Shown here one piece after another: positions 1 through 64,000 of a DNA stretch of 64,000 nucleotides. The notes below the pieces were generated by a model. The model did no database searches, was not told where the DNA came from, and worked only from the letters and a program-made list of their open reading frames with translations. Made by a program: the position numbers and the translations under genes. The first letter of the stretch is position 1; the number at the start of each line of letters is the position of its first letter. Source of the DNA: Clostridia bacterium (GTDB lineage Bacteria > Bacillota > Clostridia > Oscillospirales > CAG-272); the NCBI GenBank assembly GCA_017482355.1, contig JAFUNJ010000002.1, positions 11,092 to 75,091 of the forward strand, read 5' to 3'.

Positions 1-647
1 TCGCGTCCGAGGATCGCATATATGACATTGACAAGCGAATTATCGCCTGCAGTCTGGAAGCGGAGGTTTCCGTCGACGATAAACTTGAATGCGATATCGG
101 GGCGCGAAAGCGCGAGCTTTTCCATTACCGCGCTGACTGCCGCCGTTTCCGACGCGTCGCGCTTTAAGAATTTACGTCTTGCGGGAACGTTTGAAAACAG
201 CTCCTCGACGATTACCGTCGTGCCGTAAGGGCATCCGCTTTCCTCGCAGGAAACGATATTTCCGCCCTCGCTCGTTACCATAACGCCGAGCTCGGAATCC
301 TTCGTTCTCGTCATTATTCTCATTTTCGATACCGACGAGATCGCGGCGAGCGCCTCGCCTCGGAAGCCGAGGGTGACGATACCGTCAAGGTCGGTCGCGT
401 CCTTTATCTTACTCGTCGCGTGACGGCGGGTACAGACAAGGGCGTCCTCCTTTGACATTCCGCATCCGTTGTCGGTTATACGCATAAGCGACACGCCGCC
501 GTTTTTTATCTCGGCGGTGATCTGCGTTGCGCCTGCATCTATACTGTTTTCAAGCAGCTCCTTTATCGCTGAGGCAGGACGTTCAACGACCTCGCCTGCC
601 GCGATAAGATTCGCCACCTGTGTGTCAAGAAGATTTATCTTCTGCAT
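1..647 (-). CDS. mutL: DNA mismatch repair protein MutL, N-terminal part (gene runs off the left edge)
   Basis: Reverse-strand reading from the ATG at 645-647 gives MQKINLLDTQVANLIAAGEVVERPASAIKELLENSIDAG..., the GHKL-ATPase N-terminus typical of MutL. It starts about 11 nt downstream of the mutS stop. Confidence 0.9.
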   Translation of the reverse strand, partial: MQKINLLDTQVANLIAAGEVVERPASAIKELLENSIDAGATQITAEIKNGGVSLMRITDNGCGMSKEDALVCTRRHATSKIKDATDLDGIVTLGFRGEALAAISSVSKMRIMTRTKDSELGVMVTSEGGNIVSCEESGCPYGTTVIVEELFSNVPARRKFLKRDASETAAVSAVMEKLALSRPDIAFKFIVDGNLRFQTAGDNSLVNVIYAILGR

Positions 648-658
648 ATTATTATCCT

Positions 659-3226
659 TTATTTTGCTATCTTTTTAAGCTCCGAGAGAACGTTCAGCGC
701 TTCGATCGGGGTAAGCAGGTTAAGGTCGAGATTCAGAAGCTTTTCTCTTACCTCGTCCGCCTTATAGTCATCGAAGGTTATCGTGTTATCGCGTCCCTTA
801 TACTCGACGGGGCGCGCGTTTTCGGTCGTCAGCTGATTAAGCACTTCCTTTGCGCGTCTGATTACCTCGTTCGGTACTCCTGCGAGCTTTGCAACCTCGA
901 TTCCGTAGCTGTCGTCCGTTGCGCCTCTTACTATTTTGCGAAGAAAGGTAATATCGTCTCCCTTTTTCTTTGCGGCGATATTGTAATTGACGACGCCCGT
1001 CATTTCCTTTTCAAGGACGGTAAGCTCGTGATAGTGCGTTGCGAACATCGTCTTTGCGCCGAGCTTTTTGCCCGCCGTGTATTCCGCCACCGCACGAGCG
1101 ATGCTCATTCCGTCGAAGGTCGAGGTGCCGCGTCCTATCTCGTCATAGATTATGAGACTGCGGTTCGTTGCGTTTTTGAGGATATATGCGACCTCGTTCA
1201 TTTCGAGCATGAAGGTCGAGGTGCCCGATGCAAGGTCGTCTGACGCGCCTACGCGCGTGAATATCTTATCGACGATACCTATTCTCGCTTCCTTTGCGGG
1301 AACGAAGGAGCCGATCTGCGCCATAAGCACGATAAGCGCGACCTGTCTCATATAGGTCGATTTACCCGCCATATTAGGTCCTGTGATGAGCGCGAGGCGG
1401 TTATGATTCGTATCGAGAAGCGTATCGTTCGGCACGAAATAGCCGTCCTTTGAAAACTGCTCTACGACGGGATGGCGTCCCTCTTTTATAACTATCGCGT
1501 TGCCGTACTCGATCTCGGGGCAGGTGTAGTCATTACGCACCGCGACATCGGCAAGCGACACGTAGCAGTCGAGCTTCGCGAGTAGCGACGCGGTCTGCTG
1601 TACTCGCTTTATTTCCGATGCGATACGCTCGCGTATCTGTGTAAACAGCTCATACTCGAGGGCGTTCAGCTTGTCCGATGCACCGAGGATAAGCCCCTCT
1701 TTTTCCTTGAGCTCCTCGGTGATGAAGCGCTCGGCGTTAACGAGCGTTTGCTTTCTTATATATCGGTCAGGAACCTCGTTGAGATTCGATTTAGTGACCT
1801 CTATATAGTAGCCGAAGACGCGGTTGAAGGCGACCTTCAGGTTCTTGATTCCCGTTGCTTCCCTTTCGGCTTCGGCGATCTTCTCAATATAGCTCTTACC
1901 GTTATGAACGATCTCGTAAAGCTCGTCCGCCTCGGGATTGAAGCCGCGGCGGATAAATCCGCCCTCGCGGAGCGAGAATGGGGGATCCTCCTCTATTGAG
2001 CGCTCGATCAGGTCTCTTATATCGGAAAGAGTATCAAGATGCAGATGTATATCGGAAAGCTCCTCACTGACAAAACTCGAGGTGAGCTCCTTAATGTCGG
2101 GAATGAGCGACGCGGTCGCCGCGATGGCGCGGAGGTCCTTTGCGTTTGCCGTTCCGTAGACGAGCTTCGTCATAAGTCGGTCGAGGTCGAGAATGTGAGA
2201 AAGGCACTCGCCGAGCTCCTCGCGAGCCATAAAGTTAGATACAAGCTCCGCAACTGCTCTCTGGCGTCTGCCGATCTTATTTGCATTCACAAGCGGCTGC
2301 TCTACCCAGCGGCGGAGCATTCTCGCGCCTGCCGACGTGCCTGTACGGTCGAGGACCGAGAGCAGCGAGCCCTTTTTGTCCTTACTGCGCATCGTTTCAC
2401 AAAGCTCTAAGTTTCGTCTCGTTGCGACATCGAGCTCCAGATATTCGCCGTTCTGATAAAATTTAAGTCCCGAAACGTTTGCCATATCGGTTTTTTGCGT
2501 GTCGGTAACGTAGCGGAGAAGCGCACCGATGGCACACACGGTCTCGCGGCTTCTTTCCTTTGCCTCGTACGCCTGCGAGCCAAACTGTCTCGTTACGCTG
2601 GCGAGGCATCCGTTATAGCCGAAAAGCTCCTCTTTACTGCTTCCTACGTAAGCACCGAGGCGGTTATTTACAAAAAATTCAACGTCGGGAAGCTCACTTA
2701 GCGGCTTATTTACCATTACCTCTTTCGGTAAGAACTTTGCAAGCTCGTTTACGACGCTGTCCGACTGATAGGTATCGAAGCTCGTTGCCGTCATTTCGCC
2801 CGTCGAAACGTCGAAGAAGCAGATCGCCGCGCTTTCGTTTACGCAGATGGCGCAGAGGTAGTTATTCTTCGAATCGTCGAGCTGAGTATTGTCGATGACC
2901 GTACCCGGCGTTACGACGCGGACTATATCGCGCTTGACGAGCCCCTTCGTTGTCGCAGGATCCTCCATCTGCTCGCAGACGACGACCTTATAGCCCTTTG
3001 CGACAAGGCGACCTATATACACGTCTGCCGAATGGAACGGAACTCCGCACATCGGTGCGCGTTCCCCGTCTCCGCAGGCGCGACCTGTTAAGGTAAGTTC
3101 AAGCTCCCTTGACGCCGTCTTTGCATCGTCGAAGAACATTTCGTAAAAGTCTCCGAGGCGGTAGAAGAGGATCGCGTCGCGGTGGCGGTTTTTTATTTCG
3201 AGGTATTGTTCCATCATTGGAGTCAT
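659..3226 (-). CDS. mutS: DNA mismatch repair protein MutS
   Basis: 855-aa ORF. N-terminal TPMMEQYLEIK...GDFYEMF mismatch-binding motif, Walker A GPNMAGKSTYMRQ and IIYDEIGRGTSTFDG. Confidence 0.97.
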   Translation of the reverse strand: MTPMMEQYLEIKNRHRDAILFYRLGDFYEMFFDDAKTASRELELTLTGRACGDGERAPMCGVPFHSADVYIGRLVAKGYKVVVCEQMEDPATTKGLVKRDIVRVVTPGTVIDNTQLDDSKNNYLCAICVNESAAICFFDVSTGEMTATSFDTYQSDSVVNELAKFLPKEVMVNKPLSELPDVEFFVNNRLGAYVGSSKEELFGYNGCLASVTRQFGSQAYEAKERSRETVCAIGALLRYVTDTQKTDMANVSGLKFYQNGEYLELDVATRRNLELCETMRSKDKKGSLLSVLDRTGTSAGARMLRRWVEQPLVNANKIGRRQRAVAELVSNFMAREELGECLSHILDLDRLMTKLVYGTANAKDLRAIAATASLIPDIKELTSSFVSEELSDIHLHLDTLSDIRDLIERSIEEDPPFSLREGGFIRRGFNPEADELYEIVHNGKSYIEKIAEAEREATGIKNLKVAFNRVFGYYIEVTKSNLNEVPDRYIRKQTLVNAERFITEELKEKEGLILGASDKLNALEYELFTQIRERIASEIKRVQQTASLLAKLDCYVSLADVAVRNDYTCPEIEYGNAIVIKEGRHPVVEQFSKDGYFVPNDTLLDTNHNRLALITGPNMAGKSTYMRQVALIVLMAQIGSFVPAKEARIGIVDKIFTRVGASDDLASGTSTFMLEMNEVAYILKNATNRSLIIYDEIGRGTSTFDGMSIARAVAEYTAGKKLGAKTMFATHYHELTVLEKEMTGVVNYNIAAKKKGDDITFLRKIVRGATDDSYGIEVAKLAGVPNEVIRRAKEVLNQLTTENARPVEYKGRDNTITFDDYKADEVREKLLNLDLNLLTPIEALNVLSELKKIAK

Positions 3227-3278
3227 AGTGCGGTTCTCCTTGTGGGTTAGAATAGAGATATATAAGCTTTTATTGAAT

Positions 3279-3412
3279 GGCTCCCTTGTGTAAAGGGAGC
3301 TGTCGACGAAGTCGACTGAGAGATTGTTATAAAAACGTTTCTAACTTTTTACAATCCCTCAGTCATTTGCTCCGCAAATGCCACCTCCCTTTACACAAGG
3401 GAGGCATTTACG
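3279..3412. repeat. Hairpin-chain intergenic repeat, family 2 (inverted copy of 9987-10182)
   Basis: Chain of stem-loops: ctccctt/aagggag, gtcgac-gaa-gtcgac (3302-3316), catttgc-tcc-gcaaatg and cctccct/agggagg. The reverse complement aligns by eye with 9987-10043 and 10133-10176. Confidence 0.75.
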
Positions 3413-3421
3413 TGATCGCCG

Positions 3422-4849
3422 TTAAACAAGCTCACCTGTGAGGCAATAGGTGTCTGCGGTGATTATTTTCACGTTTACAAACGTTCCGATAAGGGAATCG
3501 TCGCCTTCAAAATGGACGAGGCGGTTTTTCTCGTTTCGTCCCGTGAGCATTTTCTCGTCGGTCTTGCTTCGTCCCTCGACGAGGACTCGCTCACGCTTGC
3601 CGACGTATTCCTTATTCTTTTCAAGCGATATGCGGTTTTGTGTTTCGAGCAGGCGTGAAAAGCGTTCTTTTTTGACCGCGTCGGGAACCTGCTCCATCGT
3701 TTCAGCAGGAGTTCCGCGCCGTATCGAATAGATGAACGAGAAGAACGCGTCGTATCTTACCGCCTCGAGCATTGAAAGTGTATCTAAGAAATCCTCCTCC
3801 GTTTCGGTCGGGAAGCCGACTATAATGTCGGTCGAGAGTGCTATATCGGGTATTTTTTCCTTCATATATCCGATGAGCGAGAGGTAGGTCTTTCGTCCGT
3901 AATGGCGGTTCATTTTATGAAGGATGGCGTCAGAGCCGGACTGAAGCGGCAGGTGGAACTGCTTTACAATTTTCGGCTGACAGTCGTCACCGCAGTTTTC
4001 GGCGATAACGTCAATAAGCTTGTGGCTCGCATCCTTCGGGTGGCTCGTCATAAAGCGGATCCAGTAATCGCCCTTTATCTTGCATATATCGGAAAGCAGA
4101 TCGGCAAAGCCGTAATCGTCGTAAAGACCCTTGCCGTAGGAATTCACGTTCTGACCGAGAAGGGTTATCTCCTTACAGCCGTTTTTCACGAGTTCTTCTA
4201 CTTCGGCAAGAATATTTTCTCGGCAGCGGCTTCGCTCGCGTCCGCGGACGTAAGGAACAACGCAATAGGTGCAGAAATTGTTGCAGCCGTTCATTATGCT
4301 GATCCAGCCCTTAAACGTGCTTTCGCGTCTGACGGGCATATTTTCGGGGATCGAGTAGCTTTCGTCGGGGTAGAACACTCTTTTTCGCTTCCGCATTGAT
4401 TCAGCGAGATAGTAGGGGAATTTTTCATGGCTTCCCGTGCCGAAGAGGAAGTCGACGTAGGGATATTTATTCTTTATGTCGTTTAATCGGTGCTCCTGCG
4501 CGACCATGCAGCCGCAGATGCCGATTTTGAGGTCAGGATTTTGCGCCTTCAGGTGCTTGAGCTGTCCCGTTATCGAGAGCGCTTTAAGCTCTGCGTGTTC
4601 ACGAACCGCACAGGTGTTGTATAGGATAAGCGACGCTTTTTCCTCGGTCTCGACCTTTTCGTAGCCCATAAGCACAGCCATTCCCATATATCTTTCGCTG
4701 TCGGCTTCGTTCTGCTGACAGCCGAAGGTTCTTATAAAGACGCCCGGGCGTTTTCCGTTTTTTTCATAGTACGCATCGGTCATTTTTTTGACGAATTTTA
4801 CGTCGGGCGACGATGCGTCGAATTTCGTTGTGTATATCATAGAGCACAT
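3422..4849 (-). CDS. miaB: tRNA (N6-isopentenyl-adenosine-37) methylthiotransferase MiaB
   Basis: 475-aa ORF. MTTase N-domain FGCQQNEADSE, radical-SAM CNNFCTYCVVP and a C-terminal TRAM-like region. miaB-mutS-mutL order is common in Clostridia. The true start may be a few codons inside the ORF. Confidence 0.92.
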   Translation of the reverse strand: MCSMIYTTKFDASSPDVKFVKKMTDAYYEKNGKRPGVFIRTFGCQQNEADSERYMGMAVLMGYEKVETEEKASLILYNTCAVREHAELKALSITGQLKHLKAQNPDLKIGICGCMVAQEHRLNDIKNKYPYVDFLFGTGSHEKFPYYLAESMRKRKRVFYPDESYSIPENMPVRRESTFKGWISIMNGCNNFCTYCVVPYVRGRERSRCRENILAEVEELVKNGCKEITLLGQNVNSYGKGLYDDYGFADLLSDICKIKGDYWIRFMTSHPKDASHKLIDVIAENCGDDCQPKIVKQFHLPLQSGSDAILHKMNRHYGRKTYLSLIGYMKEKIPDIALSTDIIVGFPTETEEDFLDTLSMLEAVRYDAFFSFIYSIRRGTPAETMEQVPDAVKKERFSRLLETQNRISLEKNKEYVGKRERVLVEGRSKTDEKMLTGRNEKNRLVHFEGDDSLIGTFVNVKIITADTYCLTGELV

Positions 4850-4918
4850 TTTCCCATAATAAAAGTTTATTGTATTATTATATAATAAAATCCGACGCTT
4901 GTCAACAAAATGTACCTA

Positions 4919-4947
4919 TTGACACGGCTTTTTTATTTTGGTATAAT
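4919..4947 (+). promoter_or_regulatory. Sigma-A type promoter for mntP
   Basis: TTGACA (4919-4924), 17-nt spacer, TATAAT (4942-4947), 33 nt upstream of the ATG. Confidence 0.6.
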
Positions 4948-4980
4948 TTTCGGGTAATATAAAATAACGAGGATATAAAT

Positions 4981-5541
4981 ATGCAGCTTTGGGAGATTTT
5001 CCTCATCGGCGTTTCTTTATCTATGGACGCATTTGCCGTTGCGGTATGCAAGGGGCTTTCGCTTTGTAAAGTCAAGCTTTCGCAGGCCATCATAGTCGGT
5101 CTTTATTTCGGCATTTTTCAGGCGCTTATGCCGCTTATCGGTTATTTTCTTGCGTCAACCGTCGCGTCGAAGATCGCCGATTATTCCTTCTACATAGCAT
5201 TCGCGCTTCTGCTCCTTATCGGTGCGAACATGATAAGAGAGGCGATAAAGGGTGATGATGACACTTGCAACGTATCGCTTTCCTTTAAGGAAATGGTGCC
5301 GCTCGCGCTTGCTACGAGCATTGACGCGCTTGCGGTCGGTGTTTCATTTGCGCTCGTTGAGGTTGAGATATTCTCGTCTGTCGGGCTTATCGGCGTGACG
5401 ACCTTTGTTCTCTCGGCTGTTGGTGTCGCTCTCGGCTCATTCGTCGGTGCGAGGTTCCGCAAGGTTGCGACGATAATCGGCGGGTCGGTGCTTGTCTTGA
5501 TGGGAGTAAAGATACTCCTTGAGGAGTTGGGGGTTATATAA
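4981..5541 (+). CDS. mntP: Manganese efflux pump MntP
   Basis: 186-aa polytopic membrane protein with duplicated SMDAFAV / SIDALAVG motifs typical of the MntP/DUF204 family. Confidence 0.85.
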   Translation: MQLWEIFLIGVSLSMDAFAVAVCKGLSLCKVKLSQAIIVGLYFGIFQALMPLIGYFLASTVASKIADYSFYIAFALLLLIGANMIREAIKGDDDTCNVSLSFKEMVPLALATSIDALAVGVSFALVEVEIFSSVGLIGVTTFVLSAVGVALGSFVGARFRKVATIIGGSVLVLMGVKILLEELGVI

Positions 5542-5543
5542 AC

Positions 5544-5574
5544 AAAAAGAGCAAGACGTACTTGCTCTTTTTTA
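5544..5574 (+). terminator. Rho-independent terminator of mntP
   Basis: gagcaag-acgta-cttgctc stem-loop followed by a T6 run. Confidence 0.75.
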
Positions 5575-5575
5575 A

Positions 5576-5734
5576 TGAATTGATGCTAACGCATCACGAA
5601 TTGGCTTCGCCATGATTTCTCGCTTCGCTCCATGAATTGAATTGCAACTGAATGCCCGTAGGGCAATTCATGCCGCAGGCAATTCACGAAAGCAGAGCTT
5701 TCAATTCATGCAACCGCGAGGTTGCAATTCATTG
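5576..5734. repeat. Mini-hairpin array with AATTCA(T/C) spacer word
   Basis: At least six short GC stems with 3-4 nt loops: 5581-5596, 5602-5612, 5653-5665, 5671-5681, 5688-5702 and 5710-5725. They are separated by aattcat/aattcac/gaattga words at 5665-5671, 5681-5687, 5703-5709 and 5726-5732. Confidence 0.7.
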
Positions 5735-5767
5735 CAAAAAAGCAAGAGTAATCCTCTTGCTTTTTTG
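5735..5767. terminator. Bidirectional terminator (serves the minus-strand gene 5771-7429)
   Basis: A-run, gcaagag-taatc-ctcttgc stem-loop, then a T-run. Confidence 0.7.
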
Positions 5768-5770
5768 CTT

Positions 5771-7429
5771 TTATTTCATTGCGTTTTCGATAGCTGTGTT
5801 TACCTTTTCGCGGAGATTTACGTAGTAGCTCTGCTCAAGCGGACAGTAGTTGAATGCAAGTTCCTTATCAAGGTCCTCCTCGACGAGCTTCATCGTTTCT
5901 TCCTTGCCGATGAGGGAGGAGAGGTACTGAAGCGCGCGGAGGTCGGTGAGTGCGTCTACGAACTGCGCCTGGTGAAGCGAGCGGTATGGCATTCCCTTCG
6001 GTCCGGGATAAACGAGGAATGCGTCTCCTGCAGGCGCGAAATACTCGCCGCAGGTCTCGGAGAAGGGGTTTATCGGGTAGTTTGAATACTGGCAGTTATA
6101 GAAGTTGAAGCCCCACTGAAGGAATCCGACGATGTCATACTTAAACATCTGAACGCCGATCGCTCTCGTTCTCGTTCCCGGCATCGAGAGGAAACGGTTT
6201 GAGGTCTCCCAGTCCTGGCTTACGCAGTAGTACACCCAGAGGTTCGGAACCTTGTTTTCAAGGAATGGCTCGATATGGTTCGACGCGGGGATCGGGTTCT
6301 TGACTGCTCCCATTTCGTAGAACTTATAGTCAGAAAGCGCGTCTATCTGATGGTATTCTCCGATTATATCCCAAATTGCATCCTTTGCTTTGAGGTAGGA
6401 TTCAAGGTGCTCGCCGTAGGGCTCGTCGGAGATATGGAAGTAGAGCATTCCGTCGATTCCGAGCTTCTTTGCGTGAGCGACAAAATCGGTAAGGAATGCG
6501 CGGATGAAGGTCGTATATTCCTCGCTGTGCGAATCGGTCTCCCAACCGAAAATTTTCTTTTCCTCGCCGTTTACGTTTGCAAATATCTTCGGCGCGTGGT
6601 GACAGCCCCACTGCGTGAAGAGGTGGGAAATCTCAAAGTATTCAAATCCAAGCTCAAGGCAGAGCTTTACCCATCTGTCAAAGCGGTCGTAGCCGAACTC
6701 ATAGCCGTTTTCGGTCACGGTTACGTCGACGAGCTGGCAGGTCATTCTCTCGCCGCCGACAGCAGTATCAAGCGGAGGGGTGAAGACAGGGGTGAGTATC
6801 ATATTTACGCCCGTCTCTCTTGCTTCATAAAGGAAATTACGGAGAATCTCCCAATACTTTTCGCTGAACATTTCGGTCTCGTAATACTGGCAAAGTCCGT
6901 CGTTATGGAACCACTCGGTATGTATGAGCGTCTGCTTCGGGAGCACGGCGTCGATGACCTTTATCGGCATCGTTGCTTCGGCGACACAGTTTTCGCCCTC
7001 GTATGCTTTGAAGGTAACGTAATGCTCGCCTGCGGGGATTCCGTCCTTATTTTCTACGATAACGTAGAGCGCACGGAGCTCGTCCTTATGGAATATGAAC
7101 TTATACTGCTCCTCCACGGGACGGAGAAGGTCGGGGTATAGACCTGCCTTTTCGCGGAGGTAACCGTCCATCGGAAGGTCGGGGCGCTTCGGGAAGGTTA
7201 CGGGAACCTGCTCTACGCGGTATGCTTTTACGCATTCTTTTATATCGGATTCGATCTCAAGGCGCGTGAACACCGAGTGCCAGTCCATATCAGTCGCCGC
7301 GTATGCGAGCTGGAAGCAAAGGCGCTCGTTACGCAGCATTGAGAGCTTTTCTATACCGTACTTATCGTCTATATTTTCGTCGATAAAGCACTTTTCGGTT
7401 GAGGGGAGAAATTTGAATTTGTAGTTCAT
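5771..7429 (-). CDS. Putative glycoside hydrolase, DUF4091-like (GH123-related)
   Basis: 552-aa cytoplasmic ORF with no signal peptide. The overall resemblance to DUF4091 proteins comes from memory of the family. No catalytic residues were verified. Confidence 0.45.
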   Translation of the reverse strand: MNYKFKFLPSTEKCFIDENIDDKYGIEKLSMLRNERLCFQLAYAATDMDWHSVFTRLEIESDIKECVKAYRVEQVPVTFPKRPDLPMDGYLREKAGLYPDLLRPVEEQYKFIFHKDELRALYVIVENKDGIPAGEHYVTFKAYEGENCVAEATMPIKVIDAVLPKQTLIHTEWFHNDGLCQYYETEMFSEKYWEILRNFLYEARETGVNMILTPVFTPPLDTAVGGERMTCQLVDVTVTENGYEFGYDRFDRWVKLCLELGFEYFEISHLFTQWGCHHAPKIFANVNGEEKKIFGWETDSHSEEYTTFIRAFLTDFVAHAKKLGIDGMLYFHISDEPYGEHLESYLKAKDAIWDIIGEYHQIDALSDYKFYEMGAVKNPIPASNHIEPFLENKVPNLWVYYCVSQDWETSNRFLSMPGTRTRAIGVQMFKYDIVGFLQWGFNFYNCQYSNYPINPFSETCGEYFAPAGDAFLVYPGPKGMPYRSLHQAQFVDALTDLRALQYLSSLIGKEETMKLVEEDLDKELAFNYCPLEQSYYVNLREKVNTAIENAMK

Positions 7430-7525
7430 AGTAAGATGCTCCTTATGTTAATATTTCGATTATATCACACTAAAAGTTTTCAGTCAATAGCACTTTCATA
7501 ATACAAGCCCGATTTTTCATACACT

Positions 7526-8425
7526 GTGAAAAAAGAATTTGGGGGGCTTATGAGGAAGGTTGCGATTACTTACGGTGAAATGATGAAGGAGCTTGATATT
7601 TTATGCGAGGAATGTCCGTTTTTTATGCGGAGCGTTATCGGAAAGTCGCTTGTAGGGCGGGAAATACCGCTTATTTCGGTCGGGCAAGGGAAAAAGGCGG
7701 TGCTTTTCGTTGGGACGCACCACGGAATGGAATGGATAACGACGGCTTTGCTTCTTGATTTTTTGCGCGACGTTGGAAAAGAGGTCGGGCGCGGAGGAGA
7801 TTTAAGCGTGGTGCTTGAAAATCGGACGCTTTGCGTCGTTCCGATGCTGAATCCCGACGGAGTTGAGCTTCAGATAAACGGAAAAGACGAATTAAACCCG
7901 CTCACGGAACGACTTCACGCAATGAGTGGCGGAGATTATTCGCGCTGGCAGGCGAACGGGCGAGGAGTTGATCTCAATCACAATTATGACGCAGGATTTT
8001 TTGAGTACAAGGAATACGAGCGCGAGCACGGTATCGTGCCCGGTTCGACGCTTTATTCGGGCGAGCATCCTGAATCCGAGCCCGAGACCTCTGCTCTTTG
8101 CTCCTTCATTCGTGCACGCGGGATAGATTTACTTATTGCTTTACACACGCAGGGCGAGGAGATATATTACGATTTTGGCGGGGTTGTACCCGACGGCGGA
8201 AGGGTGATTGCGAAGCGTTTATCCGCGCTTACGGGATACACTTTATCCGAGCCGACGGGAAGTGCCGCTTACGGCGGGTTAAAGGATTGGTTTATCAAGG
8301 AATACGGCTTGCCTGCGTTTACTCTTGAGTGCGGAAAGGGTGTTAATCCTTTGCCGATAGGGGACACGGATATTATTTACAAGGGGTTAAGGGAAGCTCT
8401 TTTTTCGTGTCTTACGGTGGTATAG
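7526..8425 (+). CDS. M14-family zinc carboxypeptidase (gamma-D-glutamyl-meso-diaminopimelate peptidase-like)
   Basis: HHGMEWIT (HxxE zinc ligands), VDLNHNY and ALHTQGEEIYY. The start is uncertain (GTG 7526 or ATG 7550). Confidence 0.75.
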   Translation: MKKEFGGLMRKVAITYGEMMKELDILCEECPFFMRSVIGKSLVGREIPLISVGQGKKAVLFVGTHHGMEWITTALLLDFLRDVGKEVGRGGDLSVVLENRTLCVVPMLNPDGVELQINGKDELNPLTERLHAMSGGDYSRWQANGRGVDLNHNYDAGFFEYKEYEREHGIVPGSTLYSGEHPESEPETSALCSFIRARGIDLLIALHTQGEEIYYDFGGVVPDGGRVIAKRLSALTGYTLSEPTGSAAYGGLKDWFIKEYGLPAFTLECGKGVNPLPIGDTDIIYKGLREALFSCLTVV

Positions 8426-8427
8426 GT

Positions 8428-8720
8428 TTTTACCACTTTTCTTTGCTCGTGCAAAGAAAAGTTCCAAAAGAAAGCACGCCAAGGGGAAAACCGATAAAAA
8501 CGCGTTCGCGTTTTTTATACGTTTTCCCCTTTGGAAACCCCTTTCGTTTTAAGGAAGATTTACCACGTTGTCTTGCCTTCCCCTCAGGGGAAGGTGGCGG
8601 CGAAGCCGTCGGATGAGGTGTAGGTTGCGAAGCAACCGTGTGTTGAAGGAAAGTAACATCGTTTTTGCACGGAAGGGGGACCCCTTCCCCACGAGAATGA
8701 TTTTATATTTTTTCGCAATA
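8428..8720. repeat. Modular hairpin-chain intergenic repeat, family 1
   Basis: Nested and serial stem-loops at 8436-8461, 8494-8518, 8576-8594, 8596-8610 and 8623-8637. Shares modules with 10832-11075, 39190-39487, 43403-43759 and 54741-54905. 8610-8666 is a perfect reverse-complement copy of 39283-39339. Confidence 0.85.
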
Positions 8721-8721
8721 C

Positions 8722-8748
8722 AAAAAAGGACGGAAGAACCGTCCTTTT
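8722..8748. terminator. Bidirectional terminator between the M14 peptidase gene and hemW
   Basis: A6, ggacgg-aagaa-ccgtcc, T4. Confidence 0.65.
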
Positions 8749-8754
8749 GGGTGA

Positions 8755-9942
8755 TTATTTATCGGTGCCGTTTGCGATGCCTGAGAGGATATCGCTGTCG
8801 AAATCGAACATTGATGAGAGGATATAGTTTGAAACGTACATTCCCTTCGGCGTGAACGACCAGCTTCTGTCCTTCTTACGGACGAAGCCGTTTTTCTCAT
8901 ATTTTTCGAGGTATTTACCGAAGAGACGCTCGAAATCTATTCCGAACGCAGCAGCGAAAAACTCGGTATCTACGCCCTCGCTCAGGCGCATACGGAGCAT
9001 TACGTATTCGCCGATGCGCTCGTTATCTTTGATCTCATAATTTTCGCTCAGGATATCGGGAACGCTGCCCGGCATTTCCATATTCTTAACGTAATCGGAG
9101 ATATTCTTCTTATAAGCGAAGCGGCGGTTTCCGAAATAGGAATGTGCGCCCGGTCCGAAGCCGATATATTCCTCGCAGTTCCAATAGCGCAGGTTATGCA
9201 CACACTGATGTCCCGGCTTCGAGAAGTTACTTATCTCGTACTGCGCGTAGCCCTTTGAGGAAAGATATTCGACCGTATCGAAATACATCTTACACTCGGT
9301 GTCCTCGTCGGGAAGCGCGAGGGTATCCTTTCTTTCGTCAAAGGGTGTTCCCTCCTCGATCTTCAGTCCGTACACCGAGATATGCTCGGGGCGGAGCGCG
9401 GTCACTGTTCTGAGCGTATTTGCGAAGCTTTCGGGGGTCTGATTCGGGATACCGTACATAAGGTCGATGCTTATATTATCGAAGCCCGCCTTACGTGCGA
9501 TACGGTAGCTTTCTTCAAAATCCGCGTAGGTATGTATTCTTCCGAGAGCGCGAAGCTCGTCATCGTTTGCGCTTTGCAGTCCTATGCTGAGACGGTTCAC
9601 GCCTGCGTGACGGAGCTTGCGGAGAGACGCTGTTTTAAGCGTCGCAGGGTTTGCCTCGATAGTGAATTCTGCGTCTCCGCAGACGTTGAAGTTATCATAT
9701 ATGCCGTCGATGACCTTAAGGAGCTGCTTTGTACTCAGCATTGAGGGCGTACCGCCGCCGAAGAAAATACTGTCGACATCGTGGCGCGATGCCGCCTTTG
9801 CATAGTCCTGCATCTGAAGCACTATCGCGTTTACGTATCTGTCTGCACAGGACGAATCGGTTATTGAATAGAAGTCACAGTACGGGCATTTACTTTGGCA
9901 AAATGGAAAATGGATATATAAGCCGAGAGTTTTATCTGTCAT
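8755..9942 (-). CDS. hemW: Radical SAM heme chaperone HemW (HemN-like)
   Basis: 395 aa. LYIHFPFCQSKCPYCDF (CxxxCxxC) and a HemN_C-like C-terminus. Confidence 0.9.
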   Translation of the reverse strand: MTDKTLGLYIHFPFCQSKCPYCDFYSITDSSCADRYVNAIVLQMQDYAKAASRHDVDSIFFGGGTPSMLSTKQLLKVIDGIYDNFNVCGDAEFTIEANPATLKTASLRKLRHAGVNRLSIGLQSANDDELRALGRIHTYADFEESYRIARKAGFDNISIDLMYGIPNQTPESFANTLRTVTALRPEHISVYGLKIEEGTPFDERKDTLALPDEDTECKMYFDTVEYLSSKGYAQYEISNFSKPGHQCVHNLRYWNCEEYIGFGPGAHSYFGNRRFAYKKNISDYVKNMEMPGSVPDILSENYEIKDNERIGEYVMLRMRLSEGVDTEFFAAAFGIDFERLFGKYLEKYEKNGFVRKKDRSWSFTPKGMYVSNYILSSMFDFDSDILSGIANGTDK

Positions 9943-9986
9943 TTTTTATTCCTCTGATAAATATTTATTTGGGGTATGATCTCGCG

Positions 9987-10182
9987 CGTATTTAGCCTCC
10001 CTCCGGGAGGGAGGTGACATTTGCGCAGCAAATGACGGAGGGAGCCCGCGATGTAAATGATTACGAAGAAGATACCCTTCTCATCCAAGGCGGATCCATA
10101 AATATTTGTCATCAAAAGTATCTCGCCCGAAGGCTCCTCCACCGCCTTCGGCGGAGCCCCCTCCCAGAGGGAGCCACAAAGG
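9987..10182. repeat. Hairpin-chain intergenic repeat, family 2
   Basis: cctccct-ccgg-agggagg, catttgc-gca-gcaaatg, ccgcc-ttc-ggcgg and ctccc-aga-gggag. Both ends align with the reverse complement of 3279-3412. Confidence 0.75.
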
Positions 10183-10252
10183 TTCTTTGCAACAAACAGT
10201 TTAAGTCTAAACTATATTCATTATATCACATAAAGGCGCAGGTGACAAGAGT

Positions 10253-10828
10253 TTGGTTAATAAAACAAAAAAATTTATAATTCATCCTTCTACGATAATT
10301 TTTTTAATTATTTTGTCGATTTCGGGCGTTGGGTACGAGGGTATCATCACGCTTTTCTGTGCGCTCGTTCACGAGCTTGGACACTATTTTGCCGCGAAGA
10401 TCTGCCGTGCGGCGCCGACAAGGATAGTCATTTATCCTTTTGGCGCGGATATGGCGTTGCCTATCGGTTTGCGGTCTTACAAAGCCGATATTTTTATAGC
10501 TCTCTGCGGCCCTACGCTTAATCTTATTCTCCTTTTTCTCGGAATAACACTTTCGCTCGGGGAATTTTTCTGCGCCTGCAATCTCGCGCTTGCCTTTATA
10601 AACCTGATGCCGATACGTGGGCTTGACGGCGGAACTGTTTTGGAGAATCTTCTCCTTACGTTTCTAACGCCGAACACGGCGGAAAGGGTGCTTTTGGGAT
10701 CAACGTTTTTTATCCTCCTTTTCCTCTATTTATTCTCGGTTTATTTTCTGTTTTCGGGCGTGGGTGATCCGTCGCTGTTTATTATCGTTTGCGCGATGTT
10801 TGTATCGTCGGTGGTGAGGAGAAGATAA
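10253..10828 (+). CDS. Site-2 protease family (M50) membrane metalloprotease, short SpoIVFB-like form
   Basis: HELGH (HExxH) in a TM helix and NLMPIRGLDGG (NxxPxxxLDG). 191 aa with no CBS domain. Non-ATG start in the ORF track. Confidence 0.75.
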   Translation: MVNKTKKFIIHPSTIIFLIILSISGVGYEGIITLFCALVHELGHYFAAKICRAAPTRIVIYPFGADMALPIGLRSYKADIFIALCGPTLNLILLFLGITLSLGEFFCACNLALAFINLMPIRGLDGGTVLENLLLTFLTPNTAERVLLGSTFFILLFLYLFSVYFLFSGVGDPSLFIIVCAMFVSSVVRRR

Positions 10829-10831
10829 GAT

Positions 10832-11075
10832 TCATTTGCAGGGGAGGTGTCTCCCTCTCGCATAAAACAATGTTACATCGTTTTAAAACACCTCATTCAC
10901 CGCTACCGCGGCCCCCTTCCCCAAGGGGAAGGCAAGACAACGTGGCAAAGCTTCATTAAATCGAAAGGGGGTTCCAAAGGGGAAAACGTGTGCAGAATTT
11001 TGCCTTTGCAAAATTCAAACCCGTTGTCACCTTGGTGCCGTTCTTTGCTGTAGGTTTGCGAAGCAAAACTACTCA
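10832..11075. repeat. Modular hairpin-chain intergenic repeat, family 1
   Basis: Contains aaaacaatgttac (10864-10876), ccttccccaaggggaagg (10915-10932), aaatcgaaagggggttccaaaggggaaaacgt (10958-10989), hairpin 10995-11016 and gtttgc-gaa-gcaaa. Confidence 0.85.
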
Positions 11076-11129
11076 TTTCATTGGGCAAGCAAGAAAGTTG
11101 AAAAAAAACAACGATACCATAAGAAAACC

Positions 11130-11209
11130 GAGGATACGCGAGGATAACGGAGGATTTTAAGAAAAATCCCGAAAAACTCCCGTCTAATCACGCCTAATCG
11201 CGCTTAATC
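11130..11209 (+). promoter_or_regulatory. Two sets of three direct repeats at exact 10-bp phasing upstream of the pot promoter
   Basis: gaggata/gaggata/gaggatt at 11130, 11140 and 11150. taatc(a/g)cg at 11185, 11195 and 11205. Inverted repeat ggatttt-aagaa-aaaatcc between them. Confidence 0.4.
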
Positions 11210-11239
11210 GCGGTTTTTCAAGATATTTTTACAAAACTA

Positions 11240-11268
11240 TTGCATTTTCCTTTACATAATGATACAAT
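11240..11268 (+). promoter_or_regulatory. Sigma-A type promoter of potABCD
   Basis: TTGCAT (11240-11245), 17-nt spacer ending in TGa, TACAAT (11263-11268). Confidence 0.55.
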
Positions 11269-11328
11269 TATGCTGTATTTCTATTTAGGGGTATTTTTGC
11301 CCCGTGAAAGGCGGTCGATAATTGTAAA

Positions 11329-12498
11329 ATGGAAAACAATACTGAGATAATTATTCGTCTTCAAAACGTCGTAAAATCTTACGATGGCGAACAGATTTTA
11401 AAGAGTATTAATCTTGACATAAGAGATAAGGAATTTATTACCCTGCTCGGTCCCTCGGGCTGCGGTAAAACGACTACTCTCCGTATTATCGGCGGCTTCG
11501 AAACTCCCGACGACGGACACGTATATTTCGACGGAAAGGACGTAAAGGACGTTCCCCCTTACGAAAGACCGGTAAATACGGTATTCCAAAAGTACGCCCT
11601 TTTCCCTCATCTCAACGTCTATGAAAATATTGCCTTCGGTCCGCGTCTTCGCAAAATGGACAAGAAGGAGCTTCACGAAAAGGTTCTTAAAATGCTCGAG
11701 GTAGTCAACCTCAAGGGCTTTGAAAGAAGAAAGGTCACTACCCTCTCCGGCGGTCAGCAGCAGAGAGTTGCTATCGCGCGCGCTCTTATAAACGAGCCGC
11801 GAGTTCTTCTCCTCGACGAGCCGCTCGGCGCGCTCGACCTCAAGCTCCGCAAGGACATGCAGATGGAGCTTAAAAACATTCAGCAAAGAACCGGCATCAC
11901 CTTCGTTTACGTCACGCACGATCAGGAGGAGGCGCTTTCGATGTCCGATACCGTCGTTGTTATGGACAACGGAGAGATACAGCAGATCGGTTCTCCTCAG
12001 GATATTTACAACGAGCCCGAAAACGCATTCGTTGCCGATTTTATCGGCGAAAGTAACATCGTTGACGGCGTTATGCACGAGGACTATCTCGTTTCCTTCT
12101 CGGGCAAAAAGTTCCGCTGTCTTGACAACGGCTTTGAGAAAAACGAGCCCGTTGACGTAGTCGTGCGTCCCGAGGACGTTGACGTCGTTTCCGTTGAGCG
12201 CGGAATGCTCACGGGTGTCGTTACCAGCGTCACCTTCAAGGGCGTTCACTATGAAATTATTGTTGATATCGGCGGATTCAAGTGGATGATCCAGACGACC
12301 GATTACGTTGAAAACGGCGCGTCTATCGGTCTTTACATTGAGCCCGACGCTATCCACGTTATGAAGAAGTCGGAATTCTCCGGTATGTTCGGCGACTATT
12401 CGACCTTCTCCGAGGAAATGGAGCACATGTCAGACCCGACGTTTGATCCCGATTCCGAGGATGAGGAAGAGGATGTCTCGGAGGAGACCGAAGAATGA
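11329..12498 (+). CDS. potA: Spermidine/putrescine ABC transporter ATP-binding protein PotA
   Basis: [35 protein letters not shown] and a TOBE-like C-domain. Unusual acidic tail [15 protein letters not shown]. Confidence 0.9.
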
Positions 12499-13316
12499 AG
12501 CGTAAAAGCATTTTCCAGCGTATGGCGGCGGCTCCCCATATCGTCTGGATGGTGATGTTCATCGTCGCCCCCATGCTTTTCGTACTCTACTTCGCCTTTA
12601 CCGACGAAAAGGGCCGCTTCACCTTTGATAATATTCTTTCTCTTTCGGGTTACTCGAACGTATTTGTTCTTTCGATCGCCTTTGCGCTTATTGCGACCGT
12701 GATATGCCTCCTTATCGGCTATCCGCTTGCGTATTTTATGTCGAAGGCGTCGCCGCGGACGAGAAAGCTTCTTATGGTGCTTATAATGCTCCCTATGTGG
12801 TGCAACCTTCTTATCCGCACCTACGCACTCATGGCTCTCCTTGATAACGGAGGTCTCTTAAACGCTCTCCTCGTCAAGCTCGGGCTTAACAAGCTTTATA
12901 TTGTCGGATCCGATTTCGGCGTTATTCTCGGTATGGTCTACGACTTCCTGCCTTACATGGTTCTTCCGATCTTCACTACAATGACGAAGCTCGACAAGAG
13001 ATACATTGAGGCAGCAGCCGATCTCGGCTGTAACAGCTGGCAGACCATGACAAAGGTCGTTATGCCTCTTACCGTTTCGGGCGTTATTTCGGGAGTTACG
13101 ATGGTATTCGTGCCTTCGATCTCGACCTTCTACATCTCTCAGAAGCTCGGCGCAGGCAAGATAGACCTTGTCGGTGATACCATTGAGCGTCTCTTTAAGA
13201 ACACCAGCACCTACAACGTCGGTGCAGCCGTTTCGCTCGTTATGATGGTACTCATCATTATCTCCGTCGGAATCATGAACAAGTTTTCCGACGATGACGG
13301 AGGTATAATAGTATGA
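12495..13316 (+). CDS. potB: Spermidine/putrescine ABC transporter permease PotB
   Basis: Six TM segments and EAA loop [22 protein letters not shown]. 4-nt overlap with potA. Confidence 0.85.
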
Positions 13317-14134
13317 AAAAGTTTCTTTCAAGCGGTTATATCTTCCTCATTTTCGCGCTCCTTTACGCACCGATCCTCGTTCTTATCGTTTTCTCCTTTA
13401 ACGAGGGCGGCTCGCTCAGCGAATTTACGGGATTTTCCTTCACCTGGTACAAGGAGCTCTTTAACGACGAGCAGGCGCTGACTGCGCTCAAAAACTCGCT
13501 CGTGCTTGCGGTGCTATCCTCCTGTATTGCGACCGTTATCGGAACCTTTGCCGCGCTCGGTCTTCATCACATGAAGAGAAAATGGGCAAAGGGCGCGATC
13601 ACGTCGATCACAAACATTCCGATGATGAACCCCGATATTGTTACCGGCGTTTCGATGATGCTTCTTTTCGTTGCAGTTGCGACCATCATCAAGGCAAACG
13701 ACTTTATGGGCTTCGGCACGATGCTCGTGGCACACACGACCTTCAACCTGCCCTACGTTCTCCTTTCTGTAACTCCGCGCTTCAATGCGCTCGACAAGTC
13801 GCTCTCCGAGGCGGCTATGGATCTCGGCTGTACCCCTGCAAGAGCGTTCTTCTCGGTAGAGCTTCCCGAGATAGTTCCCGGAATCGTTTCGGGTCTTATG
13901 CTCGGATTCACGATGTCTCTTGACGATTTCGTCATCAGCCACTTCGTGTCCTCGCCGAATTTCCAGACGCTTCCCCTTTACGTTTACAACCAGACCGTGC
14001 ATAACGTAAAATTCAGTATGTACGCGCTCTGCGCAATTATCGTTGCGACTATTCTCGCGATCCTTCTTATCGTCAATTTCGCCGGCTCGATGGGCGACCG
14101 CAGAAGCCGTCGTGCGAAAGGGGGGGCAAGATGA
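13313..14134 (+). CDS. potC: Spermidine/putrescine ABC transporter permease PotC
   Basis: EAA loop SEAAMDLGCTPARAFFSVELP. 4-nt overlaps on both sides. Confidence 0.85.
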   Translation: MKKFLSSGYIFLIFALLYAPILVLIVFSFNEGGSLSEFTGFSFTWYKELFNDEQALTALKNSLVLAVLSSCIATVIGTFAALGLHHMKRKWAKGAITSITNIPMMNPDIVTGVSMMLLFVAVATIIKANDFMGFGTMLVAHTTFNLPYVLLSVTPRFNALDKSLSEAAMDLGCTPARAFFSVELPEIVPGIVSGLMLGFTMSLDDFVISHFVSSPNFQTLPLYVYNQTVHNVKFSMYALCAIIVATILAILLIVNFAGSMGDRRSRRAKGGAR

Positions 14135-15357
14135 AAAGATTTGTTTCTTTAATTCTTATCTGCCTTGTGCTCGCGCCGATGCTCTTCTCCTGCTCGAAGG
14201 GCGAAGAAAAAGTAAAGACCCTTTACGTTTACAACTGGGGTGAATACATCTCGGACGGAAGCGAGGGCTGTCTTGACTCGAACAAGGCGTTTGAGGATTG
14301 GTACTACAAGGAAACGGGCGAGCGCGTAAAGGTCGTTTATTCGACCTTCTCGTCGAACGAGGATATGTACGCGAAGCTTAGTTCCGGCTCGGTAAGCTAC
14401 GACATCGTCGTTCCGTCCGACTATATGATAGAGCGCCTCAGAGAAGAGGATATGCTCGCTCCCCTTAACTATGATAACATTCCCAACGCAAAAAACATCG
14501 TTGAAGAATTCAGAGTGTTGAATTGCGATACCGACGATGACGGTAACGGTTACAGCGACTACTCGATTCCCTATTTCTACGGAATGATCGGAATTATCTA
14601 CAACACGACGATGGTCGATAAAGCAGATATCGGATCGTGGGATCTCATGTGGAATCCGAAGTACAAGGGCAACATTCTTCAGTTCAATAACTCTCGTGAC
14701 GCCTTCGGTACTGCGCAGTACAAGCTCGGTCTTGACGTTAACAGCGAGAATCCGAAGCAATGGCGCCTGGCTCTTGAGGAGCTTCGCAAGCAGAAGGACA
14801 TCGTTCAGGGCTACGTCATGGACGAGATCTTCAACAAGATGGAGGGTGGCTCCGCCGCTATCGCCGCCTACTATGCAGGCGACTTCCTCGCTATGTACGA
14901 GAACAACGAAGATCTCGATTTCTACTATCCCGAAGAGGGCACTAACCTCTACGTCGATGCTATGTGCGTTCCCAAGTCGAGCAAAAACAAGGAGCTCGCC
15001 GAGGCATATATAAACTTTATGCTCTCCGAAGAGCCCGCCGTCGCAAACGCACTCTACACCTATTACGCTTCGCCCAACAAGGTCGTTCTTGAAAGCGAGG
15101 AGTACAAGGAGGGAATGAATAGCATAAGAGAAGACGCATACGAGCTTATGTACAATACCGATGCTCTCAAAACCGCTACCTCCTACGAGAATCTTCCGGG
15201 AAGTCAGCTTGCGCTTATCAACAATCTGTGGGAAGAGCTGAAGTCGGATATTGAGATCAGTCCTCTTATTTATATTCTCTGCATCGGAATAGTTATCGCG
15301 CTTGCGTTCTTTGGAATTTTCTTTGCTGTTCGCAAAAGGATCAGAAATAATTATTGA
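14131..15357 (+). CDS. potD: Polyamine-binding lipoprotein PotD with an extra C-terminal TM helix
   Basis: Lipobox LFSC, PotD-type SBP body, and a C-terminal hydrophobic segment LIYILCIGIVIALAFFGIFFAV followed by RKRIRNNY. Confidence 0.85.
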   Translation: MKRFVSLILICLVLAPMLFSCSKGEEKVKTLYVYNWGEYISDGSEGCLDSNKAFEDWYYKETGERVKVVYSTFSSNEDMYAKLSSGSVSYDIVVPSDYMIERLREEDMLAPLNYDNIPNAKNIVEEFRVLNCDTDDDGNGYSDYSIPYFYGMIGIIYNTTMVDKADIGSWDLMWNPKYKGNILQFNNSRDAFGTAQYKLGLDVNSENPKQWRLALEELRKQKDIVQGYVMDEIFNKMEGGSAAIAAYYAGDFLAMYENNEDLDFYYPEEGTNLYVDAMCVPKSSKNKELAEAYINFMLSEEPAVANALYTYYASPNKVVLESEEYKEGMNSIREDAYELMYNTDALKTATSYENLPGSQLALINNLWEELKSDIEISPLIYILCIGIVIALAFFGIFFAVRKRIRNNY

Positions 15358-15374
15358 TTTGAGGTAGCTACTGT

Positions 15375-15752
15375 ATGTACGCTAATATCGGAAAGAAAAT
15401 TATGATTCTCGCGGTCGTCATAGCGATAATAATGATGATCGTTTCTGCCCTTCACGGAGTTATTCTCTTGATCAAAGGTCAGGGCGTGATCGGCGTTATA
15501 ACAATGGTATTCGGACCGTTCGTGTCCTGGATCGCCGGATTCTTCATTTACGGCTTCGGACGCCTTATTGACAACACCGACTATATTGCCCGTAAGATGG
15601 GTCGCCGTGACGGCTTCGGTATTCCCGATGTTTCCGACAAGCTCGATTGGAGCACGCCCGAGGAGGACGAAACAGTCGAGGAACCAGTCACGCCTCCCAA
15701 TTTTATTGCGCAAAGAGTTGTGACCGAAAAGGATCCCGATAAGGATAATTAA
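15375..15752 (+). CDS. Small membrane protein, unknown function
   Basis: 125 aa. Two or three hydrophobic helices then an acidic tail. Lies 17 nt after potD and before a terminator. Confidence 0.5.
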   Translation: MYANIGKKIMILAVVIAIIMMIVSALHGVILLIKGQGVIGVITMVFGPFVSWIAGFFIYGFGRLIDNTDYIARKMGRRDGFGIPDVSDKLDWSTPEEDETVEEPVTPPNFIAQRVVTEKDPDKDN

Positions 15753-15756
15753 ATTG

Positions 15757-15788
15757 AAACACGCTCTCAAAAGAGGGCGTGTTTTTTT
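15757..15788 (+). terminator. Rho-independent terminator of the pot operon
   Basis: acacgctctc-aaaa-gagggcgtgt followed by T7. Confidence 0.8.
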
Positions 15789-15878
15789 GGAAATAGTGTT
15801 ACATCACACCAAAACGATGTTGCATCGTTTTGCGACACTGATGCAAAAAACAACCGAGCATTTGCTCGGTTGTTTCTC
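15789..15878. repeat. Short family-1-related hairpin block
   Basis: aaaacgatg-ttg-catcgtttt (contains the aaaacgatgttgc word) and acaaccgagc-attt-gctcggttgt. Confidence 0.6.
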
Positions 15879-16394
15879 TATATTCAGTTTTTTATTTCCT
15901 TATTTTGTGTTTCTTAACTTATCTTGTTTCCGACTCCGCATGATCTATATGAATCATTTTTCATTTGCGTAATCAAGCTTTCCAACTTCTTCCCTTACGG
16001 CTCGGAAACTCTTTTCTTTTTCGGTTTTCTCTTTTCTTTCAGATTTTCGGTAAGCTGTTTTTTCTCACCCGCGGCTGCGGCTTTTTCATCTCTTAACTTA
16101 CCGTTTATCTTACTTTTTCCTTTTGTGCTCGGCACTTACGGTGTTAAGAAACGATCACGCATTTACGGGTGAATACTGCTGTTCATCTTGTGCCAACGGT
16201 ATCACCACTTTCATTTTTATTCTGCTATTTCCTTTAGCATCTTCATTTTAGCACAACTTTTTCTGTTTGTCAATAGGTTTTTTATAAAATTTTACTAAAA
16301 TTTTGTGAAAATCAGTTTTTGTTAACATCGTGTAACTTTTTAGACGATTCTATTGACATGGGCGACCGACTTAGTGTATAATTAATATGTTAGT

Positions 16395-17051
16395 TTGTTT
16401 TTTGGAGACATCATGCACTATTTATTTGATTTTGACGGAACGCTCGCCGATTCGATGCCGACTTGGGCGGGCTTTCATGTTTCTATGCTGAAGGAATACG
16501 GCATTCCCTGCCCCGACGAATTCGTCAAGACGATCACTCCGCTTGGCAACGTTCGCGCATCGGAATATACGATCTCGCTCGGCGTGCCACTCACGCTTGA
16601 AGAATATCTTGACAGAATGCAGGTCGTGCTTTCGGAGCAGTACGGAAACCGTATTTTGCTCAAAAAGGGCGTTGAAAAAACGCTTCGTCACCTTATTTCA
16701 GAGGGTCACACGGTTCACGTTCTGACTGCGTCGCCGCATAAATATATTGATCCATGCCTTAAGCGTAACGGTATTTACGAGCTTTTCGATAAGGTCTGGT
16801 CGATAGACGATTTCGGTTACCCGAAGAGCGAGGTCATAATTTATGAGGAAGCGGCAAATCGTCTCGGTGTCAGCGTTTCCGACTGTGTTTTCGTCGATGA
16901 CAACCTCACCTGCTGTCTTACCGGAAAAAAGGCGGGAATGACCGTCATCGGAATTTACGATGAGACCTCGTCGAACCTCGTCGAGGAGATCAAAGCGGCG
17001 TCGGACAGGTACGTTTACGAGTTTGATGAGATAATTGATATTGAGTTTTGA
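16395..17051 (+). CDS. HAD-family hydrolase
   Basis: Motif I FDFDGTLADS and motif IV-like VFVDDN. The likely true start is the ATG at 16413 (MHYLFDFDG). Promoter candidate TTGACA 16353 / TATAAT 16377. Confidence 0.8.
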   Translation: MFFGDIMHYLFDFDGTLADSMPTWAGFHVSMLKEYGIPCPDEFVKTITPLGNVRASEYTISLGVPLTLEEYLDRMQVVLSEQYGNRILLKKGVEKTLRHLISEGHTVHVLTASPHKYIDPCLKRNGIYELFDKVWSIDDFGYPKSEVIIYEEAANRLGVSVSDCVFVDDNLTCCLTGKKAGMTVIGIYDETSSNLVEEIKAASDRYVYEFDEIIDIEF

Positions 17052-17076
17052 AAAGCGCCTCATCAGGCGCTTTTAT
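17051..17076 (+). terminator. Rho-independent terminator
   Basis: aaaagcgcc-tcatca-ggcgctttt. Confidence 0.7.
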
Positions 17077-17104
17077 TATTAAACTCGCTCGCTTCAAGGA
17101 ACAC

Positions 17105-17240
17105 TGCCTCGACGATCCGCGCAAAAACAATGTTGCTTTGCTTACAAGACGGGCGAGCAATGCTCGCCCCTACGAGGACGTTTGGAATCCTCTTGTAGGG
17201 GCGACCATTGGTCGCCCGTGTAAAAACGATGTTGCTCCTT
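17105..17240. repeat. Family-1-related hairpin block
   Basis: cctcgacgatccgcgcaaaaacaatgttgc, gggcgagc-aa-tgctcgccc and gtaggggcgacc-attg-gtcgcccgtgtaaaaacgatgttgc. Confidence 0.7.
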
Positions 17241-17259
17241 TAGTATTTCCTTTTAACTC

Positions 17260-17288
17260 TTGACTGACGGCGCAGTTCGGGATATAAT
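17260..17288 (+). promoter_or_regulatory. Sigma-A type promoter of pepF
   Basis: TTGACT, 17-nt spacer, TATAAT. Confidence 0.6.
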
Positions 17289-17321
17289 ATAAATAACGTT
17301 ATTTAATGGAAGGTAACAATT

Positions 17322-19121
17322 ATGAGCATGAAAAAGATACCGCTTAGATCCGAGGTCTTAAAGGAAAACACCTGGGCGACCGAGGACATATTTGAAGACG
17401 ACGCGGCATGGGAAAAGGCGTTTGAGGAAGCTCAGTCATACCCTGCTAAGATCGCGTCCTTCGCAGGCAAGATCAGCGCAAGCGCTGAGGGTCTACTTGA
17501 ATACCTGACCTTTGATGAGGAAGCAGACATTGTTCTTACGAAGCTGTACAGCTACGCTCATCTCAATTCCGATACCGACACCGGTAACGCGAACTATCAG
17601 GCGATGGTCGGCAGATCCTATTCGTTCTTCGTTCAGTGCGGCGCGGCAAGCGCGTTTGCTACTCCCGAGCTTATCGGAATCGACGACGAGACGATGGAGC
17701 GCTTCTACAAGGAAGAGCCGCGCCTTGAGCTTTACCGCCGTTATCTTGACAGAATAAGAAAAAAGCGTCCTCACGTTCTCTCCGAAAGCGAGGAAAAGCT
17801 TCTCGCAGGCGCGTCCGAGATCTCGGGTGCGGCGAACACTATCGGCTCCTTCTTCCGCAACGCCGATCTCCGATTCCCCGACATCGTTGACGGCGAGGGC
17901 AACACCCGCCAGCTCACGCAGGGCTCCTATATTCCTTGCGTTGAAAGCTCCGACAGAGTTCTCCGCAAGAACGCCTTTGATGCGCTTTATCACACCTTCG
18001 GCTCCTTCAAGAACACAACTGCCGCGCTTCTTGACGCGCAGATGAGACAGCTCAAGTTCTTCGCATCCTCGCGCAAGTACGGAAGCGCTCTTGAAGCTTC
18101 TCTTGCGAGAACCGAGGTTCCGACCGAGGTTTATCACAATCTCATCGCAACCGTTCACAAGAACATGCCTCTCATGCACCGCTACATGGCGCTCCGCAAG
18201 AAGCTTATGAAGCTTGACGAGCTTCATATGTACGACATTTATCCGACCCTCGTCTCCGAGGCAGAGAACGTAATTCCCTTTGAAGAAGCGAAGAAGATCA
18301 CACTTGAGGCGCTCAAGCCCCTCGGCGAAGATTACCTGAAGGTAGTCAAGCACGCTTACGAGAACAGATGGATCGACGTTTACGAGAACGTCGGCAAGCG
18401 CGGCGGCGCATATTCGTCGGGCGCTCGTCCTCATCCTTACGTGCTTCTCAATCACGAAGATACGTTAAATTCCATGTTCACCCTCGCGCACGAGATGGGA
18501 CACGCGATGCATTCCTACCTCTCTAAGGAAACACAGCCGACTGTTTACGCTGATTACGTTATCTTCGTAGCAGAGGTCGCATCGACCTGCAACGAGGCGC
18601 TTCTCATGTCGCATCTTCTCTCGAAGACCACCGACAAGGCAGGCAGAGCGTACCTCATAAACTACTTCCTTGAGCAGTTCCGTACTACCCTTTACCGTCA
18701 GACGATGTTCGCAGAATTTGAGCTCGAAATGTCTAAGCTCGTTGAGGGCGGACAGTCGCTCACCGCTGACACGCTTTGCAAGATCTACCACCGTCTTAAC
18801 GAGGAATACTACGGTCCTGCAGTTACTATTGATCCCGAGATCGACATGGAGTGGGCAAGAATCCCTCATTTCTTCATGAATTTCTACGTATTCCAGTACG
18901 CGACGGGCTTCTCGGCTGCAATGGCGCTTTCGCGCAAGATCCTGAACGAGGGCGACGAGGCAGTCAAGAAATACCTCGGCTTCCTCTCCGCGGGATGCTC
19001 CGATACGCCTATTGAGATTCTCAAGAAAGCAGGCGTCGATATGGCGACCGCCGAGCCGATCGAGACCGCGCTCAAGACGTTCGAAGAGCTTCTTGACGAG
19101 TTCGAAGAGCTTATGGCTTAA
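17322..19121 (+). CDS. pepF: Oligoendopeptidase F (M3B)
   Basis: 599 aa. HEMGHAMH zinc motif and M3B-family length and layout. Confidence 0.92.
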   Translation: MSMKKIPLRSEVLKENTWATEDIFEDDAAWEKAFEEAQSYPAKIASFAGKISASAEGLLEYLTFDEEADIVLTKLYSYAHLNSDTDTGNANYQAMVGRSYSFFVQCGAASAFATPELIGIDDETMERFYKEEPRLELYRRYLDRIRKKRPHVLSESEEKLLAGASEISGAANTIGSFFRNADLRFPDIVDGEGNTRQLTQGSYIPCVESSDRVLRKNAFDALYHTFGSFKNTTAALLDAQMRQLKFFASSRKYGSALEASLARTEVPTEVYHNLIATVHKNMPLMHRYMALRKKLMKLDELHMYDIYPTLVSEAENVIPFEEAKKITLEALKPLGEDYLKVVKHAYENRWIDVYENVGKRGGAYSSGARPHPYVLLNHEDTLNSMFTLAHEMGHAMHSYLSKETQPTVYADYVIFVAEVASTCNEALLMSHLLSKTTDKAGRAYLINYFLEQFRTTLYRQTMFAEFELEMSKLVEGGQSLTADTLCKIYHRLNEEYYGPAVTIDPEIDMEWARIPHFFMNFYVFQYATGFSAAMALSRKILNEGDEAVKKYLGFLSAGCSDTPIEILKKAGVDMATAEPIETALKTFEELLDEFEELMA

Positions 19122-19130
19122 AACAAAAAC

Positions 19131-19159
19131 CGCCCGAGTGGAGATCTCCCACTCGGGCG
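19131..19159. terminator. Bidirectional terminator between convergent genes
   Basis: Perfect 13-bp palindrome cgcccgagtggga-gatc-tcccactcgggcg. Confidence 0.7.
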
Positions 19160-19165
19160 ATATTA

Positions 19166-20473
19166 TCATTTCGCTATTATCGGTCGCTTTTCAAGGACGA
19201 GCTTAGTAAACAGGATATCAATGACGATAATGAAAAAAGCTATTACTGCGAGAACCTGCTGTCCGTAGACCTTGATCCCGAAGAGCTGATTTCCGTTCTT
19301 CTGTACCGTCTCGAAGATCGACGCTCCGATAAGCGACGCGCCGAAGCCGCATATTCCTCCTATACTGTTCATTATCGCGACAGCTTCAACGTAATATTTT
19401 GAATCGACGTAGTTGAACGCTATATTACCGGAATTCTGCCCGATAGCCACCGTTGCGGAATTATATATCAGTACATAGAATATCATCATCCACCAGATTT
19501 TCGGTGTCGTGAACACGATACAAAGCGTCGCAACCGCCGCTATGCTAAATCCGAGGTTAAGTCCGTATGCGTAATTGCGCTTATCGGTATAGTCAGCGAT
19601 TAGCTTTGAAGACAGCATTTGCGCAAACGAGCTTCCGATGCCCAATCCTGCAATCAGAGTAAGACTCATCCCGAGCTCCTTGATCTGATAAATGCCGATA
19701 AAGCCGACAAAAATTCCCGACCCTACGCACCAAAGAGCGTATGCGAAGATCGCGCAAATGTAGCTTTTATTCGAGAAAAGCATCCTTATTACTTCCGAAA
19801 CTTTGAGAGTATGTGCGCGCTCCTCCGGCTCCTGCTTTACGTTCGTCATACAAGCAAGGCATATAAGATCGACTACGTTAAACACGAGGATCAATATTGC
19901 AAGGAAAAGGAATCCTGCGTGATCGCCGTGCGTCTTGCAAAGATAGTCAAAAAGCGCACTTGCGCCGAAGCTCACAACAATGTCGGAAGATAGACTGACG
20001 ATCGAAACCGCCGACGAGAACGATGCTCTGCGCGAGGGGTCAACGAAGCTGCTTGCCCATCTGTAAATTATCGACGCGACCGAAGACCTGCACAGATACC
20101 CGATAAGCAGACATCCGCCGACAAACAGCGATGCAACGCTTGTGGGAAGCTTAAGAAACGGAAGCAGGTACAAAAAGGTAAACAGGCACTGTCCGAGCAT
20201 ATGTATCGGCACTACGGTTTTCTTCACGTTCCTTATCTTCTGAACGAAAAATATCGATATGAGCTGAGAAAAAACGGCAAGCGAAAGCACAGACGAGATT
20301 ATTCCGACGGTCGAGTCGGGAATACCCATATTTGAAAGCAGCTTTGCAAGATATGCGCCACCTATCAGTAACAAAACGAAATACTCGAATGCGGCCTCTA
20401 TTATATACATAAGACGGGAACGCTTAGCGCTCGGAAGGTCAAAGCTTTTTGTGCTCATAAAATTCTCCCTCAC
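19166..20473 (-). CDS. MFS transporter
   Basis: 435 aa with about 12 hydrophobic helices. Promoter TTGACA-17-TATTAT on the minus strand around 20490-20520. Confidence 0.75.
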   Translation of the reverse strand: MRENFMSTKSFDLPSAKRSRLMYIIEAAFEYFVLLLIGGAYLAKLLSNMGIPDSTVGIISSVLSLAVFSQLISIFFVQKIRNVKKTVVPIHMLGQCLFTFLYLLPFLKLPTSVASLFVGGCLLIGYLCRSSVASIIYRWASSFVDPSRRASFSSAVSIVSLSSDIVVSFGASALFDYLCKTHGDHAGFLFLAILILVFNVVDLICLACMTNVKQEPEERAHTLKVSEVIRMLFSNKSYICAIFAYALWCVGSGIFVGFIGIYQIKELGMSLTLIAGLGIGSSFAQMLSSKLIADYTDKRNYAYGLNLGFSIAAVATLCIVFTTPKIWWMMIFYVLIYNSATVAIGQNSGNIAFNYVDSKYYVEAVAIMNSIGGICGFGASLIGASIFETVQKNGNQLFGIKVYGQQVLAVIAFFIIVIDILFTKLVLEKRPIIAK

Positions 20474-20568
20474 CGATTATTTTCGAGGTCATAATAGCAT
20501 CTTTTACAAGGTTTGTCAATATGATTTTTGATAAATTTTTATTTCTTGACATGACGGTCGTTTGACGC

Positions 20569-20594
20569 AAAAAAGCACCCTTTCGGGTGCTTTT
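20569..20594 (-). terminator. Rho-independent terminator of the Fur-family gene
   Basis: Minus strand: gcaccc-gaaa-gggtgc followed by T6, immediately after the stop codon. Confidence 0.75.
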
Positions 20595-20999
20595 TCATTT
20601 GCAGTTTTCGCATATACCGTAGAATACGGTTTTGGAAAAATCGACCGTGAATCCGTGGTCGGATGCGATATGTGAAGCGATCCTCTTCAGCTCCTCGCAC
20701 TCGGCGTGAATGAGGGCTCCGCAGACGGCGCATTTGAGGTGAAAATGCTCGTGACAACCGCTATGACCGTCGTTTCGCTGATAGCAGGATGCCGCTCCGT
20801 CTACTATATATTTGCGAAGCTCGCCGCTTTCCGACAGGCGGTCTATCGTGCGGTAGACAGTTGCCTGCCCGATCGGCAGACCTTTATCCGACAGCTTCTT
20901 TACTACGTCGGACGCCGTGAAATGTGCCTGCCCGAACTCGGATATCGCTTTCAGTATTTCGTCCTTTTGACGTGTATTGTATACTCGTTTTTCGTTCAT
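20595..20999 (-). CDS. Fur-family transcriptional regulator (Fur/Zur/PerR type)
   Basis: wHTH N-domain and metal sites HEHFHLKCAVCG ... CENCK. Start reassigned to MNEKRVY (ATG 20997-20999, RBS AGAGGA). The ORF-track N-extension to 21074 is probably not translated. Confidence 0.85.
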   Translation of the reverse strand: MNEKRVYNTRQKDEILKAISEFGQAHFTASDVVKKLSDKGLPIGQATVYRTIDRLSESGELRKYIVDGAASCYQRNDGHSGCHEHFHLKCAVCGALIHAECEELKRIASHIASDHGFTVDFSKTVFYGICENCK

Positions 21000-21068
21000 G
21001 GCGGTTGTTTTTCCTCTTTCCGTGTACGTTTTTGTCGATAAACGTTGTTCAAATTTTTCGCAAAATGC

Positions 21069-21097
21069 TTGCAAACGTCCTTGCTCTGTGATACAAT
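21069..21097 (+). promoter_or_regulatory. Sigma-A type promoter of the lipoprotein gene
   Basis: TTGCAA, 17-nt spacer with TGa, TACAAT. Confidence 0.55.
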
Positions 21098-21134
21098 GTT
21101 GGTATTCAGTTAATATGAAAGGACATTTTAGATC

Positions 21135-21887
21135 ATGAAAAAACTACTTCTCATTCTTCTCGCGCTTACCCTCGCATTTTCGTCATTCTCTCTCGTTTCC
21201 TGCGACAAAGAAGATGGCAAAAAATTCATCGAGACGCTCAAGGGTAAGACTCCCGAAGAGATCTACGAGCTGTCGCGCACAAAGCTTAAGGACGCTACCT
21301 CTTACTCCGTAACCGCTTCTCAGGTAATCACCATGACCGCAAACGGTCAGACGTTAACCATGAATCAGTCGGTCATAAGCAAGATCAACGGCGATAACAG
21401 CTACGTAAAGATGACAAATGACTATACCTCTTCCGCAAACATGGAAGCTTGGTACGTTGACGGTATCGTTTACTCCTCCATGGCAGGCGTCAAAGCTAAA
21501 GCAGAGATCTCAAAGGAAAAATTCATGGAAGAATACATGAATACAGATCCGTCCGAAAGCACTCTTCTTGACATTCCCGAAAGCTGGTTTGCAGATATTA
21601 AGTTTGAGGCAGACGGCAAGGGTTGGGCTCTTAACTTCGTTGTTGACGGCGAAAAGTGGTCAGAGGTGCTCGGTAACGTCGGTCTTGGCGGAACGATCTC
21701 CGGCAACGTAAACTACAAGCTGCACTTTGATGACGACGGCAACATCGAAAAGCTCACCACTACGTTCGACATGACCGTAAGCGGCGTTAAGGCAAGCTGC
21801 GTTTCCGAGTCTATCATCAAGATCGAGAACGTTACTATCACACCTCCCGAGGATGCTGACAGCTACCAGACTGTTGTTCTTCCTTAA
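21135..21887 (+). CDS. Lipoprotein, unknown function
   Basis: Signal peptide with lipobox LVSC. 250 aa, beta-rich, no recognisable motif. Confidence 0.6.
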   Translation: MKKLLLILLALTLAFSSFSLVSCDKEDGKKFIETLKGKTPEEIYELSRTKLKDATSYSVTASQVITMTANGQTLTMNQSVISKINGDNSYVKMTNDYTSSANMEAWYVDGIVYSSMAGVKAKAEISKEKFMEEYMNTDPSESTLLDIPESWFADIKFEADGKGWALNFVVDGEKWSEVLGNVGLGGTISGNVNYKLHFDDDGNIEKLTTTFDMTVSGVKASCVSESIIKIENVTITPPEDADSYQTVVLP

Positions 21888-21908
21888 GATCCGTAAGTAA
21901 ATTTAATT

Positions 21909-21946
21909 CAAGTCTCCTATAAGCTTTTATAGGAGACTTGTTTTTT
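21909..21946 (+). terminator. Rho-independent terminator
   Basis: caagtctcctataa-gctt-ttataggagacttg followed by T6. Confidence 0.8.
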
Positions 21947-21986
21947 CATTCAAAGCAAACGACGCATTTCATCTGCGTTCTTTCGG

Positions 21987-22352
21987 TCAACAAAGCTCGA
22001 TTCCGATGACGCCGTATTTCTTCTGCTCTTCTGCGGAATAATATTGCTCCATATCGGACGGTTTTGCGTTATCTATATCGTTCGCGGTATATCCGCATTT
22101 TAACAATGGCAAGGATTTATACAGCTCTTCAAAGCTATCAAAGCGGTGCAATTTTACGGCAGTTTTCTCGAGCGTCTCGCCGTTTAAGGTATTCGTGAAA
22201 ACGATTTTATCTCCGACCTTTATTTGTCGGCGCTTTTCGTCATACAAACGCAGCTCTATCGTTTTTTCGCCACTCTTTATCATCTCAAATGGAGCTTGGT
22301 GGAGCTTCATATTGTGATTATCGGTTTGCACGACGGATTCTGTGTGGGTCAT
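21987..22352 (-). CDS. ASCH-domain (PUA-like fold) protein
   Basis: MKLHQAPFEMIKSGEKTIELRLYDEKRRQIKVGDKIVF... matches the ASCH beta-barrel pattern. About 107-121 aa depending on the start. Confidence 0.7.
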   Translation of the reverse strand: MTHTESVVQTDNHNMKLHQAPFEMIKSGEKTIELRLYDEKRRQIKVGDKIVFTNTLNGETLEKTAVKLHRFDSFEELYKSLPLLKCGYTANDIDNAKPSDMEQYYSAEEQKKYGVIGIELC

Positions 22353-22441
22353 AAGAAAAAGTCTCCTAATCGGTCAAAATGGGGGGTGTAACGACAAAAA
22401 GTCTCAAAATCATAGGTGGAAAGTAACATTTGTCCCTAAAC

Positions 22442-23455
22442 TCAATCGAAATCAAACGAACCTTTGAATACCGATGTATGGTGGAATTTCAAATATTCAA
22501 CTCTCTTTTCATCCATAGGAAGTGTTTTGACAAAAGCGTCGTTGGTCAAGCCTATTTGTTTCCATGTATATGGAGATATAAATTCCGATAATATGATGTG
22601 TCTTTTCTCTGTAAAGGTAATAAATCCTCTATCAAACAATTTGTCATAAAGTGGAGACAAAATATATCCGTTATAAGGATCTACTTTTTCTTGATCGTTT
22701 GAGGCCGCCCAAGGTTTAATGTGACTTGCAATAAGCAAGCGTTCGTCGGCAATCATCGTAAACGGGCAGAAGCGGCATTGCTCTAAAAGTTGCTCACGGT
22801 ATTTGCCTTGTCCGTCTCTTGCACGAGTTATTTCCTGTCTTTCGGCTTGCTTTTTCTTACTCGTCTTTTCCTCGACTACTTCGGCAGTAGTCTTTCCTTT
22901 TCCATACCGAAATACCAATGGACCGTTTTGCTTTTCCCATATCGCCTCAAAATCCACAAATAATTTCCAGTAATATAGCGGCGCCGTTTCCGTTCCGACT
23001 TTTTCTACATATATGTAACTAACCAACGGCAACGCAATTTGACGAATAATCTGATATCCATCGTCTTTTGAGTTGATATATCCTCTTGGTCCAACAATTT
23101 GATGCTGATCTGAAATATTAAAGAAAATCACATCATCAAGCTTTGAAATCATCTCCATTCGCTTATTCCACAACTCAGGGAGATCCTCTTTCTTGGCGTA
23201 TTCCTGCGAAGGTGCTGTATATTCGTTTTTAATAGCCAACATATAGGATAATAAATCCGCTTTTAACATAAAACACTTGGCTGTGAATTTTTCTCCACCA
23301 TAAAAGTCATACATCTCATCTTTGGACGAAATATAAAATTTCGCTTCGCCGTGCCCGTGTCCTAATTTGTTGCTTCCGACAACTACACAATCGGGAACGG
23401 TCATCATGTTTGGAAATACTGATATTGTTCGTAAAGTTTCACCGTTAACCTTCAT
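22442..23455 (-). CDS. HNH-family restriction endonuclease (type II R subunit candidate)
   Basis: C-terminal HNH_2-type motif CRFCPF...ASHIKPW...NGYILSPLYDKLFDRGFITF. 11-nt overlap with the methyltransferase gene. AT-rich. Confidence 0.8.
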   Translation of the reverse strand: MKVNGETLRTISVFPNMMTVPDCVVVGSNKLGHGHGEAKFYISSKDEMYDFYGGEKFTAKCFMLKADLLSYMLAIKNEYTAPSQEYAKKEDLPELWNKRMEMISKLDDVIFFNISDQHQIVGPRGYINSKDDGYQIIRQIALPLVSYIYVEKVGTETAPLYYWKLFVDFEAIWEKQNGPLVFRYGKGKTTAEVVEEKTSKKKQAERQEITRARDGQGKYREQLLEQCRFCPFTMIADERLLIASHIKPWAASNDQEKVDPYNGYILSPLYDKLFDRGFITFTEKRHIILSEFISPYTWKQIGLTNDAFVKTLPMDEKRVEYLKFHHTSVFKGSFDFD

Positions 23456-24767
23456 AATTTACTCCATACGTTGTAATATCCATCTGCTTTAGAATTGCAA
23501 TAAGAACATCTACAACAATACTATTTCCTGATTGCTGATACATAGATGTATCCGAAACTACAATCTTAAAGGAATCCTTAAAGCCCATCAAGCGTAAACA
23601 TTCGCGTGGTGTAAGTTTTCTAATTCTACCTTTGTGCGTTACATAATTATCAACTCCAGCACGATGCATTTTGTGCATTGTTTGAAGAAGAGGTCTTGCT
23701 ACATCCAAATCTGTTTTGGTAGAAGTTCTAAACCCCTTCGTTCCACCTGCCAAAACATACTTTGCGACTTTTTCGGAAAGATAGTATTTTTCTTCAACAT
23801 CCCTTACGTCAAAAATAAATTCATCAAAATCTTCCTCAAAGGGTTCTCCCTCTGCGACAGGATGATATACGAAATCGCCGTGCCAATTAAACTGTTGATT
23901 CCTCTTTTGACAAAGAGCTATATCGCCATTCACCTGTGTGTAGCTTTTTTCTCTGTTTTTATGACTTGTTACAAATTTAATACCTTTCTCCTTGAGGAAA
24001 TATTTCGTATAAGCGTAGTCTTCCAAAAAGTCGTACATTCTATATTCCAACTCAATTGGAGCAGGAAAACGAAACTCGGTAGGTTTCTTAAATCCTAAGC
24101 AAAAAAGGCGTTCACGATTTTGAGGGATTCCATAATCTTTGCTATTGAGTATTCTAAAATGAACGTCATATCCAAGTTCTTCAAAGATATCATGGATAAC
24201 TTGCCATGTTCTTCCGTTGTCGTGATTTATTAAACCTTTGACATTTTCAAAAAGAAACACTTTAGGTTCGGTTTCCTTTACCACTCTTGCGAACTCATAA
24301 AAAAGTGTTCCGCGTGCATCCTCAAATCCCAAGCGTTTACCTACCATTGAAAACGCCTGACACGGTGCACCGCCAACGATAAAATCAACCTGACCTCTGT
24401 ATTGGGTTGCATCAAATTCTCTAATGTCGGTAAACCAATCATCTTCATTGATTTCATAATTTGCAAAATAACTTTGGCGGCACTTTTCTTCTATATCACC
24501 CGCAAAAACTATTTTGTATTTGAGTTTTAATCTTTGAAAAGCGTGTTCTATTGCTCCTATACCGCTAAAAACAGTGCCCAATCTGACTGTATTATTTGGA
24601 AAAGAAAATGTTTTGGCTTTCCAATCTTCGCTTGATAATTCTTCGGGTGTCGTTTGAAAGGTCTCAACAGCAGACGATCGTGCTTTCACAATTTTTTTGA
24701 CACTATTAATCTTTTCGGACTCTTCATATATGCTTTTTTCTACATCTGTCATTTGTTTACGCATCAT
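23445..24767 (-). CDS. DNA (cytosine-5)-methyltransferase
   Basis: Motifs I FSGIGAIEHAF, IV GGAPCQAFS, VI ENVKGL, VIII QNRERLF, IX-like TPRECLRLMGF and X GNSIVVDV. Confidence 0.93.
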   Translation of the reverse strand: MMRKQMTDVEKSIYEESEKINSVKKIVKARSSAVETFQTTPEELSSEDWKAKTFSFPNNTVRLGTVFSGIGAIEHAFQRLKLKYKIVFAGDIEEKCRQSYFANYEINEDDWFTDIREFDATQYRGQVDFIVGGAPCQAFSMVGKRLGFEDARGTLFYEFARVVKETEPKVFLFENVKGLINHDNGRTWQVIHDIFEELGYDVHFRILNSKDYGIPQNRERLFCLGFKKPTEFRFPAPIELEYRMYDFLEDYAYTKYFLKEKGIKFVTSHKNREKSYTQVNGDIALCQKRNQQFNWHGDFVYHPVAEGEPFEEDFDEFIFDVRDVEEKYYLSEKVAKYVLAGGTKGFRTSTKTDLDVARPLLQTMHKMHRAGVDNYVTHKGRIRKLTPRECLRLMGFKDSFKIVVSDTSMYQQSGNSIVVDVLIAILKQMDITTYGVNYEG

Positions 24768-24807
24768 ACTTCCTCTCTTTCAACATCAATTATATCGTCA
24801 AAATTGC

Positions 24808-26112
24808 TTATTTTCGTGTGAGACAAACGACACTCTCGACATGTCCAGTTCGAGGGAACATATCAACGGAAGTTACCGTTCCCATTTCGTAGCCGGATTC
24901 GATAAGCTTTTTTGCATCGCGTGCGAGGGTCGTTGGGTCACAGGAGACGTAGACGAGCTTGCCCAGATTACTTTTCGCGATCTTCTCTGTCAGCTCCGCC
25001 GACATTCCCTTACGGGGCGGGTCAATGAAGACACAGTCGAAATCGCCGATCTCAAAGGTCATCGCGTCGGCGCAGATAAAGGTTGCATTTTCTATGCCGT
25101 TAAGACGTGCGTTCGCTTTTGCATTTTCAACTGCCTGCGGGATTATCTCGATGCCGAGGACTGATGCTTCGGGGCGCGATTTCGCAAACGAAATTCCGAT
25201 TGTTCCTGCTCCGCAGTACAGGTCTGCGACCTTTTTTGCGTCACCTGCGCGCTTGATGGCTTCGTTATACAGAAGCTCGGCGCACGAGCGGTTGACTTGA
25301 TAAAAAGAGAGCGACGAGATTCCGAATCGGCAATCGCAGAGGACATCTTCGATTTTGTCGGTGCCATAGAGCACCTTTATTTTTTTGCCGAGAATAACGT
25401 TCGTTTCCTCGGGGTGTATATTGAGAATCACGCTTACGACGCTCGGAAATCGCTTTATCAATATTTCGGCAAATTCCTTTTCACCCTTGAGCGACTCGTT
25501 CGGCGTGACGAGGCAGGTCATAATCTGTCCCGTTTTTTCGGCGAGGCGGAGATAAATGTGCTTTACCTGCCATTTTTTGCTCTTTATATAGCCCGAGACG
25601 AAGGATGCTATCTCAGAAAGCTCGGGCGCGGTAAGGTCGCACCTTTCGCACGGAATTACGGTATGAGAATGGCGCGCATAATAGCCGATATTTCCGTTTT
25701 CGTCTATCGGGTACTGCGCCTTATTGCGGTAGCCGCCGGTTCTTCCGTCGGTCAGCACCTCGTTTACGACCGCGTCAATGCCGTTTTTTCTGAAAGCCGA
25801 GATAACAATATTTCTTTTCAGCTCAAGCTCATATTCGCGGCTTATGTGTCTGAAAGAACATCCGCCGCAACGCGGAAAGACCGCGCAGTCGGGGCATTCA
25901 CGGTAGGTTGACGGAGTTATTATTTTCTCTATTCTTGCGACCCCGTAGTCCTTTGCGGCTTTTATTATTTTGATTTCAAGCTCGTCGCCCGTCACGCCGC
26001 CGTCGACGAAGGTTACGATACCGTCCACCCTGGCGACCCCGTAGCCGAGGTCGTTCATATCGGTGACTGTGACGGTATGATAAGTATTCTTTTTCAGCAT
26101 TTCGCTCACCAA
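24808..26112 (-). CDS. rlmD: 23S rRNA (uracil-C5)-methyltransferase, RumA/RlmD family
   Basis: N-terminal TRAM, Cys cluster [20 protein letters not shown] motif [10 protein letters not shown] and catalytic YVSCDP. Confidence 0.85.
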
Positions 26113-27644
26113 TACTTTCTGTCGAGCGAGCGGAGCTGTATCGCCTCCGCGATATGTTTGGCTTCTATGTTTTCGCTTCCGTCGAGGTCGGCAATCGTTC
26201 TCGAAACACGTAAAATTCTATCGTATCCTCTGCCCGAAAGCCCCATTTTCTCGAATGCGTTTTTGAGCAGATTCGACGCGGCATCGGAAAGCTGACAGTA
26301 TTTTCTTATCTGCGAGGATTCCATTCCTGCGTTACTAAAGGTTGTCTCACCGTTTGAGCGGAAGCGGTTTACCGCGCGACGGCGCGCCTCAACGACGCGT
26401 GCGCGAACGGTTTCGGAGGATTCCTCCTTCTTATCCGACGCAAGCTCATCGTAGGATAGCGACGGCACCTCTATCTGAATATCTATGCGGTCAAGAAGCG
26501 GACCGCTTATCTTCTGCAAATAATCGGATATATCCTTTTTGCGGCAAGTACACTGACGCGTCGGATGTCCGTAGTAGCCACATCTGCAGGGGTTCATCGC
26601 GCAGACGAGCATAAACGAGCAGGGGAAGGTCACTCTTCCCGACGCTCTCGTTATCGTTATTTTACGGTCCTCGAGGGGCTGACGGAGCACCTCTGCCGAG
26701 GATTTTGAATATTCGGGAAGCTCATCGAGGAAGAGGACACCGTTATGCGCAAGGGATATTTCGCCCGGCATCGGTATAGTTCCGCCGCCTGCGAGGGCGA
26801 TAGGAGAAAGCGTATGATGTGGCGAGCGAAAGGGTCTGCTCGTTAGAAGTGAGACGTTTTCGGGAAGTATTCCTGCGACGGAATGAAGCTTCGTCGTTTC
26901 TATTGCCTCTTCGAAATCGAGAGGAGGAAGAATACTCGGTATGCGCTTTGCCAGCATGCTTTTTCCTGTACCGGGAGGTCCGATAAGGAGAACGTTATGA
27001 CCGCCCGCAGCAGCAATTTCAAGCGCTCTTTTTGCCTTTTCCTGTCCCTTTACGTCGGAAAAGTCGAAGCCGAAGGACGTGCTTCCGTCTTCAAAGAGCT
27101 TCATATCAAAGACTGTCGGTGAGATCTGTGCTTCATTTTTTAGGTGAAGAATAAGCTCGCGGACGTTACGCACGCCGTAGACCTCTATCCCGTCCGTCAC
27201 CGACGCCTCGCCTGCGTTTTCATAAGGCACGAAGACCTTTTTCTTGCCTGCGTTGCGTGCCGCCAGGCACATACACAGTACGCCCTTAACGCCTCTTACC
27301 TCGCCCGAAAGCGACAGCTCGCCTATAAAGCAGGTGTCCTCTATATCCTTCGGGAGAGAGAGCGCACCGCAGGAGCCGAGAATGCCGATAAGCATAGCAA
27401 GGTCATAAGCCGAGCCCTGCTTTTTCTTATCCGCAGGTGCCATATTTACGGTAATTTCCGCCTCGGGAAATTCAAAGCCGCTGTTTTCAACTGCCGCCTT
27501 GATTCTCTCCCTTGCTTCCTTTACCGCCGCATCGGGCAATCCTACGACTTCAAATTTCGAAAGACGGTTTGCGCAGTTACATTCGACTGTGACCGGAAAT
27601 CCGTCAACGCCTGTAAGTCCTGCCGAGTATATCACTTGGAGCAT
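26106..27644 (-). CDS. YifB/ComM-family Mg-chelatase-like AAA+ ATPase
   Basis: Lon-protease-like N-domain, Walker [14 protein letters not shown], Walker B LFLDELPE and C-terminal [12 protein letters not shown]. Confidence 0.92.
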
Positions 27645-27665
27645 TTCGTTCTCCTCCGATGTTCT

Positions 27666-28649
27666 TTATTTTATATCGTCGAGCTTTAGATTTTTCCAGA
27701 AATCGGAAAACTCCATTTTCATGTCTTTCTGAATTTCGGCGACCATTTCATTGAATCTTCTCGCCACGTAGTAATCGGCGAATGTCGCAATATTTTTATT
27801 CGCGTATTCAAGGTCGATCGTTTCGCGCTTGACTATGAAGAAGCCCGTCTTTACGTCGATTATCGGGCTTATTTCACCGTATTCAAGCTCCTCGACCGCG
27901 TTTTCAACCTTTTCATCTATCATACCGATCGTATAATAGTAACCGATGTCTATATAATTTGCCATCGTTGTATCTTCACCGTGCTCCTTTATGAGCTGAG
28001 CGAAGTCTTCGCCTGCGTTTGCCTTTTCAAGCACCTCGTCGGCGAGCGCTTTTTTTGCCTCTTTGTTCGATTCGCTATATTTGATGTAAACGTATCTTAT
28101 GTTCCTGAAATTCTCGGGAATGTCCTCAAGGACGGTCACGTCGTCGCTCTTGATCACTCCGCTTTCGGGGGAGATCACATAGTCGTATGTCTTTCCCCAA
28201 AGCACCGAGAAGCGCTGAATATATGCAAACGAATAGTCGGTAAGATAGTTTTCCTTCTTTGCCTCTTCCCAGCCGCTTTTATCCGCTTTAAGCTCTTCAA
28301 GGGTATCGTTTACCGCCTGCTTTTCGCTTGCGGTCAGCTCTATCTTATAGCGCTTTCCGAGCAGCTCAATTGCGCGGTTACGTGCAATGGTATCGAGAGT
28401 TGACGCCTTCAGCTCTTCAAACGCTTCGGGGTTATTTTCCCAATAATTCTCGCCCTCTCCGTATTCCATATCCGCCTTGGTGTTGAGGTAGACGTATCTT
28501 ACGTAATCGTACTTTATCTCCTCGCCGCCGAGGGTGAAGACCGTCTTACCGTTTTCCGGCTCCGGCAGCTTTACCGCCGCATCTCCACAGGAGGCAAAAA
28601 GCGTCGACAGCGTTATAATTATCAAAAGCAAAGAGATCGTTTTTTTCAT
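27666..28649 (-). CDS. PrsA/SurA-like peptidyl-prolyl isomerase lipoprotein
   Basis: Lipobox LFASC and a C-terminal parvulin-like segment ...DFAQLIKEHGED...GEISPIIDVKTGFFIVKR. Confidence 0.65.
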   Translation of the reverse strand: MKKTISLLLIIITLSTLFASCGDAAVKLPEPENGKTVFTLGGEEIKYDYVRYVYLNTKADMEYGEGENYWENNPEAFEELKASTLDTIARNRAIELLGKRYKIELTASEKQAVNDTLEELKADKSGWEEAKKENYLTDYSFAYIQRFSVLWGKTYDYVISPESGVIKSDDVTVLEDIPENFRNIRYVYIKYSESNKEAKKALADEVLEKANAGEDFAQLIKEHGEDTTMANYIDIGYYYTIGMIDEKVENAVEELEYGEISPIIDVKTGFFIVKRETIDLEYANKNIATFADYYVARRFNEMVAEIQKDMKMEFSDFWKNLKLDDIK

Positions 28650-28707
28650 TTTCTTGCCTTTCTTTTTAAGGGCTATCGCCGAAGCGGTAGCCCTTATTTT
28701 AATAGAA

Positions 28708-30288
28708 TCAGATATTCGGGTCGATCGTAAGTCCTCTATTGAAGTAATCGGTATCGCGCAGTACCTTTTCTACGGTGTCTCTGCTTACGTAGAAGGAATA
28801 GTGCTCGCTAAGCTCGCCGTTAAGCGTATAATAGCAACGTGTACTTGTATACGCGTAGAAATCGAACTTCTTGACCGTTCCGTCCGTCAAGGTTATGGTT
28901 ATCGTAGCGATATGCTTGGGATCCGTAACGTTTTCACGGTCATACTCGCCGATAACGTGGATATTGACGATATCTCCGTATATCTGTCTGAAGTTTTTGA
29001 CCTCGTCTGCCGTATACGTTTCATTCGTCTTTATATTCCAAACCGACTGCTCGGTCTTGCCCGTTTCGGAATCAACGACCGTCGACTTGATACCGTACGC
29101 CGAATCTACGTCGATTCCCTCGTCGGGAAGCTTACCGCTTATTTCTATCTTACTTACGGTACTTATGGAATCAAGCGTGATATTCGGCATAATGAAATCG
29201 CTTACGTTATAATTGTAAAACGAAACCGAAGTGAGCGGTATCTCGACTACGATATTATAAACGGATGAATAGGCGTAGCAGATACCGTTCTTATCGGGCT
29301 CCGAAATGTATATATACGCCTTTTCCACATTCTTTGATTCCGGTGCCTGATAATGATAGTAAACACAGAAATGAGTATTCTTCGGGTCAATATCTATTTT
29401 GAATTCTGTCTTGAGCCGTTCTGTTGTTATCTCTGCGCCCTGGGCAACTGCTTTTGAGCCCGCAAGTCCCGAAAGAGAACCGATATAGATGCTTCTCTGC
29501 GCATCGTTTACCTGGAAATTACTAAGCTCCTTTGACGTAAATTCAAAGCTATAGATCGGAGAGTCTGTTTTATTGGTTCCGTTTTCCTCCGGCGTAAGAG
29601 TCTTTGTCTCGAAAAGCGTAGCGCCGTTCTTGACTGCGCCTATAAGGGTAACGTAATTATAATCCGTCTGGGCAACGGTAAGCCCGAGGTTAGGCGTCAT
29701 AAGTCCGTAAACGTCGGTATAAAGCACGCCGTAGCCCGTCGTTTTCATAAGATACACCGCGGGTCTTCCGTCATAACGACAATAGAAGCCGTCGCCCGAC
29801 GGAGCTTCCTTTCCTACCCAGACCTTGTGAGTGTTCTTTCTGTCGTCGGTGAGAATATAACAGCCGCGGTCTTCATCGGTATCGGCAAGTCCGTATACCG
29901 AAAGATCGGTGTTTTCGTCAATAAGATATCTCGTCGTAGCGATTCCCGAGCCGGTAGTTGTGACAAGCGCCGCCAAAGCGTAAAGATCGTATGGCGCGCT
30001 CTCCATTCCTTCGATATAGAAGTCGCCGTCCTTCTCTTTATAGAAGGTATAGCCGCCTTCCTTATTTTGGACCTCTATTCTTGTTATTCTCGCTCTTTCA
30101 AGGGGTGGGAACATATATACCCTCGTCTGATCGGAGGTGCGAACTTCAAGAGGGTCGATAAGCTCTATAGGAGTTACCTTTTCCTCTTTCGGAGCAAGCG
30201 CCGGTACCACCGTCAGAAAATATACCACGGCAAGAATGATCGCAAGAACGCCGCAGACGATAGCTGTGATAGTTTGCTTCTTTATCAT
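28708..30288 (-). CDS. DUF4340-like membrane-anchored protein (fourth gene of the Gld-like ABC operon)
   Basis: Start reassigned to MIKKQTITAIVCGVLAIILAVVYF (ATG 30286-30288), which forms an ATGA overlap with the upstream gene stop. Single N-terminal TM and a large extracytoplasmic domain. Confidence 0.6.
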   Translation of the reverse strand: MIKKQTITAIVCGVLAIILAVVYFLTVVPALAPKEEKVTPIELIDPLEVRTSDQTRVYMFPPLERARITRIEVQNKEGGYTFYKEKDGDFYIEGMESAPYDLYALAALVTTTGSGIATTRYLIDENTDLSVYGLADTDEDRGCYILTDDRKNTHKVWVGKEAPSGDGFYCRYDGRPAVYLMKTTGYGVLYTDVYGLMTPNLGLTVAQTDYNYVTLIGAVKNGATLFETKTLTPEENGTNKTDSPIYSFEFTSKELSNFQVNDAQRSIYIGSLSGLAGSKAVAQGAEITTERLKTEFKIDIDPKNTHFCVYYHYQAPESKNVEKAYIYISEPDKNGICYAYSSVYNIVVEIPLTSVSFYNYNVSDFIMPNITLDSISTVSKIEISGKLPDEGIDVDSAYGIKSTVVDSETGKTEQSVWNIKTNETYTADEVKNFRQIYGDIVNIHVIGEYDRENVTDPKHIATITITLTDGTVKKFDFYAYTSTRCYYTLNGELSEHYSFYVSRDTVEKVLRDTDYFNRGLTIDPNI

Positions 30289-31799
30289 AGGTAGCGTCTC
30301 CTTGCATATACGACTATACCGACAAGCGCGATTGCTGAGGGGAAAAGAAGCGTACAGATCGCCGTCCAAGTATTTGCCTCTTTAGCCGTCAAGGTAAGCG
30401 AATCGTTGCTGAACACCTTTACTCTTACGTTGGAAGGTACGTTCTTCTTCGCCATAGTCTTCAGGGCGTTATAAAGAATATCCTTATTTGCATAGGAGCT
30501 TCCGTTTATATACTCATTGTCGGAAAACGCGTTTGTACCGCCTGCGATGAGGAAGGACTGCTGATCGACGCCGTCCTTCTTTCTCTGCTGAACGGTGAGG
30601 GTAAGAACGTTTACTGCGCCCTCGGTGGATTTGCCTTCCCCGTCCAGAGGATAAGACACTGCATCTGTAGAGGTCATAAGAATGCTTGACGCATATCGGG
30701 TTCCGCTGTTATTGCTGAAATACTTACCCGTAGTATCGTCGTAAAGAAGAGTTATCGGGCGGCAGTTCGTGACAACCGGCTTCTGCGGGCTCGAGCTTTC
30801 GCGAAGCGACTTGGTTATCGTCGCGCCGTTACCCGTCGTCGCATACTGTGCATATATTACCTTACCGTCGGTTCCGGGAGCGCTGCTGCTGTAGTCGCGA
30901 ACGCTCTGACGCTCGAACCTTACGCCCCAATGGGCAAGGAAGTCCTCAAGAACCGGAAGCTCATTCGCTGTCTCATCGAGGAAGACCATAAGTCCTGCCG
31001 AGCCGTCGAGAAGGGTATCAAGCTTCTTTATTTCGTTTACTACCTGATCTGCGCCCCAGAAATCGGTCTTGGGGTTGTTTATTACGACCATCTTAGCCGA
31101 AGGATCAAGCTCCTCGGTCGTAAGGTCTATATCTATTACTTCATATCCCGCGTCGACGAAAAGCTCGCGGAGCACGGTGTTTTCTACCGCTTCGCCGTGG
31201 TTAGTGACGAAATGCGCGATCGGCTTATCGCCCGAAAGACGCAATATTGCAGATACGATCTTCTGATCTGCATTGACCGCGTAATAGCTGGTTGAGCTCT
31301 CGTCGCTTCTTACGAAGAAGCTGTCGATAGAGTATACTATCGAGTTTGTACCGTTAGTAACGATAACGCTCGTCGTCTTCGGAGACGCGGCGGTATTGTT
31401 CAGATATTTGTCTAGCAGCTGAGGATTTTGATTGATATCAATATATTTTACGCTGATAAAATCATACTCCTCATCGTACTGCTTCAGGATACTGTTTACC
31501 ATATTGCAAAGGTCGTTCTTTATGAGCTTATCCTCAGGCATACAGAAGATGAACTCAACGTTGAATTCCTCGCTTCCTCTGTACTCCTCAAGAAGATTCA
31601 TTGCGTTCGGGTCAGGAGTATAAAGATCGCGCTCGGTCATATCAATGAACCAGCCGTTCTTGAGACATAGGGAGCCGAAGATCGCGTTTATCAGTATAAC
31701 AAGCGCGATAACGGTCACCGTGAGAATAAGAGCGAAAGTGCCGTACTTGAAGCGGCGCTTTCTCTGAATATCGTTAATGGGGTTATAATTCTTATTCAT
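30285..31799 (-). CDS. GldG-like ABC-transporter auxiliary protein
   Basis: 504 aa. N- and C-terminal TM anchors flank a large external domain. Position after the ABC-2 permease matches GldA/F/G-type operons. Confidence 0.6.
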   Translation of the reverse strand: MNKNYNPINDIQRKRRFKYGTFALILTVTVIALVILINAIFGSLCLKNGWFIDMTERDLYTPDPNAMNLLEEYRGSEEFNVEFIFCMPEDKLIKNDLCNMVNSILKQYDEEYDFISVKYIDINQNPQLLDKYLNNTAASPKTTSVIVTNGTNSIVYSIDSFFVRSDESSTSYYAVNADQKIVSAILRLSGDKPIAHFVTNHGEAVENTVLRELFVDAGYEVIDIDLTTEELDPSAKMVVINNPKTDFWGADQVVNEIKKLDTLLDGSAGLMVFLDETANELPVLEDFLAHWGVRFERQSVRDYSSSAPGTDGKVIYAQYATTGNGATITKSLRESSSPQKPVVTNCRPITLLYDDTTGKYFSNNSGTRYASSILMTSTDAVSYPLDGEGKSTEGAVNVLTLTVQQRKKDGVDQQSFLIAGGTNAFSDNEYINGSSYANKDILYNALKTMAKKNVPSNVRVKVFSNDSLTLTAKEANTWTAICTLLFPSAIALVGIVVYARRRYL

Positions 31800-31817
31800 T
31801 TCCTTTATCCTCCCCTC

Positions 31818-32597
31818 TTATGCCCAACGGCGCTTCTCGTATACGCGCACGGTAAGGAAAAGGAATACGAAGCATATCGAGATATAATATACTATTGCTG
31901 CCGGATCAAATACTCCATATAAGAAGTTTCCGTATCTGCTGTATACTGAGAGCCATTCAAGAACCTGACGCACGGGAGCGAAGGGAATAAGATTATTGAA
32001 TGACGCGATGAACATGAAGCAGATAAGGATCGCTATCGAGCCGACAAGAGATATGAGCTGGTTTTCGGTAAGCGAGGAAATGAACATTCCTATTGCCACG
32101 AAAGCTGCACCGATAAGGAGGACTGCAACAGTCGGTCCGATTATCGAAAGAGCATAGGAAGAAAATACGTCCCACTTTGTTATCGCGCCCTCTCTTTTTG
32201 CGTCCTCAACGACCCAGAGGTAAAGCGAATCTGCAAATTTGTGGTATACGGTAAAGTTGAACAGCGTTCCGAATATGAAGGTGCCCGAGAAGATCGTATA
32301 GACCGAAAGGAATTTTCCCATAACGATCTTACCGATGCTGACGGGAGAGGTAAGAAGAAGCTGCTCTGTCTTTTGCTTCTTTTCCTCCGAAAAGCTCTTC
32401 ATGGTGAGCACGGGGATAACGATGGCGATAATTATCGTGACCATCGAGAAATATCCCGTTATGCTGCTCTGGCTTCCTGCCTGAAGAGTCATAAGAGAGA
32501 AGAGTCCGCCGTTTATTGCGAGAAATATCGCCATAAAGACGTAACCTATCGGCGTTGTAAAGTAGGAGACCAAGTCTCTTTTGAATATTGCAACCAT
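31818..32597 (-). CDS. ABC-2 type permease (GldF-like)
   Basis: 259 aa with six hydrophobic helices, adjacent to the ATPase. Confidence 0.7.
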   Translation of the reverse strand: MVAIFKRDLVSYFTTPIGYVFMAIFLAINGGLFSLMTLQAGSQSSITGYFSMVTIIIAIVIPVLTMKSFSEEKKQKTEQLLLTSPVSIGKIVMGKFLSVYTIFSGTFIFGTLFNFTVYHKFADSLYLWVVEDAKREGAITKWDVFSSYALSIIGPTVAVLLIGAAFVAIGMFISSLTENQLISLVGSIAILICFMFIASFNNLIPFAPVRQVLEWLSVYSRYGNFLYGVFDPAAIVYYISICFVFLFLTVRVYEKRRWA

Positions 32598-32614
32598 AAT
32601 TTGTGCCTTACCTT

Positions 32615-33598
32615 TCAGTTAGCGTTACGCTTTTTACTTCCGCGCTTTTTCTTCGTATTCGAGCCCGCGGTATTATTGATGAGCGAAAGGAATACGTCCT
32701 CGAGATTGACGTTTGAAGCTTCTGCTCCGATAAGCGGCCAGCCGTTACGGGAGAGCATCGAGAACATCGGCTTTCTTATATCTATTGCGGAATCGCTTTC
32801 GATAACGAAGGAGTAGCTGTCGGCATCGAGATTACCGAGACACTCTGCCGAGTATACACCGGGAAGCGAACGGAGCGCCTGAGTTACCTCCTTTTCGGGG
32901 CCGCATATCTTGACAGCAAGACGGCGGTTGCCTTCTACTGCCGACGCCAGATCCTCGGTGCGCTTATCCGCAACTATCTTACCGCGGTTTATTACGATAA
33001 CTCGGTCACAGACCGCCTGCACCTCCTGAAGAACGTGCGTCGAGAGGATAACGGTATGAGTAAGTCCGAGAGTTCTTATCAGGTTTCTTATTTCAACGAC
33101 CTGACGCGGGTCAAGACCAACTGTCGGCTCGTCGAGGATTATTACCTTAGGGTTGCCGACAAGTGCCTGTCCGATTCCGATACGCTGACGGTATCCCTTT
33201 GAAAGATGTCCGATCACGCGATTCTTTACGTCGGTAAGCTTTACGACCTCGAGTATTTCCTCGATGTGCTTTTTCTTATCGAGCTTACAGCCCTTGAGCT
33301 TATATACGAAATTCAGATATTCGATTACCGTCATCTCAGGATAGAGAGGCGGAACCTCAGGAAGATAACCGATGCTCTTTTTTGCCTCGTTCGGGAATTC
33401 GAACATATCGAGCCCGTCTATCTCTATCTTTCCTTCGGTGAAGGAAAGGAATCCGGTAAGGATATTCATAGTCGTACTTTTTCCTGCGCCGTTAGGTCCC
33501 AGGAAGCCGACAATTTCGCCCTTTCCTATTTCAAAGCTAACGTTATTCAGCACTACGTTGCGTCCGAAGCTTTTTGTCAGATTTTGTATCTTTATCAT
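32615..33598 (-). CDS. ABC transporter ATP-binding protein (GldA-like)
   Basis: GPNGAGKSTT, LSKGYRQRIGIGQAL and IILDEPTVGLD. Start reassigned to MIKIQNLTKSFG (ATG 33596-33598, RBS GGGGGA). Confidence 0.9.
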   Translation of the reverse strand: MIKIQNLTKSFGRNVVLNNVSFEIGKGEIVGFLGPNGAGKSTTMNILTGFLSFTEGKIEIDGLDMFEFPNEAKKSIGYLPEVPPLYPEMTVIEYLNFVYKLKGCKLDKKKHIEEILEVVKLTDVKNRVIGHLSKGYRQRIGIGQALVGNPKVIILDEPTVGLDPRQVVEIRNLIRTLGLTHTVILSTHVLQEVQAVCDRVIVINRGKIVADKRTEDLASAVEGNRRLAVKICGPEKEVTQALRSLPGVYSAECLGNLDADSYSFVIESDSAIDIRKPMFSMLSRNGWPLIGAEASNVNLEDVFLSLINNTAGSNTKKKRGSKKRNAN

Positions 33599-33759
33599 TA
33601 ATACATCCCCCATTATCGGTTGACAAATTTTCACTTATACAGTATAACACGGAATTATAAACAAATCTTGAACATACGGTATCATATAACTCTTTACGGC
33701 ACTTTTTTTGCAAAAAAAGCGTCATATTTTGCCCATTAAAAGAAAATGGCGCTACGTTA

Positions 33760-33788
33760 TTGTAATTTCGGAGCTTTTAAGATATAAT
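33760..33788 (+). promoter_or_regulatory. Sigma-A type promoter of the rnfC-like operon
   Basis: TTGTAA, 17-nt spacer, TATAAT. Confidence 0.5.
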
Positions 33789-33821
33789 AGAAGTATAAAT
33801 TTTCTTTAATCCGGAGAAATT

Positions 33822-35102
33822 ATGTCAAAAAGCTATCGCGGAGGTATTCCGTTCTCAAGAAAATACGCTCCGCCCGAAAAGGCGGTAGTTCATATTCCCG
33901 AGCGCATTCTTCTCTCGCTCAAAAACGGCGCGGACTGCGCTTTAGAAGAGGGGGATACTGTCAAAAGGTTTGGAATGATCCTCAAGGAAACCGATTCTTC
34001 ACCTGCGGTATTTGCCGGTGTCGGCGGAACGATCGAGCACATTTACCGTATCGGAAGCAGAGTCGATATAACGATTCTTGCCGATCCCGATGCTGAGATC
34101 GAGATCCCCTTTGACGCGCCCGAAAAAAGCATTTCGGATATGACCGAAGGCGAGCTTTCTTCCCTCCTTCTCAGCCGAGGTATTACCCCTCTCAAAAGGG
34201 GCAAGCGCGATCCCCGTGCTCTTACCGTCGACTGTACATCTTCTCCCTATAACGACAGCCGTCTTTACATTTGCCGTGCATTTCCCGAGGAGGTCGTTCT
34301 CGGCGCGAAGATAATTATGAAGCTTATCGGTGCCCGAAGCTGCAATTTTGCCATTCCGCGCTCCGATCTTGATGCGGCGCAGAGCATTTACGATCACATT
34401 CCGAAAAAGAGCGACATGCTTAAGATCGTTCTTACGAAGGACAAGCTTCCTGCTACTGTACCGAATCTTACCGTTTCGGCGCTATATAACATCGAGATCA
34501 GTGCTGTTAAGGACATTTCCGACGTGGGTTATCCCGTCGTTTCGCCTCTATACTGCCTTGCCTGCTACCGCGCACTCGTCGACGGAATACCCTTTTGCGA
34601 GGGCTATCTGACGGTTGCCGAGCTTGGCTCGGAGCTTGACGTTTTCAGTGTTCCGTTCGGCGCGTCTCTCAAGCCGATAGCAGATCCGAGCGAAAGCGAG
34701 CGCGTTATCCGCGCAGAAAATCTCTACGGTGCGGAGATCACGGGCGAGGTCATGACCGAGAGGACTGAGGCGATCGCCGTTATTTCGAATGAAGAACCAA
34801 GGTCAAAGAGAACAGAAGAATGTATCGGCTGCGGCAGGTGCATTGACGTTTGTCCCTCCCGTATTTCGCCGATCGAGATCTTCTCCTCCGTCAAGGGCGG
34901 AAAGGGTACTCCTTCGCTCGTCTCTTACGCCGCGAGCTGCTTTGAATGCCGCGCCTGCTCCTACGTTTGTCCCTCTGCGCTTCCCCTTTCCGAGACTATA
35001 ATAAAATGCCGTCACGATAACGGTCTCATTTCGGTCGATATTGAGGACAAGGATCCCGATTTCTATGACGATATTCCCGAAAAGGAGGCAGGACATGAAT
35101 AA
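33822..35102 (+). CDS. RnfC/NqrA-like protein with two 4Fe-4S ferredoxin motifs
   Basis: N-terminus SYRGGIPF...IPERILLSL...GDTVKRFGMIL resembles the RnfC N-domain. CIGCGRCIDVCP and CFECRACSYVCP are present. No GGAGFP-type NADH/FMN motif was seen. Confidence 0.6.
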   Translation: MSKSYRGGIPFSRKYAPPEKAVVHIPERILLSLKNGADCALEEGDTVKRFGMILKETDSSPAVFAGVGGTIEHIYRIGSRVDITILADPDAEIEIPFDAPEKSISDMTEGELSSLLLSRGITPLKRGKRDPRALTVDCTSSPYNDSRLYICRAFPEEVVLGAKIIMKLIGARSCNFAIPRSDLDAAQSIYDHIPKKSDMLKIVLTKDKLPATVPNLTVSALYNIEISAVKDISDVGYPVVSPLYCLACYRALVDGIPFCEGYLTVAELGSELDVFSVPFGASLKPIADPSESERVIRAENLYGAEITGEVMTERTEAIAVISNEEPRSKRTEECIGCGRCIDVCPSRISPIEIFSSVKGGKGTPSLVSYAASCFECRACSYVCPSALPLSETIIKCRHDNGLISVDIEDKDPDFYDDIPEKEAGHE

Positions 35103-36135
35103 AAATCCAAAGCACCGCCTCCGTTTAACGCGCCGTCCGAAGGGCTTTAAGGAGGTTCCTCTATACCCTATCCTTCCCTCCTCCGAGCGCGCGCAGTCCC
35201 TACGTTACGATCTTCTTATAGCGATGGTACCGCTTCTTCTTTTGAGCGTTTACCACTACGGCTTCCGCCCGATCACCCTTACGCTTGTTTCTGTGATGGC
35301 TATGACGGGGCTTGATTTTGCCGTTAATAAGCTTTTTAAAAAGGAATACCGTTTTGACATTTCGCCGATCGTAAGCGGCGTTTTGATCGCGCTCTTTTTA
35401 CCCGCCTCAGCTCCGCTGTGGCTTCCGCTGATCACTGCCATTTTCGCTACCGCTATCAAGACCGGATGCGACAAGCTGAGATTTTCACTCTCCTCCGTTG
35501 CTCTATCGCTTCTTCTTTCCTTCCTTCTTTTTCCCGGAATAATGAACGCGATCCCCGAGGCGGGACGCACGCTTCATCCCTTTGCAATTTCGCTTAAATC
35601 GTTCAGGGCGATCCCTGCGTCTCCGCTTGAAAAGGTACTTACGGGATTCCTTCCCGACACGACGACCTTCGAGACCTTTTTCGGTCTCAATTCGGCGCGC
35701 ATAGGCGAGATATCGGGATTTCTTATCGCTGTCGGATTTATTTATCTTCTTATACGAAAGACCGTCAAGCCCGTACTGCCTCTGACGTTTATTATCACCG
35801 TCGGTGTTTTTGCATATCTTAATCCGTCGCTCGAGGCGGCGTCCGACGTTGTTGCTCTTGACGGAGCGCTTTACAATGTTTTCGGCTCGAACACGTTTCT
35901 TAGCGCCGTATTTCTGATGTCAGAGCCCAAAAGAGCTCCGAAAACGTTTATCAGCGCCGTATTTTGCGGTGCCTTCGGCGGTATCGTCACGATGCTTTTG
36001 CGCGGACGTATCCCTCTCTTCCTGACTGCGCTTATTGCAGTTATTCTGATCGACGTTCTCTCCCCGATAGTAAACAGATTTATTAAGCCCTCCCCCTTCG
36101 GCGGAAATATTGCTCCTCAAAAGGAGGAAAAATAA
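35095..36135 (+). CDS. RnfD/NqrB-family membrane protein (divergent)
   Basis: Start at ATG 35095 (RBS AAGGAGG, ATGAATAA overlap with the upstream stop). Polytopic. ...IGEISGFLIAVGFIYLLIRKTVKPVLPLTF... matches RnfD. The canonical D-x-x-S/T-G-A-T flavinylation motif is replaced by RAIPASPL. Confidence 0.7.
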   Translation: MNKNPKHRLRLTRRPKGFKEVPLYPILPSSERAQSLRYDLLIAMVPLLLLSVYHYGFRPITLTLVSVMAMTGLDFAVNKLFKKEYRFDISPIVSGVLIALFLPASAPLWLPLITAIFATAIKTGCDKLRFSLSSVALSLLLSFLLFPGIMNAIPEAGRTLHPFAISLKSFRAIPASPLEKVLTGFLPDTTTFETFFGLNSARIGEISGFLIAVGFIYLLIRKTVKPVLPLTFIITVGVFAYLNPSLEAASDVVALDGALYNVFGSNTFLSAVFLMSEPKRAPKTFISAVFCGAFGGIVTMLLRGRIPLFLTALIAVILIDVLSPIVNRFIKPSPFGGNIAPQKEEK

Positions 36136-36136
36136 T

Positions 36137-37423
36137 TTGAAAAGTAAAAAGAGATTCTGGCTGACCCTTACCGTCTTTTCCCTTATAGGGCAGATCGCGT
36201 GGGTCATCGAGAACATGTATCTGAACGTCTTTATCTACAATCAATTTAAGGCGACTCCGTCTGACATTTCGCTTATGGTTGCCGCGTCTGCCGTTACTGC
36301 GACGCTGACCACCGTAATTATCGGCGCGTATTCCGACAAGGTCGGTAAGCGCAAGATATTTATGGCAGGCGGTTACATCGCCTGGGGACTTTCCATCATG
36401 TCCTTCGCGCTCATAAATAACGGCGTTCTTAATTCGTTCTTCCCGACTTTATCGGCGGCGTCACTCGGCGTGTCGCTCACCATAATCGTCGACTGCGTTA
36501 TGACCTTTTTCGGCTCGAGCGCGAACGATGCGGCATTCAACGCCTGGCTTACCGACGAAACGTCGGATGGAAACCGCGGAGCGGCTGAGGGTGTAAACGC
36601 CATTATGCCGCTTATCGCGATGCTTGCCGTTTTCGGCGGATTTATGGCTTTCGATCTTGAGAAGAGCTCAAGCTGGACTACGATATTCCTTATCATCGGC
36701 ATCGCGGTATTTATCATCGGCATTCTCGGGCTTTTCCTTATCAAGGAAAGTGCCGCTCGTCGCGAAGAAAATTCGAAATATTTTGCAAATATTATATACG
36801 GCTTCCGCCCGTCCGTTATCAGGAAAAACGGCAGTCTTTATATCACTCTCATCGGCTTTGCGCTTTTTGGGATATCAATTCAGGTATTTATGCCATATCT
36901 GATAATCTACTACACCGAAACGCTCAAGATGGATAACTACGTTCTCATAATGGCGCCTGCCATTATTGTCGCGGCTGTCGCCTCCGTTCTCTACGGACGC
37001 CTTTACGACCGCTTCGGGTACAGAAAGGTCATCTTCCCTGCCGTTATCACGCTCGCTATCGGATATATTATAATGTGCTTTGCTACGGCGACCGCTCCCG
37101 TATTTATCGGCTCGCTTCTCGTTATGGTCGGTTACCTTTGCGGCAACGCCGTTTTCGGTGCCATGCTCCGCGATAAGACCCCCGAGGGCAAGGCGGGAAT
37201 GTTTCAGGGACTTCGTATCGTTTGCCAGGTGCTTATACCCGGCGTTATCGGTCCCGCGATCGGCGCAAAGGTGCTTGAAAATGCGACTGAGATCGTCAAT
37301 AGTGACGGTACGAAGTCGTTTTTGCCCGACGAGCGCATCTTCATCTGGGCGCTTATCGTATCGGCAGTTCTTGCTCTCTATCTCATTCTGACTAATCTAA
37401 AAAAGGACAAAAAGAATGTCTGA
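36137..37423 (+). CDS. MFS transporter (glycoside/cation symporter-like)
   Basis: About 12 TM helices. TTG at 36137 lies 9 nt after AAGGAGG. The alternative ORF-track start 36110 overlaps the upstream gene. Confidence 0.75.
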   Translation: MKSKKRFWLTLTVFSLIGQIAWVIENMYLNVFIYNQFKATPSDISLMVAASAVTATLTTVIIGAYSDKVGKRKIFMAGGYIAWGLSIMSFALINNGVLNSFFPTLSAASLGVSLTIIVDCVMTFFGSSANDAAFNAWLTDETSDGNRGAAEGVNAIMPLIAMLAVFGGFMAFDLEKSSSWTTIFLIIGIAVFIIGILGLFLIKESAARREENSKYFANIIYGFRPSVIRKNGSLYITLIGFALFGISIQVFMPYLIIYYTETLKMDNYVLIMAPAIIVAAVASVLYGRLYDRFGYRKVIFPAVITLAIGYIIMCFATATAPVFIGSLLVMVGYLCGNAVFGAMLRDKTPEGKAGMFQGLRIVCQVLIPGVIGPAIGAKVLENATEIVNSDGTKSFLPDERIFIWALIVSAVLALYLILTNLKKDKKNV

Positions 37424-39122
37424 ATTTAATCAGCTTTTGACCCCCTTCGCCGAGAGCATCGGCGATATTCCGCTTCCCGAATATCCGCGCCCGACGCTCG
37501 TTCGTGATTCATTTATAAATCTCAACGGCAAGTGGAAATTCGGCGTTTGCGACTCAATTGAAAATGCGGTTTTTGACCGCGAGATACTTGTTCCCTTTCC
37601 GCCCGAATCTCTCCTTTCGGGGATAAACGAGGTCTTTGACGAGAGCAAAACGCTCTGCTACAAGCGCCTTTTTTCGCTTCCCGACGGCTTTAAGGTCGGA
37701 CGCGTCATTCTTCATTTCGGCGCTGTCGATCAGGTTGCCGAGGTCTTTCTTAACGGTAACAAGCTCGGCTCGCATATCGGCGGCTACGCTCCGTTTTTCT
37801 TTGATATTACCGAGCATTTGAGCGAAAATAATACCCTTACCGTCTTCGTTCGCGACAACCTTTCCAACCTTATTCTTCCCTACGGAAAGCAATCTCGCAA
37901 GCGCGGCGGAATGTGGTATACACCCGTCAGCGGCATCTGGCAGACTGTCTGGCTTGAAAGCGTAAAGGAAAATTACATCGAGCGTCTTGATCTTCCGACG
38001 ACACCCGATGATCCTATAATTGCCGCGCATTTTTGCGGTCAGAATGAGGACGGAACGGTTACGGTTAACACTCCTGACGGGAAGGCAGTTTTCCCTCTCA
38101 AGGACGGCAGAGCCGAGATAAAGCTTGATTCTCCGCGCCTGTGGTCACCCGAGGATCCTTATTTATACGAATTTGAGATCGTGACCGAGAGTGACACAGT
38201 GCGCTCCTATTTCGCACTCCGTTCGCTTGAGATAAAGACCGTCGGCTCCCATCAGCGCCTGTGTCTGAACGGAAAGCCCTATTTCTTCCACGGGCTTCTC
38301 GATCAGGGTTATTTCAGCGACGGCATCTTCACTCCTGCGTCGGTCGAATGTCTTGAAAGCGATATCCTCCGCGCAAAAGCCCTCGGCTTCAATATGCTTC
38401 GCAAGCATATTAAGGTCGAGCATCCATATTTCTACCACCTTTGCGACAAGCACGGCATCGTCGTTTTCCAGGATATGGTCAACAACGGAAAATACTCGTT
38501 TTTCTTTGATACTGCCTTGCCGACTGTCGGGTTTATCTCGCGCAGTGACAAGAAGCTTCACCCCGACAAGCGAAGCCGAAAGGCGTTCCTTTCGCACATG
38601 GAGGAAACTGTTTCACTTCTCAAAAATCACGCGTCGATCTGCCTTTGGACGATATTCAACGAGGGTTGGGGACAGTTTGACGGCGACTCAGCTTATCGCC
38701 GCTTGAAGGCGCTTGATCCGACCCGATTTATAGATACCGCGTCGGGCTGGTACAGATGCAGTCAGACCGATCTCGACAGCCGTCATATTTACTTCCGAAA
38801 GGTAAAGCTCAAGTCAAAGGACAAGCCGCTGTTCCTATCGGAATTCGGCGGTTACAGCTATCGAGTTGAAAACCACGTTTTCAATCCCGACAAGGCGTAC
38901 GGCTACGGAAAATGCGGCAGCCGCGAGGAATTCGTTACGGCGCTCCGCAATCTGTATGAAAATGAGATAATTCCGCTCGTCGATCAGGGGCTTTGCGCTT
39001 CGGTCTACACGCAGCTGACCGATATCGAGGACGAGATCAACGGTCTCATTACCTACGATAGGGTAGTTATGAAGGTCACGCCTGAGGAATTTGCAGATAT
39101 TGGAAAGAAATTGAAGATATAA
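37416..39122 (+). CDS. Glycoside hydrolase family 2 protein
   Basis: 568 aa. GH2 N-terminal sugar-binding, Ig and TIM layout. WTIFNEGWG (acid/base NE) and LSEFGGYS (nucleophile E). 8-nt overlap with the MFS gene. Confidence 0.8.
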   Translation: MSEFNQLLTPFAESIGDIPLPEYPRPTLVRDSFINLNGKWKFGVCDSIENAVFDREILVPFPPESLLSGINEVFDESKTLCYKRLFSLPDGFKVGRVILHFGAVDQVAEVFLNGNKLGSHIGGYAPFFFDITEHLSENNTLTVFVRDNLSNLILPYGKQSRKRGGMWYTPVSGIWQTVWLESVKENYIERLDLPTTPDDPIIAAHFCGQNEDGTVTVNTPDGKAVFPLKDGRAEIKLDSPRLWSPEDPYLYEFEIVTESDTVRSYFALRSLEIKTVGSHQRLCLNGKPYFFHGLLDQGYFSDGIFTPASVECLESDILRAKALGFNMLRKHIKVEHPYFYHLCDKHGIVVFQDMVNNGKYSFFFDTALPTVGFISRSDKKLHPDKRSRKAFLSHMEETVSLLKNHASICLWTIFNEGWGQFDGDSAYRRLKALDPTRFIDTASGWYRCSQTDLDSRHIYFRKVKLKSKDKPLFLSEFGGYSYRVENHVFNPDKAYGYGKCGSREEFVTALRNLYENEIIPLVDQGLCASVYTQLTDIEDEINGLITYDRVVMKVTPEEFADIGKKLKI

Positions 39123-39126
39123 AAAT

Positions 39127-39160
39127 GACACCCTTTGGCATTTGTCAAAGGGTGTTTTCG
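39127..39160 (+). terminator. Rho-independent terminator of the GH2 operon
   Basis: acacccttt-ggcatttgtc-aaagggtgt followed by a T-rich run. Confidence 0.65.
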
Positions 39161-39189
39161 GTTTTGTTCGTTCTATCCTCGCGGTTGAA

Positions 39190-39487
39190 AAAATTCTGCC
39201 ACCCTTGTAGGGGGCGACCTCTCGGAACCCCAAAAATTCGCGTTCGCTCGTTTCGGGGAACCCCTACCTCGATGCCCCGTATAAAAACGATGTTACTTTC
39301 CTTCAACACACGGTTGCTTCGCAACCTACACCTCATCCGGTCTCGAGTAGTTTGTGCTTCGCACAACCTACCGCTCAACCACCTTCCCCAAGGGGAAGGC
39401 AAGGCGGCGTTCGCTTTACGCGTTATGTAGATAACAGAGTGAGCGTGGGAGCGGCGGACGGTCGGGGACGCCCGTTCCTACAAATTA
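39190..39487. repeat. Modular hairpin-chain intergenic repeat, family 1
   Basis: Modules gtaggggg..., cggggaacccctacctcga (39254-39272), aaaaacgatgttac (39283-39296), ggttgc-ttc-gcaacc, ccttccccaaggggaagg (39382-39399) and gtgagcgtgggagcggcggacggtcgggg (39439-39467). Confidence 0.85.
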
Positions 39488-39540
39488 ACGTTCGATATAC
39501 CTTTGTATGGTGAGAGGTATCCCATCTCGCACAAAAGCAC

Positions 39541-39572
39541 AAAAACAGACGACGTTTCCGTCGTCTGTTTTT
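39541..39572. terminator. Bidirectional terminator (metA 3' end)
   Basis: A5, cagacgacg-tttc-cgtcgtctg, T5. Confidence 0.8.
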
Positions 39573-39573
39573 A

Positions 39574-40497
39574 TTATTTTTCGTCCAATTTTGAAAGGTC
39601 AAACGGCGTCGTCTGGTAGACGAAGTAGTTGAGCCAGTTCGAATAGAGCAGGTTTGCGTGCGAGCGCCAGGTCACGACAGGCGGCTTTGAAACGTCGTCG
39701 TTCGGGAAGTAATTTACCGGAATATGCGGATTTTTGCCTGCTTCGAGATCGCGGAAATACTCGTCCGAGAGCGTGTACGCGTCGTACTCGCTGTGTCCTG
39801 TTATAAATATCTGCTTGCCGTTTTTCGTCGCCATAGCGTAGACTCCGCATTCATCCGACGATGCGAGGATCTTAAGCCCCTCGACCTTCTCTACGTCGGC
39901 GCGGTCGACCGTCGTATGACGGCTCTGCGGAACGGGGAAAACGTCGTCAAATCCGCGCAGGAGCATTGAATTCTTATAATCGGCACGGTGCGGATATACG
40001 CCCGAAAGCTTGCTCGGGAGAGCGTGCTTCTGTATTCCGAAATGGTAGTAGAGACCCGCCTGTGCGCCCCAACAGATGTGGAAGGTACTGTGTACGTGGG
40101 TCTTGCTCCACTCCATTATCTCGCAAAGCTCCTCCCAATATTCGACCTCCTCGAACGGCATCTGCTCAACGGGCGCGCCCGTTATTATCATTCCGTCGAA
40201 GTTGCGGTGCTTTACGTCGGAGAACGTTTTATAGAACTTGAGCATGTGCTCCTTCGCTACGTTTTTCGATTCGTAGGTGCTCGTTTTTATAAGCTCCATT
40301 TCGACCTGAAGCGGTGTGTTTCCAAGCAGACGCGAAAGCTGTGTTTCGGTCTCTATCTTCTTCGGCATCAGGTTCAGTATCAGTATCTGAAGCGGACGTA
40401 TGTCCTGTCCCTCCGCGCGCGTTTCGTCCATCACGAAGATGTTTTCGCGTGATAGGATCTCGGCGGCAGGGAGATTGTTCGGTATCTTGATCGGCAT
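39574..40497 (-). CDS. metA: Homoserine O-acyltransferase MetA
   Basis: 307 aa. [11 protein letters not shown]...[12 protein letters not shown]... typical MetA/HTS family N-terminus and length. Confidence 0.92.
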
Positions 40498-40547
40498 TTT
40501 CGATTTCCTTTTGGGGTTAATATTATACTATCGTTGTTTCGGGGCAA

Positions 40548-40590
40548 TGTGTCGCCTTCCCCAAGGGGAAGGCTTAATTGCGTTCTATCT
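40548..40590. repeat. Solo family-1 module between metY and metA
   Basis: gtcgccttccccaaggggaaggc (hairpin 40555-40572), identical to the hairpin at 10915-10932 and 39382-39399. Confidence 0.75.
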
Positions 40591-40602
40591 TACCCTTAAA
40601 TA

Positions 40603-41883
40603 TCAGTTCAACGCCTGTTCGATATCGGCGATAAGGTCGTCGGCGTCTTCAAGACCGACGGAGAGACGTACGAGGTCGGACGGTACGCCCGCATTTGTCA
40701 GTTCCTCATCGGACATCTGACGGTGAGTCGTTGATGCAGGATGCAGGCAGCAGGAGCGCGCGTCTGCGACGTGCGTTTCGATCGCGGCGATCTTCAGCTT
40801 ACCCATAAACGCCTGCGCCGCCTCGCGTCCGCCCTTTACTCCGAAGCTTACGACTCCGCAGGAGCCGTTCGGCAGGTACTTTTTAGCGAGGTCATAGTAA
40901 GGCGAGGATTCAAGCGAGGGATAGTTTACCCACGCGATCTTCTCGTGATTTTCAAGGTATTTCGCGATCCTCTCCGCGTTTTCACAGTGGCGCTTCATTC
41001 TTACGTGCAAGCTTTCAAGTCCGAGGTTGAGAATGAATGCGTTTTGGGGCGACTGAACGGAGCCAAAATCACGCATAAGCTGTGCGGTCGCCTTCGTTAT
41101 ATACGCGCCACTTAGACCGAAGCGTTCGGTATAGGTCACGCCGTGGTAGCTGTCGTCAGGCGTGCAGAGACCGGGGAATTTGTCGGGATATTTCGTCCAG
41201 TCAAACTTGCCCGAGTCGACGATACATCCGCCGACTGCCGCGCCGTGACCGTCCATATACTTGGTCGTCGAATGAGTTACTATATCTGCGCCAAATTCGA
41301 ACGGACGGCAGTTTACGGGAGTCGCGAAGGTATTATCAACTATCAGCGGAACACCGTGCTTATGTGCGGCATCTGCGAATCTTTCAATATCGAAAACGGT
41401 AAGAGCCGGGTTTGCAATAGTCTCACCGAACACTGCCTTTGTATTCGGCTTGAACGCCTTTTCAAGCTCCTCGTCGGAGCAGTCGGGGGAAACGAAGGTG
41501 AATTCGATTCCCATGCGCTTCATAGTAACGGCGAAAAGGTTATAGGTTCCGCCGTAGATAGACGCGCTTGACACGATGTGGTCGCCGCAGGACGCTATAT
41601 TGAAGATGGAGTAAAAGGATGCCGCCTGACCTGAGGAGGTGAGCATAGCAGCGCTTCCGCCCTCAAGCTCACATATCTTCGCCGCGACCGTGTCACAGGT
41701 CGGGTTCTGCAGGCGCGAGTAGAAATATCCCGACGCTTCGAGGTCGAAGAGCTTTCCCATCGCCTCACCCGTCGCGTATTTGAACGTCGTGCTCTGAATT
41801 ATCGGTATCTGTCTCGGCTCGCCGTTTCCGGGCGTGTATCCGCCCTGAACGCATACTGTGCCTACTTTTCTTTTATCTGCCAT
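40603..41883 (-). CDS. metY: O-acetylhomoserine sulfhydrylase / aminocarboxypropyltransferase (PLP-dependent)
   Basis: Cys/Met-metabolism PLP family with the PLP lysine in HSTTKYMDGHG. Start reassigned to MADKRKVG (ATG 41881-41883, RBS AAAGGAG). Confidence 0.9.
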   Translation of the reverse strand: MADKRKVGTVCVQGGYTPGNGEPRQIPIIQSTTFKYATGEAMGKLFDLEASGYFYSRLQNPTCDTVAAKICELEGGSAAMLTSSGQAASFYSIFNIASCGDHIVSSASIYGGTYNLFAVTMKRMGIEFTFVSPDCSDEELEKAFKPNTKAVFGETIANPALTVFDIERFADAAHKHGVPLIVDNTFATPVNCRPFEFGADIVTHSTTKYMDGHGAAVGGCIVDSGKFDWTKYPDKFPGLCTPDDSYHGVTYTERFGLSGAYITKATAQLMRDFGSVQSPQNAFILNLGLESLHVRMKRHCENAERIAKYLENHEKIAWVNYPSLESSPYYDLAKKYLPNGSCGVVSFGVKGGREAAQAFMGKLKIAAIETHVADARSCCLHPASTTHRQMSDEELTNAGVPSDLVRLSVGLEDADDLIADIEQALN

Positions 41884-41916
41884 TTTGTTTTGCTCCTTTA
41901 GGGGTTTATTAAAATA

Positions 41917-41945
41917 ATTATAACGCATTTCCCCCTCATTGGCAA
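41917..41945 (-). promoter_or_regulatory. Sigma-A type promoter of metY-metA
   Basis: Minus strand: TTGCCA, 17-nt spacer, TATAAT. The leader is only about 30 nt. Confidence 0.55.
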
Positions 41946-41990
41946 TAGTTTTGATAAATTTCTTTTTTTCGCCTTGGTATATTCACGCCG

Positions 41991-42491
41991 ATGATAATTG
42001 GTGAAATAAAGCGGTATCTGCGCGACAACAACTCGGTTCGCGTGAGCCGTTCGCTTCGCGATCTCGCCTATAGGGCGCTTCAGGCGAAGGAGGTTATTTC
42101 GCGCCGCGACTGCAAGGACGCGACCATTGACGAGATCGTTGAGGAGCTCAACAAGGATGGAGATACGAAGACCAAAGAAGAGGTCTCACGCGCTCTGGAA
42201 GCAATTTCCGCGCCTATCTCGATCTACGATCCCGTTTACGGCGACGGCGACGATTCGCTTTACGTTATGGATCAGCTTCGTGACGATTCCGCGTCGGAGG
42301 AAAGCTGGCTTGAAAGCATTGCGCTCCGAGAGGCGCTTAAAAATCTCTCGGAGCGTGAAAAAACTATTTTGAATCTGCGTTTTTACAAAGGGCGGACGCA
42401 GATGGAGATAGCGTCGGAGATCGGAATCTCGCAGGCGCAGGTGTCAAGAGTTGAAAAGGGGGCAATTGAGAGGATAAAGAAGGAAATGTAA
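41991..42491 (+). pseudogene. sigG: 5'-truncated SigG/SigF-type sporulation sigma factor (regions 2.4-4.2 only)
   Basis: MIIGEIKRYLRDNNSVRVSRSLRDLAYRALQ... and ...GRTQMEIASEIGISQAQVSRVEK closely follow the B. subtilis SigG pattern from region 2.4 onward. An in-frame TAA at 41955-41957 leaves no room for the roughly 90 N-terminal residues. Confidence 0.8.
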
Positions 42492-42495
42492 ATCC

Positions 42496-42969
42496 TCAAG
42501 ACGGAAAGATTATGATCTCTCTGCCTTTCTTTACGGCATAGTCGAGGGCGATTTTCGTACCGCTTCTACGGGTACTTGGCGCACATTGCTCGTCATAATA
42601 AACGATACAGTATTTGCTCTTGTTTATCATTTCATAGTTGCGCTCAACGTAGGCGGCTCTGCCTGCACCGAGAATTTTTTCGGGGTAATAGGTATCATCG
42701 CAGGATTTGAGCAAATAAGCCAGATATTGATCGGTAATATAAGGAAATTCTGCCCGCACGTAGATTCGTTTTATGTGCGGGTACTTTTCCTTTATTTGCG
42801 TCACAAGGTCAAGACACAGACTGTTAAAGCCGCTTCCGCTGCCAAACAAAAAGGTGTCTACGTTTTCGTCCGTAATCAGCTTTTCGACGGTTTCGGTTAA
42901 TTGAGCTTTTAGCTCTTCCGTTTCTATTATGTTTCTGTGACCGAAAAAACAGCAGGTGTTCTCTCGCAT
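42496..42969 (-). CDS. SLOG-fold protein, DUF1273 / YpsA-like
   Basis: 157 aa. CCFFGHR...FLFGSGSGFNSLCLDLV...RNYEMINKS pattern of the YpsA/DUF1273 family. Confidence 0.7.
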   Translation of the reverse strand: MRENTCCFFGHRNIIETEELKAQLTETVEKLITDENVDTFLFGSGSGFNSLCLDLVTQIKEKYPHIKRIYVRAEFPYITDQYLAYLLKSCDDTYYPEKILGAGRAAYVERNYEMINKSKYCIVYYDEQCAPSTRRSGTKIALDYAVKKGREIIIFPS

Positions 42970-42982
42970 ATACGTTTCTCCA

Positions 42983-43002
42983 AAGTAAATGATATTTTAC
43001 TT
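42983..43002. promoter_or_regulatory. Candidate operator palindrome in the SLOG/XRE divergent region
   Basis: AAGTAAA-tgatat-TTTACTT. The half-site AAGTAAA is repeated at 43025-43031. Confidence 0.4.
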
Positions 43003-43109
43003 ATTATAAACTATCTTTCACTTAAAGTAAATATATCTGCATATGAAAGTTATAATAATTTACCCCTTTTTTCGGTAAAATGTATGTATAAAGGAAAAGG
43101 GGCAATATA

Positions 43110-43340
43110 ATGAATACAGAATTTCCTGACAAGTATATAACTCTCGGTTTGAAGATCGCATATTACAGAAGAAAAGCGGGCTTTACGCAAGAATACTTTG
43201 CAGAGCTTATCGGCAAAAGCGTAAGCTTTGTTGGTCAGGTCGAAGGCACCGGCACGGTGCGCGGCGTTTCGCTCGAAACATTATTTAAGATCGCACAGGT
43301 ATTAAAAATACCGCCGTCCAAATTGTTGGAAGAAGATTGA
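43110..43340 (+). CDS. XRE-family helix-turn-helix transcriptional regulator
   Basis: 76 aa. ...GFTQEYFAELIGKSVSFVGQVE... HTH_3 pattern. Confidence 0.75.
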   Translation: MNTEFPDKYITLGLKIAYYRRKAGFTQEYFAELIGKSVSFVGQVEGTGTVRGVSLETLFKIAQVLKIPPSKLLEED

Positions 43341-43353
43341 CCGTAATTATAAC

Positions 43354-43390
43354 AAAATCTCTCTGCTGAATTTCGGCAGGGAGATTTTTT
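43354..43390 (+). terminator. Rho-independent terminator
   Basis: atctctctgc-tgaatttcg-gcagggagat followed by T6. Confidence 0.7.
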
Positions 43391-43402
43391 AATGTAGCAA
43401 AT

Positions 43403-43759
43403 AGCGTGAGCGCGGGAGCGGCGGACAGTCGAGGCGAGGGGGTCCCCGAAACGAGCGAATGCGAGTTTTGGGGGTTCCCGAGGTTGCCTGTCCCTAAAAA
43501 TCGACGTGGCGAAGCTTCGCCCGAGATTCCGCCGCGCATACGCGCGAACCCCAAAAGCTCGTTGCATTCGCATTTGGGAACCCCGCCGCTTCGGCGCCCT
43601 GCGGGTTCGACTTCGGACTTCGTCCTGCGCTCAGAATGACACGGGCAATCGAAAGGGGTATCCAAAGGGGAAAACGTGTGAAATTTGCTACGCAAATTTC
43701 ACGGTTTGCCTCTTGGCGTGTTTCTTTGGTCACCTTTCTTACACGAGTAAGAAAGGTGA
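43403..43759. repeat. Modular hairpin-chain intergenic repeat, family 1 (longest copy)
   Basis: gtgagcgcgggagcggcggacagtcgagg (43406-43434), ggcgaagcttcgcc palindrome, aatcgaaaggggtatccaaaggggaaaacgt (43647-43677), 11-bp hairpin 43678-43702 and 12-bp hairpin 43730-43759. Confidence 0.85.
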
Positions 43760-43762
43760 GAT

Positions 43763-46195
43763 TCAAACCACCCTCACCGCAACAACCGTCATATCGTCGC
43801 TTCTTTCGTTATTTTTCTTTGCTTTTTCGAGGATTGAACGGGCTATATTCGCAAGCGGACCGTCTGCGTCGATCTCCTCCGAGAGCATCGAAAGAAGCCA
43901 CGCTCCGTCCTCGAAGCTTTGGCTTACACCGTCGCTCACCATTACGATAAGGTCGTCCTTTTCAAGCTTAAATTTGACCTCCTCCGACGCGATCTCGCGC
44001 GTTATTCCTATCGGAAGCGACTTCGACGCGATCTTGAAAAGGCGTCCTTTTCTTATAACGTACGACGCCGCCGCGCCGCTTTTGATGAACGACGCTTCGC
44101 CCGTCAGCATATCAACTTCAAGCAGGTCGACGGTCGCGAAGCATTCGAGGTTTTTATTTCTTATAAAATTATTGAGCATTTTTAGCACCGTGTGCTTTTT
44201 ATTGCCCGCCGCAAGGAGCTTGCTTAAGAATATACCCGTCGTTTTCGAGGTCATGGACGCGTCCTCGCCGCTTCCCATTCCGTCGCTTATCAGCGCGTAA
44301 TACTTATCCTCGCAGTTTTCAAACACTATCGCGCTGTCGCCGTTGACCTCCTCGCCCTTCTTCTTCACCGATGCGCGTGCGGATTCGCACCCGACCGTTC
44401 GTTTTGCGCTTGCGAGCATCGTCGTGTAGTCGTCTTCCACCTTGAATTCGGGGCTCGTCAGCTCTACTCCGCAGGCGAGAGAGAAGGTTTTTCTCATTTC
44501 CTCCGTTGTCAGGCGGACGTTTTCAAGGTCGATACCGCCGCCGATGACGGTCTTTTTTCTTTTTCCGTAGACCGCTATACTGTGGAAGCCCATCCCCATA
44601 TCGAGCGCCGCCCTCCGTACCTTCTCAGTCAGTGCGCCGTCGAGGACGTACTCCTGCGCGTTCTCCTCCGATGCCTCCGAAAGCAGCTTTGCCATTGCCT
44701 CGTAATCGAGCGCGAACACCTCAGTCTTATTCTGCTTCGCGGCACTTTCAAGCAGTCGCGCATGTGTGAGATTGACCTCCGAAAGCGCCTTTACCGTGTT
44801 CGGACAGATGTCGAGAAAATGGCTCGGCACATACGAGGAATCAGCGTTTCCGTGCCTTACGACGGCGTTTGCCAGCTTATTCATCACGTCGGCGGTCCTT
44901 TCGTATTCGCGACCCCAGCAGACCATATTTTGAGAACATGATTTACAGTATTTTTTAAATGACGCCTCGCATATACCCCTCACCTGCCACGCGCCCGGGG
45001 TAGTGAGTCGATTCGAGAGCGCGTAGAAAACGCTTGACAGCGATGTCATGGCATCAGAAAGCGCGTTCAGCCGTACCGTCATTGCCTCCTCCTTTTTGCT
45101 TATCAGCATCGTCGTGCTTGACGCCTCCTCGCTCATAACGGTGCGGCTTCCGAGAATACTCAGCTTCGCACCTCCCCCGAATCTGACTATCGGCAGACAT
45201 ATTGCTCCGCCCCACAAAAGCGCCGGCACCGTCGTCATCAGCGACGGGCTTCCGCCCGTTATGAGCGCAAATATCACGCCGCCTACGCATCCTCCTCCGA
45301 CAGAGGCGATCTGCGAATAGCTTCTGAGCGTGCCCGCGATCGCGCCGATCAGTCCCAGCATGACCGCCTCCTCTGCCCCTATGCAGAGTCCGCCTGCCAT
45401 TCCGATAAGACCGCCCTTGACGCTTCCGCCGCCGAGAGCTGAAGTCAACGTCATAAGTGAGCCGACCACCAAGGCGGGAGAGAAGCCGAGCAAGCTGAAG
45501 CTTTTAAGACCGATGATCAGTGATAGATAGAGGGCGAATGAGCCGAGCTCCGCGCGTGTATTCCCCTCTCTTTTTTTGCCGAGCGCACCTGAATAGAGAT
45601 ACGCAGAAAGCGGCACTGCAAATATCAGAAATATTGCCTGAAAGAGCTGCTTCTGACCGAAGCCGCCTGCGAAAATTCCGTAAATTCCGCATACAAATCC
45701 GCCTGCCGCACCGACCGCCAACCGCAGTGACAGCGGCTCGGAAAATATCCTTTCGCGCCGTCCTTCAAGAATGTAGGACACGAGAAAACGTATTATCACA
45801 ATAAGCAACGAGGCAACAAAATATATCGTTCTGTGATCTCCGTAAAGAGACGAAAGCAGTATTCCGCTCAAAACCCAGCCGACCCGTTTTTCGCTTCCCG
45901 TCAGGAACGCGAGTCCGAACGGCATCGTTCCGTCAAATACCTCTGCGCGCGACAAAGTAAATGCGAAAATGAAGGACGCGATGCCCTTCAGTGCCGATTC
46001 AGCCGTCTTCGACTGCGTTTTTTCGGCGCTCTTTTCGGTTTTTACGTATGTACCTACCCATTTTGATAGCTGCGCTATTATTCCCTTTTCTTTTTTCTTC
46101 TCAGAGTCCGTTTTTTCCATTTTTTCGTCCGTCCTTTGTTTTAGTAAGTCACATTTTACACCAAAGCTACCGCGCAGTCTGTCGAAGTCGCTCAC
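43763..46195 (-). CDS. spoIIE: Stage II sporulation protein E (PP2C phosphatase)
   Basis: 810 aa. About 10 N-terminal TM helices, a central regulatory region and a C-terminal PP2C domain (SDGMGSGEDA ... DDMTVVAVRV). The start may be an internal Met. Confidence 0.9.
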   Translation of the reverse strand: MSDFDRLRGSFGVKCDLLKQRTDEKMEKTDSEKKKEKGIIAQLSKWVGTYVKTEKSAEKTQSKTAESALKGIASFIFAFTLSRAEVFDGTMPFGLAFLTGSEKRVGWVLSGILLSSLYGDHRTIYFVASLLIVIIRFLVSYILEGRRERIFSEPLSLRLAVGAAGGFVCGIYGIFAGGFGQKQLFQAIFLIFAVPLSAYLYSGALGKKREGNTRAELGSFALYLSLIIGLKSFSLLGFSPALVVGSLMTLTSALGGGSVKGGLIGMAGGLCIGAEEAVMLGLIGAIAGTLRSYSQIASVGGGCVGGVIFALITGGSPSLMTTVPALLWGGAICLPIVRFGGGAKLSILGSRTVMSEEASSTTMLISKKEEAMTVRLNALSDAMTSLSSVFYALSNRLTTPGAWQVRGICEASFKKYCKSCSQNMVCWGREYERTADVMNKLANAVVRHGNADSSYVPSHFLDICPNTVKALSEVNLTHARLLESAAKQNKTEVFALDYEAMAKLLSEASEENAQEYVLDGALTEKVRRAALDMGMGFHSIAVYGKRKKTVIGGGIDLENVRLTTEEMRKTFSLACGVELTSPEFKVEDDYTTMLASAKRTVGCESARASVKKKGEEVNGDSAIVFENCEDKYYALISDGMGSGEDASMTSKTTGIFLSKLLAAGNKKHTVLKMLNNFIRNKNLECFATVDLLEVDMLTGEASFIKSGAAASYVIRKGRLFKIASKSLPIGITREIASEEVKFKLEKDDLIVMVSDGVSQSFEDGAWLLSMLSEEIDADGPLANIARSILEKAKKNNERSDDMTVVAVRVV

Positions 46196-46401
46196 GCGCG
46201 TTTTAATTCTTTTTGACGATATTAGGGTGCTTTTATACTTACATCGTTTTTCGCGCGAAAAAAAGATAAAACCGTGGCGCAGTTTCGTTTTTGCCGTGAT
46301 TTTTAGGCGAACGGTTTTAGTAATTTTTTAAATTTAACCACTTATATTTATTGAAATGTCGCTATTTGTTATCTTTTTTTGCACAAATTATGAAAAATCT
46401 G

Positions 46402-46430
46402 TTGCCATACCGCACATTTTTTGATATAAT
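46402..46430 (+). promoter_or_regulatory. Sigma-A type promoter
   Basis: TTGCCA, 17-nt spacer with TGa, TATAAT. Confidence 0.55.
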
Positions 46431-46470
46431 TAAGAAGATAACGCTGCATCTCCTTGAAAGGATTACATTG

Positions 46471-47403
46471 ATGTACGAAAAAAGAAGAAGAAAACTCGGC
46501 GACCGTTCCGACGGATACAAGGTCCGCGGTCTTGATCCGTACGATTACGTTTCGCCTTATATAATGGTTGAAAGAAACGATGCGTCAAACTATTTCTCCG
46601 ACAAGTTCGAAACATCGCAGGCGGAAAAATACGTTAAGGAAAAGCGCGATCAGGGGCTCAAAAATTTCGGAATCATGCACGTCATTCTCGCCGCCTACGT
46701 TCGTACCGTTTCGCAGAAGCCGTATCTTAATCGCTTCCTTTCCGGTCAGAAGATCTACGCCCGCAAGGATATTCAGGTAAATATGGCTGTAAAGGAAGAG
46801 ATGACTTCAAGCAACACGAACACCGTTATCAAGGTCATCTTTCGCCCCGAGGATACTGCCAAGGACGTTTTTGAACGCTTCACGAACACCTATAACGAAG
46901 CGTTTTCGGGCGGTGAAAACGCCTTTGACGGCGTTGCACGTATTCTTAACTACGTTCCCGGACTGATCAAAAAGTTCGTTGTCTGGTTTCTCAAGATGCT
47001 CGATTATTTTGGGCTTCTCCCGGGCGGTCTTACCAAGGTAAGTCCCTTCCACGGCTCGATGTTCATTACCTCTATGGGCTCTCTCGGTATTCCGCCAATT
47101 TATCATCATCTTTACAACTTCGGTAACGTTCCCGTTTTCATTGCCTTCGGCGCAAAGCGCCACGTTTGCGAGCTTGACCTTGACGGAAATCCCGTTCGCC
47201 GCAAGTATATCGACTACGCTATCGTTACCGACGAGCGTATCTGCGACGGCTTCGCTTACGCCTCCGCCTTCAAGATCTTCCGCCGTTATCTTGCCAATCC
47301 CTGGCTTCTCGACAATCCTCCCGAGGAGGTTTTCGAGGACCCCGATATAGACAAGAAAAAGAAGGTCAAAAAGAAGAAGGAAAAGAAACAGAAAAAGGAA
47401 TGA
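46471..47403 (+). CDS. 2-oxoacid dehydrogenase E2 / CAT-like acyltransferase-fold protein (no lipoyl domain)
   Basis: Start reassigned to MYEKRRRKLGDRSDGY. DERICDG stands in place of the catalytic DHRxxDG. Lys-rich tail DKKKKVKKKKEKKQKKE. Confidence 0.55.
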   Translation: MYEKRRRKLGDRSDGYKVRGLDPYDYVSPYIMVERNDASNYFSDKFETSQAEKYVKEKRDQGLKNFGIMHVILAAYVRTVSQKPYLNRFLSGQKIYARKDIQVNMAVKEEMTSSNTNTVIKVIFRPEDTAKDVFERFTNTYNEAFSGGENAFDGVARILNYVPGLIKKFVVWFLKMLDYFGLLPGGLTKVSPFHGSMFITSMGSLGIPPIYHHLYNFGNVPVFIAFGAKRHVCELDLDGNPVRRKYIDYAIVTDERICDGFAYASAFKIFRRYLANPWLLDNPPEEVFEDPDIDKKKKVKKKKEKKQKKE

Positions 47404-47435
47404 AAAAAACGCCTCGGCTGAGCCGAGGCGTTTTT
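47404..47435 (+). terminator. Rho-independent terminator
   Basis: cgcctcggc-tga-gccgaggcg followed by T5. Confidence 0.8.
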
Positions 47436-47442
47436 AGGATGC

Positions 47443-47467
47443 AAAAAGCGGAGTGAATTCACTCCGC
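47443..47467 (-). terminator. Rho-independent terminator of the GDPD gene
   Basis: Minus strand: gcggagtg-aatt-cactccgc followed by T5. Confidence 0.7.
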
Positions 47468-47473
47468 GTTTCT

Positions 47474-48262
47474 TTATCTGTGAAGATTCTTTTTTCTCAG
47501 GATCTCGATGACCTCGTCGGGATTGTCGCAGGTGATAAGCTCTACGCCCATCTCGATAGAAGCGTCTATATCCTTTTCGTTATTTGCGTACGTTCCAGCC
47601 CAGAGGCGGATGCCCGTTTCTTTCTGAAGCTTTTCGGTATCCGAGCGCGTTATCTCGCCCTCTTGAAATCCGAATATGCAGGTGCAGTAGCCGTAAACGT
47701 AGGGATCACTTGTTGAGGGATTGTACCACTCAAGATGTCTTTTCGGATAGTACATGTGCAGCCGGTACTTATTTCCGTATTTGCCGTATATGTACTCATG
47801 CAACTTGACATCCCAGGAGTTGATGACGACGCGGTCGGTAAAGCCGTAGTCATCAATGATCTTAAGCGCCTTATCGCAAGCTTCGTATGCAAACTCATCT
47901 CTTCCCTCTATGGGATAATCCTTTAGCTCAACGTCAAGCGTGAGCGTTGGATGATCCTTTACAAGCTCCATAAGCTCGATGAACTTAGGGACCTCGTTTC
48001 CGTTGCCTGCGTCAAGGGTCTTGATTTCGGAAAGCGTCATCTCGCGAATGAGACCGCTGCCGTTCGTCGTTCTGTCGACCGTGTCGTCGTGCATTAGGAT
48101 AAGCTCTCCGTCCTTCGTCATGTGAAGGTCAGTCTCGATCTGGTCTATGTCGAACTTTAATGACGCCCTGAACGCCTCCATCGTGTTTTCGGGATGCTCA
48201 GCCGCGCCTCCCATGTGTGCCGCGACGTAGATATTTTTGGTGCTTTGCGTCCAGTAATTCAT
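47474..48262 (-). CDS. Glycerophosphodiester phosphodiesterase
   Basis: HMGGAAEHPENT and LMHDDTVDRTTNG GDPD motifs. Confidence 0.88.
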   Translation of the reverse strand: MNYWTQSTKNIYVAAHMGGAAEHPENTMEAFRASLKFDIDQIETDLHMTKDGELILMHDDTVDRTTNGSGLIREMTLSEIKTLDAGNGNEVPKFIELMELVKDHPTLTLDVELKDYPIEGRDEFAYEACDKALKIIDDYGFTDRVVINSWDVKLHEYIYGKYGNKYRLHMYYPKRHLEWYNPSTSDPYVYGYCTCIFGFQEGEITRSDTEKLQKETGIRLWAGTYANNEKDIDASIEMGVELITCDNPDEVIEILRKKNLHR

Positions 48263-48266
48263 ATTA

Positions 48267-49325
48267 TTAGCCCTCGAACGTGAATGCTTCCCAGGGAATA
48301 TTGACCGGCTTCTTCTGAGTGATGATCTCGTCTATATGCATAAGAAGCGGGAATTCCTCCGCGTTTACAAGTCCCTTTTCCGCCTTTACCTTTACCGCCT
48401 TCGCAACGCGCTCCGCAACAACGAGGGATTCGAGGGTAACGCCCTTAAGCTCTGCCTTTGCCTCGTCGATATTGAGTCCGCGTCCGAGCAGGATTCTGAC
48501 AAGACGAGTTCTTCCGCCATATACTGTTACGTAGAGGTCTCCTGCGCCAAGCACGAGATTGTCAAAATCTTCTGCTCCCTGGAGCTTAAGAAGCTTGTTC
48601 ATCTCTCTTACCGACTGACCGAATACTGCCGCCTGAGAATTGAAGTGAAGCTCGCTGTCGAGACCGAATGCCTTCTGATTCAAGCCGATAGTAAGAGCGA
48701 TACCGAGAGCATATCCGTTTTTCAGTGCAACTGCACTCTCAACGCCGACGATGTCGGTAGACAAGCTGATATGATAATAATCGGTCGCCATTGCGCCCTT
48801 GATCATTCTGAGCACAGACATGTCTTTACCGCAGAAGGTGACCTCCGTCTGGTCGTGCGCGACAAGCTCGTAGCTCGTGCAGGGACCGCCGATAGCGTTA
48901 AGCGGGATGTTCTTGCCAAGCTCGTCAAGCTTTGCCTGCCATATATCAAGATAGGTAAGCAGATCGCCGTCGGGGGTATTCATAAGACCCTTAGTTACCG
49001 AAATTACCGGAATATTCTCGGGAAGCTGTGGCAAGATCTCGTCTCTGAACCATTCTACTCCGAAGCTGCTGACGCCGCAAATGATAAAGTCGGTGCCGGT
49101 AAGGGCCGTTCCAAGCTCTTCTATCTGGTAATAGGAAACGCCTGCCGGAAAGTCCTTATTGAACTTCGTGTGGCGACCTCTTGCGCGGCAGTTTTCGATA
49201 ATGTCTCTATCGAGGTGTGTTCCTACGAGGCGAACCTCGTTTCCGTTTTCTGCGGCAGGAAATGCAAGGGCTGAGCCCATCATGCCTGCACCGATAATAG
49301 TAATCTTTTTCATGGTTATTGACAT
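48267..49325 (-). CDS. NAD(P)H-dependent glycerol-3-phosphate dehydrogenase-like protein
   Basis: Rossmann motif ITIIGAGMMGSALA and GpsA-like length. Divergent from canonical GpsA. Confidence 0.75.
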   Translation of the reverse strand: MSITMKKITIIGAGMMGSALAFPAAENGNEVRLVGTHLDRDIIENCRARGRHTKFNKDFPAGVSYYQIEELGTALTGTDFIICGVSSFGVEWFRDEILPQLPENIPVISVTKGLMNTPDGDLLTYLDIWQAKLDELGKNIPLNAIGGPCTSYELVAHDQTEVTFCGKDMSVLRMIKGAMATDYYHISLSTDIVGVESAVALKNGYALGIALTIGLNQKAFGLDSELHFNSQAAVFGQSVREMNKLLKLQGAEDFDNLVLGAGDLYVTVYGGRTRLVRILLGRGLNIDEAKAELKGVTLESLVVAERVAKAVKVKAEKGLVNAEEFPLLMHIDEIITQKKPVNIPWEAFTFEG

Positions 49326-49438
49326 CCTTTCACTGGTATGATACTATTATATCAAATGAACAGCATTTGTGCAAGTATTGTTTTATATTCTGATAAACGA
49401 GCATAATTCCAACCAAAGCCGAACAGAGAGGAACAAAA

Positions 49439-50167
49439 ATGATCAAAAAGGAAAGACAGGATCACATTCTCGAGATCGTCAAGCAAAGGAAATACTGCAC
49501 GGTCAATTTCCTATCCAAGCTGCTTTACGTTGCACCGATAACGATCCGCCGAGATCTATATGAGATGGAAGCGGCAGGATTCTTAACCCGATGCTACGGC
49601 GGTGCCGCGATTCCCGAGCATGAAAACCGCGAGGTGCCGTTTGACCTCCGAAACACCAGCAACGCCTCCGTCAAGGAGCATCTTGTAAAAAAAGCCGCGA
49701 AGCTCATTCACACGGGCGACGTTGTGTTCCTCGACGCGTCATCGACCGTCAGCCGACTCACTCAGCACCTTTCTTCGGAGCAGAATCTGACTGTTATAAC
49801 GAACAGCACTCTTGTTGCCGAAAAATTAAAGGAAAGGCACGTTCGCTGTTACGTTACGGGAGGTATGTCGGTTGAAAACTCGCACGCCTTAGTCGGAAGT
49901 ATTGCGGAAAAGAATATTTCCGAGCTTTACGCGAATATTTGCTTCTTCTCTGCGCAAGGCATTGACGAGGACGGCACGATCTCCGATCACTCGGAGGAGG
50001 AAAGCGCCCTTCGCCGGCTTATGATCGAAAATTCCAAGGAACAGTATTTTCTTTTCGACAGCAGTAAGTACCGCAAGCGATTTGCTTTCAAGATATGCTC
50101 CGCGCAAAATATCAGCGGTGTCATCAGCGACATGAACGGTATTTCCTTTGAGAAAGGAAAGAAATAA
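49439..50167 (+). CDS. DeoR/GlpR-family transcriptional regulator
   Basis: N-terminal HTH (ILEIVKQRKYCTVNFLSKLLYVAPITIRRDL) and a DeoR C-terminal sensor domain. Confidence 0.88.
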   Translation: MIKKERQDHILEIVKQRKYCTVNFLSKLLYVAPITIRRDLYEMEAAGFLTRCYGGAAIPEHENREVPFDLRNTSNASVKEHLVKKAAKLIHTGDVVFLDASSTVSRLTQHLSSEQNLTVITNSTLVAEKLKERHVRCYVTGGMSVENSHALVGSIAEKNISELYANICFFSAQGIDEDGTISDHSEEESALRRLMIENSKEQYFLFDSSKYRKRFAFKICSAQNISGVISDMNGISFEKGKK

Positions 50168-50175
50168 GTTAAAGT

Positions 50176-50268
50176 TAAGGGGAAGGCGAGACAACGTCCC
50201 CGATGCTTCGCCATGTTTTTTGTAGGGACAGGCGTCCTCGACTGTCCGCACAAAAACAATATTACTTA
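50176..50268. repeat. Short family-1 repeat block
   Basis: ggggaaggcgagacaacgt (half of the P hairpin plus its flank), gtagggacaggcgtcctcgactgtccg and aaaaacaatattac (50252-50265). Confidence 0.75.
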
Positions 50269-50270
50269 AC

Positions 50271-50312
50271 AAAAAGATCTGCCCGTAAGCTCTTCCGAGC
50301 TTACGGGCAGAT
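50271..50312 (-). terminator. Rho-independent terminator of the ASRT/creatininase operon
   Basis: 16-bp stem atctgcccgtaagctc-ttcc-gagcttacgggcagat. A T5 run follows on the minus strand. Confidence 0.8.
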
Positions 50313-50316
50313 TTAA

Positions 50317-51372
50317 TTATTCTTTAATCTTTGCTATTTTGTCAAGGACAGCGTCTGCCTCGTCCTTTTCAAGATAGCCCGCCTCGATGTCAAACGAAAG
50401 CTTTTCATACGAGCCGAGAGTTCTCATTTGTCCCGTACGCTTTGAATAAGAGTAACCCATCGCCTCAGAGGTCGCAGGAAGAATCATTCCCATAGAATCC
50501 TCGTCGCCGGTTCTCGATATCCAACGCACGCCGACAGGCAACGCCTCAACCGGATGGCTCACGTAGCAAGCGCCCTCTCCGTTTGTCTGTAAGGTATACG
50601 CTCTGCCCGTCTCGTCTCCTTTATAGGTAACGGTAAAGCAGATCTCGGGGTCGTAGATCTCGCCTTCAGCTCCGACCTTATGGTGAAGCTCGGGGTTTTC
50701 GGACAGCTTATCCTTAAACGCCTTAAGCTCCTCCGAGTCGCCGTCGCCCTTAATAACCTTGATATGGTCGGGATCGTAGTCAGCGCTGTAAACAAGCGTC
50801 GAGCCGTCGATCGGACGGAAGTTGATATGGCAAAGGTACGCATACTCAAGCGGACTCTTACGTTTATTCTCGATCTCTACGTGTATCTTCAGCACGCTGT
50901 CGTTTTCGTAAAGACGGCATTCGGGCGAGAAGGCATAATTCATAACGAACGTTTTATCGTAATCATATCTTCCGCCGACTGCGATATAATCCTCTCCTAC
51001 GTCGATATACGCGCTCTGATAGCACACGTTCGGAATCGTACCGTGCTGAGAATGCTTATCCTCATAGCAGACGGGGGATCCGATCGCGTCAAGACCGCAG
51101 TGAAGGAGGAACGCGCCGTAGGTTTCGAGGTAAACGCTCGTCTTCTGTGGCTCATCCATCATCGTCTTCATCCAAAGATCTTTACCGCAGAAATGTGCTC
51201 TCCAGATCTGCTGTCCCTTGAAGGGCAGGATGATGAAATATCCCTTTTTGTTCTCAACTCTTATCGCCTCAACGCCTGTCGAATATCTGAACGCTACTGC
51301 CTTCATCGACGCGTTTTCGGCAACAAGAAATTCTCTGTCCGTGAAAAATTCTTTGTTCAAATAAAAGCGCAT
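50317..51372 (-). CDS. Aldose-epimerase-fold protein (DUF4432-like)
   Basis: 351 aa and beta-rich. The assignment is from general resemblance only. Confidence 0.4.
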   Translation of the reverse strand: MRFYLNKEFFTDREFLVAENASMKAVAFRYSTGVEAIRVENKKGYFIILPFKGQQIWRAHFCGKDLWMKTMMDEPQKTSVYLETYGAFLLHCGLDAIGSPVCYEDKHSQHGTIPNVCYQSAYIDVGEDYIAVGGRYDYDKTFVMNYAFSPECRLYENDSVLKIHVEIENKRKSPLEYAYLCHINFRPIDGSTLVYSADYDPDHIKVIKGDGDSEELKAFKDKLSENPELHHKVGAEGEIYDPEICFTVTYKGDETGRAYTLQTNGEGACYVSHPVEALPVGVRWISRTGDEDSMGMILPATSEAMGYSYSKRTGQMRTLGSYEKLSFDIEAGYLEKDEADAVLDKIAKIKE

Positions 51373-51389
51373 ACTTTACTCCGCAAAAA

Positions 51390-52127
51390 TTATTTGATAA
51401 TATCCTCGAGCGCCTCAAGCGTACATTTTACCATGTGCTGTCCGAGCTCCATGCTGGTCTCGACCGAATTGAGAGCGAACCACTCGGTGTTTCTCTTAGT
51501 ACGTTCAAGATCAACGTGGTCGGGATAAAGGGCATACATAAGACTGCTCTCATATTTGCCTGCGTGGTCAAATCCGCCGCACTTATGCTGTGCTTCCTTG
51601 CTTATAAGCGGAATCACCTTGATATAGGAGAAAGGATCGTCGCCGCTTCCGAGGTTCTCGTAGTAGTCAGCGTAATCGTTGCTGCCCCACCAGCCCTTGC
51701 CGCGAGTGTCTTCCATATACTCCATGATGACCTTCTTCGCCGCCTTATGGCATGCGATGGTCATAGGCATAAGTCCTGCTTCCTCGGTCTGATGATGTGC
51801 GACGCAGTAGATATTCTTAACACCGCCGTAAATCATGGACTTGAGTATGCAATAAATGTAGTTCTCGTACGCGTCAACGTCAACGTGGATCGTTCCGCTT
51901 TCGGGTCCTGCAACCGCGTAGCTTGCAACTCCGTACCAGATCGGAGGACATACTACGATCTCCTTCGTCTTCTCAAGCTCGCGCATAATTCCGTTGATTA
52001 CCATCGTATCGGTGCCGCAGCTTGCGTGAAGCGCGTGATACTCAATAGTTCCTATCGGAATTATAAAGGGAACCTTTCTCTTTTTTGCGTCTTCGAGTTC
52101 CTCGAAGAACATATCTACCATCTGCAT
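51390..52127 (-). CDS. Creatininase-family amidohydrolase
   Basis: 245 aa. PFIIPIGTIEYHALHASCGTD corresponds to the family motif (P.G..E.HG.HLP.GTD). Confidence 0.7.
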   Translation of the reverse strand: MQMVDMFFEELEDAKKRKVPFIIPIGTIEYHALHASCGTDTMVINGIMRELEKTKEIVVCPPIWYGVASYAVAGPESGTIHVDVDAYENYIYCILKSMIYGGVKNIYCVAHHQTEEAGLMPMTIACHKAAKKVIMEYMEDTRGKGWWGSNDYADYYENLGSGDDPFSYIKVIPLISKEAQHKCGGFDHAGKYESSLMYALYPDHVDLERTKRNTEWFALNSVETSMELGQHMVKCTLEALEDIIK

Positions 52128-52156
52128 ATAAATTATCTCCTCACTCGGAAGTGATA

Positions 52157-53335
52157 TTAGAATTCGAGCTCGTAAAGAGTACCGATCTCAGGGGAAAGAA
52201 CGTCACAACCGGTCTCGGTTACTGCAATACCCTTTTCCCAACGAACGCCGAACGTATCGGAGGAAATGTAGGTATCTATCTGGAAGGTCATGTTGGGCTT
52301 GAGGTCATAGGTAGAGCTGGTCTCGCACCAGGGTGCTTCAACCTCGATCATACCGGTACCGTGAAGCGGTCCGTATACGAAGTTATCCTTGTAGCCGTTC
52401 TTTACGTAGAAGTCGTAGAAGCCCTTAGCAACGTCAGCGGCGGGAACGCCTGCCTTGACCTGCTTCTCGGTCCATCTGTGTGCTTCAAGACCGAACAAAA
52501 CGACTTCTCTACGCTTGCCCTCGAGCTTGCCGAGAACGATCGGATAACCGATAGCTGCGGAATAACCGTCGATCTTAGCGGAGAGGTTAAGCTGAACGAT
52601 ATCGCCCTTCTCGAACTGTCTGTAGCTTGAGCGGGAGATAGCGTGACGGGTAGATGCCTCGGAGAATACGTACATGGGAAGTCCCTCGTACTCTGCGCCC
52701 TGCTCGTATATAACTCTCTGTGCTACACCGACCATCTGAAGCTCGGTCATACCGGGCTGGATCTCCTTGATGACCTGCTGAGAAGCAAGCTCTGCAATGC
52801 GGTAACCCTCGCGGAGGCAAGCGATCTCGTTTGCGGTCTTGATCTGACGGAGCGAAACCATTATGCTGTCTGCTCTTACGATCTCTGCCTCAGGGAATGC
52901 TGAACGGATACCCTCCATGATGATAACAGAGGTGTCAAGGTAGCTTGCAACACCGATGCGGAGCTTCTTACCCGTTACGCCGATCGCCTTCATAACGTCA
53001 GCGAAGGTATCAGGGATAAGCTCGGGATATGCGGGGTCTGCGCTCTCTCTGTATTCCTTGAGGACGAAGATCTTTTCGATCTTGGAACGGTCTGCCGCGA
53101 AGATAGCGCTCTCGGGTCCGACCATAAGTGCTGCGTCTCCGGTAGGAGCAATAGCTACGCCGCATCTTTCGAAAAGCGGCCAGAAGCCGGAGAAATAGCG
53201 AGCGTTTGCGTAGTCTGCTTCGTTCGAGTTTACGATAAGAACGTCAAGTCCTGCCTGCTTGATAAGCTCTGCGGCTCTCATTCTTCTTTCTACGTACTCG
53301 TAGTCGGGAATTCTGATAGTTCCATGCTGTGCCAT
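52157..53335 (-). CDS. M24-fold protein, creatinase / Xaa-Pro peptidase-like (metal ligands apparently degenerate)
   Basis: 392 aa. Creatinase-type N-domain plus a pita-bread domain. By-eye alignment puts N and A where the two Asp metal ligands of Xaa-Pro peptidases sit (QLNLSAKIDGYSAAIGY). Confidence 0.7.
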   Translation of the reverse strand: MAQHGTIRIPDYEYVERRMRAAELIKQAGLDVLIVNSNEADYANARYFSGFWPLFERCGVAIAPTGDAALMVGPESAIFAADRSKIEKIFVLKEYRESADPAYPELIPDTFADVMKAIGVTGKKLRIGVASYLDTSVIIMEGIRSAFPEAEIVRADSIMVSLRQIKTANEIACLREGYRIAELASQQVIKEIQPGMTELQMVGVAQRVIYEQGAEYEGLPMYVFSEASTRHAISRSSYRQFEKGDIVQLNLSAKIDGYSAAIGYPIVLGKLEGKRREVVLFGLEAHRWTEKQVKAGVPAADVAKGFYDFYVKNGYKDNFVYGPLHGTGMIEVEAPWCETSSTYDLKPNMTFQIDTYISSDTFGVRWEKGIAVTETGCDVLSPEIGTLYELEF

Positions 53336-53374
53336 AATATTTTTCTCCTTTAAGAAAATTAATAATTTTTTGTT

Positions 53375-53737
53375 TTAATCGCAGCAGTAGCCGGGGGTAG
53401 TGTAGAACGCAACGGTTCTCGGCTCTGCTCTTCCGTACTGTGCAACGACAGGTACGTCGCTTTCGAGCATTATCGCATACTGCTCTTCAAATTTTGCCGT
53501 GCGCTCGCCGAAGTCCTTCGGCTCGTTCGTACGCAGGCAACGAACTCTTCTCGCGCCCACTGTAACGACGATGTCGTTTATCGGCTCCTTATCCGTATAA
53601 ATAAACGTTATGCGGATATGAGCGTCAGCGTCGCCGGTGTTCGTGATGATTATCGACTCGTGTCCCGGGATGCAGTTTACTCCGACAGGCGGAAGCTCGG
53701 CATCCGGAAATATCCATACTTTCTTTCCGTAACCCAT
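53375..53737 (-). CDS. ASRT-family protein (sensory rhodopsin transducer homologue, DUF1362)
   Basis: GHESIIITNTGDADAHIRITFIYTDKEPINDIVVTVGARR...SDVPVVAQ closely parallels Anabaena ASRT (SHETVCILNAGDEDAHVEITIYYSDKEP...ARR...SNVPIVVQ). Start taken at MGYGKKVW. Confidence 0.75.
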   Translation of the reverse strand: MGYGKKVWIFPDAELPPVGVNCIPGHESIIITNTGDADAHIRITFIYTDKEPINDIVVTVGARRVRCLRTNEPKDFGERTAKFEEQYAIMLESDVPVVAQYGRAEPRTVAFYTTPGYCCD

Positions 53738-53781
53738 ATAGTTATTCCTCCAAAAATATTTATTCACATGTATTTTATCAC

Positions 53782-53810
53782 TTGAAATTTCTTTTGTCTA
53801 GTGTTATAAT
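53782..53810 (+). promoter_or_regulatory. Sigma-A type promoter of the AraC gene
   Basis: TTGAAA, 17-nt spacer with TGt, TATAAT. Confidence 0.55.
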
Positions 53811-53869
53811 GTAAAAAAATAGGAAAATATTCACCTTATCACTGTATTTGGCAAAAAGAGAGGAACAAA

Positions 53870-54730
53870 ATGCATTATTTCTCCTACAATGAGAACAAAC
53901 AGCACGGCACGCTTAATTTTCCCGTCGCTTATTACCTCGTCGATTCAAAGCAATCGCCATACGTTATGCCGCTTCATTGGCACAAGGAATGGGAACTTAT
54001 TTACGTTACGGGCGGAAGCGTTGATTACATAATAAACGGCGAGCATATTACCGCCAAAGCAGGCGACGTTATACTCATGGGCGGCGGCACGCTGCACAGT
54101 GCAAGCGCAGAGGCGTGCTCCTATCAATGCCTGAATTTCGGGCTTCACGAGCTTGTGCTAAACGTCCTTTCTGTGCGTGAGGCGTTTCGACTTTTCTACC
54201 GAAACGTATACATTCCACGCACCCTCTATACCTCGACCGACAGTGAGATATGCAGCATCGTTCGCGAGATATTCTCCGCCTTCGGACCCAACTGCTCCGA
54301 AAGCTTCTGCAGAATGTCGACGCTCGGCAATATAACGCGACTCTTCGCTCACATTCTTGAAAACAAATACTATACCGAAAATTCCGACAGCCCGTCGGGC
54401 ACGTTTGAGAAGATAAATATGCTTAAGCAAGTCCTCGAATATATCGAAACGCATTTTTCCGAGGAGATAAAGCTCTCGACGCTCGCAGAGATAGTCGGAA
54501 TGAATGAAAATTATTTCTGCCGTTTTTTCCATTCCCATACCCGTCAAACGCCGATAAACTACCTCTCTCTTTACCGCATCGAGCAGGCGGCAAATATGCT
54601 CTTCGGAAGTAATATGTCTGTTACCGAGATCGCCTTCCGTTGCGGCTTCAACGACGTCGGATATTTCATCAAATGCTTCAAGAAGATCAAGGGCTGTACA
54701 CCTAAGCAGTTCCGCCTTCGCGCAAGCTGA
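53870..54730 (+). CDS. AraC-family transcriptional regulator (cupin sensor plus HTH)
   Basis: N-terminal cupin (HWHKEWELIYV...GGGTLHS) and C-terminal double HTH (...YFCRFFHSHTRQTPINYL...EIAFRCGFNDVGYFIKCFKK). Confidence 0.9.
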   Translation: MHYFSYNENKQHGTLNFPVAYYLVDSKQSPYVMPLHWHKEWELIYVTGGSVDYIINGEHITAKAGDVILMGGGTLHSASAEACSYQCLNFGLHELVLNVLSVREAFRLFYRNVYIPRTLYTSTDSEICSIVREIFSAFGPNCSESFCRMSTLGNITRLFAHILENKYYTENSDSPSGTFEKINMLKQVLEYIETHFSEEIKLSTLAEIVGMNENYFCRFFHSHTRQTPINYLSLYRIEQAANMLFGSNMSVTEIAFRCGFNDVGYFIKCFKKIKGCTPKQFRLRAS

Positions 54731-54740
54731 TATTGTAAAG

Positions 54741-54905
54741 AAAAAAGCACACATTTTCCCCTCCCCAAACCCCTTTCGATTTAAAGAAGCTTTGTGACGT
54801 TTAATTGTAGGGACGGGCAACCTCGGGAACCCCCAAAGCTCATTGCATTCGCTTCGGGGAACCCCTACCTCGACCGTCCGTTACTCCCACGTCCATTATA
54901 TCCGC
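54741..54905. repeat. Modular hairpin-chain intergenic repeat, family 1
   Basis: Reverse-complement copy of aaatcgaaagggg...ggggaaaa (54751-54783), gtagggacgggcaacctcgggaaccccc, cggggaacccctacctcga (54855-54873) and cctcgaccgtccgttactcccac (54868-54890). Confidence 0.85.
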
Positions 54906-54987
54906 TATTAAAAAGTTAGATCGAGCCCCATGCACTCCCGCCGTTTTCACACTCATCTTATGTCATACGAAAACTTCCAATCTGCTC

Positions 54988-55016
54988 TTGACAAATTTGG
55001 ATTCAGATGATATAAT
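54988..55016 (+). promoter_or_regulatory. Sigma-A type promoter upstream of tRNA-Leu
   Basis: TTGACA, 17-nt spacer, TATAAT. A second TATAAT lies at about 55030. Confidence 0.6.
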
Positions 55017-55188
55017 ACATAGCGTTGTATAATCTTATACGCGGGTATGACGGAACGAGCCGTGAAACGGCGAAGCGAGAACACGAAGTGCTCTTGTGTA
55101 GAACGCTTGCGTTCTACTCCAGACACGCGCGCGGCTGCCAAATATGGGAGCTTCGTGGAAACCCGTAATAAAAATCATAATTAAATAC
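55017..55188 (+). other. About 170-nt structured leader between the promoter and tRNA-Leu (possible ncRNA)
   Basis: Contains a 19-nt near-copy of the tRNA 5' end (atacgcgggtatgacggaa at 55038-55056, against 55186-55204) and several hairpins (ccgt-gaaa-acgg, gtagaac-gcttgc-gttctac). No ORF. Confidence 0.35.
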
Positions 55189-55275
55189 GCGGGTATGGCG
55201 GAATTGGCAGACGCGCTAGATTCAGGTTCTAGTGGTAGCAATACTGTACAGGTTCAAGTCCTGCTACCCGCACCA
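55189..55275 (+). tRNA. tRNA-Leu (anticodon CAG), class II with a long variable arm, CCA encoded
   Basis: GCGGGTA acceptor pairs with TACCCGC. Anticodon stem CTAGA/TCTAG with loop TTCAGGT. T arm CAGGTTCAAGTCCTG. 87 nt ending in CCA. Confidence 0.95.
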
Positions 55276-55277
55276 TG

Positions 55278-55307
55278 AAAAAGGACTTCCTTTTGGAAGT
55301 CCTTTTT
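55278..55307 (+). terminator. Rho-independent terminator after tRNA-Leu
   Basis: ggacttcc-tttt-ggaagtcc followed by T5. Confidence 0.8.
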
Positions 55308-55490
55308 CAATGATATCCGTTCCCTGCGGTCACGGATGATATACTCTAACGGGTATAATATCTGCTCCGCAGATGATATGCGCTTCGCGCATGAGGGGAA
55401 CGGATATTATATCATGCTTGCTTAGCAAGCATATCATGCGGCGAAGCCGTATATCATATCGCCACAGGCGATAACAACATGACATCTCCA
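55308..55490. repeat. Mini-hairpin array with ATATCAT spacer word
   Basis: Hairpins at 55315-55337, 55360-55374, 55378-55392, 55414-55432, 55439-55449 and 55458-55472 (loops tcc, ttc, tta, gaa, aca). They are separated by atatcat (55409, 55431, 55451) or gatgatat (55335, 55372). Confidence 0.7.
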
Positions 55491-55494
55491 CAAA

Positions 55495-55526
55495 AATCGC
55501 TCGTATGAAACCATACGAGCGATTTT
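55495..55526 (-). terminator. Rho-independent terminator of the sugar-ABC locus
   Basis: atcgctcgtatg-aaac-catacgagcgat flanked by A and T runs. Confidence 0.75.
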
Positions 55527-55535
55527 GTTTTGCAA

Positions 55536-56573
55536 TTAGCCGACGATACCGGAGCGTTCGATTCCCTGAACGAGGTATTTTTGGCAGAAGAGGTAGATTA
55601 CTACGAGCGGAAGCATTATGAGGATCGCCTCAGTACTGTATACTGCCGCTGTAAACAGTGCCTCACCGGGATAACCCTTGACCTTCAGAATTCCGGGGAT
55701 ACCCTGGATTTCATTTAGTAGGAAGATACCCTTATTGTCGATCAGACCGAACAAGTCGACATAGAAGTTATCCGTCCACTGCCATGCAAACGAGAACAGG
55801 AACACCGTTATAAGCATCGGGATCGAGATCGGGATAATGATCTTGAAGAAGGTCTTGAACGGACCGTAGCCGTCTATGTACGCCGATTCTTCAAGCTCGT
55901 CGGGCACGCCCGAGAAGAACTGTCTCAACATGAATATGAAGAGTCCGTTCTTGAACGCCAGACCGGTTATTGACAGAATAACCATCGGCAAATAGGTGCC
56001 CAGCATATCTATCTGCTCGATTCCGAACATCTTCAGAATTCCAAATTCACCGATACCGATATCGAAGTTCTGGAATCGCATGTAGAACGAATGGCGGAGC
56101 GTCTGGTGCGGAATTACCATCGAGAAGACGACAAGCGCGAAGAGCAGCTTTCTGCCCTTGAACTTATACTTCGCAAAGCCGTAGCCGATTATTGCGCACA
56201 CAAACGTTTGCAGGATCGCACATACGAACGAAAGCGATGCCGTACCGAGAAGTCCGTCAAGGTAGCCCTGATTTTCGATTACCGCCTTATAGGTATCAAG
56301 AGTAGGTCTACGAGGAATGAGCTTGACAGTTACGTCGATGAAGTCATCGCGACCCATGAAGGACGATGCGATCTTAGTATAGAACGGGAAGAGAATTACG
56401 TAAGAAATTCCGAGAAGAAGGACGAATCTGAACAACCACGTCAAGCCCTTCGCGATCGAGGTTCCCGTAAGGAAACGGAGGCGGAAGCGCTTGAACCAAT
56501 TGGTTCTTTCGAAATCAACCTTTATCTTATTCTTCGATTCTCTTTTGATCTTCGGAGAGTTTACTTTATTCAT
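55536..56573 (-). CDS. Carbohydrate ABC transporter permease (MalG-like) with N-terminal extension
   Basis: EAA loop EESAYIDGYGPFKTFFKIIIPIS and six TM segments. Confidence 0.85.
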   Translation of the reverse strand: MNKVNSPKIKRESKNKIKVDFERTNWFKRFRLRFLTGTSIAKGLTWLFRFVLLLGISYVILFPFYTKIASSFMGRDDFIDVTVKLIPRRPTLDTYKAVIENQGYLDGLLGTASLSFVCAILQTFVCAIIGYGFAKYKFKGRKLLFALVVFSMVIPHQTLRHSFYMRFQNFDIGIGEFGILKMFGIEQIDMLGTYLPMVILSITGLAFKNGLFIFMLRQFFSGVPDELEESAYIDGYGPFKTFFKIIIPISIPMLITVFLFSFAWQWTDNFYVDLFGLIDNKGIFLLNEIQGIPGILKVKGYPGEALFTAAVYSTEAILIMLPLVVIYLFCQKYLVQGIERSGIVG

Positions 56574-56587
56574 ACTGTTTTCCCTCC

Positions 56588-57565
56588 TTAATCACGTCTC
56601 TGATAGAAGACATACGCCGAAAGGACAGCTGCTACCAGAGCAATTATTCCAATAACTATCGCGAAATAGATCCATGACATCGCGGTAGAGATCTCGGGTC
56701 CTCCGCCGCCCATAACGTCACCGTACTTCGAGGAGATAAACGTCATTATCTGGCTGTCGCTCGACGTAAAGGAGTCAATGACCGTATATATCGCGTTTAC
56801 GAGAATCATCGGGCTTATCATCGGGAAGGTTATCTTCCAGAAGGTCTCCCATCCCGTCGCGCCGTCTATCGAGCAAGACTCATAGATAGCGGGGGAAATG
56901 GACTGAAGGCCTGCAAGGAAGATAAGCATCTGAACACCCGAACGGTTGATGATGTTATAGATATCGTTTACGATACCCGTAACGTATTCAAGTAGACCGC
57001 TTCCGACCTGCATGTTCTGGAACAGCCACCTGAAGTCGGTCGCCGCCACGATGCCTTCGGCTCCGCTTGCGCCTTGACCTGATCCGTCGTCTACGGCACC
57101 GGTCTGACCCATGTAGCTCTCGCCTGCCATTGCCGAATGAGATATCTCACTTATAAGTCCCGTCGAAAGAATAACGGGTATGAAGAATATCGCACGGAAC
57201 GCCGCACGTCCGAAGATCTTTTTATTCAGAAGCACCGCTACGAAGAGCGAGAATATTACTATCGCGGGGATATCGAACACGAGGTCCTTTATACCCGAAA
57301 CAAGCACCTTTGTGAATTCCGGATCCTGGAGTGCCTTCTGATAGTTTCCGAAGCCAACAGGATTCAGCTCGTATGCGCCGCCCTTAAGAGGTATTATCTT
57401 ATTAAAGCTGTAATTGAGCGAGTCAAATACTATCGGAAGATATATGAGAATAAGTCCGATAATAAAGGGAAGAACGAACAGCCAGCCGGCTCTTGCCTTT
57501 TTTCTGTCCAAAGAAATCGCCTTTCTGCGTCTTCTATGAACCTTTCTTCTTTTTACTTCCGTCAT
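56588..57565 (-). CDS. Sugar ABC transporter permease (MalF-like)
   Basis: EAA loop YESCSIDGATGWETFWKITFPMI. Confidence 0.85.
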   Translation of the reverse strand: MTEVKRRKVHRRRRKAISLDRKKARAGWLFVLPFIIGLILIYLPIVFDSLNYSFNKIIPLKGGAYELNPVGFGNYQKALQDPEFTKVLVSGIKDLVFDIPAIVIFSLFVAVLLNKKIFGRAAFRAIFFIPVILSTGLISEISHSAMAGESYMGQTGAVDDGSGQGASGAEGIVAATDFRWLFQNMQVGSGLLEYVTGIVNDIYNIINRSGVQMLIFLAGLQSISPAIYESCSIDGATGWETFWKITFPMISPMILVNAIYTVIDSFTSSDSQIMTFISSKYGDVMGGGGPEISTAMSWIYFAIVIGIIALVAAVLSAYVFYQRRD

Positions 57566-60500
57566 GCTGCCGCCTCCTCTCCGCTGTTAATTACTATTTC
57601 GCCGTCTGCGTTAAGCACAACGTATCCGAGCTGCTCGATAACTGTATCGCCGAGCTCTTCAACGGTAACGTCGTAATAGTTATAGTTGAGAATGAAGCTA
57701 TAGCCGTTCTCAAACGTCATCTTGACTATCATTCCGTTATCAACAAGATACTTGGAAACGGTTGACGGCGAGGTGTTGAGCTCGGGAGCTTCCGTTTCGG
57801 TATCATTCTTAATGTAGTTATTTCCGAGATGGTCCTTAAGCTGCTCTTCTCTTTCAGATGCCTCTTTGTCTGCCAAATCCTTATCTGCCTGCTCTTTGTC
57901 TGCCTGCTCCTTTTCGAGCTTATCAGCATCGAGCTCCTCGGCAGTCGGTACTCTCATACCGGTAAGGAAGCCATGGTAAACGATAGTGGACGTTTTAACG
58001 GGAGAAAGCGCTGCATTGAGATCCTTATACGTCTCAACAAGGTCTTCCTTCCAGTTCTGATAAGAGATCGCAAAATACTTGGAAAGCTCCTTATCCTGCT
58101 TCAGCTTTTCAGAGTTACGGTAAACGAGAATGAAGTAGGGGTTTGCACCGTTTTCAAGGATCTTGAGCATTTCATAACGCACGTCGCCTGCCATATTGGT
58201 AGCCGAGCCGGCGTAATTCAGATAGCCGTGATATACGAGTGCAAAGAAGGGGATCGCCTCAGATGCCTGCGCACGGCGCGAGGATACGAGCGGAATATTG
58301 AGAATATGCTTTGCATATCCGACCGCGTAAGCGTTTCCTCCGTCTACCATCAGATCGTAGCCCGCATTACGCACCTTATTCAGGGTATTGATCACCTGCT
58401 GCTTCGAGTCCTCACGGTTATAAGGATCATCCTCATCAAAGTCAGAGGAAAGATCGGATCCGAGAGAGCCGAGAGCGAGACCCTCGAGGTTGAGCTTCTT
58501 AGCATCCTTATTAAGCTTGCCGAAGATGCTCTCGAACGAGGAGGGAGCGATAACAAGAAGACCTGTACTCGTGAACTTTTGGAGAACCGCGTCATACGCC
58601 TGCTTCTGTACGAATCGGCCGTCTATTGCGCGGAGAGCTTCATCCTCACGGCTGAAGCCGTCAAACATAGCATCCTTATAGGTATACGAGAAATCTGCAT
58701 TGAGGTAGATCTCAAAGTTCTTTTGATTCGCATACTTCTGGAGGTTCTTTAAGCCCTTATTGCCGCCGACTACCTTTTCAACGTCGATCTGATTTGCTAC
58801 CGTATTCTTCAGACCGCCGTTCATAAAGCCGGTGAGCTTGAATACGAGGTTATTTATTCCCTCGTCGCCGAGCTCCTTGTGTATCGTCTTAACGTCATCA
58901 AAGGTAGTAAGTGCCTTTTTAACGGTTACGGGGATCGAAAGGACTTTTTCCTGAACGTCCATAGCGCCGAGAGATTCGATATAAAGCGGAATGTCGCCTG
59001 CTTCGACCTTTTCGTCAACAAGCGCTCCCGTCGAGATGAGTCGCTGACGGTATGCAAGTGCCATGCCGAGATAGCTTGTGTCATAGCAACCGGTCGTATC
59101 AATTCCGTTCTGTGCGCAATACTCAAGGTCGGTAAGCATTATATAACGGATAGTAAAGTTACCCGTATATCTGCGGTCAAGAGTTTGGGTTATACCTCCG
59201 TCTCCGCCGACCGATACTATCGAGCTAAGCGAGAAGGAGTCCGACGGGCTTGAGTCAAACTCTATCGAGGCAGCGTAATAGTGATGTCCCTTTTCACCGT
59301 GAGTTGCACGGAGAGTTGCGAGAGCTTCGCCCTCTTCTATGATAGCGAAGTATCCGCTCTTACGGATAGAGGTAGAGCTTTCGCCGCTTGCCTCGTCGGT
59401 TACCGTGTACTGCGTGTCTTCAACGACACCGAATACCGGCATGCGCATCGGCATAGCGTTCTTTATCATCTTCGCTTCATTTCTGTACACGTGGTCCTGA
59501 CCGTAGGCAGACGCATACAAGGTGAAGGACTGTCCGTTCGCCTTTACGTCCTCAAAGCGGGTAAGAGTACCCGAGCCGTCGGGGAACATCGTATATCCCG
59601 TATAGTTCGAATTAGCTGCGCCCATATAAGGGAGGCAGATGATCTTATTAAGTCGGTAAGTACTCTGGTCGAAACGGATACCGTTTGCGGGAATTCTTAC
59701 GCGAAGACCGGTCTCCTCGATATAGTACTCGAGAGCAACTCTGAACTGAACGGGGTTTTCTCTCTTTTCCTCGTACTTACAAAGCTCGTGGTCGTACTCT
59801 CTTTCTTCATACGTGTAGTTAGGGCAGTAAAGCTTGATAATATACTCGATCTCGTTCTTGAGCTTCATGCTCGCCTTCGAATCGAACACGTAAAGTGCCT
59901 TAACGTCGGGGCTGCTCTTACCGACATCGGTAGTCTTGTCAAGAACCGGATACTGTATAAGCATTGAATTAATAACAGATTCAGGAGTACCCTCAGCAGT
60001 CGGATCCTTAAGAAGGTATGATGCCTTGATTCTTCTGTAATGCGCATACGCCTGCTTTTCTTCATAGGTAGCGGTCTGCGCATTATAGGTCTCTTCATCA
60101 TACGGGATCATTGCGAGTATTTCGTTTTCGAAACGCTCCTTTTCGATCTGATCCGGGAAGAGATAACGAGATTCCTGCTTACCGATTACGTACTCAACAC
60201 GGGCGCCGTTTTTGATCGGCTTTACCTTTATCTGGTTGAGCTCGGCAGCATACTCAAAGCTATAAAGATCCTTAGCTTTGATAGTTCCGTCTACGCTTTC
60301 GAAATTTACCGCAACCTGCGAAAGCAGCTTTTTCTTTATAGAATCGTCTGCCTTGAAATTTCCAACGTCGTAGGGGTTTGTAGTAAGTATATCGCCTGTT
60401 TTTTTGTTAACGATCGCGACCTCACCGGTGAGCGGTTCGACACGGAGCTCATAATCGTAGCGCGATGCCATAACCTCCATCGAAGCAACCTTTTCTTCCT

Positions 60501-60669
60501 TCGAAGAGTATCCGTATGTGAAGAAATCGGTTGCGTTTATCGGTCCCTGCGGAGTTTCGGTTTCCTCGGCAGCGAATACGGGAAGCGCCGAGATAACGGA
60601 AAGCGTACCAAGCAACATGCAGAAGGCCATAACAGCCGATAAAAATTTCTTATAAGTTTTCATTTTCAT
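57562..60669 (-). CDS. Large secreted protein of unknown function (possibly DUF5696-type)
   Basis: 1035 aa. Signal peptide ...LSVISALPVFAAEE. No TM anchor. Acidic repeat DKLEKEQADKEQADKDLADKE near the C-terminus. 4-nt overlap with the downstream permease gene. Confidence 0.5.
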   Translation of the reverse strand: MKMKTYKKFLSAVMAFCMLLGTLSVISALPVFAAEETETPQGPINATDFFTYGYSSKEEKVASMEVMASRYDYELRVEPLTGEVAIVNKKTGDILTTNPYDVGNFKADDSIKKKLLSQVAVNFESVDGTIKAKDLYSFEYAAELNQIKVKPIKNGARVEYVIGKQESRYLFPDQIEKERFENEILAMIPYDEETYNAQTATYEEKQAYAHYRRIKASYLLKDPTAEGTPESVINSMLIQYPVLDKTTDVGKSSPDVKALYVFDSKASMKLKNEIEYIIKLYCPNYTYEEREYDHELCKYEEKRENPVQFRVALEYYIEETGLRVRIPANGIRFDQSTYRLNKIICLPYMGAANSNYTGYTMFPDGSGTLTRFEDVKANGQSFTLYASAYGQDHVYRNEAKMIKNAMPMRMPVFGVVEDTQYTVTDEASGESSTSIRKSGYFAIIEEGEALATLRATHGEKGHHYYAASIEFDSSPSDSFSLSSIVSVGGDGGITQTLDRRYTGNFTIRYIMLTDLEYCAQNGIDTTGCYDTSYLGMALAYRQRLISTGALVDEKVEAGDIPLYIESLGAMDVQEKVLSIPVTVKKALTTFDDVKTIHKELGDEGINNLVFKLTGFMNGGLKNTVANQIDVEKVVGGNKGLKNLQKYANQKNFEIYLNADFSYTYKDAMFDGFSREDEALRAIDGRFVQKQAYDAVLQKFTSTGLLVIAPSSFESIFGKLNKDAKKLNLEGLALGSLGSDLSSDFDEDDPYNREDSKQQVINTLNKVRNAGYDLMVDGGNAYAVGYAKHILNIPLVSSRRAQASEAIPFFALVYHGYLNYAGSATNMAGDVRYEMLKILENGANPYFILVYRNSEKLKQDKELSKYFAISYQNWKEDLVETYKDLNAALSPVKTSTIVYHGFLTGMRVPTAEELDADKLEKEQADKEQADKDLADKEASEREEQLKDHLGNNYIKNDTETEAPELNTSPSTVSKYLVDNGMIVKMTFENGYSFILNYNYYDVTVEELGDTVIEQLGYVVLNADGEIVINSGEEAAA

Positions 60670-60687
60670 CTTCTCCTTCTTTAGTAG

Positions 60688-62787
60688 TTACCGATACGAC
60701 AACTCGACCACGATACCCGTAATGAAGTTAACCATCTTCATAACCAGCGTCGAGAAGAGCAGTACGCAGAATATAATCACCGCCATAGCGATTATCGTTC
60801 CGATACAGGTCAGGACGTTTTTACCGATAGAATAGTCGTGGGTGACCATCGTTCCGAAGAACAGGAGCAGTCCTACCCATACCCATGCTACCGAGACGAG
60901 CATTTCGTAGATCGTTGCCTCACTGAGCGTGAGAATGTTTGTTATTGCCGTTGCGGGAATGACGAGCAGCACGAGAGGTACTGCACAGTAACAAGTTGCA
61001 ATGAAGATATCCTTCATGCTTCCTTCGCCCTCAAAGAGCGTTGTCAGGCACCAGTTTCCGATTACCCACAGTGCGACAGGCACCAGGAGCGAAAGGAGTG
61101 AGCCGAACATTGACGTGTAAGAGGCACGCGGATTAAATACGTACGCTCTTCCGACCGACTGGTAACAGATTGCGATGAGCGCAAGAACGAGCCAGAAGAT
61201 CGCTCCTCTTACAGATCCGCGCTTTTCGTGCTTGAGGTCCCAGAATCCGTCGAACGGATGGAATATAACGTGGAATGCGTACAGCACCTCTTCCTTGAAG
61301 GTCTTTTTGCCCTTCTTGAGCGCTGTTCTCTTGTTTACCTTGCCTGCGTATCCGAAGAACTTAATGACTACAAAGAGGAATACTACGATAACGATTGGGA
61401 TAACGATAAAATATTTATCTGCCCAGCTCTGTCGCATTTCCTTCAGTGCCTTCGAGTAGTTTTCGGTCTCGTATGCACTTGCAAACATCTTCATCGCTTC
61501 TTCGTACTTACCCTGACGGTAAAGTGCTTTACCGATACCGATGTAAGCTGCGTCGAAGTTACTGTTTCGCTTAAGGATATCCTGATAGTCGGTAACTGCC
61601 TCGCCGTGCTTACGGTCGATCTCGTTCTGAAGAGCTCTGATAAGAACGTCACCGTACTCTGTACGGGTATAAAGTGTGATAGTCTGACGGAGTCCGTCGA
61701 ACGCGAGGAAGTTTGAATCCTGGTAAGCAATAGCAACCGACATCTCGCTCAGGTTACCGAGAAGGTCTCCGCGGTCACCGAACACGAAGAGCAGGTTACC
61801 GTACTGGTCGTAGGTAAATATCTTCGAACGGTCTGCGTCGATTATCGACCATGAGCCGGACGGTCCGAGAGCTACGTCGATGATCCTGGAGGGATTGGTT
61901 GAAAGTCCGCCGCCATCAATCTTGACTTCACCGCCGGGTCCGAAGAAGCCGTTACGTCCGAGGATATCCTTACCTGCGGCGTTAAACTTCTTGATAGCAG
62001 AGTAGTCGCCGGACTTATCGGTAATGGCTTCCTGCTTAACGTTTGCACTTGCCGTACAGTAGATGAAGCCCTCGTCGTCTATCGTTATGTTGTTATACGA
62101 GGTAGGAAGGTTCTTTTTGCCCGAGTCGTCATTGAAAAGCTTCTTGAACATTTCATCCCAGGCACTGTAGGAAACCTTCTGAGCACCGATGTATCCCTGG
62201 AACTCACCGTCTGCATTCAGGGAGAGAACACCCTGATATATATCGGGAGAGATAACGTAGATACGTCCCGACGCGTCGACAGCGATCGCTGTCGGGCGGT
62301 ACTGAGTATTGTCCTCGAAGATATCCGATTTCGGCTCTTCAAGGTGTCTTACGTAGTTACCGTCGAGGTCGAAGATAACTATACGTCTGTTTTCGGTATC
62401 CGCAACGTAGATACTGTCCTCCGTTACGAAGCAACCGTTGGGGCTATTGAAGGAATCCTCAATACCGTTGCTGTTGATAAAGGTATCAATAGTGAAGCGG
62501 TATCTGAGATTTCGGTCGAGAACGACAATTGCATTCGCGTCCTTATCTGCAAGGTATACGTTGCCCTTTTCGTCAACGACCATGTCGGAAACCTTCTGAA
62601 GCGGTACGGGAAGTCCCATTTTGACCGAGTCGAAAATTTCTCTCGGCGTATACGCGTGAGGAGAAAGAAGCTGCTCACCGTCTATACTGTAGGTATAGGT
62701 CTGATACGGTTCCGCCGAGATCACCATCGGCAGAAGCGTCATGACTGCGATGAGGACCGCAATAAATTTAATAAGTTTGTTTTTCAT
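60688..62787 (-). CDS. NHL-repeat / TPR / Yip1-like multi-pass membrane protein
   Basis: Signal peptide. NHL-like blades (GNVYLADKDANAIVVLD, DSIYVADTENRRIVIFDLDG, GRIYVISPD). TPR-like YRQGKYEEAMKMFASAY. Six C-terminal hydrophobic helices. Confidence 0.6.
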   Translation of the reverse strand: MKNKLIKFIAVLIAVMTLLPMVISAEPYQTYTYSIDGEQLLSPHAYTPREIFDSVKMGLPVPLQKVSDMVVDEKGNVYLADKDANAIVVLDRNLRYRFTIDTFINSNGIEDSFNSPNGCFVTEDSIYVADTENRRIVIFDLDGNYVRHLEEPKSDIFEDNTQYRPTAIAVDASGRIYVISPDIYQGVLSLNADGEFQGYIGAQKVSYSAWDEMFKKLFNDDSGKKNLPTSYNNITIDDEGFIYCTASANVKQEAITDKSGDYSAIKKFNAAGKDILGRNGFFGPGGEVKIDGGGLSTNPSRIIDVALGPSGSWSIIDADRSKIFTYDQYGNLLFVFGDRGDLLGNLSEMSVAIAYQDSNFLAFDGLRQTITLYTRTEYGDVLIRALQNEIDRKHGEAVTDYQDILKRNSNFDAAYIGIGKALYRQGKYEEAMKMFASAYETENYSKALKEMRQSWADKYFIVIPIVIVVFLFVVIKFFGYAGKVNKRTALKKGKKTFKEEVLYAFHVIFHPFDGFWDLKHEKRGSVRGAIFWLVLALIAICYQSVGRAYVFNPRASYTSMFGSLLSLLVPVALWVIGNWCLTTLFEGEGSMKDIFIATCYCAVPLVLLVIPATAITNILTLSEATIYEMLVSVAWVWVGLLLFFGTMVTHDYSIGKNVLTCIGTIIAMAVIIFCVLLFSTLVMKMVNFITGIVVELSYR

Positions 62788-62798
62788 TGCGCCCTCCT

Positions 62799-63677
62799 TT
62801 AGTCCTTCATATCCGACGAAGCCATTGTTTCGACGATCTTAGACTGGTTTATGACAAATATCAGAATCGGCACGCTCATCATTACGACTGAGCCGGCACT
62901 CGCGGCACCCGCCGACACGCCGCTTATCGTTGCGATAGCGTTGTTAAAGGTCTTCAGCTGCTCTGACCAAACGTAACTCGAAGCACCTGCATTCCATACC
63001 TGCTGGAAGGTGGTAACTAGAAGCGTCAGCCATGCCGGTTTAACGAGCGGCATTACTATCTGCCAATAGATCTTGAGCTCGCCCGCACCGTCTATACGCG
63101 CCGCCTCGATCATTTCATCCGAGATATTCGCGTCGATAAACTGCTTCATAAGGTACAGACCGAGCGTTGATGCCCACACGGGGACTATTGATATCCAATA
63201 TGTATTCAGCCAACCCAGCCATATAAATATGAAGAAGTTGGTAATACCTGTGATGGTCGAGCTTATCATGAGCGACCACTGGATCATTTTGAACATTGCA
63301 ACGCGTCCCGGGAACTTGATCTTCGAAAGCGCGTATGCGGTAAGAGAACCGAACACGAGACATCCGAAAGTAGCTGCTACCGATATGATTATCGTATTGA
63401 AGAGGTAACGGCTGATCGGTACCCAGGTACTGTTAATGTTTGAGAAAAGGTCGATGAAGTTCTGCGCCGTCGGCTTCATAACGTAGAGAAGCGGCGGTGT
63501 TATGTTTCTTTCACCGAGCGGCTTGAGCGACTCGATGATAAGATACCACATAGGCAGGAACATCAGCGCTCCGAGAATGATGAGGAGGAGGGTAATTCCG
63601 AAGTCACCCTTCTTCGAACGGTTAAGTACGACACGGTGGCCTCTGACTCTTAATTTCTTTATAGCCATATTACTCAC
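62799..63677 (-). CDS. Carbohydrate ABC transporter permease (MalG-like)
   Basis: EAA loop IEAARIDGAGELKIYWQIVMPLV. Confidence 0.85.
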   Translation of the reverse strand: MSNMAIKKLRVRGHRVVLNRSKKGDFGITLLLIILGALMFLPMWYLIIESLKPLGERNITPPLLYVMKPTAQNFIDLFSNINSTWVPISRYLFNTIIISVAATFGCLVFGSLTAYALSKIKFPGRVAMFKMIQWSLMISSTITGITNFFIFIWLGWLNTYWISIVPVWASTLGLYLMKQFIDANISDEMIEAARIDGAGELKIYWQIVMPLVKPAWLTLLVTTFQQVWNAGASSYVWSEQLKTFNNAIATISGVSAGAASAGSVVMMSVPILIFVINQSKIVETMASSDMKD

Positions 63678-64000
63678 CCACCTTCGAAAGGAACTTCTGT
63701 ACGAGCGCGTTTGCGCCCATCATTATTGCGAACAGGATGACCGCAATAGCTGATGCGTAACCGTATTCAAATCGCGTTCCCATATACTCTGTCAGATGAT
63801 GCTGCAAAGTCCATGCAACGTAGTCTGTCGAGGGGTTTCCGCAGAGGTTATCGACTATTGCACCGAAGCCGAAGGAACCGGTGATAGCGAGGACTGCTCC
63901 GAAGAGAAGGATCGAACGCATTGAGGGGAGCGTGATGTACCACGCCTCCTGCCAACGGTTTCTGATTCCGTCGATCGCGCCCGCCTCGTAAAGCGAACGG
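63670..64000 (-). CDS. Sugar ABC transporter permease (MalF-like), C-terminal part; gene continues past the right edge
   Basis: The reading frame stays open upstream of the ORF-track Met. Residues ...YEAGAIDGIRNRWQEAWYITLPSM... (63919-63990) form the EAA loop. Confidence 0.8.
   Translation of the reverse strand, partial: RSLYEAGAIDGIRNRWQEAWYITLPSMRSILLFGAVLAITGSFGFGAIVDNLCGNPSTDYVAWTLQHHLTEYMGTRFEYGYASAIAVILFAIMMGANALVQKFLSKVGE

Follow-up and report, generated by a model that had tools for sequence, protein, structure and literature searches.

BoxC, PIT and TMECO repeats have been known since the 1990s and occur in hundreds of bacterial genomes, and to our knowledge no function, origin or enzyme has been assigned to them. 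Likewise, DUF559 is a very large protein family for which we know of no assigned role. In the case of TMECO, the consensus CCCTCNCCC N3-6 GGGNGAGGG N3 GGGNGAGGG was reported, and the repeats were described as intergenic, without strand bias, located at hypervariable or unusually rearranged loci and with no mobility gene nearby; a stable triplex was not found in vivo (Holder et al. 2015, PMC4666352). According to the passage of the same article that cites earlier work on PIT elements, promoter or terminator activity was absent (Holder et al. 2015, PMC4666352). Among the Vsr-like homing endonucleases, I-Bth0305I is a dimeric enzyme that cuts a pseudo-palindromic site (PMC3239194).

The window analyzed here is a 64,000-nt stretch of DNA from a genome of 1.69 Mb in 22 contigs, which is 77% complete. 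Two intergenic stretches of this window are gene-less members of a superfamily of small DNA repeats with two-fold symmetry from gut Clostridia. A sequence-only reading of the window had treated them as two copies of one family; this was corrected, as they belong to two sister families, designated F1 and F2 (Table 1). A repeat finder located a 36-nt block shared by the two stretches at 92% complementarity (3355-3390 and 10008-10043) and, in copy 1, inverted ends over 27 nt at 93% (3276-3302 and 3382-3408). Positions 3406-3412 and 9987-9994 were found to be flank, outside the exact limits of the elements. All strings quoted in that reading were present where it had placed them, and its naming of MutS, MiaB and HemW as neighbors was borne out; the ORF at 10253-10828, which it had named M50, gave no NCBIfam match.

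Similar to BoxC/PIT/TMECO repeats, both families hold a pyrimidine arm, a purine arm and then a G-rich block mirroring the purine arm, and they are G/C-rich, strictly intergenic, without strand bias and present in many copies at loci that are rearranged between close relatives. The hairpin of a related family, F3 (CCTCGCCC..GGAGAGG), is almost the E. coli TMECO sequence. However, the arms of F1 (CCTCCCTT/AAGGGAGG) and F2 (CCTCCCTCC/GGAGGGAGG) do not match the TMECO consensus, which only F3 approaches. Moreover, the second loop of F1 and F2 is a free-sequence hairpin of 17-25 nt, compared with 3 nt in TMECO, the units are arranged as inverted pairs around a centre, and the full-length form of F1 carries a protein gene in this centre, whereas no mobility gene was near TMECO in the 2015 study. 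In E. coli K-12, the DUF559 gene ycjD has its stop codon in a hairpin loop between a pyrimidine and a purine arm; a canonical TMECO follows 170 nt downstream of ycjD, past a degenerate copy of the 3' end of the gene. Neither the DUF559 link nor the mirror-repeat (triplex-type) grammar had been mentioned in the sequence-only reading.

Table 1. Coordinates of the F1 and F2 copies in the window and of their parts
Feature	Position	Strand	Description
F1 copy, complete and gene-less	3279..3405	-	127 nt; 16 nt past the miaB stop and 53 nt ahead of the mutS start; strand = ORF direction of full-length relatives
F1 'left' terminal hairpin, ORF direction	3384..3405	-	GCCTCCCTT-GTGTA-AAGGGAGG (pyrimidine arm, loop, purine arm)
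F1 variable connector hairpin H2	3363..3381	-	stem CATTTGC / GCAAATG; same allele in the F2 copy at 10018-10034
F1 inner repeat	3351..3362	-	minus strand CTGAGGGATTGT; G-rich mirror of purine arm; RBS in ORF-bearing relatives
F1 AT-rich centre	3328..3350	.	site of the 122-aa DUF559 ORF in full-length relatives
F1 second inner repeat	3317..3327	-	minus strand ACAATCTCTCA; in full-length relatives, corresponds to the final ORF codons (..QSL..)
F1 variable hairpin H3	3302..3316	-	GTCGAC-TTC-GTCGAC on minus strand
F1 'right' terminal hairpin	3279..3300	-	minus strand GCTCCCTTTACACAAGGGAGCC
F2 copy, complete and gene-less	9995..10175	+	181 nt; divergent spacer between hemW and the downstream gene
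F2 terminal hairpin	9995..10014	+	GCCTCCCTCC-GGGAGGGAGG; in relatives encodes the ..KASLREGGG.. tail of the DUF559 ORF
F2 variable hairpin H2	10017..10036	+	CATTTGC-GCA-GCAAATG
F2 inner motif	10037..10046	+	GGAGGGAGCC, mirror of purine arm GGAGGGAGG
F2 conserved centre of about 85 nt	10047..10131	+	alignable in all 8 copies; also aligns with the tail that follows DUF559 ORFs in G004/G014
F2 second inner repeat	10132..10141	+	GGCTCCTCCA
F2 variable hairpin H3	10142..10154	+	CCGCC-TTC-GGCGG
F2 terminal hairpin, slightly degenerate in the window	10155..10175	+	AGCCCCCTCCCAGAGGGAGCC; family consensus AGCTCCCTCCCGGAGGGAGCC

Architecture, conservation and spread of the repeats

When the copies were brought into a common orientation, 24 copies of the source genome showed one asymmetric F1 layout, which was repeated in 47 further copies from other species. 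From the outer left to the centre, it reads AAA, GCCTCCCTT-GTGTA-AAGGGAGG, TG, H2, (A/T)C and GGAGGGATTGT; this is followed by an AT-rich centre of 0-60 nt and then, towards the right, by ACAATCCCTCAG, H3, CAGCTCCCTTTACACAAGGGAGCC and TTT. Each half-element has, from the outside in, a pyrimidine/purine terminal hairpin, a connector hairpin of free sequence and a G-rich mirror motif of the purine arm. One copy without any centre (L144) is a near-perfect palindrome. For the single DNA strand of copy 1, a folding energy of -45.3 kcal/mol was calculated (z = -13 relative to shuffles), and this very strong fold results from the palindromic build.

The modules differ considerably in conservation. 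The mean pairwise identity was 0.96 and 0.95 for the terminal hairpins H1 and H4, respectively, and 0.95 for the inner repeats, compared with 0.60 for H2, 0.65 for H3 and 0.49 for the centre. Among 51 parsed copies, 42 distinct sequences were found at H2 and 37 at H3, and at least 4 pairs were formed by 88% of these sequences at H2 and by 98% at H3, with mean z values of -3.2 and -5.0, respectively. In the case of 17 H3 variants of equal length, 94% of the cells paired (72.5% in shuffles) and 20 cells showed double changes (5.5 in shuffles), a level reached by 0 of 500 shuffles. Accordingly, the remark that a hairpin is kept while its stem is replaced, which the sequence-only reading had made on two copies, holds family-wide for H2 and H3. 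The same reading had proposed selection on the fold and not on primary sequence. This stood for the structure of H2 and H3 but not for the terminal hairpins and inner repeats, which keep 95-96% identity across species while the synonymous sites of the enclosed ORF are saturated.

Individual variants of H2 and H3 recur in different copies and species and are even shared between families, as in the case of GCATTTGC..GCAAATGAC in F1 and F2. They behave as a shared allele pool that is re-assorted between copies and do not look like the product of step-wise compensatory drift. In an orthologous F1 pair (G000/G014), which is approximately 93% alike, changes were found only in the loops and the centre; therefore, the stems are not hypermutated in situ.

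The inner motif is the purine arm of the terminal hairpin reversed but not complemented, and the two vary together. AAGGGAGG was found with GGAGGGA in 53 halves, AAGGGAGC with TGAGGGA in 35 and AAGGGGGC with TGGGGGA in 9, while AGGGGAG[CG] was found with GAGGGG in 5 halves, the change being present in both end types. By inspection, the mirror rule extends to F2, to F3 (GGGAGAGG / GGAGAGGG) and to the families of G036/G021, and it is imperfect, at 6 of 8 positions, in the CCTTCCCC family. In terms of sequence, the mirror motif joined through H2 marks a putative intrastrand triplex or H-DNA-type element.

Using copy 1 as the query, F1, a repeat of approximately 125 bp, was detected at 29 loci in the source genome, of which 24 were near full length with 72-85% identity. 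Using copy 2, approximately 7 full copies of F2 were detected, and the F2 centre could be aligned in 8 copies. The search was extended to 40 relatives, which are not mutually independent and, like the source genome, are binned assemblies in which repeats assemble poorly. Of the 18 congeners searched, 12 carried the F1 element, and in 6 it was not found; it was also present in 3 of 6 relatives from other genera of the family and in 2 of 16 from other families of the order. Furthermore, more than 120 public contigs contained the exact 24-nt end CACCTCCCTTTRCACAAGGGAGGC, the genomes of origin being labelled Oscillospiraceae, Faecousia, Acutalibacteraceae, Eubacteriales and others. The search of the full genome and its relatives that had been suggested thus yielded further copies, dozens in the genome and hundreds across species.

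Folding as RNA, one of the two options that had been considered for the repeats, is unlikely. In tandem gene contexts, F1 was found 9 times in the same and 6 times in the opposite orientation, with no strand bias; the elements are two-fold symmetric; and the Rfam covariance models gave no match even at E up to 1. No terminator or promoter was called within the window element, and with both searches empty, a known RNA family, a terminator or a promoter was rejected as its identity. Their symmetry, the absence of an orientation bias and their presence in some species but not in others show that the repeats work at the level of DNA and not of RNA.

The DUF559 gene of the full-length form

The spacing of the terminal hairpins is bimodal, at approximately 90-130 nt and approximately 420-430 nt. 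The long-spacing class holds an ORF of 119-123 aa, and the full-length form measures approximately 450 bp with a 122-aa DUF559 gene between the inner motifs. As this ORF is absent between the ends of the window copies, these represent the gene-less form. In the loci read, the ORF starts 0-3 nt after GGAGGGATTGT, which is its RBS, and it ends inside ACAATCCCTC plus H3 (..KQSLSQLR and stop), with the stop codon lying within the repeat modules.

The F1-type ORF matched Pfam DUF559 at E 1e-29 to 1e-31 as its sole Pfam domain (residues 8-114) and PDB entry 3hrl by sequence at E 1e-11. Its predicted fold, with a pLDDT of only 68, was matched by Foldseek to 3hrl, to 3r3p, the catalytic domain of I-Bth0305I (TM 0.75 on the target), and to Vsr. 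Residues D51, E62, D64 and H68 were invariant in 15 sequences. Judged from sequence comparison, the ORF is under purifying selection, with a dN/dS of 0.04-0.14 at mostly saturated synonymous sites.

In 763 kb around 120 exact-hairpin matches, 11 DUF559 ORFs were found, all of them between or beside hairpins. Likewise, almost every DUF559 gene in the 40 relatives lay within a hairpin-chain element of one family or another, or next to one, and an inverted repeat of at least 14 nt bracketed 10 of 28 DUF559 genes, compared with 0 of 140 control placements. The terminal hairpins at these genes differ by family (CCTCCCTT.., CCTTCCCC.., CCTCGCCC.., CCTCCCTC.. and GCCCTCT..), and the stop codon is often part of the terminal hairpin or follows it closely. 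Homology with the F2 element was found in the tail of the DUF559 genes of G004, G011 and G014; in F2 and in G003, the ORF stands beside a complete element and not inside it. Across the 40 relatives, element and DUF559 occurred together in 13, the element only in 4 (G006, G008, G013 and G022), DUF559 only in 3 and neither in 20; part of this association is inevitable, given that the repeat encloses the ORF. No gene other than DUF559 tracks the repeat.

The F1-type ORF was not found in the source genome, which is 77% complete, nor in the high-copy genomes G011, G023 and G014. The one DUF559 gene of the source genome lies next to gyrA, belongs to another family and contains an in-frame TGA. Overall, there is about one ORF per family per genome against tens of gene-less copies. 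In the protein database, at least 7,979 clusters were found near this DUF559 ORF, named only 'endonuclease domain-containing protein' or 'very-short-patch-repair endonuclease'. The literature searched on DUF559 contained no published description of its pairing with repeats, the only related entry being a table row that lists DUF559 among predicted inversion targets.

Placement and proposed replacement at intergenic sites

All 31 copies of F1 and F2 in the source genome were intergenic, with the spacer types following the background, in a gene context analysis based on crude ORF calls. No direct repeat indicating a target-site duplication was detected at 69 junction pairs, and one flank was A-rich and the other T-rich, the two often being complementary. 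At C7:296468, an 8-nt direct repeat, TATGTTGT, frames a larger insert; this was a single case.

Orthologous sites were compared between congeners. The mutS-miaB spacer was empty in four of them (G002, G006, G007 and G016), and it held other families in G011, G004, G008/G014, G003 and G010/G015. Directly after a flank ending in GCGTAAAAGT, F1 was found in G000, F2 with the same H2 allele in G004 and G014, and F3 in G015. After a flank ending in TTTTTAAT, F1 was found in G000 and G014, and F3 in G004. At C7:233782, an F1 copy in G000 corresponds to one solo F3-type hairpin in G004. Such switching of families at the same junction is better explained by replacement or conversion in place than by independent insertions. 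Every orthologous spacer examined differed between congeners with flanks 90-95% alike, a comparison made without matched control spacers. A clean pair of empty and filled sites was not obtained, as the spacers are too variable; the best cases were the solo hairpin of another family (G004) and an ambiguous GGCTTCC (G008).

The copies within one genome are old, being 72-85% alike. The only trio of 98% identity (in G011) shares its flanks, and identical DUF559 ORFs were found at one fixed locus across samples; thus, the near-identical copies and identical ORFs examined gave no sign of recent movement. At one site, the ORF-bearing composite of G003 had no gene-less counterpart in the sister species that would indicate gain or loss of the ORF.

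Proposed mechanism and comparison with known systems

We consider it probable, with some reserve, that these are non-autonomous gene-less repeats of triplex-type grammar which spread as DNA and whose full-length form carries a central DUF559 nuclease. The repeats would spread and replace one another at intergenic sites through cut-and-repair or recombination. This process may recognize the sequence-conserved terminal hairpin and mirror motif, while the connector hairpins and the centre would be structural spacers only, exchanged as modules. If a partner enzyme is to be named, the most likely candidate would be a DUF559 nuclease that is encoded by a resident full-length copy and acts in trans, although the proposal is a tentative one; it would be analogous to RAYT with REPINs, with an unrelated enzyme. 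That this nuclease acts on or moves its own repeat is possible but doubtful. The same doubt attaches to the wider idea that DUF559 (Vsr-fold) nucleases may be the missing partners of BoxC/PIT-type repeats, with each lineage recognizing the terminal hairpin and mirror motif of its own family, cutting there and driving the copying, replacement or movement of gene-less copies. Several observations count against the preferred reading: no target duplication at the junctions searched, no F1-type ORF found in the source genome or in several high-copy genomes, four relatives with the repeat but no DUF559, old copies and fixed ORF loci that give no sign of fresh movement, a co-occurrence that is partly inherent in the arrangement, and the absence of a stable TMECO triplex in vivo (Holder et al. 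2015).

Alternatively, the repeat could be primary and spread by another agent, with DUF559 as a homing-type selfish gene in its pseudo-palindromic centre and the gene-less copies as uninvaded targets. The closest characterized relative of the fold is indeed I-Bth0305I, but the protein lacks the NUMOD-type DNA-binding region of that enzyme. The ORF is located exactly at the dyad between GGAGGGATTGT and ACAATCCCTCC, and the centre-less copy L144 is a near-perfect palindrome; however, the ORF is beside and not inside the complete element in F2 and G003. Gene-less copies persist in genomes without DUF559, and a solo terminal hairpin occurs at one orthologous site, both in line with this alternative. 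Efficient homing would nevertheless fill the tens of gene-less copies that stand against approximately one ORF per family, and at the one site examined, the ORF-bearing locus had no gene-less counterpart in the sister species. Taken together, we regard this explanation as unlikely, albeit one that deserves attention.

A RAYT-like (HUH Y1) transposase could also move the repeats as REP/REPIN-type elements, leaving DUF559 as an unrelated passenger. The source genome contains two RAYT-like genes (NF047646, E about 1e-18, below the curated cut-off), but the hairpins flank neither of them, and no RAYT-like or IS200 gene was found in the 763 kb around 120 hairpin matches. RAYT-like genes were not found in G027 (98% complete, 20 matches), G023 (94%, 26 matches), G011, G014 and G036, whereas they were present in the repeat-less G034 and G037; across the 40 relatives, both occurred in 8, the repeat only in 9 and the RAYT-like gene only in 4. 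The inverted pair of hairpin units and the lack of target duplication are as in REPINs, but no GTAG tag is present. With flanks, neighborhood and phyletic pattern against it, a RAYT partner was rejected as the main reading and is very improbable. An IS200/IS605 parent was also rejected, the one IS200 TnpA (C7:169403) having unrelated end hairpins.

It is similarly improbable that the host keeps the repeats for a local function, be it as sites that stop transcription in both directions or protect mRNA ends, as nucleoid or topology sites, or as recombination hotspots that create spacer variation, with their spread being incidental to ordinary recombination. In old copies, the terminal and inner modules are still 95% identical, implying that constraint continues, and the copies are strictly intergenic and close to gene ends. 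TMECO loci, as well as the loci here, are unusually rearranged. T runs follow the ends in 45-48 of 69 cases in other species; however, no T run was found in the own-genome copies, and no terminator-like call was made in the window copy. In addition, PIT elements showed no promoter or terminator activity in the work cited by Holder et al. (2015). The repeat is dispensable, as no copy was found in 6 of the 18 congeners searched and the mutS-miaB site was empty in four, and a host function would leave the embedded nuclease gene unexplained. A coincidental similarity, or one recent duplication of the two spacers, has practically no probability left, as it was refuted by the dozens of copies within the genome and the hundreds found across the species, and nothing counted for it after testing.

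The preferred reading, in which gene-less repeats with a nuclease-bearing full-length form spread as DNA, links an old orphan repeat class to a candidate partner enzyme. Should the nuclease act on its own repeat, this would represent a new kind of bacterial mobile or self-maintaining DNA, and a source of intergenic hypervariability in gut bacteria would be explained. If it does not, the repeats would be sequence-constrained, structure-rich DNA whose maintenance needs another explanation. This locus family makes the question testable, as it offers a gene-less/gene-bearing pair with identical ends, a three-way covariation pointing to the recognized DNA element and a natural replacement of one family by another at the same nucleotide.

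In comparison with known systems, the DUF559 ORF shares its predicted catalytic fold and its pseudo-palindromic setting with Vsr-like 'EDxHD' homing endonucleases such as I-Bth0305I (PMC3239194), and a selfish-gene lifestyle is plausible for it as for them. However, it comprises only 122 aa without a NUMOD/HTH region, and it lies inside a dispersed intergenic repeat and not in an intron, an intein or a conserved gene. Similar to MITEs (Correia, RUP and BOX-type), F1 and F2 measure 120-190 bp and have terminal inverted repeats, the potential for long hairpins and a modular build, and F1 has a longer protein-coding relative with the same ends. Unlike MITEs, they show no target-site duplication, the longer relative encodes only the DUF559 nuclease and no known transposase, and different families replace each other at the same junction.

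REP/REPIN-RAYT systems share further properties with F1, namely intergenic inverted pairs of short hairpin units without target duplication, approximately one enzyme gene per family with many gene-less copies, and an enzyme gene framed by its own repeat. The inverted hairpin doublet of F1 can also form one long hairpin, as in a REPIN. In contrast, the gene framed in F1 encodes a Vsr-fold PD-(D/E)xK-type nuclease and not an HUH tyrosine transposase, RAYT-like genes neither flank the repeat nor accompany it across genomes, and a GTAG tag is absent. If the proposed partnership is true, DUF559 and its repeats would constitute a system parallel to REPIN/RAYT, with another class of enzyme and possibly a triple-helical DNA recognition element.

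Distribution of the repeats over the genome

Copies of F1, the palindromic repeat of about 125 bp, and of its sister family F2 were absent from contigs C10 (292 kb), C4, C1, C2 and C20-22 of the window's own genome (G000) and from C7:1-233 kb, and 12 F1 copies were located within C7:233-355 kb. This uneven spread reflects either regional clustering of the repeats or a bin of mixed sources. Hairpin repeats of any family were scarce in the same F1/F2-free regions. The same element, with identical flanks, was present at C19:676-818 and C7:233773-233915, and contig C19 seems to be a duplicate of part of C7 resulting from assembly redundancy. The GGGGAACCCC, CCTTCCCCAAGGGGAAGG and GGGGAAAACG types, which occur in spacers of the window, adjoin F1 copies elsewhere in the genome. 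The window ORF at 10253-10828, named an M50 protease in the sequence-only reading, had no NCBIfam match at E <= 1e-10.

Positions of other repeats, the composite locus and candidate partner genes
Feature	Location	Remarks
Other repeat families in spacers	window 8519-8609, 10899-10989, 39224-39339, 43437-43689, 54739-54865	GGGGAACCCC, CCTTCCCCAAGGGGAAGG, GGGGAAAACG types
Composite DUF559/F1 locus	L186 (relative G003, C34) 1431-2052	left half-element with RBS, then 128-aa DUF559 ORF with divergent tail, then complete gene-less F1 element
IS200-type TnpA gene, single	G000 C7:169403-169759	own end hairpins
RAYT-like genes, two	G000 C14:67633-67875; C2:74891-75190	scores under curated cut-off

Unusual F1 loci and orthologous sites

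In sister species, the site of the composite locus was occupied by an unrelated short spacer containing a terminator-like hairpin. In another relative (G004:C15, about 16050-16100), a solo hairpin, GGCTCCCCCTTTGGGGGAGCC, was found where the window's genome carries a full F1 element; this hairpin is possibly a footprint or a landing pad. Compared with relative G008, G000 contained an insert of approximately 185 nt (an F1 element and about 55 nt) at C7:296468-296593 and its flanks, framed by the 8-nt direct repeat TATGTTGT. This repeat was the sole candidate duplication seen.

Candidate partner genes and the E. coli ycjD locus

Both RAYT-like genes were followed by ordinary terminators. The sole DUF559 nuclease gene of the genome (C14:63758-64078, outside the window) carried one in-frame TGA, was preceded by a CACCTTCCCCTGAGGGGAAGGC hairpin and had gyrA immediately downstream. 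Several congeners share this syntenic arrangement, in which a RAYT-like gene is found at a distance of 3-4 kb. In E. coli K-12 (1351039-1351860), the start region of the DUF559 gene ycjD was located in an 18-bp perfect hairpin, and the downstream copy of TMECO, the BoxC/PIT-type intrastrand-triplex repeat, was preceded by a degenerate duplicate of the ycjD 3' end.

Follow-up and report, generated by a model that had tools for sequence, protein, structure and literature searches.

Layout of the element between mntP and a GH123 gene

The window analysed in this study is a stretch of 64,000 nucleotides from the genome of a Clostridia bacterium (G000, 77% complete; other G numbers denote comparison genomes). 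Between the convergent genes for a manganese efflux pump and a GH123-like glycoside hydrolase, the window contains a 158-bp array at 5575-5732. It consists of two mirror-image arms, in each of which small hairpins are interspersed with a constant word of 8 letters. The features of the locus are listed below.

4981-5541, plus strand: gene mntP for a manganese efflux pump, convergent neighbour on the upstream side (Pfam PF02659, E = 9.9e-49; ORF list)
5544-5572, no strand: left bidirectional terminator hairpin, AAAAAGAGCAAG-acgta-CTTGCTCTTTTT
5575-5639, minus strand: left arm, with words that read CAATTCAT on the minus strand; kept in other copies and in relatives
5575-5582, 5595-5603, 5611-5619 and 5631-5639: left-arm words ATGAATTG, CACGAATTG, the degenerate CATGATTTC and CATGAATTG, respectively
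5581-5596, 5602-5612 and 5622-5628: left-arm mini-hairpins TGATGC-TAAC-GCATCA, TGGC-TTC-GCCA and GCGAAGC (minus strand), respectively
5640-5652, no strand: centre of 13 nt (AATTGCAACTGAA), the flip point of word orientation
5653-5732, plus strand: right arm, with the terminal word CAATTCAT ending at 5732
5653-5665 and 5671-5681, plus strand: right-arm hairpins H1 (TGCCC-GTA-GGGCA) and H2 (TGCC-GCA-GGCA)
5688-5702 and 5709-5726, plus strand: right-arm hairpins H3 (GAAAGC-AGA-GCTTTC) and H4 (TGCAACC-GCGA-GGTTGCA)
5734-5768, no strand: right bidirectional terminator, GCAAAAAAGCAAGAG-taatc-CTCTTGCTTTTTTGC
5771-7429, minus strand: GH123-like glycoside hydrolase gene, the downstream convergent neighbour (Pfam PF13320, E = 5e-101)

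Each arm carries about four words, ATGAATTG in the left arm and CAATTCAT in the right arm, and the mini-hairpins are paired up to the word edges. The heptamer CAATTCA occurs on the plus strand at 5664, 5680, 5702 and 5725, alternating with the hairpins of the right arm, and on the minus strand of the left arm at 5576, 5633 and 5638; two further copies in this arm, at 5597 and 5612, are degenerate. The spacing of the words ranges from 16 to 24 bp. CAATTCA is not enriched in the 64-kb window (9 copies observed versus 8.6 expected by chance); 7 of these 9 copies fall within 156 bp, and they switch strand at the centre. The loops of H1 to H4 are GTA, GCA, AGA and GCGA, and those of the left-arm hairpins, when read on the minus strand, are GTTA, GAA and GAA. 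The words of this dyad are directed away from the centre, and its ends, ATGAATTG and CAATTCAT, are inverted repeats which extend into the terminator arms (22 nt, 86% complementarity). In the minimum-free-energy fold both ends of the element are paired together, and the folding of either strand was better than that of 200 out of 200 shuffled sequences (z = -3.2 to -4.0).

In fuller relatives, the position of the centre is occupied by a longer core or a PF05635 gene, and the right terminator stands where fuller copies have a long outer hairpin (junction CAATTCAT-TG...). Hairpins related to the left terminator (AAAAAGCAAGA...) are found beside other copies of the element and at unrelated loci. 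A target duplication was considered as the origin of the flanking terminators and was rejected, because their stems and loops differ and this type of terminator is also found at loci without the element. The effect of the 5575-5732 copy on the neighbouring genes is probably minor.

The initial annotation of this DNA had described a constant word joined to hairpins of variable stem, located between two terminators and different from CRISPR. The sequence does read in this way; both terminators are bidirectional, and the units are only 16-24 nt long with palindromic variable parts. That annotation had overlooked the mirror-image arms, the whole 158 bp as the unit of repetition and the membership of a Gut-1-like superfamily.

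The element is a dispersed repeat

The 158-bp element is present three times in G000, with 91-96% identity, and all three copies are gene-less. In addition to the copy in the window, the copies are as follows.

C14:3459-3616, minus strand: second copy, 96% identity
C11:38322-38475: third copy, 91% identity

The similarity among the copies ends exactly at ATGA(A/T)TTG and CAATTCAT, and their divergence of 4-9% argues against a recent burst. All three are situated between a stop codon or terminator and the terminator of a convergent gene. At the C11 site, the congeners G008, G001 and G003 are without the element, and G008 also lacks it at the C14 site. The orthologous mntP spacer contains a GTAG-tagged REPIN-like repeat in G004 and G011 and other hairpin chains in G015. 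G003, which belongs to the genus of G000, has three copies of the element, all at other loci.

Outside these close relatives, G026 and G020, which represent other families or genera, gave 8 to 47 matches to the strict pattern. The left and right arms of G026 also occur singly and in other orders, indicating that the arms are modules. Among 301 sampled genomes of the order, the strict three-word pattern was detected in 18, and at the level of genera in 13 of 153; the reversed-pattern control gave 0. Public records with this grammar are titled Acutalibacteraceae, Oscillospiraceae, Ruminococcaceae and Christensenella and come from gut and rumen. Phage and plasmid collections yielded no match, and a metagenome scan with the mntP 3' end, which was directed at strains with an empty site, gave 0 hits. 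No target-site duplication or clean insertion junction was readable, the empty sites being present only in diverged species. The element is always flanked by A...T; this may be just a part of the inverted repeat.

These observations demonstrate that the element is a dispersed repeat, that species have gained and lost it, and that it settles next to intrinsic terminators. The orthologous sites of congeners are without the element, and its presence across the order is patchy.

Selection maintains the hairpins on one strand

A total of 185 distinct units between CAATTCA words were collected, and a hairpin was regarded as perfect when its pairing reached the word edges (TG...CA), its stem had no fewer than 4 bp and its loop no more than 6 nt. 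Perfect word-anchored hairpins were formed by 154 of the 185 units (83%), while shuffled units gave a mean of 7 and a maximum of 15. When the loops of 3-4 nt (n = 141) were read on the strand where the word is CAATTCAT, 69 were of the form G..A and only 4 of the form T..C, and the closing pair was C-G in 122. This asymmetry indicates that the structure belongs to one strand of each arm. Since G..A loops prevail on the word strand only, we agree with the earlier view that a role as single-stranded DNA is as open as a role as RNA. In an alignment of 20 homologous right arms, 9 of the 13 consensus pairs showed compensatory double changes, and there were almost no one-sided breaks. An asymmetry of wobble pairs was also considered as a test of the strand and was dropped because imperfect stems were too few. 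These results show that the hairpins are kept by selection, on one strand.

Same-orientation runs of hairpin-joined words contained exactly four words in 67 of 99 cases, and arm pairs were divergent in 19 cases versus convergent in 4. A genome-wide search for arrays, defined as a 7-mer occurring at least 4 times in 160 nt, gave 158 calls in 65 merged loci, and shuffled genomes gave 0-1. For the word-plus-hairpin pattern of the initial annotation, single units were barely enriched (113 versus 72-98 in simulated sequences), and clusters of at least three occurred 5 times versus 0.

Sister arrays and the relationship to Gut-1

The window contains a second array of this kind behind a tRNA gene.

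55189-55272, plus strand: tRNA-Leu gene (Rfam tRNA, 49.2 bits; aragorn), followed by a terminator (about 55277-55307)
55308-55473, no strand: sister array (CAATGATAT... / ...ATATCAT), starting 2 nt past the T-run of the tRNA terminator

This array, which the initial annotation had noticed for its related word ATATCAT, is real and kin to the element at 5575-5732; its words ATGATAT/ATATCAT are arranged in a similar mirror layout. A second copy of the ATATCAT array is located at C14:42125-42277 after tRNA-Arg, and the same layout is found in G000 with the words ATTTCAT (C15:12305) and CATCATT (C7:326960 and C10:70275). At about 10 of the 21 tRNA locus ends in G000, a sister array directly follows the tRNA terminator, and five arrays have the junction T-run + CA + ATGA in common.

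The superfamily also includes arrays of hairpin-free heptads. TATTCAT heptads of this type were found in G000 at C10:197770 (four copies), at C20:37233 and on C21, and the locus L075 has eight contiguous copies of CAATTCA. These heptads, together with the arrangement of the words, repeated directly inside each arm and inverted from one arm to the other, which recalls transposon ends and the heptad operators of the plasmid omega repressor, would fit an iteron array in double-stranded DNA, whose words bind a partition, replication or repressor protein and whose intervening sequences are mere spacers. This explanation is extremely improbable, since it accounts neither for the 83% of spacers that are perfect palindromes anchored at the word edges nor for the one-strand G..A loops and the compensatory changes in the stems, and the spacing of the words is variable (16 to 24 bp).

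The consensus of the Rfam family RF01706 (Gut-1), CAAUGAAAU-hairpin-GUGAAAU-hairpin-GUGAAAU-hairpin-UGAAAU, consists of four words and three variable-stem hairpins, and the right arm of 5575-5732 has the same build. The only match to RF01706 above the cut-off of 50 bits in G000 was at C15:12305-12380 (67.2 bits), whose other arm scored 49.5 bits. The sister array in the window gave sub-threshold scores of 32.8 bits (55308-55384, plus strand) and 29.7 bits (55426-55527, minus strand). The AATTCAT copies did not match RF01706, whether 5450-5850 was searched at E up to 10 or the whole genome at E up to 1. An Rfam search of the window and the region of the array returned tRNA only, with no family for the region at E up to 10. 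The element at 5575-5732 is built like a Gut-1 arm, and its putative mode of action is also like that of one, but it is not recognised by RF01706.

Gut-1 has been reported from human-gut metagenomes only and was rated a likely non-coding RNA on the basis of covariation (Weinberg et al. 2010, Genome Biol 11:R31, PMC2864571). By analogy, each arm could be a trans-acting small RNA, the single-stranded words of which, exposed between the hairpins, sponge or recruit an RNA-binding protein as in CsrB/RsmZ or TRAP targets. Besides the rating of Gut-1 itself, the fixed build of four words and three hairpins, the compensatory changes and the strand-specific choice of loops are in favour of such an RNA. 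However, no promoter-like site was found in the region of the array, terminators stand on both sides of it, and the dyad places the 'sense' strands of the two arms on opposite strands. In addition, the words differ within one genome (AATTCAT, ATATCAT, ATTTCAT, TATTCAT and CATCATT), and the presence of the element varies between congeners. We therefore consider a trans-acting RNA unlikely.

The arrays are linked to PF05635 genes

At the locus L114, a 131-aa ORF lies between two arms, and its product matched PF05635, the 23S rRNA intervening-sequence protein (E = 2.7e-25). Among the 20 PF05635 genes of G000, G003, G020, G023 and G026, 14 had a 7-mer array of at least four copies within 330 nt, mostly upstream, and such arrays were found in 52 of 3000 random windows used as a control. 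Every gene carries a word of its own. The PF05635 sequences of G000 are as follows.

C21:48515-48820: PF05635 gene between tRNA-Gly and tRNA-Cys
C7:68139-68447: PF05635 gene after tRNA-Arg
C5:143843-144153: broken PF05635 copy

In G023:C8 and G003:C83, PF05635 genes of the AATTCAT clade are directly adjoined by AATTCAT arrays. Such arrays occur on both sides of the gene in G020:C36, and they are located 15-130 nt from genes of this clade in G061, G299, G087, G116 and G020. Further cases were found with our own HMM at the public loci L123, L090, L130, L074 and L075. The arrays are physically linked to PF05635 genes. A gene-less copy in G020 (L005) retains the 'cattaagg...ccttaatg' core that brackets the gene in G020:C36, which indicates that this copy is a deletion derivative.

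PF05635 is treated as Avd-like (PMC10053308). The linked protein matched PDB 2RLD, a structure of five chains (E = 6e-23), and TIGR02436, and a PHROGs search assigned it to no family. A connection of the five-chain protein with the four-word arms was rejected because the numbers do not agree. The correlation between protein clade and word was not counted as evidence of binding, since the gene and the array are co-inherited; with the two physically linked, their co-variation is no proof that the protein binds the word.

The 5575-5732 copy and the two other copies in G000 have no PF05635 ORF between or beside their arms. No cognate AATTCAT-clade PF05635 gene was found in G000 (77% complete) or in 13 of the 18 array-bearing genomes, and the latter count indicates that arrays can persist alone. 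To our knowledge, PF05635 has no catalytic activity and is not a transposase. No recombinase linked to the arrays was found, so a mechanism of mobility is missing. The genes between arrays at L148 and L058 were considered as candidate transposases and rejected, as on inspection by eye they resemble ordinary cysE-like and uxaC-like genes.

The initial annotation had pointed to a RAYT or IS200-type transposase, and in this explanation a REP/BIME- or PATE-like element is moved by a Y1 (HUH) RAYT or IS200/IS605 transposase that recognises a hairpin and a single-stranded tag. The foot of each hairpin does lie beside a conserved short tag (ATTCA), the loops are strand-specific with DNA-type G..A triloops dominant, G000 has a Y1 transposase gene (C7:169403-169759), and GTAG-tagged REPIN-like repeats occur within the same genus. 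However, the Y1 genes (PF01797) of G000, G003, G020, G023 and G026 all turned out to be ordinary IS200 with the usual hairpin ends, which are unrelated to the element and contain no word arrays. Furthermore, there are only three copies, it is the 158-bp element and not the hairpin that is repeated, the stems are not conserved between units, unlike those of REP, and the linked gene is PF05635. Mobilisation by a Y1 transposase is thus very unlikely.

Gene-bearing copies at the 3' end of rlmD

Arrays of the AATTCAT type are frequently found at the 3' end of an rlmD-like gene. In G003, G061, G050, G023, G087 and G116, which represent four families, an array with its gene follows the 3' end of a gene for an rlmD/TrmA-type methyltransferase, recognised by its motif. 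Except in G116, a long hairpin is present, with the last codons of rlmD as its 5' arm and the same genome's coding sequence, in inverted copy, as its 3' arm. The TGA of the first word serves as the stop codon of the rlmD-type gene in G003. In G087 there are three copies in tandem, and the rlmD gene end is repeated at the start of two of the three units. In G000, the last conserved residues of the rlmD-type orthologue end at window position 24820 (minus strand) with no hairpin and no array, indicating an empty site. The DNA identity of the PF05635 genes was 89-90% (G003-G061 and G087-G023), and that of the adjacent rlmD ends was 70-72%. This gap in identity suggests a transfer into the same site.

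The distribution of sites also bears on a host-serving role, in which very stable hairpins, situated between convergent genes and behind tRNA genes, would form a terminator-zone module that stops read-through, shields 3' ends from exonucleases or insulates supercoiling, as has been proposed for REP/BIME. The location of the three G000 copies between a stop codon or terminator and a convergent gene's terminator, the sister arrays directly past the terminators of tRNA loci, the common junction of five arrays and the conserved pairing are all in line with such a module. On the other hand, the orthologous spacers of congeners are without the element or carry unrelated repeats, the hairpins lack U-tracts, and arrays also precede PF05635 genes or stand where rlmD ends, inside likely transcripts. 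The constant word and the mirror layout would be left unexplained. A role of this kind for the host seems improbable to us.

Proposed identity and mode of action

Based on these results, the array at 5575-5732 is probably a gene-less, arm-only AATTCAT variant of a Gut-1-like element that resembles intervening sequences (IVSs) and takes up positions beside terminators; Rfam would have catalogued a part of this family as Gut-1. In its full form, such an element would be a small IVS-like unit, made up of mirror-image arms of four words and three hairpins each that flank or precede a single PF05635 gene (S23p / 23S-rRNA-IVS, Avd-like four-helix bundle). The 5575-5732 copy would then be a non-autonomous (MITE-like) or relic derivative.

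The element may act as a folded single strand, either RNA or extruded or replicating DNA. Each spacer would collapse to a word-anchored hairpin and thereby have its length cancelled, which would bring the words to close and near-constant spacing. This would account for stems that are free to vary but must pair, and for the hairpin-free heptad arrays of the superfamily. A strand spanning both arms could also fold into a ladder through their complementary words; this would correspond to the terminal stem that RNase III cuts in 23S rRNA intervening sequences (PMC4990558). The likely partner of the arrays would be RNase III and/or the cognate PF05635 protein.

A more far-reaching and doubtful reading is that the arms and the PF05635 gene constitute a site-seeking mobile element without a recognisable transposase or recombinase, in which the protein reads the words and the element homes to hairpins. 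The protein, an Avd/S23p-like ring, would recognise the words by their regular placement along the folded single strand, and the hairpin-bearing targets would be rRNA helices, intrinsic terminators, the 3' flanks of tRNA genes and the 3' end of rlmD. The difference in identity between the PF05635 genes and the rlmD ends at their shared site is a hint of such an element. If true, this reading would also account for the origin of 23S rRNA intervening sequences.

Gut-1 has been an orphan since 2010, with only a sequence pattern on record, and the origin and mobility of the S23p-bearing rRNA intervening sequences have been a puzzle for about 30 years. The single grammar shared by the AATTCAT array, the true Gut-1 copy and the other word families, their location behind terminators and tRNA genes and their association with PF05635 genes provide a common testable frame for both puzzles. 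With regard to annotation, it accounts for structured intergenic blocks of gut and rumen Clostridia that are left blank by current tools.

Comparison with known systems

The Coxiella IVS, which RNase III excises, combines a stem of terminal inverted repeats with an S23p ORF, upstream of which lie tandem heptamers of variable number (PMC4990558). The fuller array copies resemble the S23p IVSs of Coxiella and Leptospira in their PF05635 / TIGR02436 protein, in terminal inverted repeats that can pair into a stem around the ORF (in the gene-less copy at 5575-5732, the ATGAATTG/CAATTCAT ends), in the variable number of tandem heptamers upstream of the ORF and in the existence of ORF-less versions. 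Both are considered selfish, and neither is known to have a way of moving. They differ in that the arrays are located beside terminators, after tRNA genes and at an rlmD-like 3' end and not in rRNA (the 5575-5732 copy lies between mntP and the GH123 gene and not in a 23S rRNA helix), and in that their arms are word-plus-hairpin arrays, whereas the IVS has a plain 28-bp stem.

REP sequences consist of a conserved GTAG or CGTC tag 5' of one conserved imperfect palindrome and are present in tens to hundreds of copies. The arrays share with REP/BIME/REPIN the short intergenic palindromes beside a conserved tag after genes, the mosaic arrangement in both orientations and the maintenance of stems by compensatory change. 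In contrast to these, the array element has no RAYT and is linked to the gene for a four-helix bundle instead, its tag is ATTCA(T) and not GTAG or CGTC, the stems are unrelated between units (185 distinct ones), and the copy number is low (3 in G000).

As in MITEs, there are terminal inverted repeats, dispersed copies and, as found here, empty sites in relatives; gene-less copies outnumber gene-bearing ones, and the core found around the gene of the full copy has survived in a gene-less one. Unlike in MITEs, the full array element has no transposase, and the inverted repeats are internally repetitive.

The Avd protein of diversity-generating retroelements (PDB 4DWL) and the solved S23p-like pentamers (2GSC; 2RLD) are comparable to the linked protein, which matches 2RLD and belongs to a family treated as Avd-like. 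Avd works with structured nucleic acid. However, no reverse transcriptase, template repeat or variable repeat is present beside the linked PF05635 genes.

Gut-1 and the element described here have in common a constant short word, repeated four times in alternation with three variable-stem hairpins, and an occurrence in gut Clostridia and gut metagenomes. The word differs, being ATGAATTG here and (A/G)UGAAAU in Gut-1, and RF01706 misses 5575-5732. Furthermore, Rfam models one arm as a small RNA, whereas the element here is a two-arm dyad and a dispersed repeat. The dyad, the dispersed-repeat nature and the link to PF05635 are new relative to the source paper of Gut-1 (PMC2864571).

Terminators that behave like exchangeable modules

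One type of terminator hairpin, AAAAAGCAAGA(A/G)C-loop-G(T/C)TCTTGCTTTTT, was found repeatedly at many unrelated loci in several genomes, and occurs both with and without the array element, the gene-less repeat of AATTCAT words and mini-hairpins. G000 denotes the source genome, other G numbers those of relatives, C a contig and L a collected locus.

Copies of this terminator type
Window 5544-5572
Window 5734-5768
G000:C14 ~3620-3655
G008:C9:11998-12034
G001:C2:26161-26198
G026:C25 ~46300-46335

At orthologous sites of different species, the terminator stem was swapped outright while the A and T tracts were kept. The terminators at these loci behave like exchangeable modules.

Spacers of G004 and G011 are orthologous to that between mntP and the convergent GH123-like gene.

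Spacers orthologous to window 5542-5770
L017, G004:C22:45045-45277
L020, G011:C33:20064-20298

Both contain a GTAG-tagged REPIN-like element (GTAGGGGGCGACGTCCTCGACGCCCC followed by its inverted copy), the AT-rich centre of which lies in opposite orientations in the two genomes. Either the centre was inverted between the arms, or the REPIN-like element was inserted in opposite orientations.

Arrays following tRNA and rlmD/TrmA-type genes

Arrays built on a TATTCAT heptad follow the tRNA-Thr, -His, -Cys and -Gly genes of the source genome, all outside the window.

TATTCAT-heptad arrays
G000:C10:197728-197880
G000:C20:37187-37330
G000:C21:48150-48280
G000:C21:48860-49076

Direct repeats of 8-10 bp bracket the first half-array, and these are copies of the 3' half of the same locus's own terminator (e.g. 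CAGGATTTTC after tRNA-His and ACGGATTTT after tRNA-Cys). They may represent a target duplication, or may offer the terminator a different sequence to pair with.

In the source genome, the site at the 3' end of an rlmD/TrmA-type methyltransferase gene is empty.

rlmD/TrmA-type gene 3' end
Window ~24808-24975 (G000:C3:35899-36066), minus strand

In G003, a genome of the same genus, and five other genomes, this gene end is followed by an AATTCAT array and a gene of PF05635, the S23p/Avd-like four-helix-bundle family; the last codons are paired with their own inverted copy in five of the six genomes (not in G116). At L207 (G087:C25: ~2050-2700), three tandem whole AATTCAT arrays precede one PF05635 gene, and two of the three start with a copy of the final ~36 nt of an rlmD-like gene.

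Related word families and other hairpin repeats

The same grammar, a constant short word alternating with hairpins of varying stem, was found with the words AATTTAGCT, CATATCGA(G) and GTGAAGT/ACTTCAC, and PF05635 genes adjoin several of these loci.

Loci of the additional word families
L013-L015 (G026:C25: 45150-45330, 49500-49690)
L003
L186
L172

At L075, whose record is titled Chitinispirillaceae (another phylum), eight contiguous CAATTCA heptads lie upstream of a PF05635 gene.

A different and commoner hairpin-chain repeat (…GGATGAGGTGTAGGTTGC-loop-GCAACC…, CCTTCCCC-loop-GGGGAAGG) occurs at many other loci of the source genome; this repeat had no match in Rfam.

Hairpin-chain repeat
Window 39312-39435 (G000:C3:50403-50526)

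The source genome also carries an IS200-type Y1 transposase element.

IS200-type element
G000:C7:169403-169759
G000:C4, beginning of the contig (second copy, partial)

Its end hairpins are the usual ones, and it bears no relation to the arrays.

Follow-up and report, generated by a model that had tools for sequence, protein, structure and literature searches.

Among bacteria, REP and REPIN sequences with their RAYTs are reportedly the best-studied long-lived, vertically inherited 'replicators', and they are said to have been characterised almost only in Proteobacteria. According to a 2013 survey, GTAG REPs were confined to Proteobacteria, Cyanobacteria, Chloroflexi and PVC, with none listed in Firmicutes (PMC3733652). 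RAYT groups 2 and 3 (Proteobacteria) alone were reported with abundant REPINs, and group 1 was noted as 'also found in the Clostridia' (PMC5581495). In E. coli, TnpA_REP binds single-stranded DNA at GTAG REPs and cleaves it (summarised in PMC3733652 and PMC6006769). The 64-kb window analysed here (the term denotes the whole stretch of DNA) holds a rich REP/BIME-type population of one uncultured gut Clostridia lineage, in which the composite unit and the nested mini-insertions are new. These 'GTAG-tagged' palindromic repeats in hairpin chains are a previously undescribed family.

The repeats have in common with the enterobacterial REP/BIME and TnpA_REP system (GTAG-3, Di Nocera et al., PMC3733652) a GTAG foot with an imperfect palindrome, variants with short and long loops, clusters of palindromes joined by conserved linker motifs, and an extragenic position mostly downstream of genes. 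As in the enterobacterial REPtron, REPs of this same type accompany a Y1 HUH gene that is a homologue of TnpA_REP. In contrast to the enterobacterial case, the host is a Firmicute (Clostridia), the unit is longer (~145 nt, with five hairpins of which four lack a GTAG tag), many stem types occur per genome, units are often direct rather than alternating, the cognate gene was not found in the part of the genome seen, and in relatives a REP pair lies inside the transposase ORF. The family works like a BIME, yet it is outside the E. coli family, because REP orientation in the units here does not alternate regularly as it does in BIMEs, which also bind IHF or gyrase.

The REPIN-RAYT system of Pseudomonas (GTAG-1; Bertels and Rainey, PMC3116915, PMC5581495) is similar in its inverted REP doublets with a conserved spacer (here 17150-17218), in the coexistence of several REP types, plausibly matched to several RAYT lineages, and in vertical persistence across related species with copy turnover. 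However, the spacer here is ~20 nt against ~70 nt, and doublets are a minority, most REPs lying in longer mosaic chains. The SMAG elements of Stenotrophomonas maltophilia (GTAG families 6-9) also comprise several GTAG hairpin subfamilies per genome, present as singles, dimers and clusters, but their sequence and phylum are unrelated and no composite unit with conserved linkers is described there. Pneumococcal BOX elements are likewise modular (boxA, repeated boxB, boxC), intergenic, strongly structured and variable in module number, in a Gram-positive host; unlike the present blocks, they have a fixed module order, no GTAG palindrome and no Y1 link, and without sequence similarity the likeness is one of analogy only. 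Neisseria Correia (NEMIS) and enterobacterial ERIC/IRU elements are also small, form hairpins, are scattered between genes and come in long and short variants, but they carry terminal inverted repeats, fall into a fixed length class and, in Correia, have a TA duplication, none of which is seen in the blocks. An earlier sequence-only reading of the window had drawn several of these analogies; the one with REP/BIME was right, whereas BOX and Correia are only architectural look-alikes (no terminal inverted repeats, no TA duplication).

Modules common to the intergenic blocks

That reading had described nine intergenic blocks assembled from a common stock of short modules. The nine blocks are real, and the modules common to them occur far above chance. 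Hairpin (a), CCTTCCCC-N2-3-GGGGAAGG, starts exactly at 8576, 10915, 39382 and 40555 (4 matches vs 0.00 expected), and a half copy, GGGGAAGG, is seen at 50178. Word (b), AAAAACRATRTTRC, was located with at most one mismatch at 8653 (minus strand), 10863, 15810, 17123, 17222, 39283 and 50252; these 7 matches compare with 0.23 expected, and 7 was reached in 0 of 100 shuffles. A 12-nt fragment at 22418 that had also been assigned to word (b) is too short to count. The pattern of module (e) matched at 8519 (minus strand), 10962 and 43650 (3 matches vs 0 expected), and a diverged copy was detected at 54747-54801 by self-BLASTN. Modules (c) and (d) and the long and short variants were borne out by the same self-comparison, in which 8610-8666 equals the reverse complement of 39283-39339 (100% over 57 nt), 8519-8602 resembles that of 10907-10989 (89%), 43422-43518 that of 54786-54880 (81%) and 39224-39265 that of 43437-43478, while 39248-39272 resembles 54849-54873.

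Folding of the blocks gives the proposed hairpin chains, and hairpins with GCGAAGC/GCTTCGC triloops are over-represented (36 vs 18.4 expected). Canonical-like terminator hairpins adjoin blocks, as had been suggested, at 8724-8748, 15848-15875, 39127-39156, 39539-39574 and 50275-50314. About 12 GTAG hairpins lie in the window, at least 96% of copies are extragenic, and short-read contigs break inside blocks. Tandem Repeats Finder called no array in the window blocks or in a related chain (L046), because neighbouring units have linkers in common but not hairpins. A map of shared 11-mers over the window gave no convincing intragenic copies; with the threshold set at 3 loci it was too noisy. The blocks correspond to no catalogued Rfam family: Rfam 15 passes only a tRNA at 55189-55272, and relaxing to E<=1 gives nothing on the blocks.

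Anatomy of the REP core and the composite unit

At the core lies a palindrome tagged with GT[AG]G, the form that defines REP elements. It consists of TTGTAGGG followed by a stem of 6-8 bp, of which there are at least six types; some cores have the loop GTCCYCGA and some hold a nested element of ~41 nt. The stem is immediately preceded by TTGTAGGG at 17193, 39205, 50220 and 54805; minus-strand examples include 17173 and 39482. The GTAG foot and hairpin were found likewise in 49 related loci, and a GTGG variant occurs at 8668-8693. REPs are solitary, paired in a head-to-head doublet, or part of a composite unit of ~145 nt that recurs head to tail, in the order word AAAAACRATGTTAC, linker ACACCTCATCC, H1, H2 (CCTTCCCC..GGGGAAGG), linker CAAGACAACG, H3 and REP. 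H1, H2, H3, H5 and module (e) are without the GTAG tag. In the unit, conserved single-stranded linkers separate variable hairpins that are kept by compensatory changes; ACACCTCATCC, CAAGACAACG(T), ACGTTRT and word (b) recur in these positions. Units inside one chain are mostly in direct orientation. Inverted pairs were found at 17150-17218 of the window and as many head-to-head dimers in eight related loci (L011, L014, L016, L020, L022, L034, L039, L041), with a conserved spacer of ~20 nt (..TTGAACGT..).

Stem pairing was assessed by pair counts, as a maximum-stem statistic with G.T allowed is uninformative for G+C-rich segments. In 138 distinct REP 30-mers, chosen by head and loop only, 95.6% of stem cells were paired vs 82.6% in shuffles, with double changes in stem pairs 9-26 (n=38), 10-25 (n=81) and 11-24 (n=30). 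A covariance model of the composite unit gave 108 matches; in these aligned units 91.8% of cells were paired vs 79.6% in shuffles, and compensatory changes were seen in 27 of 27 pairs. The covariation score was 0.267 vs 0.114, and slid controls gave at most 0.084. G.T wobbles outnumbered A.C mismatches (171 vs 82), a count taken from the model-fitted alignment.

Composition of the blocks in the window

The first block opens with a minus-strand module (e) at 8435-8552, made of a hairpin (8435-8462), a long inverted repeat CCAAGGGGAAAAC..GTTTTCCCCTTTGG (8481-8531) and a tail CCCCTTTCGTTTTAAGG; it was delimited by self-BLASTN palindromes, a match to 10907-10989 and 43650-43740, and a pattern match at 8519-8546. 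A minus-strand composite unit follows at 8553-8693, with an H3-like stretch, H2 (8576-8594), H1 GGCGGCGAAGCCGTC (8597-8611), the linker GGATGAGGTGT (the reverse complement of ACACCTCATCC), an optional GTAG hairpin GTAGGTTGCGAAGCAACC on the plus strand (8620-8637), word (b) (8653-8666) and the GTGG-headed REP (8668-8693), as given by pattern matches and by covariance-model matches at 8479-8645 and 8653-8762, both on the minus strand. The plus-strand unit at 10863-10957 comprises H5 AAAACAATGTTACATCGTTTT, which holds word (b), linker AACACCTCATTC, H1, H2 (10915-10932), linker CAAGACAACGT and a partial H3 (pattern matches; covariance-model match 10863-10975, 64.6 bits, E 3e-11). It is followed on the same strand by a full copy of module (e) at 10958-11048 (self-BLASTN and pattern match) and by a GTAG-tagged hairpin, TGTAGGTTTGCGAAGCAAAACTAC, at 11049-11072, whose sequence is of the module type seen at 8620-8637.

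An isolated plus-strand H5 hairpin AAAACGATGTTGCATCGTTTT, consisting of word (b) and its complement, was recognised at 15810-15832 by fold and pattern match and adjoins the terminator 15848-15875. The stretch 17123-17235 (plus strand) is a head-to-head, REPIN-like REP doublet, in which word (b) at 17123-17136 precedes a minus-strand REP CGGGCGAGCAATGCTCGCCCCTAC (17150-17173), a 19-nt spacer, a plus-strand REP TTGTAGGGGCGACCATTGGTCGCCCG (17193-17218) and again word (b) (17222-17235); it rests on the fold and a covariance-model match of 34.9 bits.

At 39205-39279 (plus strand) lies a GTAG REP with the stem GGGGCG/..GCCCC, whose loop holds a nested mini-element of ~41 nt (39224-39264). Next to it, a mixed plus-strand chain at 39283-39371 carries word (b) (39283-39296), a minus-strand GTAG hairpin (39312-39329), linker ACACCTCATCC (39329-39339) and a second minus-strand GTAG hairpin (39347-39371); 57 nt of it are 100% identical to the reverse complement of 8610-8666. 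An H2 hairpin CCTTCCCCAAGGGGAAGG at 39382-39399 and a solitary one at 40555-40572 were found by pattern match. The minus-strand feature at 39439-39482 is a short-loop REP (reverse complement of TTGTAGGAACGGGCGTCCCCGACCGTCC) with the tail GCCGCTCCCACGCTCAC, equivalent to module (c) of the sequence-only reading (self-BLASTN; covariance-model match 39454-39479, minus strand). Its long-loop counterpart with tail (c), at 43406-43497 (minus strand), contains a nested mini-element at 43437-43478 and a head degenerated to CCCTAA, and self-BLASTN ties it to 39224-39265, 39425-39464 and 54786-54880. Downstream, 43508-43585 holds an H3-type hairpin GGCGAAGCTTCGCC (43508-43521) and a diverged mini-element copy (43547-43585), 43546-43584 resembling 54827-54865 in self-BLASTN; module (e) follows at 43647-43729 (plus strand; self-BLASTN and pattern match) and then a terminator at 43730-43759.

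The shortened plus-strand unit at 50178-50265 gave the best covariance-model match of the window (74.9 bits, E 3e-13); it comprises a half H2, linker GAGACAACGT, H3, a REP of type b at 50220-50249 (TTGTAGGGACAGGCGTCCTCGACTGTCCGC, loop GTCCTCGA) and word (b) (50252-50265). In the last block, a partial, diverged module (e) at 54747-54801 (minus strand), to the reverse complement of which 10939-10993 is 84% similar (self-BLASTN), precedes a plus-strand long-loop REP of type b at 54805-54895, with a nested mini-element at 54826-54865, ACCTCG duplicated and the tail TTACTCCCACG. The blocks were also viewed as attC-like sites, a reading rejected by eye since the R''/R' core consensus was not matched.

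Location relative to genes

The repeats avoid coding sequence: in DNA of which 84% is coding, positions outside ORFs account for 193 of 200 REPs and for 84 of 86 word (b) copies. REPs numbered 43 in convergent regions (n=44) and 9 in divergent regions (n=41), that is, they are ~5 times commoner in the former. The sequence-only reading had placed the blocks at gene 3' ends or between convergent genes; the bias to 3' ends holds, but 10832-11075, 15789-15878 and 17105-17240 lie between co-directional genes and thus also upstream of the next gene. No orientation bias to the flanking gene was found for REPs (40 same vs 47 opposite) or word (b) (19 vs 19); for the linker the counts were 15 vs 31. 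Some blocks are inside a 3' UTR before the terminator (50178-50265, 8428-8720), and block 39190-39487 lies between two convergent terminators, outside both transcription units.

Distribution and turnover among relatives

The modules are not confined to the window. Related MAGs of uncultured Clostridia, from at least eight species (JAGASS, JAFTTT, JAZNXR, JAZQGU, JAZQGR, JAZSHF, JAZNTT and CAZVVM), have the full set; 49 loci were found in them, and stem types seen in one species recur in others. Module sets differ between orthologous intergenic sites: L046, the ortholog of the 15810 site, has a chain of ~500 nt instead of the isolated H5, the L053 and L058 orthologs of the 40555 site have 3 to 5 further modules, and the orthologous chains L009 and L027 keep their architecture with hairpin types swapped. 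The mini-element of ~41 nt nested in REP loops was found in 23 copies, with target duplications of 3-6 nt and one orthologous empty/filled pair, and it explains the long and short variants that had been noticed from the sequence. Eleven same-species contigs from other samples were 99.96-100% identical to the window, with no indel in any block, and no recent movement was seen among these strains. Two other origins were considered and dropped: a scan of viral contigs gave 2 chance matches only, and MITEs of Porphyromonas gingivalis do not apply, as gene content and related MAGs indicate Clostridia.

Link to RAYT-like transposases

Taken by itself, the REP core is widespread in gut metagenomes. 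A scan with it gave 120 metagenome loci, 7 of which hold RAYT-like ORFs at or beside the match; there the core flanks the gene, as in a REPtron, or sits inside it, in frame, twice and inverted. These ORFs match the NCBIfam REP-associated tyrosine transposase (E 4e-20), keep HUH and Tyr, and have TnpA_REP (4ER8) as their sole PDB sequence match (E 1e-10) and also as their best fold match (E 9e-9, TM 0.60). At one of these loci, the REPtron L134, the gene has 5 REPs upstream and 3 inverted REPs downstream. In another, L208, the REP inside the RAYT-like gene is identical at 30 of 30 positions to window 50220-50249, and the contig also carries, 4.3 kb from there, extragenic REPs that belong to type d of the window.

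RAYTs are normally single-copy genes. Searches by tblastn with YafM, the TnpA of IS200 and IS608 and four RAYT-like proteins returned no RAYT-like ORF in the window, its 11 kb flanks or the 49 loci of eight MAGs (~400 kb in total), loci that were not selected to contain a RAYT; Pfam lists show no transposase of any kind in the window or flanks. The RAYT-like loci of other Clostridia, given as five (L203-207, L209, L210), have no extragenic REPs or window-type linkers nearby, so a RAYT-like gene alone does not imply proliferation. None of the RAYT-like homologues looked up for P0072, P0017, P0006, P0113 and P0097 lies in a contig that carries window-type linkers.

Origin of the blocks

The GT[AG]G palindromes, head-to-head doublets, mosaic clusters with linkers, extragenic position and 3'-end bias bear out the REP/BIME-like modular hairpin-chain reading of the sequence. 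In all, the blocks are probably clusters of REP/BIME-type repeats that RAYT-like HUH transposases mobilise in trans; the RAYT step is one that we infer, since the ~75 kb examined of this genome yielded no RAYT gene. The modules would be non-autonomous single-stranded-DNA elements. A RAYT-like Y1 HUH transposase whose gene lies elsewhere in the genome would recognise the GTAG foot and hairpin on one strand and cut and rejoin that strand, for example at replication forks, so that hairpin modules are copied or moved. New modules may land preferentially in or beside existing hairpins, whose loops could expose CTC-containing single strands, and the clusters would thus grow as mosaics, reshuffled by recombination between copies. 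Selection would purge insertions from coding sequence and divergent promoter regions, with the survivors piling up downstream of genes and between convergent terminators. A putative influence on the 3' ends of mRNAs (stabilisation, termination) would be secondary. A point against this mechanism is that H1, H2, H3, H5 and module (e) have no GTAG tag, so that it does not account for their mobilisation. IS200/IS605-type Y1 transposases make no target duplications, and those of the nested mini-element fit microhomology-mediated copying or another enzyme better than a Y1 enzyme.

The same blocks could conceivably have arisen by shuffling with no transposase, in which hairpins stall replication, template switching or gene conversion proceeds through microhomologies of 3-6 nt, and the GTAG head is an unused relic of an ancient REP system. 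The junctions of the mini-element and the optional GTAG hairpin do show short duplicated or microhomologous bases (ACCTCG, GCTC, TTG, GTGT), the swap of hairpin types between L009 and L027 within one architecture resembles conversion, the GTAG tag is absent from most modules, and ~400 kb of the lineage yielded no RAYT. We nevertheless regard this course as unlikely: modules at many unlinked loci in eight species, with recurring stem types, need dispersal and not only local rearrangement, the conservation of GTAG and loop while stems covary is the pattern expected of protein recognition, and an identical REP is tied to RAYT-like genes elsewhere. Still less probable is that the chains are primarily functional RNA (3'-UTR hairpin arrays stabilising mRNAs, terminators, processing sites or small RNAs), their spread being incidental. 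E. coli REPs do protect mRNA 3' ends (PMC3733652), the blocks lie downstream of genes, some in the 3' UTR before the terminator, compensatory covariation is strong, and the excess of G.T wobbles over A.C mismatches suggests that one strand folds; however, covariation does not distinguish between single-stranded DNA and RNA, and the wobbles were counted on an alignment fitted by the model. The REPs also lack an orientation bias to the flanking gene, block 39190-39487 is outside both neighbouring transcription units, module content is not kept at orthologous sites, and no Rfam family matches. Classical MITEs, deletion derivatives of DDE-transposase insertion sequences with terminal inverted repeats and fixed target-site duplications, are very improbable. 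The nested ~41-nt element behaves like a tiny MITE with its duplication, and an unrelated element at 3278-3400 does have clear terminal inverted repeats, but the whole blocks have no common termini, inverted terminal repeats or constant length, the duplications vary from 3 to 8 nt, and the window and flanks are free of any transposase in the Pfam lists.

Beyond mobilisation in trans by RAYT-like enzymes, there is a wider reading that we put forward tentatively: gut Clostridia may hold a large, undescribed REP-RAYT world of odd architecture. It might comprise thousands of RAYT-like genes with their cognate REP in frame twice, inverted, flanking the catalytic HUH motif; the copies would encode IVGxGVxDxP and GxSRTPxPT, covarying as reverse-complement DNA copies should. 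Such a gene would carry its own substrate and might thus regulate itself or excise its own catalytic segment. The REP stem types of the window would then be those of distinct RAYT lineages, and in the window's lineage the REPs would have escaped and built BIME-like five-hairpin chains. The in-frame REP pair, if functional, would be a handle on the mutual regulation of a domesticated transposase and its repeats. On the practical side, the repeats break short-read gut MAG assemblies and create spurious ORFs, and they could serve as strain-typing markers. As a separate observation, the unrelated inverted-repeat element, absent from the list of the sequence-only reading, occurs both at 3278-3400, where its terminal inverted repeats are clear, and at 9995-10046.

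Repeat Blocks of the Window and Their Composite Unit

The window has a G+C content of 48.4% and matches contigs of one uncultured organism in ENA metagenomes at 99.99% identity (e.g., ERZ28654584 scaffold_111). At least nine of its intergenic regions had been proposed, from a sequence-only reading, to be filled by a modular repeat family resembling BOX or REP elements, and all the modules named there were located in place by pattern counts and self-BLASTN, far above chance. The hairpin CCTTCCCC-N2-3-GGGGAAGG has four matches against 0.00 expected, the word AAAAACRATRTTRC seven against 0.23, the piece called module (e) three against 0, and the REP head TTGTAGGG five against 0.86. Self-BLASTN joins the blocks to one another (e.g., 8610-8666 matches the reverse complement of 39283-39339 at 100% over 57 nt), with other block pairs of up to 98 nt. 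The blocks fold as hairpin chains and total 1,719 nt, accounting for 2.7% of the window and for roughly one quarter of the ∼7.2 kb of DNA between its genes. As the same reading had described, they stand beside canonical terminators, and terminator-like hairpins indeed adjoin them; in the Rfam search it had suggested, no family matched the blocks, whether the gathering score or a limit of E ≤ 1 was applied. Sub-threshold matches to Gut-1 RNA (RF01706; gathering score 50) are found at 55308-55384 (+, 32.8 bits) and 55426-55527 (-, 29.7 bits), in a long intergenic region right after the tRNA at 55189-55272. At 22442-24767, the restriction-modification island mentioned earlier, a cytosine-5 DNA methylase gene (PF00145) adjoins an HNH_2 nuclease gene.

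When many copies are compared side by side, the modules prove to be parts of a single composite unit of ∼145 nt. In order, it comprises the word AAAAACRATGTTAC, a short variable stretch, the linker ACACCTCATCC, hairpin H1 (variable in sequence, often with a GAA/TTC triloop), hairpin H2 (CCTTCCCC..GGGGAAGG), the linker CAAGACAACG, hairpin H3 (GGCGAAGCTTCGCC-like), ACGTTRT-TTGTAGGG, hairpin H4, and GCRY followed by the word again. Units may run head to tail, in which case the word or H2 is common to neighbours, and the blocks, which may face either way, are units cut off at differing module borders. The word is also the 5' half of an additional hairpin, AAAACGATGTTRCATCGTTTT (e.g., window positions 10864 and 15811). 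Ten units went into a covariance model, which gave seven matches in the window (E < 0.01), every one within the blocks first listed, and 108 matches in ∼400 kb of related loci (E ≤ 0.001).

A GTAG-Tagged REP Core

REPs are defined by a GT[AG]G tetranucleotide followed by an imperfect palindrome (PMC3733652, PMC6006769), and this is, judged by sequence, the form of H4 and its 5' foot taken together (TTGTAGGG, then the stem-loop). The stem comes in at least six types that recur within the window as well as from species to species: GGGGCG/CGCCCC, GGACAG/CTGTCC, and GGTGCG/CGCACC, each with the loop GTCCYCGA, as well as GGCGGGGG/CTCCCGCC, GGGCGACC/GGTCGCCC, and GGGAGGGG/CCCCTCCC. Head-to-head REP doublets with a conserved spacer of ∼20 nt are common (e.g., window 17150-17218). 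The opposite strand may also carry a second GTAG hairpin, GTAGGTTGCGAAGCAACC, as an optional module.

The REP stems are maintained by compensation. Among 138 distinct 30-mers picked by head and loop only, 95.6% of stem cells are paired against 82.6% in shuffles, and double changes number 38, 81, and 30 at the three variable stem pairs. In the 108 model-aligned units, where the fitted alignment itself favours structure, compensatory changes occur at all 27 pairs, and their covariation score of 0.267 compares with 0.114 for shuffles and no more than 0.084 for slid controls. With 171 G.T wobbles to 82 A.C mismatches, these units give a weak hint that the folded strand is the GTAG-bearing one.

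Spread and Position Relative to Genes

When one genome of each GTDB species was searched with the joint REP and word pattern, 67 loci matched: 49 from eight related MAG species of uncultured Clostridia/Eubacteriales, the others being isolated chance matches in unrelated phyla. The family proposed from the window is therefore not confined to it. Among the loci, the GTDB representative nearest to the window’s organism is the MAG ‘Clostridia bacterium RGIG8739’ (JAGASS; ∼92% gene identity); viral contigs gave chance matches only. Repeat densities in the related loci are inflated because these loci were picked by pattern, the only unbiased density sample being the window, with one block per 7 kb.

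Across the window and the 49 loci, where 84% of the DNA is coding, 193 of 200 REP hairpins and 84 of 86 word copies lie outside ORFs. Convergent intergenic regions hold 43 REPs and 17 words and divergent ones 9 and 3, an enrichment of four to six times, the two kinds of region being about equal in number (44 and 41). No orientation preference relative to the flanking gene was found in co-directional regions (REP 40 vs. 47; word 19 vs. 19). Logan short-read contigs of the same strain stop inside blocks, at 39267, 50245, and 50247, as expected for multi-copy repeats, and these breaks show the repeats fragmenting MAG assemblies.

Turnover at Orthologous Sites

Related species, with gene identities of 78-93%, differ in the modules that they have at a shared intergenic site. 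At 15753-16394, the window has a single hairpin and the corresponding site of the related locus L046 a ∼500-nt chain, and the solitary H2 at 40555-40572 has three to five additional modules in loci L053 and L058. Between identical flanks at 3227-3421, the window has an unrelated inverted-repeat element, GGCTCCCTTGTGTAAAGGGAGC ... CTCCCTTTACACAAGGGAGGC (3278-3400; also 9995-10046, and 207-330 of L059), and L055 a REP doublet. One occupied site is common to four species with a different chain in each, some being the same in architecture with the REP stem types swapped. The strain comparison suggested earlier gave no variation among available strains. At 42496-43400, adjoining the largest repeat block, the window has a pair of small genes (one YpsA-like, one for an HTH_3 regulator) that, together with their flanks, are missing from the orthologous L058 region, an insertion or deletion between the species.

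Four REP types have a mini-element of ∼41 nt, GGAACCCCC..GGGGAACCCC, nested in their loops, and it also sits in a linker (window 39224-39264, 54826-54865, reverse complement 43437-43478, and a diverged copy at 43547-43585). Its nesting in the loop accounts for the long and short variants that had been noticed, which are real (short, 39439-39482; long, 43406-43497 and 54805-54895). In the related loci, all 23 copies are preceded by a CTC or TTG site; most copies repeat 3-6 nt of the target (e.g., ACCTCG, GCTC), and at one orthologous site L055 lacks the mini-element and L068 has it, a clean empty/filled pair.

REP Cores Beside RAYT-Like Genes

No Y1 transposase was found in the window, its flanks, or the 49 related loci, and the gene content of the window is ordinary. 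The REP core alone (TTGTAGGGNNNGRCGTCCYCGRC) occurs at no fewer than 120 metagenome loci, many from human and other gut samples; among the matches listed, the word and other linkers are absent from all of them, and the core is therefore far more widespread than the composite unit. At 7 of the 120 loci listed, an ORF resembling REP-associated tyrosine transposases (RAYTs) lies at or beside the REP match. These ORFs match the NCBIfam ‘REP-associated tyrosine transposase’ model (E 4e-20 to 3e-12; under the equivalog cut-off and far above the IS200 model scores) and share their HUH and Tyr motifs with E. coli YafM. The sole match of their profile among PDB sequences is TnpA_REP (4ER8, E 1e-10), which is also the best fold match of the predicted structure (pLDDT 76; E 9e-9, TM 0.60), with IS200/IS605 transposases next. 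By these profile and model comparisons, the seven-locus ORFs are RAYT relatives. An A+T-rich gut metagenome contig, L134 (1-1715), has the arrangement of a textbook REPtron: the RAYT-like gene (740-1258), without in-ORF REPs, has five REPs upstream (four direct, one inverted) and three downstream, all inverted and one with an inserted loop. In the MAG contig L208, a REP within the RAYT-like gene is identical at 30/30 positions to window 50220-50249, and extragenic REPs of the window’s GGGCGACC type lie 4.3 kb away on the contig.

Possible Origin and Relation to Known Systems

The family is dispersed, extragenic, structure-conserving, and rapidly turning over; its core is a GTAG REP, and in related bacteria the same core is linked with homologues of TnpA_REP. 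Probably, a RAYT-like enzyme encoded elsewhere in the genome mobilises the hairpins as single-stranded DNA; hairpin loops would be preferred landing sites, hence the growth of clusters, and the survivors downstream of genes would be what selection leaves. Several observations do not fit mobilisation by a RAYT: many modules are without the GTAG tag, the readable DNA (window, flanks, and 49 loci) has no RAYT gene, and RAYT-bearing relatives are without nearby repeat expansion. That the modules were instead shuffled by template-switch or conversion is unlikely in our estimate, and that the blocks work at the RNA level is somewhat less likely still. Y1 transposases produce no target duplications, so those of the mini-element also misfit the RAYT reading; a classical MITE origin of the blocks appears very improbable.

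In its workings the window family resembles enterobacterial REP/BIME and Pseudomonas REPIN-RAYT systems, and it agrees with the sequence-level definition of both; it fails the alternating-orientation rule of E. coli BIMEs. As the cognate gene is unproven, the family would be filed as REP/BIME-like, outside every named family. A 2013 survey of GTAG repeats listed no Firmicutes (PMC3733652), and a 2017 RAYT survey only notes group 1 RAYTs in Clostridia, untied to abundant repeats (PMC5581495).

An Inverted REP Pair Within RAYT-Like Reading Frames

Much of the interest lies in an in-frame REP pair of RAYT-like genes of gut Clostridia: most of the genes found here hold the REP twice, inverted, within the reading frame, an arrangement of which we found no description in the searched literature. 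The first copy codes for IVGxGVxDxP and the second for GxSRTPxPT, with the HUH motif between. The L208 gene (9224-9745) has its copies at 9347-9377 and 9515-9543, and the pair recurs in loci L139, L142, L188, L193, L203, L207, and L210. This RAYT-like family is very large, with no fewer than 7,993 relatives at E ≤ 1e-10, named in their sources as ‘REP element-mobilizing transposase RayT’ or hypothetical proteins of Clostridia, Ruminococcaceae, and Oscillospiraceae. In the best 120 of these, the peptide pair covaries, with a few exceptions, exactly as reverse-complement DNA copies must (TGVLDCP with GQSRTPVPT, DGVLDVP with GTSRTPSPT, GGVPDAP with GASRTPPPT, and TGVLDGP with GPSRTPVPT). In the predicted structure, both REP-encoded stretches are low-confidence loops on either side of the HUH strand.
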